DNA from: Podarcis erhardii
Taxonomy: Eukaryota
Assembly (NCBI GenBank): GCA_964252035.1
Contig: OZ176201.1
Reading direction: 5' to 3' (one strand)
DNA length: 64,000 bases
Within the stretch, counting starts at the first letter, position 1; each line of letters begins with the position of its first letter. The position numbers and the translations under genes were made by a program. Below, piece after piece: positions 1 through 64,000 of this stretch. Below the pieces are notes generated by a model, which searched no databases, had not been told where the DNA came from, and worked only from the letters and a program-made list of their open reading frames with translations.

Positions 1-410
1 GACTTTTATTGGAGCCGTGAAAAGGTTGTTGTCTACAGCCTGATGATGTGCTATAATTCTTTATACAGTTAATTCCCTTCCAAAACACAGCTTCCAAAAC
101 ACAGCTTATCCAGTGATTCTGGAGCAGGTACCAATTGGGTATGTTAAATGCACCTGGTAATAGTGTAAGCAGAATGAATTAGGAACTATTAGGACTCCCA
201 ACTTGGCACAGGACACCTGCTCCTCAATGTCTTTTCCTCAATATTCAGAAAAAGTCAGATAAAGATGTATCCTCATCTATGGTTTCCCTGTGATAAGCCA
301 TGGGTGTGTGTGGTCTACCAGAAGAATGATGCTTGGGCCCTGGCTGTGGCTGAACATATCCACTCCCACTACTATGTTCATATGACCAGCTGGGACCGTT
401 AGTCCAATAA

Positions 411-583
411 ACTCAAGGTGGTACATATGGTGGCCCCCATCCCCATTTTATCCCCACAAAAACCTTGTGAGGTAGGGTAGGCTGAGAGATAGTGACTGGC
501 CAAAGCTCATCCATTGAGCTTCATGATATGAATCTGATCTCCCACGTGATAGTTCAACACTAGGACCACTGTGCCACACTGGC
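411..583 (-). mobile_element. tRNA-derived SINE (Squam3-like), degraded
   Basis: cccattttatccccacaa..tgtgaggtagggtaggctgagag..gtgactggcc..accactgtgccacactggc; homologous to 48814-49066. Confidence 0.65.
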
Positions 584-2127
584 GGTCATGTGTGTCCCTG
601 TGTGTAACCTTGTGGGGTCCAATGAATAACTGGACAGGGCCATAATAATAAATGGGCCCTCTGCAAAGCTGACTAAGTGGTGATGTTCTGTGTAGATTAG
701 CCAGGGGCTAATTATGAAGGAATCCAGCAATGAAGCCACCTCAGAAGTTGCTTTTCTTAACCTGTCTCAAAGGACAGATGGAAGGAAGTTATGACTAAGA
801 CGCAAGTGGAGGCTGGTGCCCATTGGTACAGAAAGCAGGAAGGCCAAGAATAGGTGGAGCTGAAGCCAGTGAGAGATGGAGGAAACTAATTCTAGTTTTG
901 TCCCCGTTCCCCTCCCTTTTGAGTTCTACAAGGTCGATGCTGAGATTAAAGAGGAGGAAGCTTGCATGTAACGCAACCAGCACCCATGGACTGGTTGGAA
1001 GATAGAAGGCAGGCAGGTGAGGGCTGGTTGAGGGCAGATTGTGGTTGGTGGGGCAGTGCCCTTTTCTCCCTATGGGATGTGACTGTGCTGGACATGAGGA
1101 AGAAACAAGTGAGGAGTCACTCTTTCCTTACCATTGTTAGGCATCTTGTTATTGTTCCCTGTCTTGTTCTGAACTGTTCTTCAACTCAAAGCTCAACCCC
1201 AAGTTATGAGGCTACTATAAAGCTTCAGAAAATAGACTATATGGTGGTGCAGTAAATGACGGTTGTCGTGTGAGCTGGGTTAATGATGAGGCCATTGTAC
1301 AACTCCTGCCAGTGGCAAAGTCTACTTGGTGCCATACAAGCCACATCCCCCCTCCACTTCAGTGGATTATATGACCTAGTTCTGCCTCACAAATGGAGAT
1401 GATCAAAACTCATTCCCTACTACACTACTCTACTTCAGAAGCAGCCCATTTGTGGTAGCCCTGCTCCCAAACAACTGATCTAGCTTCTCTTTGGTTATGT
1501 TTCATCTGTGATTACGTGGTACGGTTAAACAACGTAATGCCACTCAATCTGCCTGCTCTTATGTTTTTCCGATGCCCGCTTGGTTTTCTTGGAAGAAAAA
1601 AAATCAATTTTTTCTTTAAACATGTAGGAAGAACTTTCCTAATGGTGCTGCTGAGCACAGCTAACCAACGCCAGCTAGTCACTCTTAGGTATTAATTAAG
1701 ATGTTGTGTGGGTTCATTAGATGGAACATCGATAGCTAAATCCATTTCTGAGGAGAGTGAAATCAATGGTGGCCTCAAAGCTACGTCAGAGTGTGGGGCC
1801 TGGGGCTATGGAACATTCCAAGGGTCAAGAAAAGCTCTTTGCAGTTCCACTTTCTCTTCCAGTTGCCTTCGTTGAATAATTATTTTCCCTTCTTCAAGGA
1901 CGTTAATTCTGAAGTAGGGATGAAGAGTTCACTCCATTTACAGTTTTCATGTATCCTTTCATAAGTCTGTTCCATCCTGCTTCCACACTGAAAAATGTTG
2001 TTTAAATCTGAATTGAATGTAAGTTGGACTAGACGTTCTAAGGGACCTCTCAACTCTGCATCTACACAACCCCAAGCAATTTATCTTGGGAAAGGGGCAT
2101 ATGAAGAATGGAATAACCATTATGTGC

Positions 2128-2501
2128 CTGGATGGCTCAGTTGGTTAGTGCGTTGTGCTGATAATGCCAAGGTTGCAGGTTTGATCCCTGTATCGGACAG
2201 CTGCATATTCCTGCATTGCAGAGTGTTGAGACTAGATCAGTGGTTCCCAACCTTTTTTTGGCCATGCCCCACCTAAGCATCTCTAAACTCCTAATACCCC
2301 CCGACTTATAATTCTTATTATTCAAAAAGCGAACTCCCATTCATGTGGAGGAAGCCTAAAAGGCCATGAACTGTTAATAACTCATTCTTGAACTGCTCCC
2401 GTTAAAAATCAAATTGCCTCTGCTGTGGGGCATGTGCCCCACATTGGGAACCATGGGACTAGATGTTCCTCAGAACCCCTTCCAACTCTACAATTCTATG
2501 A
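2128..2501 (+). mobile_element. tRNA-headed SINE with CR1-like 3' tail, interrupted by a hAT MITE
   Basis: Head ggatggctcagttggttag..ggtttgatccc (A/B boxes); tail gactagatg..cccttccaactctacaattctatgatt. Confidence 0.8.
2238..2456. mobile_element. hAT-type MITE nested in SINE
   Basis: TIR cagtggttcccaa / ttgggaaccatgg; perfect 8-bp TSD gactagat. Confidence 0.85.
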
Positions 2502-3834
2502 TTTGTAAAGCTGCTAATTAGTGAAACAGAAACTTCAGGAGCACCTAATTGTGAGTCTCCTCCATCTTGACTGGTTAGGTGGCTCTCCGTATGAGGCAGA
2601 TATTCCCATATGCTCCATGAGGGGAATGGAAACCAGGTGTAAAGATCTGGAAAGGGGCTGGTTCAGAACTAGAATGAGAAAGATAGAGCAGGGAGGGGAG
2701 AGACATGACACAGATAGCCAATAGCGCAAGTAGCTGTTTTAATTTCCAGTCAGTGTGTTATGCACATGCTGTGTAACTCCAGCTTACAAAATGAGAATGC
2801 TCATCTGTAATATCCCCCCCCCCATTTCCCCCTTTTCCAATACGATTTTCTTTTCTTTTTATATCTTGCGTGCGTCGTCGTTAGCGCTGCCTTTGTAGTG
2901 GTACGGGCTCGTCTTTCCTACAGGCGCGACGTTGCCAGGGAGAGGCACCCGGCACTGCGTGGTAATTAAAGCCTTTGTAGATCATGCATATTTTAATTAT
3001 GACTTGTTTTAATGTTGAAAGTATTGACTCAAGCTGCCCACATGAGACACAGCCACACATTCCATGAGGGCCGGCAGTGACGGCCAACACATTCCTCAAG
3101 ATCCCCAAATATTAAACAGACATTCACTCGTTTTTGAGCCTTGTCTGTTTCTAAGCATCTATAAATCAAGCTGTGTAATGGGTGTGCGGAGAGAATAGCC
3201 TCCCAGATGTTGGAAAGTTGAACCAAAGCACTAAGAGTGGCAAAAAGCGGTGGCGACACTAGAAGAGGGGGAGAAAACCCACAGGCTGTTTTGTTCAGAA
3301 TATGAGCGCACCTTGTCTTTATTAAGGGACAAGCAGAGGCTGGCTTTCCACTAACATAGCCTCCAACTTCCAGCCCGATTCCCCACAGGGATCCAAAAAG
3401 TTCTCGAGTTTCGACCTGCACAATGGCAGTGTTCTAAGCTCTGTTGAGGTTGGGGAAGGTTTGGTGTTTTTTTGGTCAGTGAAAGGGGTGTCAAATAACA
3501 CAGAAGTGCCCTAGACAAAACAAGATGTGTAGACAGGATGGAAACATCTCAAACTGACAATTACCTGATAGAGAAGGAATATGTGTCTACATAATAATAA
3601 TAATAATAATACAAAAGTTCCAGGAATGGAAAAATCCCTGCCTATGCTTCCTGCTCTTTTTTTGTTATGCTGACCAAGGTAGGAAGGATTAGATTTCAGC
3701 TGCCAAAAGAAATATCGTCTGTATGCTTCTCATTCTCGAGAAGGAGAATGCAGACACACAGACCTTTTCCAGTTCCCGTCTTTTGTATTTTTCTCTCACG
3801 TAATGCCAGTCAGCCAACGGTGGGCACCACAAAC

Positions 3835-3957
3835 CGGGGCTGCCAACTGAATGAAATATTGCGGGGGCCCAGGTAATTATTTGCATGACACAGTGCATCC
3901 ACAACATTTGAGTGGCATCAACTTTGAGAGGTCCTGGCCCCCTCAAATATTTTATCA
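3835..3957. mobile_element. Truncated hAT-like MITE fragment
   Basis: ggggctgccaact..aaatattgcgggggccc..ccccctcaaatatttt, resembling the 9742-10088 element; no second TIR seen. Confidence 0.4.
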
Positions 3958-3960
3958 TAC

Positions 3961-4294
3961 ATCATTAATCAACAGAAAGTGAAAGCAAATAAGGTGCCTT
4001 GCATAATGGCTTTGGCAAAGCCAGCTACTTTTTTAAAACTCTGAGTAAGACTTATTCTTTACATATTTTAGGGAGAATTCAAAATATTTTATTAGAAATT
4101 GCAAAAGAAAATTCTGAGAAAGCCTAAATCCCCCATAGAAAAATCTAGCTTTTTAAAAGAAATAAACTAAAATGTGAAGTAGTTTTACTAACTTCTCTTT
4201 GTACAACCAGAAGAGATATGGGCTTAGGGTACACTTGGCAAATAGACTACCAAGCTATGCTGCAGCACACAAATCAATTATTTTGCAATTCTTT
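3961..4294 (-). repeat. Inverted copy of KCNJ16 3' UTR segment 53743-54102
   Basis: Manual alignment of the reverse complement: about 17 substitutions in ~310 aligned nt plus two indel regions. Confidence 0.95.
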
Positions 4295-4295
4295 C

Positions 4296-4861
4296 TTAAA
4301 AAAAATATTTAATCGTTTTTTCGATACAAACTACAACCGCAAAAGACACTACAACAAAAACCATAATACAATGGTACCTCGGGTAACATACACTTCATGT
4401 TACTTACGCTTCAGGTTACAGATTCCACTAACCCAGAAATATTACCTCGGGTTAAGAGCTTTGCTTCAGGATGAGAACAGAAATTGTGCTCCAGCAGCGC
4501 GGCAGCAGCAGGAGGCCCCATTAGCTAAAGTGGTGCTTCAGGTTAAGAACAGTTTCAGGTTAAGAACAGACCTCCAGAACGAATTAAGTTCTTAACCCGG
4601 GGTACCACTGTAACAATAACACCATTTGACAATTCAGATTTAAATAAACTGATATACCTATGACTGCACCCTTTTAACAATATTTCCCCACCTCTCTCTC
4701 CTCCCCCCAATATTTCTGTAGATAGTCTTTAAATTTCTTCCAATCTTCTTCTACCGACTCTTCTCCCAGGTCTCGGATTCTTCCAGTCATTTCCGCCAGT
4801 TCCATGTACTCCGTCACCTTCATCTGCCATTCTTCCCGGGTGGGTAGATCTTGTGTCTTCT
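4296..4861 (-). mobile_element. L1 3' fragment (ORF2 C-terminus plus 3' UTR) with nested MITE
   Basis: Reverse strand reads KTQDLPTREEWQMKVTEYMELAEMTGRIRDLGEESVEEDWKKFKDYLQKY, typical of reptile L1 ORF2 ends, followed by an A/T-rich tail. Confidence 0.75.
4369..4610. mobile_element. Tigger/pogo-type MITE family A
   Basis: TA-flanked, TIR ca(a)tggtacctcggg / cccggggtaccactg. Confidence 0.9.
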
Positions 4862-5375
4862 ATTTATTAACATTTTAAAGACTGCAAAAGAAAGACAAAG
4901 AATTAAACAAAACAAAACAAAACAATACGATACAAAAACAAAAACACCACACAACACCAACCCCCAAACATTAAATTGACAAAACCAAACAAACACAATT
5001 TAAAACACATCTAATAATCTCTCTCAACAATACTCAACAATACTCCAGCCCAAGAATCTGTTCAACAACCTCAGCTTTTGTAGCTGGAGTCAGTCAGCAC
5101 TCCACTTTCCCAGGCCAGATGGAAAAGGGCCAGTAAGGCAGGGTGCAGGTCTTCCAGGGCTCACAGCCAAGATGGTCTCATTTAAAACAACACAGATAAA
5201 AATTAAAAACAATTTAAAAGCAGCAGCCGCAGTCCTTGTGAAGCCTGCCAAGCCCGGTGGAAAGAGGCAAGGGGGGGGGGTCCTTTCAGGGTGTGTTGAA
5301 GGTAAATGAAGCTGACCAGAAGCATTTGCTTGTTTGATTATTTAAATTTATATGCTACTTTTTCATTAAAATGAT

Positions 5376-5476
5376 GAAACAAAATAAAAAAAATTCCTTC
5401 CAATAGGACCTTAAAGACCAACTAAGTTAGTTCTAGGTATGGGCTTTCGTGTGCATGCACACTTCTTCAGATACAC
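5376..5476 (-). mobile_element. Penelope-like element terminal fragment carrying a minimal hammerhead motif
   Basis: Minus strand gtgtatctgaagaagtgtgcatgcacacgaaagcccatacc..ttagttggtctttaaggt..ggaaggaattttttttattttgtttc, recognised as a reptile PLE terminus. Confidence 0.7.
5437..5474 (-). ncRNA. Minimal type I hammerhead ribozyme-like motif, U16.1 changed to C
   Basis: GUAU-CUGAAGA-A-GUGUGCAUGCACAC-GAAA-GC-CC-AUAC: stem I GUAU/AUAC, palindromic stem II, intact CUGANGA and GAAA. Confidence 0.7.
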
Positions 5477-6130
5477 AAAATGATGATTAGAGTGATGATT
5501 AGAGTGGCTCAAAACAGAATAACAAACAATGGCAATTAATACATCCCCCCCTAACATTCAAATGCTAAATCATCTCAAAACATAGCCATTTAATTTTGTT
5601 TTGTTTTGTTTATATAGCACCTGTATCTTACAAGGATCTCAACGTGGTGTACCTGGTTCTCCTCCTCCCCATTTCATCCTCACAACAACAATCCAACATA
5701 TAACTCGGTCTGATTATTATCATAATGTTTTAAAGTCATCACAAAATTACTGGTCATTAAAACAGATCAGTTAATGACAAACATAATACACATTCTAATA
5801 GGGCTATCGTAGGCATAATCATAGGCATGTTTTATAATTTATGTTTTGGAATTTGGTGGGAGGGCAGTGCCTTGAAGCTACACTGATTCGTCAGCTCTTT
5901 GCTTTAATCAACTAATGATGAAATCCATTCCACCACCATCCTTCCCTTCAGTGTAAGGTCCCAGGGTAGACATGAGAAAGAGCATGAATGGGGGTTTGTG
6001 CGTTATGTGCAATTTGGAGCAAAGAAGTAACTAGGAGGTCAAGAGAGGGTTGGGAAAAATATGATGCACACCAAGAGTTTTGCCATGTCAGGAAACATAT
6101 ACAGTAGTATCAAGAACCTACAAAAGCAAT

Positions 6131-6500
6131 GGGGACGTGGGTGGCACTGTGGTCTAAACCACTGAGCCTAGGACTTGTCGATCAGAAGGTCAGTGGTTCG
6201 AATCCCCGCGATGGGGTGACCTCCCGTTGCTCGGTCCCAGCTTCTGCCAACCTAGCAGTTCAAAAGCACACCAAAAATGCAAGTAGATAAATAGGTACTG
6301 CTCCGACGGGAAGGTAAACAGTGTTTCTGTGTGCTGCTGTGGTTCACCAGAAGCGGCTTAGTCATGCTGAGCCACATGACCTGGAAAAACTGTCTGCGGA
6401 CAAACATCGGCTCCCTCAGCCAGTAAAGCAAGATGAGCGCCGCAACCCCAGAGTAGTTCGCAACTGGATTTAACTGTCAGGGGTCCTTTACATTTACCTT
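6131..6500 (+). mobile_element. Sauria SINE
   Basis: Head ggggacgtgggtggcactgtgg..ggttcgaatccc, conserved core, tail gggtcctttacatttacctt. Confidence 0.95.
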
Positions 6501-6691
6501 TATTTGCAAAAGCAATGTAAAATATTATTCTGCTTTTCCATAAATCCATCAGTAGGCATGGCTGGGATCAGCTGTCTGGGAATGTCTGTCTGGATAAAAA
6601 AAAATCTCTATAAGCATATGTTTTAAAACCTGTTTGGTGGAAATATTGTAAATACTTTTATGAGTTTCTAATTATGTTATTTTTTTATTTA

Positions 6692-6917
6692 CAGTCAAAC
6701 CTCGGTACCCAAATGCGTCCATTTTGGACCATTGTGGCTCCTGAACGCTGAAAACCTGGAAGTAAGTGTTCCGGTTTTTAAACATTTTTCGGAAGTTGAA
6801 CATCCGACGCAGCTCCTGCAGGAAGCTCCTGCAGCCAATTGGAAGCCGTCCCTCATTTGTCAAACATTTCGGAAGCTGAATGGGCTTACAGTACGTTCGA
6901 CAACCAAGGTTTGACTG
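6692..6917. mobile_element. Tigger/pogo-type MITE family D
   Basis: TA-flanked TIR cagtcaaacctcgg / ccaaggtttgactg. Confidence 0.85.
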
Positions 6918-7040
6918 TATTTTGAAGATTTATATATCACTTCACACCATAGCTGTGGTTCACCATTAATGAGCCATAAACACAAAACGTGCTTAAAATG
7001 CTCTTAGCATGTTGGAAAAAATTTTTTTTTAGCAGGTATG

Positions 7041-7214
7041 CAGTGCTTTTTGTTTTTTAATGTTTAGGGGTACTCTCATTTTGACTCAAGGAAATCACCA
7101 TTTTATAGTTCAAATCGGGGGAAATAAATACAATTAATGGACAAAAGTACAAAGGTTCACAAAATGTTTAGCGGTATGTGTACCCCTGCGTACCTCCCAG
7201 AAAAAAAAGCACTG
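7041..7214. mobile_element. hAT MITE (cagtgcttttt family)
   Basis: TIR cagtgctttt / aaaagcactg; TSD caggtatg/gaggtatg (7/8); homologous to 40276-40451. Confidence 0.85.
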
Positions 7215-7770
7215 GAGGTATGTATGGAGTGTCTGAAGGTTATTGTGTTCCCCCTTCTGGAGCAGCCCTGGCACTGATTAACTGTTCCATTTAATGCACC
7301 ACCCACCTCCTTAATAGTAGCTTAACCCCTTCCTTTTGCCTGCTCTGGAAATTTCCACTCCAACTTAGGGCAAACAGAGGAAAGAAAGAGGATCAAAAAG
7401 AGAGCTCTTTTGCGATGACTTTTCCCTTTAGTGACTTTTCAATAGGTAACACCAAACCAGGTATTTGTATTATGAATGGTGGTTGGATTTTTGTTTTTCT
7501 TGACCCAGGAAATCTTTCTCTTTTTCACAGTTGTTGAAATCCTAGCCTGAATGTGATCCAGTGACTTTTGTGAATATTTCAGCACACTTTTTTTTAATGG
7601 GGTGGGCATGGCGGCCTGTCACCTGATTCTCAAGATGCCAGGAGCAACCTAAGCAGATTCCTGGAGCTAGATTACAGCTGCAAATTGGGGTAAATGTTTA
7701 ACTGGGGACTTTGGAGGCTGTGGCTTTGGAGATGTCTGATCCTTAACGCAACCCTTGTTTTCTTTTACAG

Positions 7771-7809
7771 TTTTGTGATTGCAGGCATGGAGGTAGCAAA
7801 GGGACAATG
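7771..7809 (+). other. Candidate 39-nt internal exon (possibly KCNJ16 5' UTR)
   Basis: Branch-like CCTTAAC (7741-7747), polypyrimidine tract, TACAG acceptor, ATG|GTAAGT donor. Confidence 0.4.
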
Positions 7810-8514
7810 GTAAGTGGCTTCATATTTGATATCACTATTCCTGTTACATCTATAAATTTGACACCGATACCAGTGTTTTCCTGAGTGGCATTCTCTACAA
7901 AGAAACAGCAGAACATCAAAACTGTGCCAATATTCTCTCAGGGAAAAGAAGGCAATGTTTTAGAGCAGAGAAAAGGGCAAGCACCTTGACTGACATGAAA
8001 AGGTTTTGGAGGGTGTTGTTGATTTGATTTACTTGGCATCTGTAGTGATTTGTCTCTCGGAGCAAGCTGGTTGAAAGCTCTGAAGTTGAGCTCTTGCCAT
8101 TAGGAGGATCTCTCTCACCTGCAAATCGACTTTGCTCTCACAAGGAAGTTGTTGTAATCGTGGACATTTTATGGTGGGAAACAGACGCATACTGAGGAAA
8201 CATGCCTCTTAAATACATAGGATTGATTCTGAAGGAATGTGTTTCCTCTATGCACAGATACTCTTGGAGTAAATCAGTTGAGAACTGCTTGAATATGAAA
8301 TCCACATGGGTTTTTGAAAGGTTCATAATCAGGAGCAAGCAGGAAATCTAATCTAATGCAATGAAAGCAATCATAGAGAATGTGATGTGATGTTAAAACA
8401 AGGGCTTCAAGTGAGTGAGATCCTAATGGCAATGATAACATTTTCCATATGTGTTCCTCTGTAGGTATTTTTCCATGGGCAAAAATGTTCCATTGCAATG
8501 GGCGCCTAATGTTT

Positions 8515-8516
<2 letters not shown>

Positions 8517-8571
<55 letters not shown>

Positions 8572-8572
8572 C
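8517..8572. repeat. (TTTC)n microsatellite
   Basis: Direct reading. Confidence 0.95.
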
Positions 8573-8674
8573 ACTGAGGAGTGGACAGGACAGTTAACAA
8601 ACCCACACAGGCAAGCCTCAGAGCAAAAACTCTCCTCGAGAAATATTTGTGGAGAGTTAGTGGAGATCCCTATT

Positions 8675-8862
8675 CCTCAGAGTTACAATTCTTGATTCTC
8701 CATCCCTCTTCCCAGAGAAGTCTGAGAATTGTAACTCTGTGAGAGGAATAAGGGCTCCTCATGACACTCAGCACCATTAACAAACCATAGTTCCCGGGAT
8801 ACTTAACAGGGAGGAGCAATGACTCTTTAAAGTGGCATGATACTACTTTATAGTGCAGATGA
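8675..8862. mobile_element. Old palindromic squamate interspersed repeat
   Basis: Inverted arms cctcagagttacaattct / agaattgtaactctgtgagagg, then ctttaaagtggcatgatactactttatagtgcagatg; family name not known to me. Confidence 0.5.
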
Positions 8863-9361
8863 GGCCTAATTCTAATTTTGCCTGCCTTCTCCTGCCTTCT
8901 ATGAATGGCTGGCCAGAGATCTTTTGTCACCTGAGCAAGGCCAGTCCTACCATGAGGCAAAGTGATGGAGCTTCCTCAGACGGCAAATTCTGAGGCATGG
9001 ACAATGACTAGAAAGGTGTACCATGTGGCCTGCCCTGTAGCCCCTAGGCCAGATTCCTGTCATAGCATTGCTGGTGTACCAGTGAAGTGACCTGAGGTGA
9101 CCTATCTTGGGTGGCCACAGGGAGCAGGAGATCACAATCTGGCCTCAGCGCCAGCGGCTTCTAACTTGGCTTTGGGTCAGCCAAAGATACAGCCAAAACC
9201 AAAGCTAGGGAGAGCAGTAACAACGCCTCCTGGAACATCCAATTTTCACATATGCTCTCAGTGAAAAAGGGGAGTTCCTACAAAGCAGATGCATTGCTAC
9301 TGGTCTCCTTCCAACCTGGATCTGTGTTGGGAGCCATTAGTGGGACATATTGCCTCAGGCA

Positions 9362-9563
9362 CAGGGCCAGCTTAATATATTTTGGCACCTGAGGCAAACC
9401 ACAAAATGGCATCCTCTCTCCACCAGGGAAGAAGGGGTGAGTGAAGATCTACCTCAGGAACAAGGGGGCGGGGAGTAAAGCTCTACACTGGAATCTGATG
9501 CCTCTGTGGATCCTGCTGCCTGAGGTGGTCTCCTCACCTTTCCTCATGGGTGGACCATCGCTG
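9362..9563. mobile_element. Degraded hAT-like MITE
   Basis: Starts cagggccagct, ends ggtggaccatcgctg; no TSD found. Confidence 0.35.
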
Positions 9564-9741
9564 CTGCCGGTGGTGTGGTGGTTGGGGCTTCTGGGTTACA
9601 GAGGAAAGGGTTTTTGGACAGGCCTGAGCCTCAGCACCTCTCTTCTTAAACATGCATTTCAAACTTGAATAGCTCTGTAGGTCAGAAGGGGGGGGGGAAC
9701 TGAACAAAAAGCTATCTGCCCATTTAAAGCAATGTCTTCAA

Positions 9742-10088
9742 CAGGGACGCGGACTTATAAAAAATATTGGGGGGGCCCGGGAAAGCTCATGAATAATAAA
9801 TAAGCTCATGAATATGCAAATAAAGTGGCACCGCCTCCTCGTGAGCGAATAGGGGAGAGCGTGCTGCGCCTATTAATCAGCTCCAAAGGAAATTGGGTGG
9901 AGCTTTTGCTCGGGAGGGAGGGCAGGAGGCATGCAGCCCGCCCCTTCCTGTGCATTTTGGGCTGGGGGAGGGGCGGCGATGGCGCTCTGCTGGAGGGGCG
10001 CCGGAGATTATTGGGGGGGCGGAGCCCCCCCAAACGAATTTTTGAGGGGGCTCGGGCCCCCTCAAGCCCCATGGAGTCGGCGCCTATG
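9742..10088. mobile_element. GC/CpG-rich hAT MITE
   Basis: Imperfect TIR cagggacgcggact / agtcggcgcctatg; perfect 8-bp TSD gtcttcaa. Confidence 0.85.
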
Positions 10089-10997
10089 GTCTTCAACAGT
10101 TGTTGTTAAGTTTGAAAAGCCCATTAGGTTTCAGGATCTTCACTCCCATTTGTTCCCTCCTGGGTAATTACTATTGGTGTGGGAAAATCAGAAAAGTTCT
10201 TTGTAGGTCATCACTTGGCAGCTAAGGAGGTCAAGTACAACTACAAGCTAACATGGTAATCAGCATGATTTTGGGCAAAGTGGGGCAAAAATGCCTTTCT
10301 CCTCATGCACTCCTTCTGTTGTGAGCGTGAGCAACACAGAAGATGAGTTCTACTGATAAGAACTTGCCTGCTGTGACAATGACGGCTGAAGCTTTATGCC
10401 AAGGATGGATTTGGATAAATCTACTATGAATTCACAAATAAAACCCACAGGGGTAATTTTGAAAGTAATTTTTCCTTCAAAATTAAAGTAACTGTTAACA
10501 GCGAGCTTTTCTCCAACTCTTTAGAACTCTTAAAAGTCAATTAATATAGCTCAACCATCAATCTGTATTCTAGGTGAGTTGTTGGATAAATTAAACGTGA
10601 CTTAAGTTAAAGATGGTATCATACTCCTATCATTCATTAGTGCCTTAGATGGGTTCCTATTCTACTCTTTTATGACTGTTAGCACTCCACTTTCTATGAA
10701 AAGATTCAGGGCAGCAGTGAAAATCATTTCTCTTCTACCTACTTTTCTGAAAGAAAATATTCCTTTAAAGCCAATTCTGTGCATGCTTAGAGCTACTATA
10801 CAGTGTGACTCTGTCCTGGGTGTGGGGAGGATGCCATTCTCTGCAGTGCTTCAGGCTGCAAAATGTCTTAGAGCAGCCCTGCTTTGAAGCTAGAGACTTT
10901 TAGGTAGGCTTGACCTTCTAAGTCCTTTTTGTTTCTTCATGGACAATCTCTTTCCTGGGCCACCACAGTCTCACTTTATTCACATTTTCCACTGCAG

Positions 10998-11049
10998 AGC
11001 TTATAGAAATCTCCTCAGAAGCAAGCTTATAGAAATCTCCTCAGAAGCA
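10998..11049. repeat. 26-bp tandem duplication
   Basis: agcttatagaaatctcctcagaagca x2. Confidence 0.9.
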
Positions 11050-12954
11050 GATTGCACTGGTTTCAGTGGTGCTTACTTCCAGAAAATGGGTTTGGGCCAA
11101 CTTAACATTTTCTACCTGTTGACCTTTCCTCTTTTTCCTATCCGTGATCTGGGATTCACATTCAGCAGAATGAGGTGCTAATTGAGTGGCGAAATAAGAG
11201 TGCTGAGGTGATAAAATTGACTGGATCAGTTCAGGTAGTGGTGGTGGTGGTGGGGGGTGGAATCACATTTTAACATTCTTCTTTTTTTTTTAAAGGGAAA
11301 AAAATAAGAAACTAGTGCAGCAAAAGAACAAACTGGGATAGGACATTTCTCCCTGATTGGTTGGCCTCTTCCTCTCCCATCTTGTAGCAAGCCTAATAGT
11401 GGGAAAGCAATAAAAACAACTTTCTCCATCTGTACTCCAGTCCACTCTATCATCTCAGGAGTCTGCATAGACTAGACTGGTTTCACCTCCCAAGTGATCT
11501 GAGCAGAGATTGTGTCACATTTGTGATCTCCTCTGGGTTAAAGTTCACACTTTGGATGTGAACAGAAATGTTTAAAAGCAGTTTCAACTGCCCCATCCTT
11601 TTCATCAACATGCACCATAGACCACATTTCTGAACCCAGTTAGGTGGAACCCATTGAATTCAGTGGGTCTTACTTTTGAGGATGTGTCTCTAGGGCTGTT
11701 GAGATCCATAGCAATGTCACTTCCAAAAGGCATCTAGGCGAAAGTGCTTTGACCAGCTGTTAACCCAAAGTCTATAAAAACCAGTGATTGTCAATAAAAA
11801 GTAGCCTCTGGAGCACTTCTTAATAGATGAGCCGTAGGCGGAACAGTCCATGCCAAAAGAGTGGGATTTCACACTTGCTTGTCTGCCTGGGGATATATTT
11901 AGCAATTTGAATGCTCGTGATTTGATGAACAGTTGCTGCCTCATGAAACAGATGGCTTGCGAAATGATCTCTAGGAAGGCTATATAAGGTCAAACACCAA
12001 ACGTCCTTTCTCACATTTAATAGCACTGACATGAATGCTGAGTTTGGAAAATGGTGCTTGTAAGGCTGAGGTGCCAAAACTTTCTCAGTTTTGGAAACAA
12101 TGCAGTCGCGCTCTGGCCTTTTATTTTCAATAGTTGTTGCCATGTTTTTATCACACTGTGGTAAGTAGGCTGGATCTGGCATGTGGGTAAGAGATTACCA
12201 CTTGACCAGACCTGATCTGGGATGCCATTTGTATACAGAAGCCTCTTTTAGGGGGTGAATTCTCTTCTCTGGACTTGGATGTGGGAGTCTGCCACATGTC
12301 TTCATTCTCTGGTGAAGAACAATTCCCCACCATGTGTTCTGGTGAACATGAGAAAACGAAACTATCTTGATATTATTTTTCAAGTTTTAAACTCTTTCTT
12401 GCCCTCTTCAAATGAAGCTTTCCTGACAAGATGCTCAACTTAAAACAGTCATCTTGATGTAGTCACAAGCAATCTTTCCCCTAGAGGAAATAATCATTCT
12501 TGATCAAAAATGTCATTTTTTGAGGGAGGGGGAAAAGTAGAAGGCTCCATCACATAATTTATGAACAGAATCATCTGACACTTGATAGTAACAGAGAATT
12601 CTAACTCCTAGTGAAATTACTGGCTGCCAGTAAAAGATAATTCTTATGCAACCATTCCAGCAAAAGAAAAAAGAGAGGGGGTGCAGAGAGAAAAATGAAA
12701 TGAAATATTTGGCGTGTTATCTATTAGTCTATTGTACTTACTTGCTTTCTTTCAAAGTAATTGTGCAATAATGATAGTTCAGTAGATGTCATGCGTTGAT
12801 GGTGTTTATTCGCTATGCAAATTAAAATTAAAGTCAACTGAAAAATGGTTCTAAATTGTTGCAATTCTTGTCAATAGACTTGGTCTTTGGGGCTTTGAAA
12901 TCCTGAATCACAGCTTACGTTCTGGAAATGGGGCTCCCGCAGGACTTGACATGA

Positions 12955-13091
12955 AATCATAGAATTGTAAAGTTGGAAGGGACCCTGAGGACCATCTAGT
13001 CTAACCCCCTGCCATGTAACTGTCCCATACAGGGATTGAACCAATGACCTTGGCATTATTAACACCACGCTGCAACCAACTGAGCTATCCA
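12955..13091 (-). mobile_element. tRNA-headed SINE with CR1-like tail
   Basis: Reverse-complement homolog of 2128-2501. Confidence 0.85.
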
Positions 13092-14027
13092 TGCACTGAA
13101 GTTCCTTAAAATGAATGGAGATTACGCAGCTGCAACATTTGTTGGGGTCATCCCTTTAACTGGTGGAAAAAATATTGTTAAGGTTGGCAGGATTTTATGA
13201 TTACTTTGCTTTTTTATACTTAATAATTTATAGAGGCACCCGCAATGCATGATCCAAATCAGCCTTGTTAAGGGGTCGAGAGATTGAGATACAACAGCTG
13301 GCTGTGCTGTGGACAGTCAAAGGGATTTTTAAGGGATTTACTCATTATCATAGAAATCACATACTGTCTTGCCTTTCTCATTTGGTCTGATAGAGGAGGG
13401 ATCTATTCCTTGCTGCTACTCTTTCCCTCGGGCAAAAATGCCATTATCATAGCTGTGCCAGTTTCGCTCCTGTTGCTGTGGCAGAGCTGATCGGAATATT
13501 TTGCAGCAAAAGAAGCTTCTGCTAAAAGCGTTTGCTCTCGTTAAAATAAACAAACGCTGACAGTGTACCCACTTACCCATTTAGAGCACAAAGCAGTAGT
13601 TTATTTGACATACACAATGCAGAATTCTTTGCAGTCATCCTCAATAAGCTGCTTTTAATCCAGATATATTCTAGATCTTCAGCCCACAAGAGAGGGTGTG
13701 GTTACTGAAAATGTGTTTCGATATCCTCCTCTCGATGAGGTTTCCATGCCTTCTCCATGCCCCCCAACACAATAAAGAAGTAGTGGTTGTGGTTTTGGTG
13801 TACACCGCCACCCTCAGCAACACTGGGCAGGTATGACTACACTCCCTAAAGCTGGGGCCACCTCCATCTGTTATCAGTGAAGTCAATATGGGCTACTGAG
13901 TGGGCACTTCTGGAGAACCACAGCCAATTGCAGATCTCTCACAATTGAGCCTGCATAATGCATGTTGGGGGTGAGGGGGAAATCTTCTTTGCCATGCTAA
14001 TACATTGCATTTTTACAGAAGCATATA

Positions 14028-14382
14028 CAGTGGTGCCCCGCAAGACGAATGCCTCGCAAGACGAAAAACCCGCTAGACGAAAGGGTTTTCCGTTTTTCGA
14101 GGTGCTTCACAAGACGAATTTCCCTATGGGCTTGCTTCGCAAGACGAAAACGTCTTGCAAGTCTTGCAATTTTTTTCGCTTTTTTCTCCCTTTTTCTAAG
14201 CCGCTAAGCTGCTAATAGCTGCTTAGCCGCTTAGCCGCTAAGCCACTAAGCCGCTAATAGCCGCTAAGCCGCTAATAGCGCTAATCCGCTAAGCCGCTAA
14301 TAGGGTTGCTTCGCAAGATGAAAAAACCGCTAGACAAAGAGAATCGCGGAACGGATTCTTTTCGCCTTGCGAGGCACCACTG
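14028..14382. mobile_element. Tigger/pogo-type MITE family C
   Basis: TA-flanked TIR cagtggtgcc(c)cgcaag / cttgcgaggcaccactg; internal (taagccgc)-type short repeats; homologous to 55875-56204. Confidence 0.9.
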
Positions 14383-14505
14383 TAGCAAATTGTATGCATG
14401 CCATCTAATGGAAGATGTGGAGTGGCTTTTAGATCTGAAATTCTGAGGTCATTCACAAATCTGCTCGCAGCAAACCTGCTCACAAATCACACAGTAAAGC
14501 CAGTG

Positions 14506-14837
14506 TAAAGGTAAAGGGACCCCTGACCGTTAGGTCCAGTCACGAACGACTCTGGGGTTGCGGTGCTCATCTCGCTTTACTGGCTGAGGGAGCCAGCGTA
14601 CAGCTTCCGGGTCATGTGGCCAGCATGACTAAGCCGCTTCTGGCAAACTAGAGCAATGCACGGAAACACCATTTACCTTCCCGCCGGAGCGGTACCACTT
14701 TGATGTGCTTTCGAACTGCTAGGTTGGCAGGAGCTGGGACCAAGCAACGGGAGCTCACCCCGTCATGGGGATTTGAACCGCGACCTTCTGAATGGCAAGC
14801 CCTAGGCTCTGTGGTTTAGACCACAGTGCCACCTGCG
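14506..14837 (-). mobile_element. Sauria SINE
   Basis: taaaggtaaagggacccctgacc..ccacagtgccacctgcg. Confidence 0.95.
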
Positions 14838-14839
14838 CT

Positions 14840-14985
14840 GTAGTGTTGTGGATAGTATCAGGCTAGGACTGTAGGGGCTGAGGTTCAAATCCCTACACTG
14901 TCATGAAGTTCACTGAGTGATCTCGGGCCAGTCATTATCTCTATGTCTAATCAACCTCATAGGGCTGTTGTGAAAATAAAAATGC
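14840..14985 (+). mobile_element. Squam3-like tRNA SINE, degraded
   Basis: gtagtgttgtgg..ggttcaaatccc..gtgatctcgggccagtca..aacctcatagggctgttgtgaaaataaaa. Confidence 0.6.
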
Positions 14986-15665
14986 CACACCTGCTTTGGC
15001 CCTGAGCCGCAGGGTTGTCGATATTTCATTAAGTTCCCTAAAGTTTGGACAAAATACCCTATCAGCAAAGCCTCTGTTGAAAAGCAGGGCCATCTTCTTA
15101 GCAGCCTCTTTCTCACCGCAGATCAACTTATGCTTCCACAAATAGAAAGCAGATATACATCACACACATACAATTGCAGAGCAATGCAAATAAGTGAACA
15201 TGACTAGTTAACTTAGTGGAAAATTTCCTCTTGATACCAGATACTGCAAATAGGGCAACCGATTGTTAAAACAGATCCCCTGCAACATCTGTCAGTGAAG
15301 CTTGTCAAACACATTTCACTCAGAGCTTGAAACAAGGCAATGGAAAATGGGAAGATTAAACACAGATTAGACCAACCTGCTTTGTGCAATTTAGTCTCCT
15401 TGATTGCAGATGTTTACCTTACCATAAAAATCACATCAGTTTAATAAAGCTCATTCATATGAACATAATTTATATTTTGAGCCGGGTGATGCTCATATTA
15501 ATATTTTTAGTTAGTCCATGCTTTTCATTGGAAAACTCCTTCCTAGCTATTCTCATTTCTTCTTATCTATGGCGTTTAATTTCAATAAGTAAGAAATCAC
15601 TATCCACCCACCTGGTCTATACTGAAGCTGAGTATATACCGATGGAAAAGTGGCTCCCCATTCAT

Positions 15666-15678
15666 GTTAATGAATAAC
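15666..15678. promoter_or_regulatory. HNF1-like palindromic site
   Basis: GTTAATGAATAAC, one mismatch from GTTAATNATTAAC. Confidence 0.3.
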
Positions 15679-16393
15679 ATTTATACAATGTGGATTGGCT
15701 CTGAAGGCTAGAATGACCATATTAATATGGAGGTGCTGCTACTGAAAAGAAAGATATCTCAGCTTCAAGATACCTAGTGGCTTTGATAGCTTGAAGTATT
15801 TTTTGCCAGTTGCGACAGGTGTGCCAGTTGAAATCCTTCAAAGACATAAATTGCCAGCCCTCTGTTATCTGTGCTCAGGGAGCTTCTTGTTTAGATTATT
15901 TCAGGGCGTGTTATATATAGGACTGGAAATGTTAGAATATGTCAGCACAATAATAAACTGGGCCCAAGTGTTTGGCGCATGTCACTCTAGTTTTGGAACA
16001 GCTACCTCATTGCCAGTCCATTTCTGGACAAAATTAAGAACACTGGACTTTTTTTAACCTAAGCAGGTTGGAAGCAGGTTACCTTAACATCTGCTTCTTC
16101 CCACGTGAATCTGCTGTTATTGAGATCAACCTCAGAGACCCTGCAGAGAGGGGACCTTTTCAGTTGTGGTTCATAGGAATTTAGGCCTTTGGTCTATCTA
16201 TCTCAGTATTGTCTACAGTGACTAGCAGGATTCCACACATGGAGTCTCTCCTAGGATCTCCTGTATGCAGGGCAGATTCTCTGCCCGTGAGCTATGGTTT
16301 CACACAGGCATCTGATTGGACATTCTGATAAAAAGGATGTTATATGGGCCTTTGGTTTGATCCAGAATACTTTTATTGTATTATGATCACCTA

Positions 16394-16730
16394 TGGCCCT
16401 CTCCCTGAAGGAGCGTCTCCACCCCCATCGTTCAGCCCGGACACTGAGGTCCAGCTCCAAGGGCCTTATGGCTGCTCCCTCACTACGAGAACTGAGGTTA
16501 CAGGGAACCAGGCAGAGAGCCTTCTCGGTAGTGGCACCTGCCCTGTGGAATGCCCTCTTATCAGATGTCAAGGAAATAAACAACTATCTGACTTTTAGAA
16601 GACATCTGAAGGCAGCCCTGTTTAGGTAAGTTTTTAATGACTGATGTTTGATTGTGTTTTTAATATTCTGTTGGAAGCCACCCAGAGCGGCTGGGGAGGC
16701 CTGGCCAGATGGGCGGGGTATAAGTAATAA

Positions 16731-16781
<51 letters not shown>
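16394..16781 (+). mobile_element. L2 3' fragment with (TTA)n tail
   Basis: LKERLHPHRSARTLRSS..RAFSVVAPALWNAL..FRRHLKAALFR (L2 ORF2 C-terminus) plus 3' UTR. Confidence 0.9.
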
Positions 16782-16784
<3 letters not shown>

Positions 16785-17500
16785 TCTTTCAAGGTTCGAT
16801 CATTTTTGTCCCAAGTAAGGACACTGTCCATATTTCTTCTTTCGGGTAGCAGGTGAAAACATTTTAATTTGCTCGGGGTTTCTTGAGTTTTTTTCCTTTT
16901 TGTCTTTTAGCTATTTAGGCTAAAAGGATTGCTGAGGATGAAACAATGTTTTTAGATTCACTGTTGCTCATCAGCTTCTCAGCATGTGATAAGCTTTCAT
17001 TCTCCAACTGTGAAGGCCTCTCTTTTCCAGGCTCTAAAGAGATCTGCACATAATAATGTATGTATTGATGTTGTGTTTATCGTGGCTTGCTTGCTATTAT
17101 GGTGCTGAAAGGATAGCGCCTACTCCTAAAATCTGTCAGGGTATAGATCGGGAGTAGCTAAACATCCTGCTTATTTGTTGATAGAACTAAATGAAGCCTG
17201 TGTTATAGCTCCAGAGGAGTGAATGTTACTTTATACATTCTTATGCCAATGTGTTTTTTTGGGGGGGCATCTGAGGACATAGCCTTGCCTAATATGTTGC
17301 AATATTTGGTTAGAGAATGCTGCTTCACCTATATGAGAGCAAAAGTTCCCAGAAGTTTCTTGGTAAAGCATGTATGCATTATTTAAAATTCAATGAAACA
17401 AAGGTGCAGTTGTTTCAGAAACAAAATCTGCTATGATCTTTCCCTGTCGTGGGCTTTCATTCGAAAGGCCAATGTATTTGTTAAGAAAAATAATAATGTA

Positions 17501-17723
17501 CAGTGGTACCTCTGGTTAAGAACTTAATTCGTTCTGGAGGTCGATTCTTAACCTGAAACTCTTCTTAACCTGAGGTACCACTTTAGCTAATGGGGCATCC
17601 TGCTGCTGCCACGCCGCCGTACGATTTCTGTTCTCATCCTGAAGCAAAGTTCTTAACCCGAGGTACTATTTCTGGGTTAGCGGAGTCTGTAACCTGAAGC
17701 ATCTGTAACCTGAGGTACCACTG
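17501..17723. mobile_element. Tigger/pogo-type MITE family A
   Basis: cagtggtacctctgg / gaggtaccactg. Confidence 0.9.
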
Positions 17724-17942
17724 TGATGCAAACTTCTTGGGCCTGCACCACTTTAGAATGAGGAAGAAGGATTTGCTCCTGCAAATCAAAAATACCCTTC
17801 TTCCTTTTTTGCTAGCTTTTCATGGGTAAGCTTTTGCACACTGTTTTAACATTCAGCATTTAAACATGCAGTTTCAGTAATATCAGAATTAATTCTGTCA
17901 CCTGCGTGTCATCATTCAAATTAGCACTGCCGTTGTATAGTT

Positions 17943-18039
17943 AGTGTGGGGACCCTGTGGCTCTCCAGATGTTGTGGTATCCCTGACCATTGGCCACGAG
18001 GGCTGGGGCTGATTGGTGATGGAGTCCAACAAGTCTCCC
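17943..18039. mobile_element. Old hAT-like MITE remnant (ctgtggccctccagatgtt family)
   Basis: ggggaccctgtggctctccagatgttg..ccctgaccattggcca..gctggggctgat; related remnants near 27520-27575 and 61777-61903. Confidence 0.55.
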
Positions 18040-19366
18040 ACTTCTGAACTGAAGTACCGTTCCTTCCCAAAGTACAGCACTACTAAGATCTGTTGACTTT
18101 TTGGTGGCTGGATTGGGCCTTAATATTTTACTGGGAAATTAAGCTAAAAAAAGCTCACCGCCAACAGAATGTAAACGACAAAGTGGTCATGCAAATAAGT
18201 CTGTAAAGAAACTCAAATTGACACACAGTTTAAAAATAACGCGTGTAAAAATAGGAACACAAGCAATATGAAAGGTTAGGATCTAATTAATTTATACAAA
18301 GACCTTAGTAGTGTCTAGATATATTGGTGTTGTTTGTGCTAATCTTTTTCCAAAGCTGTTGAACAGAAATAGCCTATTATGCAACTCAATGGAAAGCCGT
18401 TCCATCTCACTGAACATGTAAAATGTTCCATCCTTCACCCCTTCTTGGTTTTTTTAGCTGTTGACACTGTTTACCTGAGACTATGCTACAGCTTTATCCC
18501 TTTGTGGCTGCATCTACCAAGCCTTTGACCACAGAACTGAATTGATAATATTTGTGCATTAATACAGTTATCCTTTCCCAGGTGTTAATCTTTGCTAGAG
18601 GCTGTAGGCTGATAAATGATTTGGACAAAATGAATGCCAACGCCTACACTTGGCACAAATAGAAAGCAAATTGACATTAGATTTTAGGTGTTAAATGTCA
18701 ATAGCATTTCACCCCTTCACAATCCACAGTGTGTACACACCAAGTTTCGACTGACTGATAATAAAATTGTGCAGATAGAAAAGGCAATCAAACCCATTGT
18801 TTACAAGGCTGCTATAACAGAATGATGAATAGGAGATGTGAGCTGGGAGTTTTATTTAATGAGATCAGTGAGTCCTTGGATATGGAGAGAAAACCAAACG
18901 CCGTGGGATGTGTGTGGCCACATGATGCTGTTATCCTTGAATGGCGCACTTGACTCCTGAGCTAAAGTAGCAGTGATTTTTCATGCATGTTGTAGCTTAA
19001 GGAGAGGTGGACATAAGCTTAAGGGCAAAAGGCCTGACCTTTTCTTTAAAAAAGTATTAGGCAGCAAATAATTAGAAATGGACCTTCTTTGGGCACAAAG
19101 TTCTAGAGCCTGTAAATAGCTGTTGAGAAGGTTGGAGAATGAGCTCAGATGCATATGGAATCTGATACGGAAGGGGGGGCATGTCTTCTTCACCTTCTTC
19201 TTCGCTACAATATATCAATTTATTTCCAATTGTCAATGTCAAAAGGGACTAAAATCTATAAAATCCATAGAAAATCAATGTGCCAATTTGCTCAATTTCT
19301 CTAGGACTCCATCACCCCTCCCCTGTCCTCCATAATCCCTCAAGTAAGGTGTCAAGAACCTAATCC

Positions 19367-19836
19367 TGTCAAATCACTCTGCCAAACCTTTCCTCCGGGC
19401 AATGCCAGGTGACAGACTATGCATACATGGACCATTGTCTTCCCATCACCGGCACTCAGGAAGTGCTTATCTGCGCATATCTCCAGCTCTGCATATTCCC
19501 CCCTCCCTCCTCCATATGTTAATCCGGTGTAACCCAACCTCTCCTTAATGTATTCATGATGTAATCTGTGTAACCCAACCTTTCCTTAATGTATTCATGA
19601 TGTAACTGGGATGTATTTTGCACTGTATTCTGGGACATGGAGGGAGTTTCAAAAGTTCATGTCACCCCTTTCTCGCTGTTCAATCTCGTCTTGAACCTGT
19701 TGCGCAATAAACTTGGATCTTCTGCAGTTTGCTCCTGTGCCCGGCTGAGCTCATTTTCTTCCGCAGGGACCCGCGGACACTTAGTCCAATGAGCTGGGTG
19801 GCAGAGTAGCCCCGCACCCAGATTTTAGCCGTAACA
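19367..19836 (+). mobile_element. Solo LTR-like element
   Basis: TGT...ACA termini, flanks aatcc/aatca (4/5 TSD), AATAAA near 19706, internal 41-bp tandem duplication. Confidence 0.65.
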
Positions 19837-19904
19837 AATCACAGACAAGGCAGGGGTTGTCAGTAATAACCATCATCTGTTCATCATTTAAAGGTCACCT
19901 GGTT

Positions 19905-19906
19905 AG

Positions 19907-19941
<35 letters not shown>

Positions 19942-19942
19942 A
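19905..19942. repeat. (GTT)n microsatellite
   Basis: Direct reading. Confidence 0.95.
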
Positions 19943-21574
19943 ACCTCTGGTATCAAAAGGAGGCCAATTATACCTATAGCTCTTTTACCAATCCATGTTT
20001 TCTTCCTTCCTTGAGAAAAAGGAACACAGTTTGAATGAAAGACAAATAAATGGAAGTGCCTTTTCCTTCCCTTCGGAAGGAAAATGACAGGAAGATAGTT
20101 ATTTGGATCAAGGGAAGAAACAGTTTGTTTCCCTCTGTCTTGAGACCTTTCTTAAGTTGTGCATGTGGGGTTTGTTTTGTTTTGTTTTGGTTACCTGTTA
20201 CACTGAGAGAGAGAAATAAAACGAAGCCAAGGTAAAATTTGTTATATATTACAGCCATCCCCAGAGTCTCACAGTCCTCTCAAGTGAAATCTTGGATTAA
20301 AATGGCCATCGTAAGGATTTTTAAAATAGGTATTAAATAAGCCTGCCTGACTCATCATAGGTGTATGGAGTGGACACACGGGCATGCAAAATTGCTTATT
20401 TTGGAAGACATTTTAAGGCTTAGCCAAATTTTTCAGAGCAATGGCGAATACAGGGGATTCCCCGCCCCCCCCATTCATTTAAACTTTGAAACAATAAATT
20501 TGAAATGACCGGTGGCAACAACTTTGTAACGAATGCCACTGATCCAAACCTATAATCAATTGAACATGTTATCCCCCTTTCACATCTGAACAACAGGTTC
20601 TGAGTGAACATGAACCTGATAGTCTCTGCCTGTCTTAGGCGTGGTTTTTATCACCTGATCATGCCTGAAGCCTAGACATTCAAGAATCCATCTCTGACAA
20701 CCTTATTCACTTGCTGCTGAAGCTGGCAGAGAGCACTTCTGCTAATAGTATTCAGTTCTTCTGCTTGTCTAAGCCAAAGGTCTTTCAAGGATTAGCCCCA
20801 TCTTCTGGTGCCGACACTTTTGGAGGCATACACCCCGTGCAAGGCAGCTTGTGAAAATTAAAGCCACAATGAAATGTATCAATAAAGTACAGTACAGGCA
20901 GGCAGGACAGATTGAAATAGTCATCAGTGCAGACCCTTACCTAAAGCAGTTCAGCAAAAGTCTGCTGGTGTAGGAAAGTCTCCACCAATTGACAAAAAAT
21001 GGTGAAAGGGTCGTGGGAACAGCAGAGGACAAGGTGTTCCACAATCTTGGTCTTTCCCCCCACAAAGCAAATAAATTAAAAACGGGGGGGGGGGGGGCAC
21101 CAGGCAAGCCTTCAAGTATTGTGCAATCACAGTAAGTGGACTTACCTACACATTCCTTGTGGGCGGAAGCCTACAAAAAACTAACAAGTACCAACCAGTT
21201 GGAACTGTAGAGAACTGGGTTTGAATCCTTGTTCCTATGGTAGGAGGAGAGAAGACGTTATGCCTGAGAATGCATAGACAGTGGTGCTGAAGTTGTTACT
21301 TGACATGGGTTTGTTTCTGTTAAGAATAATAAGATATTATTTACTGTTACATTGTTATGCCTGCTGTTTTACAGACCTTTAACTGTGAATTTTACTACTT
21401 AAGTTAACTCAGCGAGGCTGCTCACAGTATTCAATGCATTTTTCATAAACATTTTTTAATATGTTTTGGGGGTTTGGTTGTTTACTTTAAAAATTGAATT
21501 AACTTTTATTGTCTGAAGTACTATTGCGTAATATATTTGCATTTCTCCTGCTTGTTCGGTTTTCATATGCTATA

Positions 21575-21808
21575 CAGTGGTACCTCAGGTTACAAACACC
21601 TCGGGTTACAAACACTTCTGGTTACATACTCCGCTAACCTGGAAGTAGTACCTCGGGTTAAGAACTTTACCTCAGGGTGAGAACAGAAATTGTGTGGCGG
21701 TGGCAGCGGGAGGCCCCATTAGCTAAAGTGGTACCTCAGGTTAAGAACAGTTTCAGGTTAAGAATGGATCTCCAGAACGAATTAAGTTCGTAACCAGAGG
21801 TATCAGTG
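21575..21808. mobile_element. Tigger/pogo-type MITE family A, right TIR running into (TG)n
   Basis: cagtggtacctcagg...gaggtatcagtg then (TG)n. Confidence 0.85.
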
Positions 21809-21956
21809 TGTGTGTGTGTGTGTGTGTGTATGAATGAATATATTTTAGTTTCATTGTGGATCTGAAAGCAGAGAGGTGACAAGGGATGGATTTCCATCTT
21901 TCTTAAAGAAGTCCTCAGGAAAATGTACACACACATTTGTTGACATTTCCAATATA

Positions 21957-22216
21957 CAGTGGTACCTCTGGTTGCGAACGGGATCCGTTCTGGAGGCCCG
22001 TTCGCAACATGAAAAGAGTGCAACCCACAGTGGCACATCTGCACATGCACGGGTTGCGACTCGCTGCTTCTGTGCATGCGCACGACATCATTTTGTGCAT
22101 CTGTGCATGTGCGAGCGGCAAAACCCAGAAGTAACCCTTTCCAGTACTTCCAGGTCACCGTGGGACGTAACCTGAAAGAACGTAACATGAAGCAAACATA
22201 ACATGAGGTATGACTG
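21957..22216. mobile_element. Tigger/pogo-type MITE family B
   Basis: TA-flanked cagtggtacctctggttgcgaac / gaggtatgactg. Confidence 0.9.
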
Positions 22217-23268
22217 TATACATTTCATAATTTTGCCCTCCAAGTCATGGAAGGCTGCAAACATAGCACAGGTGAAGTGCCAAAGGGGGCAGGACTTTTC
22301 CCCCAAGTGAGTAAGCAAAATGTGTGGGAAAGTTTATTATATGGATTTACATGACACGTGTCTCTGACATGGCTTTTTAATGTGAGCCTGCAGTGGAGCT
22401 GGCTAAGGGAAGGAAGGGAGGAAGCTGCCTGGAGGCTCATCCTACTGTGCCAGGATACAACATATGAAAAAAGAAGAGAGGGCAAGCAGCTGTTTTCTGG
22501 CCACTGAGGGGTAATACAAACTTCAGAGACCCGTCTCCTCTTCCTTCCCATCTTCTATCCCTCTGCACTTTCTCCCTGCAGCTTGAGTTTGCTCCAACAT
22601 TTTCAGAATCTAGTCCAGTTGCTGTCACTCAATGTACCTCTCTTGCATGCCTTAAGAATCCTGCATTACCTGAGATTATAGGGACAAAATGTTCCATTTG
22701 GTGGGTTTACGGCGTCCATGAAAAGCTGTGCAAACAGTTTACTCTGGTTTCAAGAGGAGGGTGGAGGAAGAAGGAAGGATGAAAAGCTGTGAGCGGATCT
22801 GAACCACGACTGATGAATAGTTCAGATTTGTGGTTGTCTTGCCAGCACACCTGTAGAGAACCATACTGTGGTGAATAGATTCTATTTATTCAAAATAGAA
22901 TAGAATAGGAAAGTTGCAAGCAATAGATCAGCCCAATTAACCGAATAAATAGAGAGCCCAGGCAGTGAAGTTTCCTAAGGCAAGAGGGATCAGCTCTCTC
23001 CCAACTTCTGGGCACATTTACAAGCTCATCCTGTGGCTCTGCAACAAAGGACTGGGAAGAATTCGTCCTCCTTGCCACACAACCCTTGGGTATATGAACT
23101 TGACTAGAGCCCTGTGGCCCCACCAGGTCAGTGCTCACCCCAGAGGAGCACATGCCAGACCTCCCTCCATTTTGTACCCCTAACCTTTGGTTATAACAAT
23201 GTCAAATGGCTGCTGCTTGACATGGCTAGAGGCTCTATGGGGAGGTGATGCATTTCCACTACAACTGG

Positions 23269-23406
23269 GAGATCCTCCAAGTGCCCCCATTTTCTGGGGA
23301 CTGTCCCGGATTTCCAGAAGCCATCTTGGTTTCTGATTTGATCCTGGACTGTCCCACTTTCCCTTAAGACGTCCCTATTTTCATCGGAGAAATGTTGGAG
23401 GGTATA
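23269..23406. mobile_element. MITE with ccctccaa/ttggagggt termini
   Basis: gatcctccaagtg..gtccctattttcatcggagaaatgttggagggtat; partial copies at ~41570-41608 and ~49243-49343. Confidence 0.7.
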
Positions 23407-23409
23407 GTG

Positions 23410-23851
23410 TTATGTGATCCCTGAAACAAGGAAATAAATAACTATACAGTGGTACCTCTGGTTGTGAATGGGATCCATTCCGGAGGCCCGTTCGCAACAT
23501 GAGCAGAACGCAATCTGCGTCTGCGCGTGCGCGGGTCGCGATTTGCCACTTCTGCGCATGCGTGTGACATCATTTTGCGCATCTGCGCAAGCGCAAGCGG
23601 CAAAACCTGGAAGTAACCCTTTCTGGTACTTACGGGTCACCGTGGGACGCAACCTGAAAATGCGGAACCTGAAGCAAACGTAACATGAGGTATGACTGTA
23701 CAACCTTTAGAAGACATCTGAAGGCATCTCTGTCTAGAGAAGTTTTTAAATGTTTAATTATGTTTTTAGATATGTTGGAAGCCACCCAGAGTGGCTGGGA
23801 CAACCTAGTCAGATGGGCCGGGGTAGTATTATTATTATTATTATTATTATT
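23410..23851 (+). mobile_element. L2 3' end interrupted by MITE B
   Basis: caaggaaataaataacta[MITE]caacctttagaagacatctgaaggc..ggaagccacccagagtggctggg..(tta)n. Confidence 0.8.
23447..23698. mobile_element. Tigger/pogo-type MITE family B nested in L2
   Basis: TA-flanked TIRs as at 21957. Confidence 0.9.
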
Positions 23852-25179
23852 GAATAGAATGTCACTCTATTCATCAGAGAAAAGTCAGAAGGTTAATATA
23901 TTATTATTCCATGTGCTATAGACACTGGCAGCAGAGCACGGGGGGGCAGGGGGGGGGAGGACTGACTTCTGGGCTCTGGCTTATGCAAAGTGCCTCTAAA
24001 CAGTAATCTGACCTTTTTCATGATACAGTTTCCTTGTTCTGAAACTTGCGTCACCAGCTTTCCTTCTTGTTTTTATGTAGCAGCATTTCACTTAAGCAAG
24101 TGGGTGGTGTATCTTCTTCCTTTCAGCTACCTGAACTGCAGCAATGAATAAAACTGAGTCTGCGCTCCAATGGAGTTGCACGTTTTTAAGGTGGCCTAGG
24201 TCTCTTTATCATTTTCCTTGCTCCGGAGGTTGTTGTTATTATTTCCATTGTGCGGAAGGGAAAATTAGGCTAACTGCTTCAAGGCTATTACTCATCAGGT
24301 ATCTGAACCCAGCTGTAGGGTTCACCTGCTGACCACACTGGTGCTCTTCAAGTCTACTCCTTGAACAGATCATTTTTACATGAATACTTTCAGAGTGTTT
24401 CCAGGCATGTGATGTTTGTTTAACAATATGAAAGAGGGAGGGATTGTACCTACTAGCAAAATACAAGGGGGAAAAATCAGTTTGTTTGTCATGCCAGAGA
24501 CCAGGGCTATGAATTCCCATATGCGTGCTGCAGCAGGTAACATTCAGTTTCTCTTCTTACAAGTAATTATTTTATTGTTTCTGTAAATACAGTGAATGTG
24601 GCATTAAAGCTGTTTGAATTTGTGTCACAGTGTTAAATACTTACCCTTTGCAATGAAACGTTTCTCGGGAATCTGGAAAGGCTGTACTTTCTCTATATTT
24701 CCTGAAGACATTTACACAGCGTGCCATTAGAAAGAGGAAGCTTAAAAGACAGCCTAGGCTGTGATTTTTGCAAAATGAATCCATGTAATTTGCAAATAGA
24801 TAAATAGGATAGGCATACATGAATGGCAAATGCAAAAGAGGCAGCCATTTTAGTCTGGGTGTTTGTTTGTTTTTAAAAAAAGTTAATGTGGCACTTTAAA
24901 GATGAACACATTTATTGTGGCATTTAGTTATTGCATCAGACCTATGCTACAGAAACATATGCACCTTATATTGTTGAGAAACTGAGTTTTCCTTTTCAGG
25001 TTGTAGGGTGAATTGGCTGTTGTGTGAACAAACAGTTTAAATTAGATTAGTAAAAAATAGCACTAAGCGCTTAGTTTGTATCCAGTGCTGTTTAACTTTT
25101 CTCAGCTGTTGAGCAGAAGTACAACATATACACACCTCTCAGAAAGTATATTTTGAATGCTTACCGGTTTTAGATATAG

Positions 25180-26047
25180 TTGTGAACTATCGGACACGCA
25201 AAACCTGCTTGCTGCTGTATCTACTGGTGTCGTGGGAAAGCGTACTCTCCTTCATAGAGAGCACGTGTTGCAGTGGGGACTGACAGGCCACCCCTCTGTT
25301 GCTGGGAGGGTTAGTATGGATGACCATCCACAGTGATTGGGCGGTTGGGTTACTGGGCAAATTTTGGTGTTGCCATTTAGGGGGACGGACCAAAGGTTAT
25401 AAAATCAAGTCACGCAGCACTGACTGGGCTCTTTTGCTGTGTGCATTGGATCACCCGCCCACCCTCCCTAATCTAGGGCTATTGCGTTGACCTTGCTATG
25501 CCTGTCATGGGGTCGTCTGCTTTTGAAGCAGGCACCTTGTAGGAATTTTGTCCATTTGGCTGATTGGCTGGTGCCATTTGGTTTTTGCCTACTGCGTAGC
25601 AAATCATCACAACTTGTAAGGTTGCGGTTAGGCATTGGTTAAAAAATTAGTTGGTGGAGGGGTAAGGATTGGTGGTGCCTGCCCCTCCAATGCTGCTACG
25701 GAAAGGGATTTCTGTTAAGGAATCCAGGGGCTTGTCATTCTTTTGTCCATACCCCTGAATGGGGCTTAGGGCCGTGCAAGCCCCCGGGAACATGCGGGGG
25801 GGGAGGGTCTGGTGCCCTGCTCCATGCTCTCCCCAATATTGTTTTCCCTTACTGGCTTTCGCTGGAATTCGGAAATCAGTTCTGTCCCTGGGCATGGGGA
25901 CAGATAGTCACAACCAATGCCTAAGCAGCCACTCACATTTATGTTTTTTAATAAAGTTGTGGCCAAAATTATGCCAAAAACCTCAAACAAAAATTATGTG
26001 TGAATTGTGAATTTTTTAGGGGTGGCTTGGGCGACCTCGACACGCAA
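25180..26047 (+). mobile_element. LTR-like / unclassified retroelement remnant (left boundary uncertain)
   Basis: 3' block ccaatgcctaagc..cacattt..ttaataaagttgtggccaa..cacgcaa shared with 38351-39167. Confidence 0.5.
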
Positions 26048-28755
26048 ATTGTGGAGAGTATTTCCACCTGTTTTGCACAATGCTGTGCATGGGTTTAAAC
26101 ACTCTTTATTCAACATCTCCCTCTCTTCTTGACTTTTCTCATGTCATGTTCTAAATGTCCTTGTTTGTCTGGTGACCAACACAGTAATTTCTTGTCAATA
26201 TTCATAAAGTGTATACAAGTCAATAGAAAGAGAGGCATTTATTAGTTGTAAATTCTAGAACGGTAGCTCTTTTAGCCAAATGAAAAAACAACAACAGACA
26301 AACAAAAATGGTCCTGTGCCAAATTGATTGTGGTGTTTAAGCAATTGCATCAGGCCTACATGATAGAAATAAACACACACAAAATTTTACAGTGCTCTTA
26401 TTTTGTCCCACTGTGAATTTTGACATCAGAAAATCAACACTAGGACCTCTACTAGGCTGGCCTGTACTGGTTGTTTGATTATATTTTTACTTCAAACATC
26501 TGATGGTTTCTCTAGTTGCTACAAGGCACCATGCATTAAATCATCTTGACTTTCATGGTGCCTATAATGAAGAAACTATTCAGTTCCTTTCACACCTAGG
26601 CAACACTTCAGCTTCATTCTGCTGTTTTTTGCTCTCGATGAAAACCAGACTGATTTTTCTGCAGTTGCATGAATCTCAACTAGTTCTTTTCAAAGCTAAG
26701 CTTTCTGATTGGCTATCCATTTATTCCATGATAAGTTGTTTCACAGATCAAAGTATGAAAACAGTATTCTGCCTGTTTGTTTTAGACTTTAGGTTAATGT
26801 GAGAGGGTCCTCCATATTTTTTGTGTGTTAGAGGAAAGGGTACGAGGCAGCTGTTCTCTATTCATTCCTCCCCTCCAGACAGTTCATGAATAAATGTTCT
26901 TTTCAATGCAATATTTGGACTGTCTCTCATTTTATTTATGTGGGAGCAAAAGGGTGGCACAGTTTCCATAGCAATAATCCAAAATCGAATTGGAACCTTT
27001 TGAGCAACTTGTGGAATGCGGTTGTACAGGTGTTGCAACAGCTCTAAGTATTTTAATTACTATGAAAAATAGCAGTGCCAGAGCAGCTGCCGGTGATTTA
27101 TAGAGTCTCTCCTGATGGGACAATGCTCTTTCTGTAAGGGTGGCAATTCTTAATGGGACGCAAAGTGTTTGGTAAAATAATTTATAATGAATGACTGCTT
27201 TTGGACTTGGTTTTAAGTCAAGCCAGAATACCTAATAGCTGGAGTTATGGATGAGGACAATGGACTCCAACCAATGTTTATGAAAGCTGAATTGTAGGGT
27301 CCAGTACTACAGAGTGGCAAAAACAGCCCCACAGCTTGCCCTAAATGGGGACTTTGGGGACTGAGCCTCTGCATTATAGCCAATTGCAGGTGGGATATAG
27401 TCAGACCTCTCTGGCATGCAAGACCCCCTCAAACATCAATAGCAGACCATAGCATATCACTAGAGTACATAATGTGCCATGGCCTGAACTCTTTGTACTG
27501 AGAGATGAGTAATCTTTACATGGGAGGGGGAGGAACCTGTGGCCCTTCATATTTTGCTCAACTACAACTCCCTACTACAACTTATGCTGGCCGAGGTTAT
27601 ACACCAAACCTTAGTTTTGCAGTACAGTACATCCAGGTCAGGTCAAAGGCAAAGGACAAATAATAAAGTTAAATTAACTAACATCTTATTAGGTTTTGAA
27701 TAAACCATTGGTCTAGTCATCAAAGAAAGATACTTTCAACTTGTAACAAGTCTCATTGAGACAATTAAGGCTTTTTGCCTTCTTTTACAGCTGGCTTATT
27801 GGTTTTTCCATGTCTCTAGAGCAAGCATCCCCTGCCCACCCCTTTTGTGGGCAATACAGCTCCATCCTTGCCCAGGAATCTTTGCTCTTTCCTTTGACTC
27901 ATTCTGCCATTAAGAAAAAGTACCAGTGAGCTAGACAATGGCCATTTTTTTCTTTTTTATTGAATGGGAAGTGTACTTGGAAGTTAGTGCAGAATTCATA
28001 AACAGTTCAGGGTGTGTGATTGGAAGAGTGCCCTCATAATAGATTTTGATGGGTAAGAACAAAGAGATCCGAGTTCCTGGTTTGAAAAACACCCAAAGTT
28101 TCAGTGGCTGTCATTGGGACATAATGGGTCATAATAACGTCAACCTGTTGCTCACTTGTTGACACTTGTGCTGATGCACTTTGCAGGTTGGCTTGCAAAG
28201 AAGCATAGAGATGTCTGTTCCCTTAAGGAATGTTTGCTAACAATGAGTTGCAAGATAACTTCATCCATTTAGTATTTGTTGGAAGCAAAGATCCCCCCTT
28301 TTCTGTTTTCCTCAGGATGCTTTGTGACGTCACTGCCTGCAGCTTGTTTTTCACTTCTTATAACATTGCTGGCCCTTTTCCAAATTGTTTTCTCTTATCT
28401 GTGCTTCCTGCACAGAGTGCAAACTCCAATAAACACGACAGTTGTCTTCTGAAGCAGAGAGATTCAAGTGCTACAAGAGCTCCTTGTGTTCTCTACTTAG
28501 TCCTTCCATGGCGATAGACCACTTGATACTCTTGACGTACTCTGTTTCTGAAGAACATAGCCTTTTCAAATCTGCCAGTGGTATCTGATCCAGGTTGCCA
28601 AACAGAACCTACAAGCCATGTTTTAATATGGTTTCTATAAAACTAAATAAAATATTCAGTCATTCTAGAGGTGATCCTTCACTTTGAGGACATAGAAAGG
28701 GGAGCTATGCCTTCTCACTGTTATTATGTAAATTCAGCAGTCAATTTCTCCCACC

Positions 28756-29107
28756 TAAAGGTAAAGGGCCTCCTGACTGTTACGTCCAGTCACCGACGAC
28801 TCTGTGGTTGCGGCGCTCATCTCACTTTATTGGCCGAGGTAGCCGGTGTACAGCTTCTGGGTCATGTGGCCAGCATGACTAAGCTGCTTCTGGCAAAGCA
28901 GAGCAGTGCATGGAAGCGTCGTTTACCTTCCCGCCAGAGCGGTACCTATTTATCTACTTGCACTTTGATGGGCTTTCAAACTGCTAGGTGGGCAGGAGCA
29001 GGGACCGAGCAACGGGAGCTCACCCCGTCACGGGGATTCGAACCGCTGACCTTCTGGTTGGCAAGCCCTAGGCTCTGTGGTTTAACCCACAGCACCACCC
29101 ACATCCC
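28756..29107 (-). mobile_element. Sauria SINE
   Basis: Full-length homolog of the other copies. Confidence 0.95.
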
Positions 29108-29461
29108 CTTTTCCTACCTAGTGAGATCTTAATTAATGATATAAGTATATATGTAGGTAAGACTCCCGAACGTTTCTGATGAAGTCTTTGCATCAGCACT
29201 AGCTAGGACTGCACATTTAAGCATGAGGCAGAAGCAGCAAAGAGACTAAGTTCATAATTTGGGGTGGCTCTGATTACTTTCATGAACTGAGCCACAGACA
29301 GCTTCCGTTTATTGCCTACATGTGATCAATTGTAGTAGAAATGAGGCTGGGAACATCAAGGACTTCTAGGGCCAGGATATAGGGGCCCTTCAAACAAAGT
29401 AATCCCAGTGTGCCCTGCTAACTTAAAATAAGAGAGGTTTTTCATCACACTATTGTGACCT

Positions 29462-29655
29462 ATCATAGAATTGTAGAGTTGGAAGGGTCATCTAATCCAA
29501 CCCCCTGCAATGCAGGAATCTCAACTCCAGCACCCATGACAGATGCCCAGCCAACCTCTGCTTAGAAACCTCCAGGGCAGGAGAGCCCACAACCTCCCGG
29601 GGGAGGCCGTTCCACTGTCGAACAGCTCTCCCTGTCAGAAAGTTTTTCCTGAACC
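29462..29655 (-). mobile_element. CR1 3' fragment
   Basis: RKNFLTGRAVRQWNGLPREVVGSPALEVSKQRLAGHL plus ccttccaactctacaattctatgat tail. Confidence 0.9.
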
Positions 29656-30718
29656 TCCTTGAGTTCTCCATTCCGAGTAAGAGCAGTGGTGGGTTCTTGG
29701 GGGAGTAGGCCCTTTGCTGGTTTTGGGGTCCCAGCAAATTCTTAATCTCTGCTACCAGGAGCATCATAGCCTAGAGAAGACAAGGTTTGGAGCCAGAGAT
29801 AATCCCTGCACTCAGGGGCAGCCAGGGGAAGATCCCATGGAAGCTGGCTACATGTATGAAAAGCCTCAATATTTATTTATTTTTACTTCGCTGTTTAATA
29901 CCTGAGTTAGGCTGCTGAACTGGACACCTGACTATGTGTGGAATGACCATTTTATAACTAAGTGTCTAGTCCATTCAAACTGGGTGAATGACATGATAAT
30001 CTTGATAGGACATTGGATGTGTTGGATTGTTATAGGCCCAGTCTTTCTTAAAAAAAAAAAACGAAACAAAACAGGAAGACCATTTCAAGACAGGCTAGAG
30101 ATTCTTCCATTCACATACAGCACATGAAGAGTTTTCAAAAAATATTCTTAAAGGTATACTCCTGGCATAAATTCATCTCACTTTGGTGGGACTGTGTTCC
30201 AGCAAAACACTTTAAAACTGCTAATCTGTAATAAATTGTATAGACTGTAAAACATTAGGCTGTAACACATTAACTTCTCAGAGATGAACTGTATCTATAA
30301 GGAAGGCCAAGAAACTTTTTGTTTCCCAAAACATTCTTCAGGAGTTGCTTAATGGCAATAAAACCACTTCAAGGCCGGTTTAGACTGATTTTTCTTGAGC
30401 CTGTTATTTCTAATGCTTTATTTAGATATCCCAGTTAAAGTCCTTTGTGATAAGATCTGCTCACTCATTTCATCATGTTTGCCTTGGAGGAATAAAGAGA
30501 GTCTCTGACTGACATAACAACACTATAAAGCAAACCTATTCCAATCCAAAATTAATTAGGGGTGGAGCAGCTGACTTGGTCCCCTCCTATTTGCTCACTA
30601 CAAAGCCAACAATTATATACCACAGGGCTCAGCAAAGAGATTGTTTTTTTTTTTTTAAGAAATAAGTTGGCATTATTAATTATTACATGGGTATCTTGCT
30701 TTTCTCTCTCTTCAGGCA

Positions 30719-30893
30719 GCTCAAGGCTGTGTACATATACAATTTTTACATTTCCACATACCCTCACAATAACCTTTGCTTGAGGAAGGTTAGGCTGAGA
30801 GAAATATTGAAAGGATCAAGGTCACTCAGTGCAGGGATTTGAACCCAGGTCTTGTCTTCCTGGCCAAGAGCCAACTGCCACATCTCATTGGCT
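30719..30893 (-). mobile_element. Squam3-like tRNA SINE, degraded
   Basis: ctcaagg..ccctcacaataacc..gaggaaggttaggctgagag..aaggtcac..gggatttgaacccaggtc. Confidence 0.6.
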
Positions 30894-30971
30894 GCGGTGC
30901 CAGGCAAGAATTCCATAATATTGATGGAGCACAATCCTATCTGTGTCTGCTTGTTCAGAATTATGTCCCAT

Positions 30972-30972
<1 letters not shown>

Positions 30973-31018
<46 letters not shown>

Positions 31019-31548
31019 TTATTATTTATGCCCCACCCACTCTGGGCGGCTTCCAACAAAATATTAAAATGCAATAGTCTGTTAAACATTAAAAGCTTCC
31101 CTAAACAGGGCTGCCTTCAGATGTCTTCTAAAAGTCTGGTAGTTGTTTATTTCTTCAACATCTGATGGGAGGGCGTTCCACAGGGCAGGTGCCACTACCG
31201 AGAAGGCCCTCTGCCTGGTTCCCTGTAACTTGGCTTCTCGCAGTGAGGGAACCGCCAGAAGGCCCTCAGAGCTGGATCTCAGTTTCTGGGCAGAACAATG
31301 GGGGTGGAGACGCTCCTTCAGGTATACTGGGCCGAGGCCATTTAGGACTTTAAAGGTCAGCACCAACACTTTGAATTGTGCCCAGAAATGTACTGGGAGC
31401 CACTGTAGGTCTTTCAAGACCGGTGTTATGTGGTCTCAGCGGCCGCTCCGAGTCACCAGTCTAGCTGCTGCATTCTGGATTAGTTGTAGTTTCTGGGTCA
31501 CCTTCAAAGTAGCCCCACATAGAGCGCATTGCAGTAGTTCAAGCGAGA
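30973..31548 (-). mobile_element. L2 3' fragment with (GTT)n/(ATT)n tail
   Basis: ORF 31082-31417: LQWLPVHFWAQFKVLVLTFKVLNGLGPVYLKERL..WNALP..FRRHLKAALF. Confidence 0.92.
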
Positions 31549-31769
31549 GATATGTAAACATGTATAGGATTGCAGTCAAAGTGTGACCATTCCCATGAAA
31601 TGAATCATAGTCTCAATCCAATGCTGCCCTCTGTATATATTTGTAAACATACAGAACATGATATTATAAAGGTGATATTGGCAGGCTTTAGAAACTACTA
31701 TGCCGCTCACATGCCTCTGCAGAAAAAGCAGAGAAATGTTTCTAGAATGGAAAGTGAAGGTAGTTATCA

Positions 31770-32330
31770 CAGCAGTCCCTTGGTTCTCAAACTTAATCCA
31801 TTCCAGAAGTCCATTCCAAAACCAAAGCATTCCAAAACCAAGGCGTGCTTTCCCTTAGAAAGTAATGCAAAATGGATTGATCCATTCCAAATTTTTAAAA
31901 ACAACCTGTAAAACAGCAATTAAACATGGGTTTTACTATCTAACGAGATCATTGATCCATAAAATGAAAGCAGTAAACAATGTACTGCAGTCACACAATC
32001 AGTCAATCAGTAGCTGAACTGGGTTCCACACAGTCACAAGAAAAAGAGAGCTGCAAAAACAAAAACGCAAAATAAATAGCAAAAACAGTCAGACCTCAGC
32101 ATAACACTCCAAACAGAAGCGTGGCACTCAAATAGGAAGCGTAACACTCAAAACAGAAGTGTGGCACTCGAAACAGAAGTGTGACACTCAAATCGGAAGA
32201 GTAACCTCAAAACAGAGCACATTCGACTTCCGCAAAAGGTTCGCAAACCGGGACATTTGCTTCTGGGTTTTCAGTCTTTGGGATCCAAGTTGTTTGAGTA
32301 CCAAGGCATTTGAGAACTAAGGTACCACTG
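31770..32330. mobile_element. Tigger/pogo-type MITE family E with internal ~20-bp tandem array
   Basis: cagcagtcccttggttctcaaa / ttgagaactaaggtaccactg; about six cactcaaaacagaagcgtgg-like units at ~32104-32218. Confidence 0.8.
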
Positions 32331-32979
32331 TACTGAACACCGTCATGTATTCAAGAAATGTCACCTACAAAACTCCAGCATATCACCTGTAGTTCCACAC
32401 AGAACTGCTAAGCATAGACATAACAAGGCTGACATCACTCTCTATGGAAAATGTTACGAATACTCAGCACATTAAACAAGAATAAAAGCGAACAGAACCT
32501 GATCTGTAACCATGGAACTTCGAGAGCATTTGGCTTGCACATTTGCAAATGAAGAATGAAAACAGTTTAGCATTTTGAACAAACCTTCAGCTGCACAGTG
32601 TTTGATGGTAAAAAAAGAAAGAAAAGTTTTATGACCTTTCAGACTGTGAAATGCATGTGTATACTTAAGGCTCCAGGCTCCACTATGCGAATTAATGTAA
32701 AATGATTTATTTTGCCATTGGGGGTTAAGAGATGAAACTTCGAAGCAAATTCTTAGTTTAATATCATGCAGAGCAATTCCTTAAGATCTCAGTTTAGCGA
32801 CTGTGGACATGGTACAGTATCGTTTGACCAATCCTAGCAGTACCATTGAGAAAAAGATTTGCTGTTCTTTCCTTCTCTTACCTTTGAGGCTGAGTGAAAT
32901 GCTAAGTAGCTGGATCCCAGCATCTGACAAAGGAATATGTGCACATACCTGTGTATATTTTGCAGGTGAAACCAACATA

Positions 32980-33194
32980 CAGTAGTACTTCGGGTTAAGT
33001 ACCTAATTCGTTCCGGAGGTCTGTTCTTAACCTGAAACTGTTCTTAACATGAAGCACCACTTTAGCTAATGGGGCCTCTGATGGCCGCTGCACAATTTCT
33101 GTTCTCATCCTGAAGCAAAGTTCTTAACCCGAGGTACTATTTCTGGGTTAGCGGAGTCTGTAACCTGAAGCATATGTAACCCGAGGTACCACTG
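32980..33194. mobile_element. Tigger/pogo-type MITE family A
   Basis: TA-flanked cagtagtacttcggg / ccgaggtaccactg. Confidence 0.9.
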
Positions 33195-33747
33195 TACTGT
33201 AATAGAATCTAGCTAAAACTTATGAGAACACTTACTCTGAAAATTGTGTTGCCAAGAAATGCAGGAACTTTTTTGGCAGAAATATATTAATCAGACCTCA
33301 TTGAGAATGTGTTCAGAAATATTAAAATGACAGATGGATGAAGAGTCAGATAAGGACAAGCGGTTTCAGCATTAGTTCAGGACAAGTAATTGAGATTTTC
33401 TTCATTGTGAATGCTTCTCCTTAAATTTTGCACTTCTTTCCTGCCTGGGAAAGCTGAGCTCTATGGCTTGGAAGAAAGTGCATTGCGTGTGCCTCCCTGA
33501 AAAGAGAGAAGTGGAACACTGCATCCATTGTGACAGCTTTGGGAAAGGACAGCAGCAGCAAGACATTCAGGAAGAGATGTCAGAAAGACAGAATGGATAG
33601 GATGGGAAGCCGTAAGTCATTAGAATACAGATGGGGTGGGATGGAAACATTCATGCTGAGATGTTCCAGCAATTTGTCTGAATGGGATGACCCAACTGGA
33701 AACTGTACAAGGGGAATAGACAAATACACCCTCCCACCCATGCCATT

Positions 33748-33791
33748 GTGTTACTCAAATACGGATAAGTGTTACTCAAATACGGATAAGT
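33748..33791. repeat. 21-bp tandem duplication
   Basis: gtgttactcaaatacggataa x2. Confidence 0.9.
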
Positions 33792-34716
33792 AAATAAGTA
33801 AAATGTAGTTCTAACACCATGAGTAGTATAGTAAAATAATCCTTGTGGGTTTTGTTTTGTTTTTGTTTTTGTTTTTCTGAGCAACTGTAAAATTGCCCAG
33901 GAAATTTTTGATTGAACAAATGCTTTGAATAAATAAATATACTGCAAGCATATTATGCAAGCAGTTTACTGTTAGCAGTGTGTTATGCATACTGTTTCTA
34001 TAGTTTATGCTTTGCCTTAAAACTTTCAATTTCCATTAGCCCTCCTCCCAAACAAAACTGCTGTGACTGAGATATCCACTGCCTTCCTCTCTTCCTAAGC
34101 CATGATTACCTAGCTCAGAAAGAGTCGGCTGGGCACTCCATGTGACACATTCCATTTCTTCAGCCCGCTTTGCCCAATCCCTGATGGGAAGGACCTGTAA
34201 GGCGCCATTTCTCTCTTGCAGTGTTTTCTCTCTCTTCCAGGGTGACCTCTTTCATGAGTTGGGAGGGTGACACGCACCCACCAGGTGAAAGTGGCACCCT
34301 GGGAAATGCTTTTGGTCCAGGCAACCCTGCCTCCTCTGTGATTTTCCTTGGCAGAGGGTGCTTGGCAGTTTGAAAGGAAGATAAAAGAATTTCTCTCCAG
34401 ACAGGTAGTTGTGATATTGGAGATCAGTGCAGAAACTAGTGCATCATTACAAAATTTTCTCTGGCAGTGGGATGCCCATGGGCTGCATAAGAAGTAGTAG
34501 TATCTTGGGCACTGCTTTGACATTTGCTGGCACCTCTCTTCCCTGGGTCTGGAAGTAGTGTGGCTGTTCCAAAAGCTGGTTGCAAGCTTGCCCCGTGAAA
34601 ATGAAACCTGCATCTTCTGCTTGGCTTGCAGGGCAGAGAGCAAAACAGAGTGTAAGGCCATGCACTGAAAATGGCACCAGTGAATGTGTGCAGTGCATCT
34701 CTGTTCTGAATGTTTA

Positions 34717-35074
34717 AAGGTAAAGGTAAAGGGACCCCTGACCATTAGGTCCAGTCGTGGCCAACTCTGGGGTTGCGGTGCTCATCTCACTTTATTGGCC
34801 GAGGGAGCCGGTGTACAGCTTCTGGGTCATGTGGCCAGCATGACTAAGCCGCTTCTGGCGAACCAGAGCAGTGCACAGAAATGCTGTTTACCTTCCCGCT
34901 GGAGCAGTACCTATTTATCTACTTGCACTTTGACATGCTTTCGAACTGCTAGGTAGGCAGGAGCTGGGACTGAGCAATGGGAGCTCACCCCGTCACGGGG
35001 ATTTGAGCTGCCAGCCTTCTCATCGGCAAGTCCTAGGCTCTGTGGTTTAACCCACAGCGCCACCCGTGTCCCTT
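34717..35074 (-). mobile_element. Sauria SINE with TSD
   Basis: Full length; flanking direct repeat tgaatgttta at 34707-34716 and 35075-35084. Confidence 0.95.
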
Positions 35075-35111
35075 TGAATGTTTAGGCTGGTTGAAATTCA
35101 ATAGGTTATGG

Positions 35112-35604
35112 CAAAGGTATTCAACCTATTTGGGTCCATGGTTCCCTTAACCAACTGCATTCTTTCTGCTGACCCCTGTGAGGCTCAGGAACGCAGTTAT
35201 GTCTCCTCTTGCCTGCAGACCCAGCAGCCCCTCAACCCTTTTCAAACACTCTCCCTTGTTGAGTGTTCCCTTGGCCTCCTCTCCAATCCCCTCTCCTTGG
35301 GGGGTCCTCTGGGCAGCTGCAGCTGCTGTCCCTGGTCTCTGAGCTGCCCCCTGTCTCCTCACAGCCCTGCAGGGGTCTGGGAAGCACCCCCTAGCCAGCC
35401 CCAGATGCATCAGTGACCTGGGGAGCTTGTAGCCAGGGCTGCTGCAACAAACAGCTGTGCAAGCCTTTGGGAGGCAGAGACCTGAGAGAGCACCAAAGGA
35501 AGGAAGGGGATGGAAGAGGGGCAGAGGCCAGTGTTGCCTGTGGCACCCCTGACCATCATTCAAGGCACCCCAGGGTGCGACACCGCACTGGTTGAAAACC
35601 AGTG
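35112..35604. mobile_element. hAT MITE
   Basis: Degenerate TIR caaaggtattcaac / gttgaaaaccagtg; TSD ggttatgg/ggctatgg (7/8). Confidence 0.7.
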
Positions 35605-37033
35605 GGCTATGGGGATGTCATTGGACCAGACCCATGATCTATTTGTAATAAGTCTCATTTGGTAGGACAGCTGTGCCTTGCAAGGGAAGAGGGGGAAGTG
35701 TTGGTGTAGCAAAAAAATATAATTGGGTTTGCATTGAGACTAGACGGTTGTAGAGTCTGGGGTTGTGCCAAATTTTCATGGCTGTTTTTGGTGGAGGAAG
35801 GGGAGTCTGCCTCCTCGTATGTTCTCTGAAAGCCTCCTTTTTCAATCAACAAACTTGGCATTCTCCTGTTCATTGCTGTTCAATGCCACTTTGGCTCACC
35901 TCGCCCCTGAAATCTTCTTGCTATGTGATCCAACCAATCAGGGGTCAAGGCATCATAATCATGATGTCACAGCTGCACATGGCTGCTCGGTTTTGACTAA
36001 GGCGTCACAGGGACAAATCGGAGGGAAAGCACTGCTTCCTGCCTTTGCTCTGAATGGGAATACATTTCTTTTTATCAGTTTCAATCCCTCTACCCCCTTT
36101 CAAATGATCACTGAAATTTGACACATATATTTGTGTGAGTTTTTGCACTGGGAAAATTCCAGAGAGAGAGAGAGGGAGAAAGAGAGGAGAGAGAGATGCA
36201 TGCTGGATTCAGCTCGGCCCTGGTCCAGTCCTATTTCATCTTTTGTGGTGTAAGAAGAGTCTTGGAGACTAGTTCTAGGGCAGTTTTAATCAGAAGCAGT
36301 AGAAACATTGAAACTTTCCTTTGGGAGAGTCACATGTTCAAGCAGAGCCTGACACAAAACAAACACAGATTATTTTAATTGTCTGCCTCCTAAAAGGCTG
36401 GCATGTTGTATATTTTTAGAGAGCCAAATTTATTTATTTATTTATTTCAAACACTTGTCTGTCTCATCCTCTGTTATGCTGATGCTTGAAGTGTTGCCCA
36501 AAATACATAACTACAAAATCAATTAAAACTCAATCCATGTTTCGTTTTGTTTTTAAGGGGGGGAAGCATAAAGCATACACATTTTTTTAAAATAAACAAC
36601 AACAACAAACCAAAACAAAACCTGAAGCAAAAAACAAACAAACAAACAAAAACCAGCAAAAGTTAAAACATACGAAATCAACCAGAACATCAGAACCAAA
36701 TTTAGGGAGAAGATCCCATTTTCAGGAAAACAGTTAGGAGGATTTAGCAAAGCCACAACAATGATTCAGAGTTGAACTGACCTTTTTACATGCAACTTTC
36801 TCTGTCTGTCTGTCTCTCTGTCTCTCTCAGTTTTGTTTTGCTTTCTTGGAAGTATCTAACACTTTAATGCGGAAGCACAAGTCTGAATGGCTGCCAGGGT
36901 TATTGTGAAGAGCCTGTTTGTCCTAAATGCTCAATGAGCTGTGGGAGCCAAGGTTGCTTAGCACCCCATAGAATCAAGACCTCAAAAATAAAAAGGCTAG
37001 CTTGAGCTGTAGCTTTCTGGGGTGTGGTGTGGA

Positions 37034-37161
37034 CATAAATAAGAAAATTAAGGAGAGCGCAGTTTTGTTCCACTTCAGTAATTGCCGTGGCTCCTTAGCT
37101 AGCGAGCTCTAGCTGGTACTTGGTGGATGCAGCAGCCCTCTTGGCCAACAAACTGGTGAGT
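37034..37161 (+). promoter_or_regulatory. Candidate KCNJ16 core promoter and non-coding first exon
   Basis: CATAAATA (37034-37041), Inr-like CGCAGT (A at 37061) or TTCAGT (A at 37077), strong donor CTG|GTGAGT at 37156-37161. Confidence 0.4.
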
Positions 37162-37791
37162 GTATTGGGGACCCCCAGAACTGAGATACAAGAGGCTTCA
37201 TTGAAACGGCAGGCTTCGTAGCTGGGCGGAATTAAGGTTTTAGACACCTTTGTGAATTTTGCATTGATGAGATTGGGGAAAACTGCCCATATGGATTAAC
37301 TTTTCCCGCAATAACCAAAAGCCAATGGAGAATAAAATTGGGATCGAGTATGTTTTGTGTGATGTCATTTTCTTCAGGTTTGTAATTCTTGCAGCACCTA
37401 GGCTCGGTTTCAAAACTGCAGGCAAGAGAGCTACCATGTGTGCAGATGTTTGTTTTGCACGTGATAAGAGAGTGCGAGGACAGATAAAGAGGGGCTTGGA
37501 ATCACATGCTGCTCCTAAACCATTCAAGGGATTGCTCCTGTGTGGAGAGAAAGGTTTCAATGTCAAGTCAGGACTGCTCTCACTAGTCTCCAACTGCAGG
37601 TGCTCCAAAGAGGAGAAAATTGCATTGGTAACAACATGGTCCATAGAAGCACAACATGGCAAGGTTCTTGGGGGATCACAGGCTGGTAGACTGGGAGAAG
37701 GAAGAGGAAATGGGGAATGGAAATTTTGGAGAAGAGCTGCAGTGGTACCATTGTGGAAGGACGGAGGAGAAGCGTGACATTTCACAGACTT

Positions 37792-37931
37792 GTGGAATTG
37801 TAGAGTTGGAAGGGACCCTGTGGATCATCTAGTCCACCCCCCTGCAATATAGGAATATGCAGCTGCCCCATAAGGGGATTGAACTTGCAACCATGGCATT
37901 ATCAGTACCACACTCTAAGCAACTGAGCTAT
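37792..37931 (-). mobile_element. tRNA-headed SINE with CR1-like tail
   Basis: Homologous to 12955-13091. Confidence 0.85.
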
Positions 37932-37947
37932 TTGTGGACAGGTACCT

Positions 37948-38307
37948 GGTGACGTGGGTGGTGCTGTGGGTTAAACCACAGAGCCTAGGACCTGCCGATC
38001 AGAAGGTTGGTGGTTCAAACCCCCACAACGGGGTGACCTCCCATTGTTCGACCCAGCTCCTGCCAACCTAGCAGTTCGAAAGCACGTCAAAGTGCAAGTA
38101 GATAAATAGGTGCCGCTCTGGCGGGAAGGTAAATGGCGTTTCCATGTGCTGCTCTGGTTCACCAGAAGTGGCTTAGTCATGCTGGCCACATGACCTGGAA
38201 GCTGTATGCCGGCTCCCTCGGCCAATAAAGTGAAATGAGCACCGCAACCCCAGAGTCGGTCACGACTGGACCTAATGGTCAGGGGTCCCTTTACCTTTAC
38301 CTTTACC
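37948..38307 (+). mobile_element. Sauria SINE
   Basis: Head ..gacgtgggtggtgctgtgggttaaaccacagag, tail (ctttac)n; tacctggtgac occurs at both ends. Confidence 0.95.
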
Positions 38308-38350
38308 TGGTGACAATGACCACTCCCCACTTAAAACGGGGGGCACCCTT

Positions 38351-39167
38351 TGCGTGGACACGTGCAGCCCTGGATCTGGAGTGGCCCCATCAGCATAGGC
38401 TTTGCCTTCCCTCAGGTGGGATACCTGGAGGTCCCCGCCTACCCCAGTGAGTTGTCCAATCCCACCTGGGGGAAGTGTTGCCAGGGAAACCAGGCCAGGT
38501 AGGGGGAGGGATTACCTGCCCACACAATAGAGGGTGGATCCTTCCTGGTAATCCTCACTTGGCTCCAGAGCTTCTCCCACCCTACCCACCCTCAGTTAAT
38601 GTCTTCTTTTGCAGGTTAACTTTTCTTCTTAGGTTTTGCAGGTTAACCTGTCTCCACAGGTATGCGGGCGCTGCTACGATAAGGTCGCTGTTAAAGGGCC
38701 GGAAAGGAATTTCCCTGCATTGGCAGGTTTCGCCTTTCCCGTAGCAAAACGTCACAACTTTGGCGGTATCAGGCCTTGGGCGGAATCCTTTAGTCCATCT
38801 TCCTCTTTGCGGCGGCGATACCAGGGTTCCCCGTTAAAGGGGTTTTTGAAGGGAGGCTTTGGCCGTATGCCGAAAGGTCGTCATTGCTCTCCCCTGGGGC
38901 GGCGTAACGGGGGCGGCTATCTCTGCTTGAACATATGTTCTCCAGAGCCGGCCCATCCCCCCCCCCACACTGGAAAACCCTGATGCTCCCTAGGTCCCCG
39001 GCTGGGGACTAGGGAGGGAGAACGCCCAATGCCTGAGCCAAGGTCTACCCACATTTGAAATTTAATAAAGTTGTGGCCAATTTAATCCCATAGCACGTTG
39101 TCTAGAGTCGTTATTCCACATGACGGGGGGGACCACTCGGGATCTGGGGACTCCGCCTGTCCACGCA
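38351..39167 (+). mobile_element. LTR-like / unclassified element with 10-bp inverted termini
   Basis: tgcgtggaca ... tgtccacgca (TG..CA), AATAAA near 39064, CpG-rich; no TSD found. Confidence 0.65.
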
Positions 39168-40275
39168 ATAGATGTGTTGTGGTAGCAAGGAGATTCAGAT
39201 CAAAATCATGGACCTTCTGAGAGTGTTCCCTTGTACCAGTGCTCTTCTGCTGGGCTTTGTAATCCCCTTGGGCTCAGCTTGCTATTATTTGTTCTTCTTC
39301 TCTTTGCTCTGCCCCACTCAGTTATTGTGACAGAGCTCCTCCCTTTCCTGATATCACCCTTGATTGCCTTTATCATGCAACAAGTCAGAGCAGAGCTCCT
39401 GCCTTAATCTTCTTGATCTTTTTCTCCACACTTTGGTCCCCTGAACCTTTCACCAGCTTCCACGGCCTGCCCATTCCTCTCTTCACTGGATTCTGTCCTC
39501 AGCCTACCATTTGACCTCTGGATTTCGTTTCACCCCCTCTATCCAGAAAGCTCAACTGTCCTCCCCACACTGCCCCAATCCCCAATTACATGACACTGCA
39601 TCTCTTGGTCCGATGAACATGTTAATTCACAGGCTCACAGTGTGCCTCTACTGGCTAATTTTTAGATGCCTGGTCTTTCCAGTATACTGCTTGCACCATT
39701 ATTTATAGCATGCTGTTGGTGCTTTTGTACTAGGTTAGTCTTCCTATGTCACAAAACAGCTTTTACATCTACAGTGATGCCCCTTAGCATTTCCTGTTAT
39801 TGTCTGAATAAACTTGTTTTGTTTTGTTCCTTCCACTGTGAGGACTTACAAACTTTCACATGCTTACAGCCTGCTCTTATATCTCTGAATCAGGGCACTG
39901 TGTGCATAATCTTGAGAGTGTAGGGCAGACAATTGGAAGGGGGAGAAAAGAGTTCAGATGTAAGTTCTAGGAAGAACTAATTACAGTGGAATTTCCCAAA
40001 CATGTAACTGGTGCCTACTGACATTTTAGTAATAAGAACATGAAAATAGGATCCACATTAATTCCAGCTCACACTCTTGAGCATCTTAGAGAACATCTAT
40101 TACATTTCCCTTGTCTCTAACCTGATCCAAACATCACTACAACATGCTCATATGCTTTTTTCATATAAAAAGGGGGAGGGGGAGGAAAGAAGAAACTTCA
40201 GTGGCTTGTGACACTTTGAAGGAAAAGTTTTCTAGCATCAATGGAATAATCTGCATAGAGTGTGTCACATATATC

Positions 40276-40451
40276 CAGTGCTTTTTTTTTTTTTTAAAAA
40301 AAAAACATGTTTAAGAGTACTCTCATTTTGACTCAAGAAAATCACCACTTTATAGTTCAAATCGGGGAAAATAAATACAGTAAATGGACAAAAGAATCAC
40401 AAAATGTTTAGGGGTATGTGTCTCCCCGAGTCCCCCCAGAAAAAAGCACTG
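40276..40451. mobile_element. hAT MITE (cagtgcttttt family)
   Basis: TIR cagtgctttt / aaaagcactg; perfect TSD catatatc. Confidence 0.9.
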
Positions 40452-42241
40452 CATATATCTTTTATGTAAAATAACTTACTTCCATACTAATGTAATGGGA
40501 ATGTTGACATTTCCAAAACACCACCATTGATTTTATATTTTATATGGCTCTGTTCACCAGCAAAGAACTTTCCTTTTGTACTAGCAATTATGAAGCTTTG
40601 TTTTGCCTTCTCCTGCAGCCTCCTTATTTGCTCTGAGTTGTTCTATTAAACGATAACTTTCCAGCAGCTCCTATATGGTACCTTCCTTGCTTCTACTCAT
40701 GCCTATGAAACACACTTTCACTGGGATAATAGGAGTTCATCTGTAGGAGAGGGGTCATTTTGCATGGCCACTATGACAATGCTGGCTCATTAAGATCCCA
40801 CTTTGGGGTAAAGGTTATCTTAGATTATCTACGGGCTTCTACTCCATTGTTCTGTGATGATTCTCAGTTTGGCAGATGTTTCATACTTTATAGAATGCAT
40901 CTCATTGTTTTTAATGCGAGCGGTCTTGGGAACATATATATCCAGAAAAGCCGTATACAGTTTCTGAAATTAATAAAGATGCCAGAATGAATCATTTCTA
41001 CAGAACAAACAATTCATCTGCTTGGTGCTTTGTGAAAGAACTGCCCCACCTGATTGGGGCTGCCAGTTTTAACATCACTTGCTTGTGGGTTGATGGACAG
41101 TATGACCTCTCAAGTTGCATTGTCAGTACAGAGAGTGGCAATTGCTTGTTCAGTGACAGTGTGTGTGTGGTCTTGATTCAGCAGGCAACCCCACAAATTG
41201 GATATGAAGGTTTGTTGGGTTTTATATTTAAAAAGTTAACAACAAGAAGACAAAAGTCAGATGTCCATTAGACACATCCCTGTTGGTCTCATTCCATTAT
41301 CTCATGAATCTTTCATTACATAATGGAAATTATAGGCTCCTCTAAGTTATATTTCTTTCCAAAAATCACATCCGGAAATCACATCCATGCCTCTGCTAGC
41401 GCTGGAAGTAAATGTTTCACAAAATGGGCAGAATTTTTAAAACTGAATGAAATTTTAAACAATTTAGAATATGTTCTAAAAAAATCTTACATATTGTATT
41501 AGTTTTTTTTCAACAAAAGCCTAAATCTTGTTTTTGTTGCTGTTGTGATGATAATGATGATGGAATAGGATGTCCCTATTTTCATCGGAGAAATGTTGGA
41601 GAGTATGCTGTTCAAGATTGGCCAGGACCCTGAAAAGGAGCAATCCTCTTAGAAGTCATTTTCCTGCAGCAGGAAATACCCTCTGTCCCAAACAATGGTG
41701 TGCCTATTATATACATGTTCTGAATAGCTAATACCCAATGTATGCATTTTCTAACGTATAGAAATGCAAGTCTTGAAATGACCAATTAGCAGTTTCGGTT
41801 ATACAAACACACTACGAGACAAATGCCTTTCAGCTGCTATGACCATTCACTGTTGAATCAGCTAAGCACTGCTGGTTGAAATGTCAACGAAACAGCCTAT
41901 TAATTATAATTTTTAAAACTACTTGAGAGTTCAGGCCACATTAACAGAAAACGGGCTACATTAACAGAAAGCAGTCAAACCTGATCCTCTGATTGTTGGT
42001 GAGATGCCTTTTACCTGTTATTCAATGTGCTGTTATATTACATCATGTCTTGCTTAGAACCACAAGAAACCCATTTACTCTTCTCTGCCAGCAAGAGCTG
42101 GAAGTGAGGATTGGTGTTTTCTGTGTTCCAAAAGCTGCATGTAACCCATGAGGTTCCTTGGGAAAAGAAATCAGGAGAGAAACAGTCAAGTTCTCTACTT
42201 CTGGCAAAGGGGCGAAAATGTACATATATTGATTAGACATA

Positions 42242-42480
42242 CAGTAGTACCTCGGGTTACATACGCTTCAGGTTACATACGCTTCAGGTTACAGACTCCG
42301 CTAACCCAGAAATAGTACCTCGGGTTAAGAACTTTGCTTCAGGATGAGAACAGAAATTGTGCTCCGGTGGTGCTGCAGCAGGAGGCCCCATTAGCTAATG
42401 TGGTGCTTCAGGTTAAGAACAGTTTCAGGTTAAGAACGGACCTCCGAAACGAATTAAGTACTTAACCCGAGGTACCACTG
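42242..42480. mobile_element. Tigger/pogo-type MITE family A
   Basis: TA-flanked TIRs. Confidence 0.92.
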
Positions 42481-43936
42481 TATAGTATTTGGTTGTATGA
42501 ACTCATGATTTGGTTAAGGGTTGATGAGGCCTACAGTTGGTGTGGCATAAGAGCCACTCACACAGATATGGCAGGACAAATTTTTAGGAAACAGTGTTTC
42601 CAACTCTTGGTATTGACAAAATCCTGAAAATATAATGATGATCAGAATATCTACCTAATAGATACAGTATCTAGATGTGGTGGAGAGGAACTTTAGCCAT
42701 GAAGCTCCTTAGGGGATCATGGGCCAATCACTTCCTCTCAAGGTAGCTTACCTCACAAGGTGATTTATACCCTGCTCTGTTGTTTTGCTCCAGGGGATTA
42801 GCCCCATGTCCCTTAAAAGGTTTTAAAAGTAGACCACATAACGGCTCCAGGAATAAATAATAGAGTGCTGAAAACAACATTAAAATACTGAGTTTAGCAT
42901 CAACAATAAAATATATTGAACTCCTTAGAGAATGGTAGACACAAATAATGCTGATCTCTTTTTTTAACAAATGCACACATAAACACACATTTCTGGATTT
43001 AGTGGAACTTTTAATACTGGGAGACATCATAAACTTTTTTATGGGTGCAGATCTGAGCAAGTGATCTTAATCAAATCAAATTTGGGCTGGAATCCTAAAC
43101 CTATCTACAAGGGAGCAAGCACCCTTTAATTCAGTAGGATTTTGTAAGTAAAGATGCTTAGGATCATATGCTGTCAGTCTCCACTTCTGACCTTAGTGCA
43201 GAAATTGGTAGCTACATCTTCATGTCCCATCTAATTTAGGAGGTCAAATCAGTTGAGAGCAATGGTCCCTTCTGCCTTTGGAGGCCATGGATCTGACTGC
43301 CAAAGGAACCAGCTGCAGTCAACTTCTGTGCACTCCCCCATCCTTCTGTCAATCATCATTGGCCAAGTACCACCTCCTCCTTTTTTTTAAAACAGGATCT
43401 GGTTTCAGTTAGATGAATTAAATGGTACTGTAGGCTGTTCTAGTGTGGATGACAGCACCGTTGCATGACATTCAAGTCTGCATAACAGCCTCCTGCTCTG
43501 TGCTATTTATGTCTTTCTTTCAAATGTTTAATAAACACTTTTATATTGACATATTAAGGCGTCTCTATTGAGACCAATCCAAGTAGTATTTTGCTCCTAC
43601 TAAACATAGATTCCAGCTCATTTCAAGCATATTTATATTCCCATGTTCAAACTATTGTACTTTACTTTGATCTATTTTTAAAGCACAGAAGAATAAGGCA
43701 AATTTCAAAATAAAGGGGCAACTGAGTTCTCTGTTTCCTTTTCCCAAATCTCCCCACTGGTTCTTGAAGTTGTTGCCACCCTTTATACATGCAATATAAG
43801 GACCTCCTTAAATGGAAGGAATTACACAACTGGTCCATACATGTATGGAGAAGAGAGCAACAAAAACTCACTATAGAAGGATATAGGGTGCAAACCATTT
43901 TTACATTCCACTAACTTTCAAGTATTTTATTGTCTA

Positions 43937-43990
43937 ATATTCTGTTGGGAGCTGCCCAGATTGTCTGGGGAAACCAGCCAGCTGGGTGGG

Positions 43991-44028
<38 letters not shown>
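43937..44028 (+). mobile_element. L2 3' tail with (TTA)n
   Basis: aatattctgttgggagctgcccag..ggggaaaccagccagctgggtggggtattatt. Confidence 0.75.
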
Positions 44029-44031
<3 letters not shown>

Positions 44032-47000
44032 CTCACTTGTCTTGCTTTCCACAAAATCTAGCATTCTTGTGTGGGCTTCTTTCCTAATCTTAATTTTTTA
44101 AAAAATTATCTATATTCCCAATGCAAGAATAGCATGATCACACTCCCAGTTTCCAATGGAAAAAAGTACTAAGGTTTATTTAAAGCTGTGTACACACCAT
44201 ACATATGCCACAGTGTATACGAAGTCCTACTGCAAAGGAAGGCAGGGAGGAAAAAACGTGTGTTGCAACAATTCATTTCCAATGTTACTGTAGCTCTCCA
44301 TCTAAAGCCACCATATCTTTACATGGTGACAAGGCCACAGCTGTTAGATTGTTTTCAACCAGAATCTGTACAGGGTAAATGGTGGGTGGTGCAAGTGGTA
44401 TGTATTTCATTCATGAGCATCTATGGTATCGGTATCTTCCATCATCTATATTTCCATTCATGAGCATCTATATTTTTGTTAGATATGAACCGTTGGTTCC
44501 ATAGTTATTGGATTTCCAATAACCGGAATGCGTCCAGTGAATCTTCCATAGCAAGGTGGTATCTGGGGCAGCAGTGGCAAACAATATGCATTTAAAAATG
44601 AAAATTAAGATTATGCACAGAGATAAAAGGCTTTGTCAAGAGGAGTGTCTAGACAGAGCAGCAAGTGAAGATGGAAACACAGGACAGAAGCATTTGTCAA
44701 GGATGCTTTACATCAGGGGTGGAGAATCTCTAGGTCTCTCTGGCCCTTGGGACTTTCTCCAGGCGATGCCCCCTCCCAGACCACACTCTCTCTTTCAAGG
44801 CCAGAGCCTTTGCCTCACACTTTCTTGAGTGTTTGCCTGGCTCAAATGTGTCATTGAATTCTGATAATGCATCTTGCTTGTTTGTTAAAGGATAGACAGG
44901 GGAGTCACCATGTGTGTCGAAACTAGCCTACAGTACAAAAGTAAAATTTATATTCATTGCTCTCCCCACTTTTGCCTCTGGCCTCACCCCCCATTGGTAT
45001 GTGGTCGCTATAAGGTTTCCCACAAGGGAAAGTGGTTTTTTGATTGGAAAAGTTTCCCTAAACCTATCTTAGATAAATCTATGTAACACATAGGCTATGA
45101 AATTGTGTTCTGCATTGAGTAGAGATGCCTATCTCAATGCAGAAGTTCACATTTAGTCACTTTTCTAGCTCTGTAATTTTTATATCCGTTCATCTTAGGC
45201 ATGTAAACTGTTGGATGAATTCAGAGATAGATGAGCAGAACTTTGCTCAAGCAACAGGGGACCTCCCAAAAGTCTCTGGAATAGCATGTGATGGGGATAG
45301 AGGACTTCAGTGCAGGTCATCTCTGAATTCAAGTCTGCATATTTCCCCTCTCCATAAGTTCAAGGTGTCATTTACTAAAAGCAAATGCAATGACCAAAAG
45401 GGACAAAGCGATAGATCCAGTCTTGTTGAATCAGATGCTAAGCTCCAGTTCACCATCCCTCATAAAAACCCATGCTACCAAATGCCATTTCAAAGAGATG
45501 TATTTCCCAAAGGCCAGGAGGAATTCCACAATTTGAACATTGTCATTCTAGTGTAGACTTTTCTTTACCTTTTACAGCTAATATGAATCCCACTGGAAGT
45601 AAACATTGACCAACTGGGTGCAAAGCTTGAGACTTCTAAGTTCATTGGGCACCCTCAGAAGAGGAAGGAGCCCATTTAAGTCAATGGACCCTAAGGGCAC
45701 TGAGCTCTTAGGTCCACTGATCTCAATGGGATGTCAGCAGGCCCCATGAAAGCAAACATTTATCTCCTCACACACAGAATAGAGTGTGTATCTGTGTATA
45801 CATACCTGAAGTCTTTGGAGCACAGTCACTGGTTCCATAGAGACCTGGGGAAGTGAAAACTAAATTCACATTCACATATAGCCAATCAGAGAAAGGGCTT
45901 CATCTGAGATGCTGCCTTCTGAAACAAATTTATTTTTCTTGAAAATGAGTAACCAGTGGATGGTCCGATTTCAAAACAGGTCAAAATGTTCCAGCTCTTC
46001 ACATTTCTTAATCTCAGAACAGAAAGTCTCGCAAGGTTACACAACTTCACTGGGAAAGGATGAAACAAAAAGCACTAAAGCTCATTCCAAACCCTCACTG
46101 ATGAGTAGTGCGAAAGTGTGATGCGACTACTAAACCAAAGCTTGAGTTGAATTCATTGCGTGCTTTGGAGATTACAGAGGGAAAGCCCCCCATTTCAAGC
46201 AAAGTCCCAGGCTGTTTTCTTTTATTTATTTATTTATTTAATCAGATTCTCAGAACAGAAATACTTTGGAACATAGGTTTCATGCTGCTTTCTTCACTTT
46301 TTCCCTATGACCAGATTCTTGAAAAATTCAAATTTCCCACTTTCTGCGGTGACTAGACAATGGCATCACAATGGCTCTTTACGGGAACTGCAGCTCTGCG
46401 TCAAGGCCTTTTCCAATGACAATGCTTCCACGACCAAGACGTGTTTCTGTTTTCAAGACAGCAAAGCAGCTTGGTTTTACACAGACTCCCCCAATTCTAA
46501 ACTGGTGATCTGAGGGCAACATCTTAGTGCTGCTGCAGACCCTACAGCAGCACCCAGGTCAGGATCACAGTGGAAGAGAATGGCAAACAAAATTTCCTGT
46601 TGAGTTAGATCATGGATGGAGAAACCAATGTCCTTCAACTCTCAGTGCACCCAGAGCAGTCATTTCATGCCCATGCCACAAACAACAAATCTTCACAAGC
46701 CTTCCCTTCATGTAGTCTTCCTCCTTTTGGAACAGAGGAGTCAATTTCAGTAGACAGTTCTCTTGTTTGAAGGGGCTGTCTGGTCCAAATCCAGTTTAAA
46801 GAACCGTAAGAAGGGAGGGCAGGGATCACGGTGTGATCCATCTGTCGTGTGCAGGTACACAGGTTGCGTGTTCACAGTCCTCCCTACAGTGGAATGTACT
46901 ACATTTCTCTTTTCTCTTTCGTGTTTTATTTTGCAATTTTATGTTGCGAACTGCCCTGTGATCTTTGGGTGAAGGGCAGTATGCAAACAACACCACCAAC

Positions 47001-47046
47001 AAAAATATTTAAATCCTTACGATTGTTTCGAAACTTGCATCTATAC

Positions 47047-47600
47047 CAGTGCCGGATTTACGTGTAAGCTAAACAAGCTATAGCTTAGGGCCCTACTCTC
47101 TTGGGGGCCCCCCAAAAAATTAAAGGGAAAAAAACCCTTTACATTTCCAAAATACAGTGGTACCTCGGGTTAAGTACTTAATTCGTTCCGGAGATCCGTT
47201 CTTAACCTGAAACTGTTCTTAACCTGAAGCACCACTTTAGCTAATGGGGCCTCCTGCTTGTGCTGCGCCGCCAGAGCACAATTTCTGTTCTCATCCTGAA
47301 GCAAAGTTCTTAACCGGAAGCACTATTTCTGGGTTAGTGGCGTCTGTAACCTGAAGCGTCTGTAACCTGAGGTACCACTGTATTAGATAATAAACAAATA
47401 AAATGAAACCTACATACAGCAACAGTGGCAAATGGCTTTAGATACCTATTAGGTCCATAAATTACCATATAGCATCTATTCAACACAAAAAACAGTGACA
47501 ATTTTTTTTTTTTTTTTTGTAGACAAAGGACAGCTGGACATATAAAGGGCCCCATTACCTTAAGTAGTTTAGGGCCTCATCAAACCTAAATCTGGCCCTG
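47047..47600. mobile_element. hAT MITE containing a nested MITE A
   Basis: TIR cagtgccggattta / taaatctggccctg; perfect TSD atctatac. Confidence 0.9.
47155..47380. mobile_element. Tigger/pogo-type MITE family A (nested)
   Basis: TA-flanked TIRs inside the hAT MITE. Confidence 0.92.
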
Positions 47601-47644
47601 ATCTATACACATCAATCAGCATATGCATATGCTTTGCAAATGCC

Positions 47645-47808
47645 ATAGAATCCATCATAGAATCGTAGAGTTTGAAGGGACCCTGAGGGTCATCTAGTCC
47701 AACGCCCTGCAATGCAGGAATCTTAGCTAAAGAATCCATGACAGATGAGCATCCAACCTCTGCTTAGAAACCTCCAAGGAAGGAGAGTCCACAACTTCCC
47801 AAGGGAGA
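47645..47808 (-). mobile_element. CR1 3' fragment
   Basis: Homologous to 29462-29655. Confidence 0.85.
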
Positions 47809-47981
47809 TATGTGCCCTATTTTCTCCTTTTTTTGGTGATACATTTCCTCTCTTTTCATGCATAGATTCCTACCCTATATATCCCATAATACCAGAGTTA
47901 TTGTGAGCAGACGGTGCAGAGGCTGCTGGTGTGCTGGTGAAGCATCACAGAGCAGCCATTTCAACACTGGCATTGCAGTTA

Positions 47982-48222
47982 CAGTCATACCTCCGGTTAA
48001 AGATGCTTCAGGTTGAGCGTTTTCAGGTTGCGTTCCACTGCGACCCGGAAGTAACGTAACGGGTTACTTCCGGGTTTCGCTGCTCACGCAGATGTGCTCA
48101 AAATGACGTCACACGCATGTGCAGAGGCAGCGACCCGCACACACACAGACGCGGGTTGCGTTCTGCTCAGGTTGCGAACAGGGCTCTGGAACGGATCCCG
48201 TTCGCAGCCAGAGGTACCACTT
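47982..48222. mobile_element. Tigger/pogo-type MITE family B (opposite orientation)
   Basis: cagtcatacctccgg / gaggtaccactt; CpGs well preserved. Confidence 0.9.
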
Positions 48223-48813
48223 TATTTATCTGGACACTGCAGGGTCAGGGCTATGTGGGTGCATCAGCAGAGCCAATTTTTCATTGCTACTAGTGCAGCT
48301 TCACAGTCCAAACTTGCCACCAGCCTGCAGCAACACTGGTGTTACAAGAGCAGCTCTGGGTTATCACCCCACTGCGCTGGCCACTCCGGAGAGGGTTTTT
48401 CCTCAAAAGACCACTACTCAGGCATCTGTTTAGGCAGAGCAAGCCTTATGCAGAATGGCATGTCAGGCGATGAGAAGCTTTGATGTCCCCCTTCAGTTGC
48501 TGAGTAACCTCAATATTGCATCTCTAGCCCATTTCATGACATTGATGCAAGATTTCCCGATCATAGACTTAGGCTAAATCTGCAAGCATGGATCTGATCA
48601 GTTTGTTGACTGTGCACCATGTTGGAAGTGAACCCCAACACAACACTGTCCAGTCATAAGTGCTGTCAGATTTTTAAAATACTGTAAATATGAACTGGCA
48701 ATATTATTTATTTCCAATGTTGTGTGATTTGGCGGCTGCTCCTTGGACCAAAGCAACCATTGCAGTTGGCATACCCTGCAAGATTTCTCCAATGAAAATA
48801 GACACTCTATTCT

Positions 48814-49066
48814 ATAAGAAGAAGAAGAGTTTGGATTTGATATCCCGCTTTATCACTACCCTAAGGAGTCTCAAAGTGGCTAACAATCTCCTTTCCATTC
48901 CTCCCCCACAACAAACACTCTGTGAGGTGAGTGGGGCTGAGAGACATCACAGAAGTGTGACTAGCCCAAGGTCATCCAGCAGCTGCATGTGGAGGAGCGG
49001 GGACGTGAACCTGGTTCACCAGATTACGAGTCCACCGCTCTTGACCACTACACCACACTGGCTCTC
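48814..49066 (-). mobile_element. Squam3-like tRNA SINE with (TTC)n tail
   Basis: aagaagaagaagagtttggatttgatatcccgc..gaccactacaccacactggctctc. Confidence 0.8.
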
Positions 49067-49223
49067 AACAACAAAAACAACAACAATTTTATTATTCATA
49101 CCTCACCCATTTGATTAGGGTTGCTCCAGCCACTTTGGGCGGCTTCCAACTTATATAAAAACATAATAAAACATTCAACGTTTTAAAAAACCCTCCCCTA
49201 TCCAGGTATCTTCTAAAGGTTGT
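49067..49223 (-). mobile_element. L2 3' tail
   Basis: (aac)n..gggcggcttccaac..ccaggtatcttctaaaggttgt, reverse of the other L2 tails. Confidence 0.75.
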
Positions 49224-50521
49224 AAAGTTTTATAAAGGTTGAAAATAGGGGAAAGCGGGACATACTGGGATCAAATCAGAAACTGCGACGGCTTCTGTAA
49301 ATCCAGGACTGTCCCTGGAAAATAGGGACATTTGGAGGGTCTGAGTTGACACTCCTCCAGGTGTTCTTTTTGTTGCGCATTCATGATGCTCTGTGCTCTT
49401 GTTACCATTGGGGTTGTCACACATGATCCTGCTTTCAATACTGTTCACCCCTGCAAAATTATGGGGTGGTCACACTGTTTCATTTCCAACCGGTTGATAC
49501 CCTGCTGAAATCAGATAACTTTTTCAACAAAAACAAAAAAAATGTTTTGGTTTATTTTGGTCCTTCTTTAGCTCTTCTGGAGAACAATGGTGTGGTAGCA
49601 ATGAAGCAACATAGCATAGCAGACTAAGGCAGAATAAATCCACTACTAATGCAATATTTCTGTGCCAAGAACATGTTGCAGAACAGAGCCACACAAAGGC
49701 AGCAGTCTGGAGAGGCCCTCGGTCTCTTTCATTCTTGAAAAGCCCATCATAAATACTTATTTTGAGATTTTCTTTCCATATTATTGCCTGCCTTGTCCTG
49801 GATTCCCTTCCAAGACAATTACTCCTTTTAGCTGTGGCTCAGGCCAGCATTACATTTGTTCTCACATAAGCTGTTGTCTGACCTAGTCAATATGGGGGGG
49901 GGAGAGGGGGGAGAAAAACAAATTATAACCCCAAGCATGTTTTAAAATAGGAGATTACTGGCCTTTGGTTGCAGTGCACTTCCTTTTCACACCTCTTAAT
50001 GTGCAGCTCCTTAAATCACCACGACGCTTTCCAATTGCTGTTTGTTTTTCAAAGACAGCGTATTAAAATGTCGGTTCACGAGAGAGCAATGGATGAAAAA
50101 AAAATGAGGGGGGGGAAATGGCGAGGGGTGTTTTAAAGCTGCAGTTACAGCAAGTCATATGAATATTTCCAATAACTGTGTTCCAAGAAGTATTTTTGGA
50201 AGCATGAATGTTGTGTTTTTTAATGAAGGCCATATTCTGAGGATACGACACCATATGTCACAATCATTCTTCGACCAAAAAAGTAAAAGGAAAGTATGCT
50301 AGGCTTTAAAGTGTTTTGGAAAACTGTCTTTGCACGGCTGTCATTACTTGCGTGGCTGAGGGATTCTTTGTTTTTTAGCACATCCTAAATGAGATGAACT
50401 ATGTGCCTCATAGGACGGAGCCTATCCAACTTGCTGCTTGGGTAGAAAAAAATGATAGCTCACTTGTGATTTTCCTGGGTGACCCTTAGGGCAGCTAATC
50501 TGTGGCTGATGTAGTAGAACA

Positions 50522-51233
50522 GGCCTTGGGTACACAGTGATCCATGCCACGGTCACCTCCAGGCTTGATTATTGTAACTCGCTCTACGCGAGGCTGCCCT
50601 TGAAGCTGACCCAGAAACTCGACCAGGTGCAGAAGACCGTGGCGAGGCTCCTTACAGGGTCCTTGCCACAGGATCACATTCACACAGTGCTTTACCAACT
50701 GCACTGACTCCCAGTGGAGTACTGGGTCAGGTTTAAGGTCTGGTTTTGACCTTTAAAGCCCTATGCAGCCTAGGACCCATGTACCTACAGGACCGCCTCT
50801 CCTGGTATGCCCCGCGGAGGACCTTAAGGTCCACAAATGACAACACTTTGGAGGTCCCAAGTTGCAAGGTGGTTAGATTGGTCTCAACTAGGGCCAGGGC
50901 CTTTTCAGTACTGGCCCCGACTTGGTGGAATGCTCTGTCACAACAAGAGACTAGGGCCCTGTGGGACTTGACATCTTTCTTCAGGGCCTGCAAGACAGAG
51001 CTGTTCTGCCTGGCCTTTGGTTTGGACTCAGTCTTTGGTTTTGGACCCTTATGTTTCCCTCCCTTATGGTATTGATCTATCGGATACTATTAAAATGATA
51101 CTATTAAAATGAGGCTGCATTTTAAATTTGTTTCCCCCCTCCCCCCTCCCTCTAATTTTAGTGGTGTTAGCTGCCCTGAGCCCAGCTCTGGCCGGGAAGG
51201 GCAGGTATAAATAAAAAATTATTATTATTATTA
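50522..51233 (+). mobile_element. L2 3' fragment (second subfamily)
   Basis: HATVTSRLDYCNSLYARLPLKLTQKL.. and TFKALCSLGPMYLQDRL..RAFSVLAPTWWNAL; (ATT)n tail. Confidence 0.9.
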
Positions 51234-51880
51234 ATCAACCTATGGCCTTTTAAACTGTATGTGGCGTTATTGTTTTCGTTTGTTACTATGTTGAATATGT
51301 ACAGTATTTAATAAATCAATCTCTTGTGAACTCCCATCATCAATGGCTTTTGGGCTATGCTCCCAAGGCTGATGGGAGCTACAAGGAGCACACAGAGCTG
51401 CCAGACCAGAATGCAAAGCCTCTTGTGGCTGTTTTCTCCACCCTGGGCCCCCGAAATGTTCACCATATGGGCTGGATATGCTGAATGGAGCTGAATGAAT
51501 GAGGTGGTACATGGAGTGTACCGCTTCAAATTACATGTAGGGGTTGCCACTTCTGAACATCTCCATTTGCAACACCCTCCCACCCAACCCCCCACCAGAC
51601 TTCTGCAAATGGAAATCTAGCACACAGTGGAGAAAGGTTCTAGCCCAGGCCTTCATCTGCTGTGTTGCTTTTCAATTCATAGGTAGAAAAAACACAGGGG
51701 AGCACTAAGAAATTCAACGTCTTGCCTGTTACCTGTGGTCACGCTGTACATTTTGCCTTCTCATTCAGCAGTGTCAGATTTCCCAATCTGCAGCAGTGCA
51801 CACTCCTCATCCATGCTAACCATGCACACCGACACTGATATATATGCTTTTGTATTTACTTAGAGGCAAAAATATGAAAT

Positions 51881-51905
51881 CTTTTCTCTTTGGTTTCATC
51901 TGCAG
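51881..51905 (+). promoter_or_regulatory. KCNJ16: 3' splice acceptor of the KCNJ16 coding exon
   Basis: cttttctctttggtttcatctgcag|GTT polypyrimidine tract plus CAG, 94 nt upstream of the ATG. KCNJ16 normally has non-coding 5' exons spliced to one coding exon. Confidence 0.85.
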
Positions 51906-51999
51906 GTTATAAATGAAGAGAACAAGAGCGAGACCAGCTGGTGATTGGCATCTTTAATTGCATCTTCTGAATTAATCACACAGCACAGATTAAAGAAGC

Positions 52000-53304
52000 A
52001 TGGCTGAGCCTGGCGAGAAGCTTTTAAGTGTGGAAACGAATAAACTCAGACATGCACACAGCTACCAAGACACAACTTCGATTGGGATTAAAAGAATGCA
52101 AAAGCGATTTCTCCAGAAAGATGGAAGCTGCAATGTGTACTTCAAGCACATCTTTGGGGAGTGGGAGAGCTATGTGACCGACATTTTCACCACATTAGTG
52201 GACATTCAATGGCGCCATATGTTTGTGATCTTCTCATTGTCCTACATCCTTTCCTGGTTGTTCTTTGGCTTGGTCTTTTGGTTGATTGCACTCCATCACG
52301 GTGATTTATCACTCAATGAAGGAACAACCCCTTGTGTTGTCAGTGTCCATAGTTTCACGGGGGCATTCTTATTCTCTCTTGAAACCCAAACAACCATAGG
52401 CTATGGATCCCGTTGTGTCACTGAAGAGTGCTCTGTCGCAATCCTGATAGTTATCATACAGTCAGTGTTAGGCTGCATCATTGACACATTCATCATCGGT
52501 GCTGCCTTGGCCAAAATGGCCACTGCCCGGAAGCGAGCTCAGACCATCCGCTTTAGCTATCATGCCACAGTAGGCTTAAGAGATGGCAAACTCTGTTTGA
52601 TGTGGCGGATAGGTGATTTCCGCCCTAATCATATGGTAGAAGGCACAGTGAGAGCCCAGCTCTTGCGGTATGTGGAAGACAGAGTGGGAAGGATGACAAT
52701 GGAATACAAGGACTTAAAACTGTTAAACGACCAGATCATTGTTGCAACTCCAGTGACCATTATCCACGAAATTAACCAGGACAGCCCATTGTATGATATG
52801 GACAGGAAGGCTCTTGCTAAAGACAACTTTGAGATCTTGGTTACATTTGTTTACACTGGAGATTCAACGGGGACATCCCATCAGTCAAGGAGTTCATATG
52901 TGCCTCGAGAAATCCTTTGGGGGCACCGGTTCAATGACGTCCTGCAAATGAAGAAGAAGTACTACAAAGTCAACTGCCTCCAATTTGAAGAAACCACAGA
53001 GGTTTATGCTCCTTATTGTAGTGCCAAGCACCTAGACAGGAAGGAGCAAGAATACACCACCTTGGAAAAAGCAGTGGATGGAGAACCTGGAACGTCGTCA
53101 TCTTCTTCTTCCTCTTCATCAGCACCAGCACCAGCACCAAGATTAGGACTAAGAGCCCGGTCCTTTAGTGCTGAAGCATTAATCATCCACTCTGAAATTT
53201 CTGAAGAGTCAGCCAAAACTTCTAACCAAGTCAATGTTATGGAGGTGCCGTATGAGAGAGCGCTGGTGACTTTAAGTAGAATCTCAATGGAATCCCAGAT
53301 CTAA
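52000..53304 (+). CDS. KCNJ16: Inward rectifier potassium channel Kir5.1, 434 aa, single coding exon
   Basis: Motifs KDGSCNVYFKHIFGEW, TTIGYGxRCVTEECS, AKMATARKRAQTIRFS, YTGDSTGTSHQSRSSYVPREILWGHRF and C-terminal LSRISMESQI match Kir5.1 as I recall it, not Kir2/Kir4. In-frame TAA at 51991-51993 fixes the start ATG. Confidence 0.98.
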   Translation: MAEPGEKLLSVETNKLRHAHSYQDTTSIGIKRMQKRFLQKDGSCNVYFKHIFGEWESYVTDIFTTLVDIQWRHMFVIFSLSYILSWLFFGLVFWLIALHHGDLSLNEGTTPCVVSVHSFTGAFLFSLETQTTIGYGSRCVTEECSVAILIVIIQSVLGCIIDTFIIGAALAKMATARKRAQTIRFSYHATVGLRDGKLCLMWRIGDFRPNHMVEGTVRAQLLRYVEDRVGRMTMEYKDLKLLNDQIIVATPVTIIHEINQDSPLYDMDRKALAKDNFEILVTFVYTGDSTGTSHQSRSSYVPREILWGHRFNDVLQMKKKYYKVNCLQFEETTEVYAPYCSAKHLDRKEQEYTTLEKAVDGEPGTSSSSSSSSSAPAPAPRLGLRARSFSAEALIIHSEISEESAKTSNQVNVMEVPYERALVTLSRISMESQI

Positions 53305-53742
53305 CAATCTGTTGCAATGGCTGCTCTTGACTTTGCAGCAGTTTTCAAGGCGCACAAGTTGTGGACCTGGTATCCTCAAATCATAAAACGGAAGAACAGA
53401 CTCGTTGACACTTCATCGAGACTTCGGTCTAGCTGGTTTTCTTGTTTTAGTAGATAATGCTGATATTATTCATCACCTTTAAAAAAATCATTTTTTTGCA
53501 AACAATAGAATTTTGTGCCCTTGTATTTTTAAAAAAGAATGCTTAACAATATTCAGCATCAATACTGAAAATGGAGGATACCTGTTGATAAGAATTTCAA
53601 AGTTGCTTTATCACTGAAGCCATGATGTCAGATTATTTGAGTTAAAACTGCTTCAGGACCTTATAGTCCTATGGTTTAGGCGCATTAATTTTGGATTGTT
53701 CAGTGTGACTGTCTTTTGGATTAATGTACATTTCAGTAAATT

Positions 53743-54102
53743 AAAGAATTGCAAAATAATTGATTTGTGTGCTGCAGCATAGCTTGGTAGACTATTTGCC
53801 ATGTGTACCCTAGGCCCACATCTCATTCAAGTAGCTCTTTTGATTGTACAAAGAGAAGTTAATTAAACTACTTCACATTTTTGTTTATTTGTAAAAACTA
53901 TATATATATATATACTAGATTTTTATATGGGGGATTTAGGCTTTCTCCGAATTTTCTTTTGCAATTTCTAATAAAATATTTTGAATTCTCCTAAAAATAT
54001 GTAAAGAATAATTCTTACTCAGAGTTTGAAAAAAGTAGCTAGCTTTGCCAAAGCCATTATGCAAGGCACCTTATTTGCTTCCACTTTCTGTTGATCAGTG
54101 AT
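53743..54102 (+). repeat. 3' UTR segment duplicated in inverted orientation at 3961-4294
   Basis: Same alignment; includes (TA)n at ~53899-53913 that is absent from the upstream copy. Confidence 0.95.
53970..53975 (+). promoter_or_regulatory. Candidate polyadenylation signal of KCNJ16
   Basis: AATAAA ~665 nt after the stop codon in an AU-rich 3' UTR; usage not demonstrable from sequence. Confidence 0.4.
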
Positions 54103-54628
54103 TTATTTGCTACTAGACATTACAAAGATGTGAGGTCTATCACACTCAATTTTATGGCTTGTTCTTATTTAGTTACTTTCATTTCTTTTCAACTACCTAA
54201 TCATTTCATGTTGAAAATATGTTTAAAAATTGTTCTGCATATCTGGAAAGAGGATTTGTAACTTAGAGATAACGATGTGATAGCTGGTGTACTTTTTTTT
54301 TTTAAAAAAGAAAATAATATATAAATATATTTCATCCAACTATTTTGGATCCTCTCTCACTTTGTTCTTCATTCCTAAGCACACAGATAGATCAGACCAA
54401 TTTTCTTTTCTTTTTGTCTGAAAATTGCATCATTGAACTTTTAAGTTGATGGATCTCAGTTTTCCCTCAGTGCATCCTCATCCTAGGTTCAGATAACCCC
54501 TGTTGTCATAATTGGACCTTGCTGCCTAAACAGATTTCCTAGTCTCCCTTGGTTCCATGGTCTGTTGTATTCTTCCTTAGGTTGTAGCCTTCCGTTCTGC
54601 AACTGGCAGCCCATAGACCATGTCATAC

Positions 54629-55258
54629 TGTCAGGGACTGGACTGAGGAGGAAATGTGGGGGCCGCCCCTCTTCTCCTGAACCTCCCTGAGAACAAGAGG
54701 ACAGTATCAATATGGAACAGTGGTTTGCAGAAGGACATGGTTCAGAGACTGCAGAGGGGAAAAGCTGGGAGAAGAAGAGGAGGAAGAAGAAACACCGGGG
54801 GAGGGACACCTGACAGACTCGGGGTTTTTTTGAGAGTATTCTGAGCCCCCCTCTCCCAGGTCTGGGCATACATTGAGAGTAGTAGAACAGAAAGCTCAGA
54901 GGCAGAAAGCCCAGATCAGCTGGCACAGGGATGATGTAGGATAAGAGAGGCAGAGGGGGTGGCACGCCCAGGGGCAGGCCGAACCACCTATAGGGGTGGG
55001 ACACACTGCATGGCCTCTGCAGTCTGCCTGCCTCCTCCCACTCAGCCACCCTACAGCTGGGGGGGGGCAGTGGGTGGACCATTTGGACAGTGCGGAGCCT
55101 GTGTGTGCCCAAGCCACCACGTCTCTCCCAGGAAAGATGTGTGGCTTGGGCGCGCTGCAGGCCCGGTGGTGAGTGCCGCCCGGCATTTTGTCAGCTCCCT
55201 CAGTGGTGACACCTGGGGTGGCCTTCATCAACCGCACCCCCTTCCTCCGCCCCTGAGA
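54629..55258. mobile_element. GC-rich LTR-like element
   Basis: Begins tgtcaggg, ends ccctgaga (near-inverted); no TSD; boundaries tentative. Confidence 0.4.
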
Positions 55259-55291
55259 GGGTGTTGTGCTTTACTCAGAGCAACACCATTA

Positions 55292-55517
55292 CAGTGATAC
55301 CTCGGGTTACATATGCTTCAGGTTACAGTCTCCGCTAACCCAGAAATATTACCTCAGGTTAAGAACTTTGCTTCAGGATGAGAACAGAAATTGTGCTCTG
55401 GCGGCCCGGTGGCAGTGGGAGGCCCCATTAGCTAAAGTGGTGCTTCAGGTTAAGAACAGTTTCAGGTTAAGAACGGACCTCCGGAACGAATTAAGTACTT
55501 AACCCAAGGTACCACTG
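55292..55517. mobile_element. Tigger/pogo-type MITE family A
   Basis: TA-flanked TIRs. Confidence 0.92.
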
Positions 55518-55567
55518 TATTGAATAGGGACAACATTCCTCTCTCTCTGTGAATACTGAATAAATTA

Positions 55568-55766
55568 CAGTGGATGCTCGGGTTGCGAACGTGATCCATG
55601 CAACCCGGAGCATTCACAACCTGCATCTGCACACACATGGGTTGTGATTCAGCGCTTCTGTGCATGCGTGACCACTGAAACCCGGAAATAACCCGTTCCG
55701 GTACTTCCGGCGGTCTGTAACCCGAAAGAACGCAACCTGAAGTGGCTGTAACCTGAGGTATGATTG
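55568..55766. mobile_element. Tigger/pogo-type MITE family B-related
   Basis: cagtggatgctcgggttgcgaac / gaggtatgattg. Confidence 0.8.
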
Positions 55767-55874
55767 TACGTGGTAAGGACTCTCTGTGTTTATCTGCTTT
55801 TTTGGCTGCCACCGCTGGAGGGATAGGATTCTCTGAACCTTGACTCATACCTGCTTTATAACAGGAACCACATA

Positions 55875-56204
55875 CAGTGGTGCCTCGCAAGACGAAAAGA
55901 ATCCGTTCCGCGATTCTCTTCATCTAGCGGTTTTTTTGTCTTGCGAAGCAAGCCCATTGACAGCTTAGCGGATTAGCGCTATTAGCGGTCTAGCGGCTTT
56001 TAGCGATCAGCTGAGAAGCGGCTTAGCGGCTTAGGAAAAGGGCGGAAAAAGCGGGGGGGAAACCGCGGGAACTTGCAAGATTTTTTCGTCTTGCGAAGCA
56101 ACCCCATACAGAAATTCGTTTAGCGAAGCGCCTCCAAAACGGAAAACCCTTTCGTCTAGCGGGTTTTCCGTCTTGCGAGGCGTTTGTCTTGTGGGGCACC
56201 ACTG
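55875..56204. mobile_element. Tigger/pogo-type MITE family C (opposite orientation to 14028)
   Basis: TA-flanked cagtggtgcctcgcaag / ggggcaccactg. Confidence 0.9.
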
Positions 56205-56599
56205 TATAGAGGAATATATGTAGAGATGCCTTGCACTGAAACAGGCTGTTGGGTCATTGTTTGCTCTGACTGAAGGAAGCTCCCCAGGACTTCGGACAGA
56301 AATCTTTTCCATCAACACTACAAGTTCCTTCTAACAGGACATGCCAGAATTAAACCTGAGAACTCTTGTCATGCAAGCCTTGTGCCAGGTAAGTACAGTA
56401 TAATAATAAAATATTATTATGGCAGCCAGGAGTCATGGGAACAGATCTATAGCAGTGGCTTAAGGGTGTGACTAACTTGGGAATATTAACTAACCTTACT
56501 GCCTTCTGGTCCCACCAGCCTCTACTTTCTTGCCAAATCTCTACATCATGGGTACAAAACATAATAATACCCCAAAACAAAAATAAAGTAAATGCAGAC

Positions 56600-56954
56600 A
56601 GCAAGGGATGCTAGGAAACTAATTTGAGAAGCACGTTGCTAAAAACCTTAAGACCAGCAACAGGAAGCTCTTTAAATACATTGGTGGCAGGAGATCATCT
56701 AAAGAAGCAGCTGAACCCTTGGATGACAAGGGAGTGAACTGTGAGCTAAAGGAGCACAAGGAGATTGCAGAGAAGTTGAATTAATTCTTTGCATCTGTTT
56801 TCACAGAAGAATATATAGGGCAGATGGTACCTGAACTAACGTTTGCAGGATTGGAGTCTCAGGAACTGAGGTAGACAGCAGTGATGAGAGATGAAATCCT
56901 AGACCTAAAACAAAAACTGAAAAATTGCTGGGTCCACACGGCATCTACCCAAGA
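56600..56954 (+). mobile_element. CR1 ORF2 internal fragment, degraded
   Basis: ..KNLKTSNRKLFKYIG..KEHKEIAEKLN*FFASVFTEE.. with stops; a CR1 tail lies at ~57211-57282. Confidence 0.75.
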
Positions 56955-58896
56955 CCAGCCCAGAAATCATTAAACCATTAGATGTCCAGGAAGGTCTGAA
57001 CACGTTACACCCCTTTTTCCCATGTGAGCTCAAATCATTGAAGAAATTTGCTTCATATCTCGATGGATTCCAATATCATGCACCACACTGAAATCAGAAG
57101 AATGAATTCAAAGTATTGCCCCTACTTGATAAGTCCTGAAACACTGGTCTGGATTTCTGCTGTTAAGACCAATTCTTCCTCAATTTTGAAGCACCCCTTT
57201 AAAAAAATGTGGGGTTGGACTAGATGACCCTTTGATGATGACCCTTTTAGTCACTTCCAAATCTACAATTTTACAATTCATAAGAGGTCAAGAGGCATTG
57301 ACTCTTAAGCATTGACTCTTATACAGAGTGGAGAGAAAGTCCTGCAGTTTCCCAAAGAATCTTGCCAGACTGCATGAACAGTTTCTGTACATTTCCAAAA
57401 TATGTTTTCACTTCAGGGCTCTTCACCATAGCATGGATCCCACATAGGTTCAGAGAGTGCACACTGCAGGGAGAAAACAATGCCTGACGATTTTCATTCT
57501 GAATTCCAGTTCTTTTGCTCCCAGGCATATTTGAAGCACTGTCATACTTTTGGCCCCCTACAGTTTTGCAACTATACCTTGCAATCCCGGCTTATAAATC
57601 CCACAGCTGTAAAACAATTTACTTCCACAATACAACCAGGTAGTAGCAGCAAGAAAGGAACTCTGTGGCACAGACTGCAAAGCAGACGCAAACACAGTGG
57701 GAAAGTTGCTAGATCAAATGTACACAGAGTTGGGTTTAAAAAAATGGAATGGAATGGAACTATAGCTGCCATAAACTATAATCCTAGGGACACATGGGTG
57801 CTGCTTGCTCGAGGTTTATTGAATAAAATACTTGCAAATCTGTGATCATGCTCATCATTCTCCCACCTATGCAGAAGTGTGGGATTATTTTTAATTTAAC
57901 TGAAGGGTTCCATTGTGCTAGCTGGGGTATGAAAGTGTGTGGGTAAACTCATTTGTGCTTTGCAGGCTATGGTACAATATCCTTCTGTTCCATTCAAACT
58001 TACGGGGTACGTTAATATGTAAACTTTCAGAGAAAAGATGGATAGTTCACTGCTTACTACATTCACTAGTTACCATATTATGGGTAAAAGGCAAAACAGA
58101 AAACTGTCTTCTCAAAAGTAGAAGCGTGAGATGATAGCTCTCCGTTTTTATTTATTTTTAAAACACATATCCCATCCCCCCTACAAAGAAACTAAATGCA
58201 TCTTGCAAAAAACAAAGATATACAGAAATACAAGGGTAAGGTGGTATGTTTATGACTGACTTCATACTAACATCGTATCTTTACAATACATAACAAATAG
58301 GCAAAAAAAGTTGTTTTAAAGGGTGTTGTGCCAGAGTCTGTTCAAGAGATTTCTACAAGTAACTAGTGGCAATGATAGGGAGAAAGAGAGACTGGCTTCC
58401 CTATCTGTCTCTTTGGAGGGATGTTTTTAAATGTGAATGGGCAATAATAGAATCTAAATGATGTGGAAAGTAACAAAGACTTTTCTCACCAGCACATTAA
58501 CTGTTCTAAGGGAATTCTGCCTGCCTCATATTCTTGAGACATGGAGAGAGTTTGTGAGTCCCACCCTAGAGCTCCATGGCATTGAGGAAGTACCCCTTCA
58601 TCTTCCAGAAGATGCCTCATTGTGTTCATTCCCATTTTCAGCTATCTACCAAAAAGGTGGTGAAAGGCCCTGGAGCCCTGATCACTCTGCCAAGGCCAGT
58701 GTGATGTCAATGGGTGTGGGGAAACCAAGAGTCCAATGCCAATCCTGCATTCAACCGAGCCTGCATTGAACCAAGGGCAGACAGGAAGCTTCTGTCTAGG
58801 ACACAATGGAAGGTGCAGTGGACAACAGTGTGTAGCCATTCTCTAAAGCTGAGTGGGTGGACTGGCAGGAACACTGGATTGGCTGTGCCAGTGCTC

Positions 58897-59192
58897 CTGG
58901 GTTGCCATATCTTGAAGAGCAAAAAAGAGGACACCCCAAGCCACTGCCAGCCTGAGCTGGCAAAAGAGATGCACAGGTGAGCGGGGATGCCACCACTGTG
59001 CCTGCACGCATCTTTTCCCAGCTCGGGCTGGCAGTGGCTGAGGCATGCAGAGTAGCCCAAGCCTGAGCCTGAATTGCCCGAGCCCAAATACCCTGGACAT
59101 TTCCTTTAAAATGTAAACATCTGCCCAGATGGACATGTTGCCCCCCCCCCCAGAGGATATGTCCGGGTTTTCCCGGACGTATGGCAACCCTA
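58897..59192. mobile_element. hAT-like element (tagggttgcc TIR) with internal hairpin
   Basis: ctgggttgccata ... tatggcaacccta; TSD not evident. Confidence 0.6.
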
Positions 59193-60644
59193 TCCCGCAC
59201 AGCCCCAATCTTCCTTTCTCTGTCCCAGTAAGCTGCAGGCCGCTGCTGCTGGGAAGATAATGTTGTGACTCTGCTCCACACAGCAAGCCAGTTTTGTCCT
59301 CAAGGGTTTTGGGGCTTTGAACAGAATGCTTGAGGAGCACAAATACTTTTGAGAAGGGAGCAGTGGGCATACATCCCTAACATTCAACACAATAATGTTT
59401 AGAAATACGCTTTGAAACCTATGCCCCTTGAGGAGTCAGAATCATCAACCTGTTCCTTGCTTCACATCTAACCATTGCTGACATTCAAGTTTGCTCAAAA
59501 CTCTTGTGCAATGGAATTGTGGGTTTCTTGAAAGCTCCAAATCCCCAAACCAATCTGACTTGTCATACTTAATTTTTTCCTAGTGTTAGTTTCACTTTTC
59601 TAGGCAAAGAAGGAGGGAATCTCTGAGTTTTACATAGTTCCATGGAGGTTGTGGTTGGTTTGTTTTGTTGCTCTGTTTGATTTTTCTTAAAGGTAGATAC
59701 TTTTACATGAATCCCAATTCTTCTTTTTCATACTGGAGTGCCCCACCATGTCAAAAGAGCAGGGACAGAAACAAACATGCAAAAGACCCGTTCTCCTAAC
59801 CTGGGCTCTCTCGCAGCCGCTTAATGGTGGGATATTGTGGGTCATCAGTCCGCCACCTTGTGGACATTAAAAAAACACGGGATTCAACATGCACAGAATA
59901 GTTCAGTGTGTTTGATTTATGCTTCGGGATGAGGCATTCAGAGAATCATTGCTGGGAAGCACTTACTAGTGGAAAAAATGGCTCACTCTGATTCTTGCTT
60001 CACACCCCAGGGAAAGTTTTTGCTTCTTAGGGTCCCAATGGCCTCATTATCCGAGTACTGTACATACTGAAGATAGAACAAAGGTGCAGACTGGCCTGCC
60101 ACCCAAATGCACGTTCAAAGCCTCCTTCTCCTCCAGGGAGTTCTTCAAATATGTCACTGCATTGTCCAATGCATGACTGAAGCATGCAGAAGCTCACGGA
60201 AACCAAGAGGCTTAAGCAGACTTAACCTTTATGGACTGACCTCAAAGGGGCATATAGTGTGCACTCCGAACTACGAGGTGACTTAGGGTGATTCAAGGCA
60301 GACTCAGGTCTCACTACAAACAAGGCGTGTCGAGGCAGATTGGGGACTCTCCTACTTTCCAAGTAACTCTGCAGCATCAGTTCTTCCAACCTCCGCCCAA
60401 AAGACCGGACATTTTCTTTTCTGAGAAACTTCTCCAAGTTACCTGAGGAAACTCTCAGAGCTCACGAGAGGAGCCAGTGGAGAGCAGGGAGGTGTGGTGG
60501 AGAATGGAGGGTCTTTTGTTTTGATGTATGGGCCTAGTTTTTAATCACAATTACATTGTTTTCTGAGGACACTCCAATCACCGTGATTGGGGGGGGGGAG
60601 GGATAGTGAAGTAAAGTTATTGATCATGTGGGTCCTCTGAGTAG

Positions 60645-60672
60645 TCAGTCAGTCAGTCAGTCAGTCAGTCAG
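60645..60672. repeat. (CAGT)n microsatellite
   Basis: Direct reading; may be a retroposon tail. Confidence 0.9.
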
Positions 60673-60786
60673 TTTAATTGCACATAGCCAAAGGCTGCCA
60701 CAATGTATACAGGATCATTCAACAATTAAAAGAAAATATGCTGGATTAATACAAAAAACTTAAAACATTTATATTATCAAGACATT

Positions 60787-60840
60787 ACCTACTCTACTCT
60801 ACTCTACTCTACTCTACTCTACTCTACTCTACTCTACTCT
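60787..60840. repeat. (CTACT)n microsatellite
   Basis: Direct reading. Confidence 0.95.
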
Positions 60841-61504
60841 AAACAGAGCTATAAAAGTACCTTAATATACAGGTTAAGACAATAAAATTTATAGGGACCT
60901 CTGAGTCTCGCTGTGAGAAGAGAAGATAAGTCGCAAAGTTTGACTATTGTGGTGGTCCACTTCTTTCCCTTCCTCTCTCCCCTTCATGGAGGATCCTTTG
61001 GGAGGGGGACAATGGGGGGGGATGACTTTTTGATTTTTTTGAGCCATGGAAAAAAAGAACCTAGCACGACAGCCTCTGGACCTATTTGTTTGCACTCCGG
61101 CAGGTTTCTTAAGTAGGGACACGTCCGTCATGCCCCCAGTTTTGAAATTGACCTCTGTGGGTGGGGAAACTGGGGGAAGAAAATGTGGTTTCCATCCCCC
61201 CCCCCCAGTGTGAAATCTGCCCTTGCAATAGAACTGCTGCACTTTTCTTTCTGGAATTTGCCAGGCTTCATCCCCTTGGAAGGAGATGGATTTTCCAGTG
61301 GATAAAACAGACAATGCTGTTGAGGCCCTCGTTTCACTATGGAATGGCAAGACTCATCGGACCATTGACACCATCGCTGTCTCAAGCACATTGGAGCCCA
61401 TTTGGTTCCTTGGTATATGAGGAGCTGCAGTCAAGGAAATGGACTAGGAGATAATTTTGGCATCTGATCTATACAAACCCACTGATTCCCACAGTAGTTT
61501 AATA

Positions 61505-61763
61505 CAGTGGTACCTTGGGTTTCATACGCTTCAGGTTACATACACTTCAGGTTACAGACTCCGCTAACCCAGAAATATTACTTCGGGTTAAGAACTTTGC
61601 TTCAGGATGAGAACAGAAATTGTGCTCCGGTGGCGAGGCGGCAGCAGGAGGCCCCATTAGCTAAAGTGGTGCTTCAGGTTAAGAACAGTTTCAGGTTAAG
61701 AACAGTTTCAGGTTAAGAACAGACCTCCAGAATGAATTAAGTACTTAACCTGAGATACCACTG
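61505..61763. mobile_element. Tigger/pogo-type MITE family A with internal 17-bp duplication
   Basis: TA-flanked TIRs; aagaacagtttcaggtt repeated. Confidence 0.92.
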
Positions 61764-61924
61764 TATACTCCCTGTAGCCGGGGCGTAGAGCCTGTGGCAC
61801 TCCACATGTTATTAGACTACAACTCCCATGATCCATGGCAATTAGCCCTGAAGACTGATGGGAACTGGGGTCAAACAATATCCAGAGGACTGTGGGTTCA
61901 CTATTGCTGCTATATATCAAACTA

Positions 61925-62137
61925 CAGTGGTACCTGTAATTCGTTCTGGAGGTCTGTTCTTAACCTGAAATTGTTCTTAACCTAAAGCACCACTTTAGCT
62001 AATGGGCCTCCGGCTGCCCCTGTGCCGCCAGAGCATGATTTCTGTTCTCATCCTGAAGCAAAATTCTTAACCCGAAGTACTATTTCTGGGTTAGTGGAGT
62101 CTGTAACCTGAAGCGTCTGTAACCCAAGGTACCATTG
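61925..62137. mobile_element. Tigger/pogo-type MITE family A
   Basis: cagtggtacct / aaggtaccattg. Confidence 0.88.
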
Positions 62138-62986
62138 TACTGGTGCAAATGGCTTCTATTAAAGTCACTATGAATAGTAGTTATATTATTTATAGATTAA
62201 TTAATATCAATCATGGCTGTATATGGCAAGCGGTCACTGGCTTTGTATACAAACTGTATGTAGGGAGCATTTATTGCATAAATTCAGTCCCTTGCTATTG
62301 AGCCAGTAACCAATTGTGCCGTGTTATTCAACCTGAGAAATAGAACTTGATGAAAAATCTGATAATCAGTTTGGTTCAATTGCTCACTGTCAACACACAG
62401 CACATTAAACTTAGCTAAGTAGGTGATGCCATGAATACCAAGTCTTGAATTCCCTGACTGACAGCATAACATTTCCATTCCTATTATACATATATAGAAG
62501 CAGAAGGTTGTCAGGGGTTGTTTGTTTGGCCAGGCTCAATGTATAAGCAAGTTAATACCGGTTGCACTCTACAAGGAACATCTCAAAGACAGCAACAATC
62601 TATTTGTGGCACAACATAGTGACACCAAGGGAGTATCTATTACAAGAAACTAAATGCTGCCCATCTACTTACACTTGCACACTGCGATAAAAGAGGAATG
62701 ATGTTTCAGTACTTTTAATCAAACCTTTTAACAAAGCCAAATGAGGTTGTTTACAATGATTTCCAGCTCAATAGCATGCATGCTGAGCTCCTATTGCGTA
62801 TTCAAGCCACAAGCCATGGAAAAATAATAATGGTTCTGAGCATGCTTGATACACAGCTGTGCACTATACAGTCATATGCACACATATTTGTGCATTGGCC
62901 ACAGCCAAACACAGAGTTAAGCTTCCTCAAGACCACTGAAATCACAATCATGGGAATAGTGGTTGTCCATACACTCAACTCCTACT

Positions 62987-63338
62987 TAAAGGTAAAGGGA
63001 CCCCTGACCAATAGGTCCAGTCACGGATGACTCTGGGGTTGCGGCGCTCATCTCGCTTTATTGGCTGAGGGAGCCAGCATACAGCTTCTGGGCCATGTGG
63101 CCAGCATGACTAAGCCGCTTCTGGTGAACCAGAGCAGTGCACGGAAATGCCGTTTACCTTCCCGCCGGAGCAGTACCTATTTATCTACCTGCACTTTGAT
63201 GTGCTTCCGAACTGCTAGGTTGGCAGGAGCTGGGACCGAGTAATGGGAGCTCAGCCTGTTGCGGGGATTCGAACCGCCAACCTTTTGATCGGCAAGCCCT
63301 AGGCTCTGTGGTTTAACCCACAGCGCCACCTGCGTCCC
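62987..63338 (-). mobile_element. Sauria SINE
   Basis: Full-length homolog of the other copies. Confidence 0.95.
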
Positions 63339-63372
63339 TTAGCAGGTATTAAATCATTACTATTTGGCCTAA

Positions 63373-64000
63373 TTCGGCCGAATTGCTACTATTAAGATGA
63401 ATGTATTGCCTAGAATGTTATTTTTATTTCAGACGTTGCAGATCTTGGACAAGATGGACTGTTTCAAGAAGTGGCAGAAAGATATATCAAAATTTGTCTG
63501 GCAGGGCAAAAAGCCCAGAATAAAATTTAAGATCTTAACTGATGCAAAAGATAGAGGGGGGTTTGCCCTGCCGGACTTAAGACTTTATTATGAATCGGCA
63601 GCTTTCTGCTGGCTGAAACACTGGCTACTTCTTGAGAACACAGACATTTTGGATCTGGAAGGGTACGATAATAACTTTGGCTGGCATGCATACTTATGGT
63701 ACGATAAGGCAAAGGTGTATAAAGGTTTCAAAAATCATATTGTTAGGAAAGCATTATATAATGTTTGGATCCGATATAAAGATCTGTTGGAAAGTAAAAC
63801 TCCCAGGTGGCTGTCACCAATGGAAGCCAAGGAGGTGAAAAAACTTAATATGGATTCTAAATGGCCAAAATATTGTGAAATCTTAGAACATGATGGTGAA
63901 AGAGTTAAACTTCAGAGTTATGAGAAATTAAAGTCCAAAGTTCGAGATTGGTTGCACTATCATCAGATAAATGAGACATTTAAACAGGATAGGAAAATAG
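63373..64000 (+). mobile_element. 5'-truncated L1, ORF2 post-RT region, open frame to window end
   Basis: FGRIATIKMNVLPRMLFLFQTL..FVWQGKKPRIK..GGFALPDLRLYY..; 209 codons without a stop. Confidence 0.92.

What the first reader, a model, noticed from the sequence alone, without database searches (positions are those of the whole stretch)
3961..4294. Inverted ~340-bp copy of the KCNJ16 3' UTR 50 kb upstream, bracketing the locus
Seen: the reverse complement of 3961-4294 aligns to 53743-54102 at about 95% (manual count, ~17 substitutions) plus a ~15-nt indel and a (TA)n expansion in the downstream copy. The segment has no TIRs, no poly(A) tail and no resemblance to the other repeats here; it is bounded by a truncated hAT fragment on the left and an L1 tail on the right. 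Established: inversions made by staggered breaks leave inverted duplications at both breakpoints. Inference: either a ~50-kb inversion carrying KCNJ16 occurred in this lineage, or 3' UTR DNA was captured by templated insertion. The moderately diverged copies indicate an old event.
Basis: partly seen in the sequence, partly recalled or inferred. Interest (0 to 1): 0.75.

Follow-up and report, generated by a model that had tools for sequence, protein, structure and literature searches.

The report
Inverted KCNJ16 3'UTR fragment inserted upstream
In a wall-lizard-type genome, about 340 bases from inside the tail (3'UTR) of the potassium-channel gene KCNJ16 were copied backwards into a site 50 kb upstream, leaving a 12-base duplication of the target; this looks like a small one-off insertion, not a jumping-gene family and probably not the scar of a 50-kb inversion.

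Summary
Window 3957-4294 (+) is the reverse complement of 53743-54106: 314 of 335 aligned bases match (93.7%, 21 substitutions). The downstream copy has three extra stretches, a (TA)8, 13 nt and 3 nt.

- **Gene and 3'UTR.** The ORF at 52000-53304 is KCNJ16 (99% identical to the Podarcis muralis protein). RNA-like contigs of a close relative run from the coding sequence through the whole downstream arm to about 54339 and then stop. The arm is therefore internal 3'UTR.
- **Copy number.** Summed contig depth over the arm is 1-3x the single-copy level. Repeats in the same stretch reach 10^2 to 4x10^5 times that level. There is no third copy in the window. This is not a dispersed transposable element.
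The upstream copy lies between a 12-bp direct repeat matching at 11 of 12 positions (3945-3956 and 4303-4314). It ends in CTT plus an A-run. The downstream copy has no such repeat.

The upstream copy is therefore a derived insertion at a staggered break, a templated sequence insertion. It is probably made by a LINE endonuclease or reverse transcriptase, or by break-patch repair. Whether the template was RNA or DNA is unresolved.

The finding is ordinary and of low interest. The scan has an unchecked note of a similar gene-bracketing inverted duplication at GPR183 in this genome.

The parts
3945..3956 (+). Left copy of the target-site duplication, AAATATTTTATC. It ends exactly where homology to the 3'UTR begins.
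   Evidence: sequence
3957..4294 (+). Upstream, derived copy. On the + strand it reads antisense to KCNJ16 mRNA positions 54106 down to 53743.
4295..4302 (+). Eight bases, CTTAAAAA, between the end of homology and the right duplication copy. They are either filler or a short A-tail remnant. The A-run continues into the duplication to 4305.
4303..4314 (+). Right copy of the target-site duplication, AAATATTTAATC (11 of 12 match the left copy).
52000..53304 (+). KCNJ16 (Kir5.1) coding sequence, 434 aa, in a single exon. A probable splice acceptor lies at 51905/51906.
53305..54339 (+). KCNJ16 3'UTR (about 1035 nt) as delimited by RNA-like contigs of a close relative. AATATA and TATAAA lie at 54316-54325, before the contig end.
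53743..54106 (+). Downstream, source copy. It is internal to the 3'UTR, 439-802 nt after the stop codon and 233 nt before the RNA end. It has no flanking duplication (best match 8 of 12).
53899..53914 (+). (TA)8 microsatellite present only in the downstream copy. Short-read contigs break here.

Best explanation
The upstream element (3957-4302) is a one-off templated insertion. A roughly 340-nt internal piece of the KCNJ16 3'UTR, or of an RNA or cDNA made from it, was copied in reverse orientation into a staggered chromosomal break 50 kb upstream on the same chromosome. Fill-in of the 12-nt stagger produced the flanking duplication. The 3'UTR copy is the source and the upstream copy is the derived one. 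Shown: the homology and its limits, the low copy number, the 3'UTR status of the source, and the flanking 12-bp repeat on the upstream copy only. Inferred: the stagger was made by a LINE (L1-type) endonuclease, and the fragment was added either by target-primed reverse transcription of an RNA antisense to the UTR or as a cDNA/DNA patch during break repair. The RNA-versus-DNA question is open because the segment has no intron and no clear poly(A) signal. No function is indicated. The copy is most likely neutral.
For: The 12-bp direct repeat abuts the homology on the left and the A-run on the right. Comparable matches occur at 57 of 63,239 positions in the window (0.09%) and at 3 of 244 AT-matched positions. 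The downstream copy's best match is 8 of 12, which is the null mode. The bottom-strand nick site would read ATTT/G, close to the L1 endonuclease consensus TTTT/A. The A-run lies next to the right duplication copy (class 1 criteria in PMC5110952). RNA-like contigs of organism G cover the coding sequence, then 53914, then 54339, with depth 0 from 54392 onward. DNA contigs of organisms A and F cross both borders of the downstream arm. Summed contig depth over the arm is 24-69 in X1 (baseline about 22) and 51-102 in X14 (baseline about 50). The repeats at 54566-55261 reach 3x10^3 to 1.3x10^5, and the MITE at 55262-55522 reaches 4-15x10^6. At five diagnostic sites (53791, 53802, 53948, 53992, 53993) the relatives' 3'UTR copy carries the upstream-copy letter. 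The two copies were therefore more alike in the past, as expected for a source and its copy.
Against: The near-identical 12-mer also occurs once inside the insert (4082-4093), so such AT-rich words are locally common and the duplication rests on p of about 0.01, not on an observed empty site. The A-run is only 5-8 nt. No poly(A) signal or common variant lies in the last 45 nt of the insert's A-tail-sense strand. The A-run sits at the end that is antisense to KCNJ16 mRNA, and the fragment does not include the mRNA 3' end, so a simple retrocopy is excluded. The upstream junctions were not checked with reads, and orthologous loci could not be fetched. Depth summed over contigs is only a rough guide to copy number.
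Confidence: 0.7

Rival explanations
1. Replication-based template switching (FoSTeS/MMBIR type). A stalled 3' end switched to the opposite strand about 50 kb away, copied about 340 nt, and returned 12 nt behind its point of departure. This would give an inverted insertion with a short flanking duplication and without any endonuclease or RNA.
For: The template is on the same chromosome and nearby, and the copy is inverted. It is an internal fragment with arbitrary ends, has 8 nt of filler at one junction, and has no poly(A) signal. The scan has unchecked notes of other local inverted duplications in this genome.
Against: No microhomology is visible at either junction between source flanks and target. 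The A-run next to the duplication and the T-rich nick site are unexplained coincidences under this model.
Confidence: 0.13
2. Footprint of a roughly 50-kb inversion made by staggered breaks (Ranz et al. 2007). The 340-nt segment at one breakpoint was filled in and now sits inverted at both ends of the inverted block that carries KCNJ16.
For: The geometry fits: ancestrally unique DNA, inverted, bracketing a block. The size is close to the Drosophila median of 321 bp, and one-sided duplications are common in that data set.
Against: The upstream copy is bracketed by a 12-bp duplication of its own target, so its two flanks were once contiguous. The 3'UTR continues colinearly past the outer border (54106) for 233 nt to a plausible poly(A) site in a relative's RNA-like contigs. 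No AATAAA or ATTAAA lies on the minus strand in the 456 nt left of 3957, where the old distal UTR would be. No alternative junction appears among the listed joints.
Confidence: 0.08
3. Two copies of an unrecognised low-copy mobile element, for example 5'-truncated tails of a rare LINE family. One landed in the KCNJ16 3'UTR and the other 50 kb upstream.
For: The upstream copy has a target duplication and an A-run like a LINE tail. By construction, homology ends where the shorter copy ends.
Against: Summed contig depth over the arm stays within 1-3x single copy at 80% likeness or more in two organisms, while true repeats in the same call reach 10^2 to 10^5 times. There is no third copy in 64 kb. 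The downstream copy has no duplication and no A-tail. No terminal repeats were found and no Rfam family matched.
Confidence: 0.06

Closest known systems
Class 1 templated sequence insertions (LINE-1 ORF2-mediated insertion of non-LINE RNA; Onozawa and Aplan, PMC5110952)
   Same: A few hundred bases of unique, non-repeat sequence templated from elsewhere. It is flanked by a target duplication of more than 5 bp at a T-rich nick site and has an A-run at one end.
   Different: The A-run is only 5-8 nt and no cryptic poly(A) signal lies before it. The template strand is antisense to the only known transcript. The source lies 50 kb away on the same chromosome. The host is a lizard rather than a human.
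Class 2 templated sequence insertions (cDNA or DNA patch repair of a double-strand break; PMC5110952)
   Same: An internal fragment with arbitrary ends, in either orientation, with non-templated filler at a junction and no poly(A) signal.
   Different: Class 2 events lack target duplications. Here a 12-bp duplication is present.
Inverted duplications at inversion breakpoints (staggered-break model; Ranz et al. 2007, PMC1885836)
   Same: Inverted duplicates of about 0.3 kb of ancestrally unique sequence that bracket a chromosomal block.
   Different: One copy has its own target duplication. The other is colinear with its gene on both sides. No inversion relative to an outgroup has been shown.
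L1 twin priming and 5'-inverted insertions (Ostertag and Kazazian 2001, as cited in 10.1101/2024.12.14.628481)
   Same: It would explain a cDNA segment lying antisense to the A-tail within a single target duplication.
   Different: The expected sense-oriented 3' segment (mRNA 54107-54339) is absent. Only CTT lies between the inverted segment and the A-run.

Membership tests
Class 1 templated sequence insertion (L1 ORF2-mediated) | Target-site duplication of at least 5 bp at both junctions | tested here: met
   A 12-bp repeat matching at 11 of 12 positions, 3945-3956 and 4303-4314. Null rates are 0.09% over all positions and 1.2% among AT-matched positions.
Class 1 templated sequence insertion (L1 ORF2-mediated) | Non-templated tract of 10-40 A at the 3' end | tested here: inconclusive
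   Only 5 A, or 8 counting the first three bases of the duplication, at 4298-4305. Decay after about 3% divergence per lineage is possible.
Class 1 templated sequence insertion (L1 ORF2-mediated) | Poly(A) signal 10-30 nt upstream of the A tract | tested here: not met
   None of 16 hexamer variants occurs in the last 45 nt, in either the copy or the source.
Class 1 templated sequence insertion (L1 ORF2-mediated) | Insertion at a 5'-TTTT/A-3' site | tested here: inconclusive
   The inferred bottom-strand nick is ATTT/G (sequence). This is a partial match.
Class 2 templated sequence insertion (break patch) | No target duplication; microhomology or filler at the junctions | tested here: not met
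   Filler of 8 nt is present, but so is a 12-bp duplication.
Inversion-breakpoint inverted duplication (staggered breaks) | Each duplicate keeps only one ancestral flank, and no target duplication surrounds a single copy | tested here: not met
   There is a duplication around the upstream copy. The downstream copy is colinear with the UTR on both sides in RNA-like and DNA contigs.
Inversion-breakpoint inverted duplication (staggered breaks) | The block between the copies is inverted relative to outgroups | not testable with these tools
Dispersed transposable-element family | Many copies in the genome | tested here: not met
   Summed contig depth is 1-3x single copy over the arm, against 10^2 to 4x10^5 times over known repeats in the same stretch. 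There are two copies in 64 kb.
Dispersed transposable-element family | Terminal structures (TIR or LTR) and a target duplication at every copy | tested here: not met
   No terminal repeats. The downstream copy has no duplication.
Processed retrocopy of KCNJ16 mRNA | Contains the mRNA 3' end followed by poly(A), in the sense orientation | tested here: not met
   The copy ends 233 nt before the RNA end (about 54339), and the A-run is at the antisense end.
L1 twin-priming product | An inverted 5' segment joined to a sense 3' segment within one target duplication | tested here: not met
   There is no sense segment. Only CTT lies between the inverted segment and the A-run.

The most novel reading that the evidence does not exclude
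The insert was made by target-primed reverse transcription of a germline RNA antisense to the KCNJ16 3'UTR, or by an aberrant twin-primed event on KCNJ16 mRNA that lost its sense half. It re-entered the same chromosome only 50 kb away. This would be a local, inverted, LINE-driven templated insertion. Together with the unchecked GPR183 note, that would point to a recurrent lizard process that brackets genes with short inverted repeats of their own sequence.
Probability: 0.2. Interest if true: 0.45.

Novelty: new member of a known kind. Interest (0 to 1): 0.22.

Why it matters
On its own it matters little. It is a fixed and probably neutral 346-bp insertion. Its main value is as a worked example: an inverted duplicate of unique DNA that brackets a gene need not mark an inversion, and a flanking target duplication can separate the two readings. 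If more such local, inverted, duplication-flanked copies of gene fragments exist in this genome, they would give a countable class of templated insertions in squamates. The class was defined and surveyed in humans. The arms share at most 48 identical bases in a row, so they are poor substrates for recombination that would flip the KCNJ16 block.

Tried and rejected
1. Orthologous loci. I tried to fetch them for P. muralis, Lacerta agilis and Zootoca vivipara with the look-up of encoding contigs. No empty-site or synteny test was therefore possible.
2. Earlier scan notes. A look-up by sequence was blank. KCNJ2, KCNJ16 and MAP2K6 appear in no note.
3. Rfam. There was nothing at gathering score in the whole window. 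Only chance-level bacterial families matched over the UTR.
4. Raw single-cell RNA reads (X23). They gave no coverage of the unique UTR, so there is no information on strand or 3' ends.
5. Sense retrocopy of KCNJ16 mRNA. Rejected: the A-run is at the wrong end and the mRNA 3' end is missing.
6. Orphan 3' transduction from a LINE downstream of the UTR. The repeats at 54566-55261 are GC-rich and not recognisably a LINE tail in the right orientation, and there is no poly(A) signal at the end of the copy.
7. Helitron or DNA-transposon capture. Rejected: no terminal repeats, no Helitron-type ends, and a 12-bp duplication is atypical for these elements.
8. Literature. No paper links KCNJ16, lizards and inversion.
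9. Presence of the upstream copy in the other species. This could not be read cleanly. In X1, a second contig at full depth covers 54090 without the 8-nt deletion, which is consistent with two loci.

Full report
**Observation.** The inverted pair is real. The repeat finder lists arms 3957-4148 and 53915-54106. MAFFT and blastn extend the pair to 3957-4294 and 53743-54106. A global alignment gives 314 matches and 21 mismatches (93.7%; Jukes-Cantor distance 0.065). The downstream copy has three extra stretches: a (TA)8 at 53899-53914, 12+1 nt at about 53825-53840, and 3 nt. Homology stops sharply at both ends. A blastn with word size 7 finds no further copy in the 64-kb window. Neither arm resembles the window's repeat families.

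**Gene context.** The ORF at 52000-53304 (+) has the IRK and IRK_C domains. It is 99% identical to Podarcis muralis 'inward rectifier potassium channel 16'. The exact protein is not in the collection, so the window comes from another lacertid. A likely splice acceptor lies at 51905/51906. The downstream arm starts 439 nt after the stop codon.

**Is the downstream arm 3'UTR?** I used the single read-laying run on window 53000-55600 with four runs.
- Run X15 comes from organism G. The tool guesses it is RNA. It has only 72 M letters of contigs, and sister runs of the same study hold none of the gene.
- One X15 contig of 2178 nt covers 53000-53914 and reaches about 1250 nt further left, so it spans the whole coding sequence.
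- A second X15 contig covers 53914-54339. The break between the two is at the (TA)n.
- Depth is 153-261 up to 54304 and falls to 0 from 54392 onward. The DNA runs cover that later stretch at their normal level.
- AATATA and TATAAA lie at 54316-54325, just before the contig end.

The arm is therefore internal to a 3'UTR of about 1035 nt, with 233 nt of UTR after it. The raw single-cell RNA run (X23) gave no reads on the unique part and adds nothing.

**Copy number.** The tool warns that these summed contig depths are not a copy number, so I use them only for order-of-magnitude contrast.

| Stretch | X1 (organism A) | X14 (organism F) |
|---|---|---|
| Single-copy baseline | about 22 | about 50 |
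| Arm, outside the (TA)n bin | 24-69 | 51-102 |
| Repeats at 54566-55261 | 3x10^3 to 7x10^4 | 5x10^3 to 1.3x10^5 |
| Tc1/mariner-type MITE at 55262-55522 | 4-9x10^6 | 6-15x10^6 |

The arm behaves like DNA present about twice, not like a repeat family. X1 contigs break at 53772, inside the 48-nt block that is identical in both copies. That is what a two-copy sequence does in a k-mer assembly. At 54090 two full-depth X1 contigs are present, one with an 8-nt deletion and one without, which fits two loci. Contigs of organisms A, F and G cross both borders of the downstream arm, so that copy and its junctions are confirmed by independent short-read assemblies.

**Polarity.**
- AAATATTTTATC (3945-3956) ends exactly where the homology starts.
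- The homology is followed by CTT and an A-run, then by AAATATTTAATC (4303-4314).
- I scanned every position of the window with the same geometry. Only 57 of 63,239 positions (0.09%) give a match of 11 of 12 or better. Among positions with equally AT-rich flanks, 3 of 244 do, and all three belong to one locus.
- The downstream copy's best flanking match is 8 of 12, which is the null mode.
- One caution applies. Almost the same 12-mer also occurs inside the insert at 4082-4093. Such words are locally common, so I rate the duplication at p of about 0.01 rather than as proof.

Taken at face value, the two flanks of the upstream copy were once contiguous. The upstream copy is then an insertion and the 3'UTR copy is its source.

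A second line of evidence agrees. At all five arm positions where one search lists a different letter in the relatives' 3'UTR copy (53791, 53802, 53948, 53992, 53993), that letter is the upstream-copy state. At least 5 of the 21 differences therefore arose late, in the window's own 3'UTR lineage, and the copies converge going back in time. The window differs from organism G by about 2-3% in the UTR (32 other letters in 1340 nt). The copies differ by 6.5%. On a simple clock the insertion is roughly two to three times older than that species split. Absolute dating would need a rate and the species names, which I do not have.

**Mechanism.**
- *Sense retrocopy of KCNJ16 mRNA.* This is excluded. 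The fragment lacks the mRNA 3' end, and the A-run lies at the end that is antisense to the mRNA.
- *LINE endonuclease break.* A 12-bp duplication, a nick site reading ATTT/G on the bottom strand, and an A-run beside the right duplication copy are the marks used to define class 1 templated sequence insertions made by LINE-1 ORF2 (PMC5110952). Multiple L1 lineages are described in the Anolis lizard (PMC5203782).
- *Where the class 1 criteria fail.* The A-run is only 5-8 nt. None of 16 poly(A)-signal variants precedes it, in the copy or in the source.
- *Twin priming.* It would explain the orientation, but it predicts a sense 3' segment (54107-54339) that is absent.
- *Patch repair (class 2).* It explains an internal fragment in either orientation, with filler and without a signal. 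It does not predict a duplication, unless the break itself was a staggered endonuclease cut.

My best reading is an insertion at a staggered, probably LINE-endonuclease-made, break. The template was KCNJ16 3'UTR sequence, and whether it was RNA or DNA is unresolved. Replicative template switching with a 12-nt back-slip is the main alternative.

**The inversion reading.** The staggered-break model is well founded. In Drosophila, 17 of 29 inversions carry such duplicates, with a median size of 321 bp, and the duplication is often one-sided (PMC1885836). The geometry here fits it. But the model predicts that the upstream copy keeps only its outer ancestral flank and has no duplication of its own target. 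It also predicts that the DNA beyond 54106 is foreign to the gene. Instead, the upstream copy has a target duplication. The UTR runs on colinearly past 54106 to a plausible poly(A) site in a relative's RNA-like contigs. No AATAAA or ATTAAA lies on the minus strand left of 3957. I put this reading at about 8%.

**Function.** Nothing suggests one. No Rfam family matches. Only one RNA-like contig covers each part of the arm in X15, so there is no sign that the upstream copy is expressed there, although contigs cannot show absence. The longest identical block between the arms is 48 nt, which is poor for recombination. Whether the upstream copy lies inside the KCNJ16 transcription unit is unknown. 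The only CpG-richer patches between the arms are at about 9.7, 38.6-39.2 and 48.0-48.4 kb.

**Verdict.** It is best read as a one-off templated insertion of 3'UTR sequence flanked by a target duplication, which makes it a new member of a known kind and of low interest. No paper in the library links KCNJ16, lizards and inversion. Earlier scan notes list a similar unchecked case at GPR183, and L1-type insertions with 13-bp duplications in this genome. I used these notes as leads only.

Noticed in passing
window 4364-4612, 55284-55521, and at least 8 more copies (e.g. 17499-17716, 42239-42482, 47153-47373, 61500-61765): A roughly 250-bp Tc1/mariner-type MITE with TA-flanked terminal inverted repeats (CAGTGGTACCTCGGGTTAAGAAC type). 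Summed contig depth reaches 4-15 million in two lacertid DNA runs, and it is abundant in RNA-like contigs too. Many joints skip exactly the element (55291 to 55540), like empty sites of other copies.
   Followed up: partly
window 54566-55261: A GC-rich mosaic of repeats just downstream of the KCNJ16 3' end, with summed depth 10^2 to 3x10^3 times single copy. It is unclassified. A 207-aa minus-strand ORF (54489-55112) was not scanned against Pfam.
   Followed up: no
window 54285-54339: The KCNJ16 RNA-like contigs end at about 54339, after a T11-A6 tract and the non-canonical signals AATATA and TATAAA. Canonical AATAAA (53970) and ATTAAA (53740, 53862) lie inside or at the edge of the arm, and RNA depth steps down from 261 to 153 there. 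Alternative polyadenylation is possible.
   Followed up: partly
window 53119 and 54090: Length variants among close relatives. Organism F has an in-frame 6-nt insertion (CAGCAC) in the C-terminal Ser-rich tract of KCNJ16. Organism A has an 8-nt deletion at the outer end of the downstream arm.
   Followed up: no
window 2868-2960: A short CpG-dense patch in otherwise CpG-poor DNA (window CpG observed/expected 0.31). It has no Rfam match and its nature is unknown.
   Followed up: no
The Rfam gathering scan of the whole window found no hammerhead family.
   Followed up: partly
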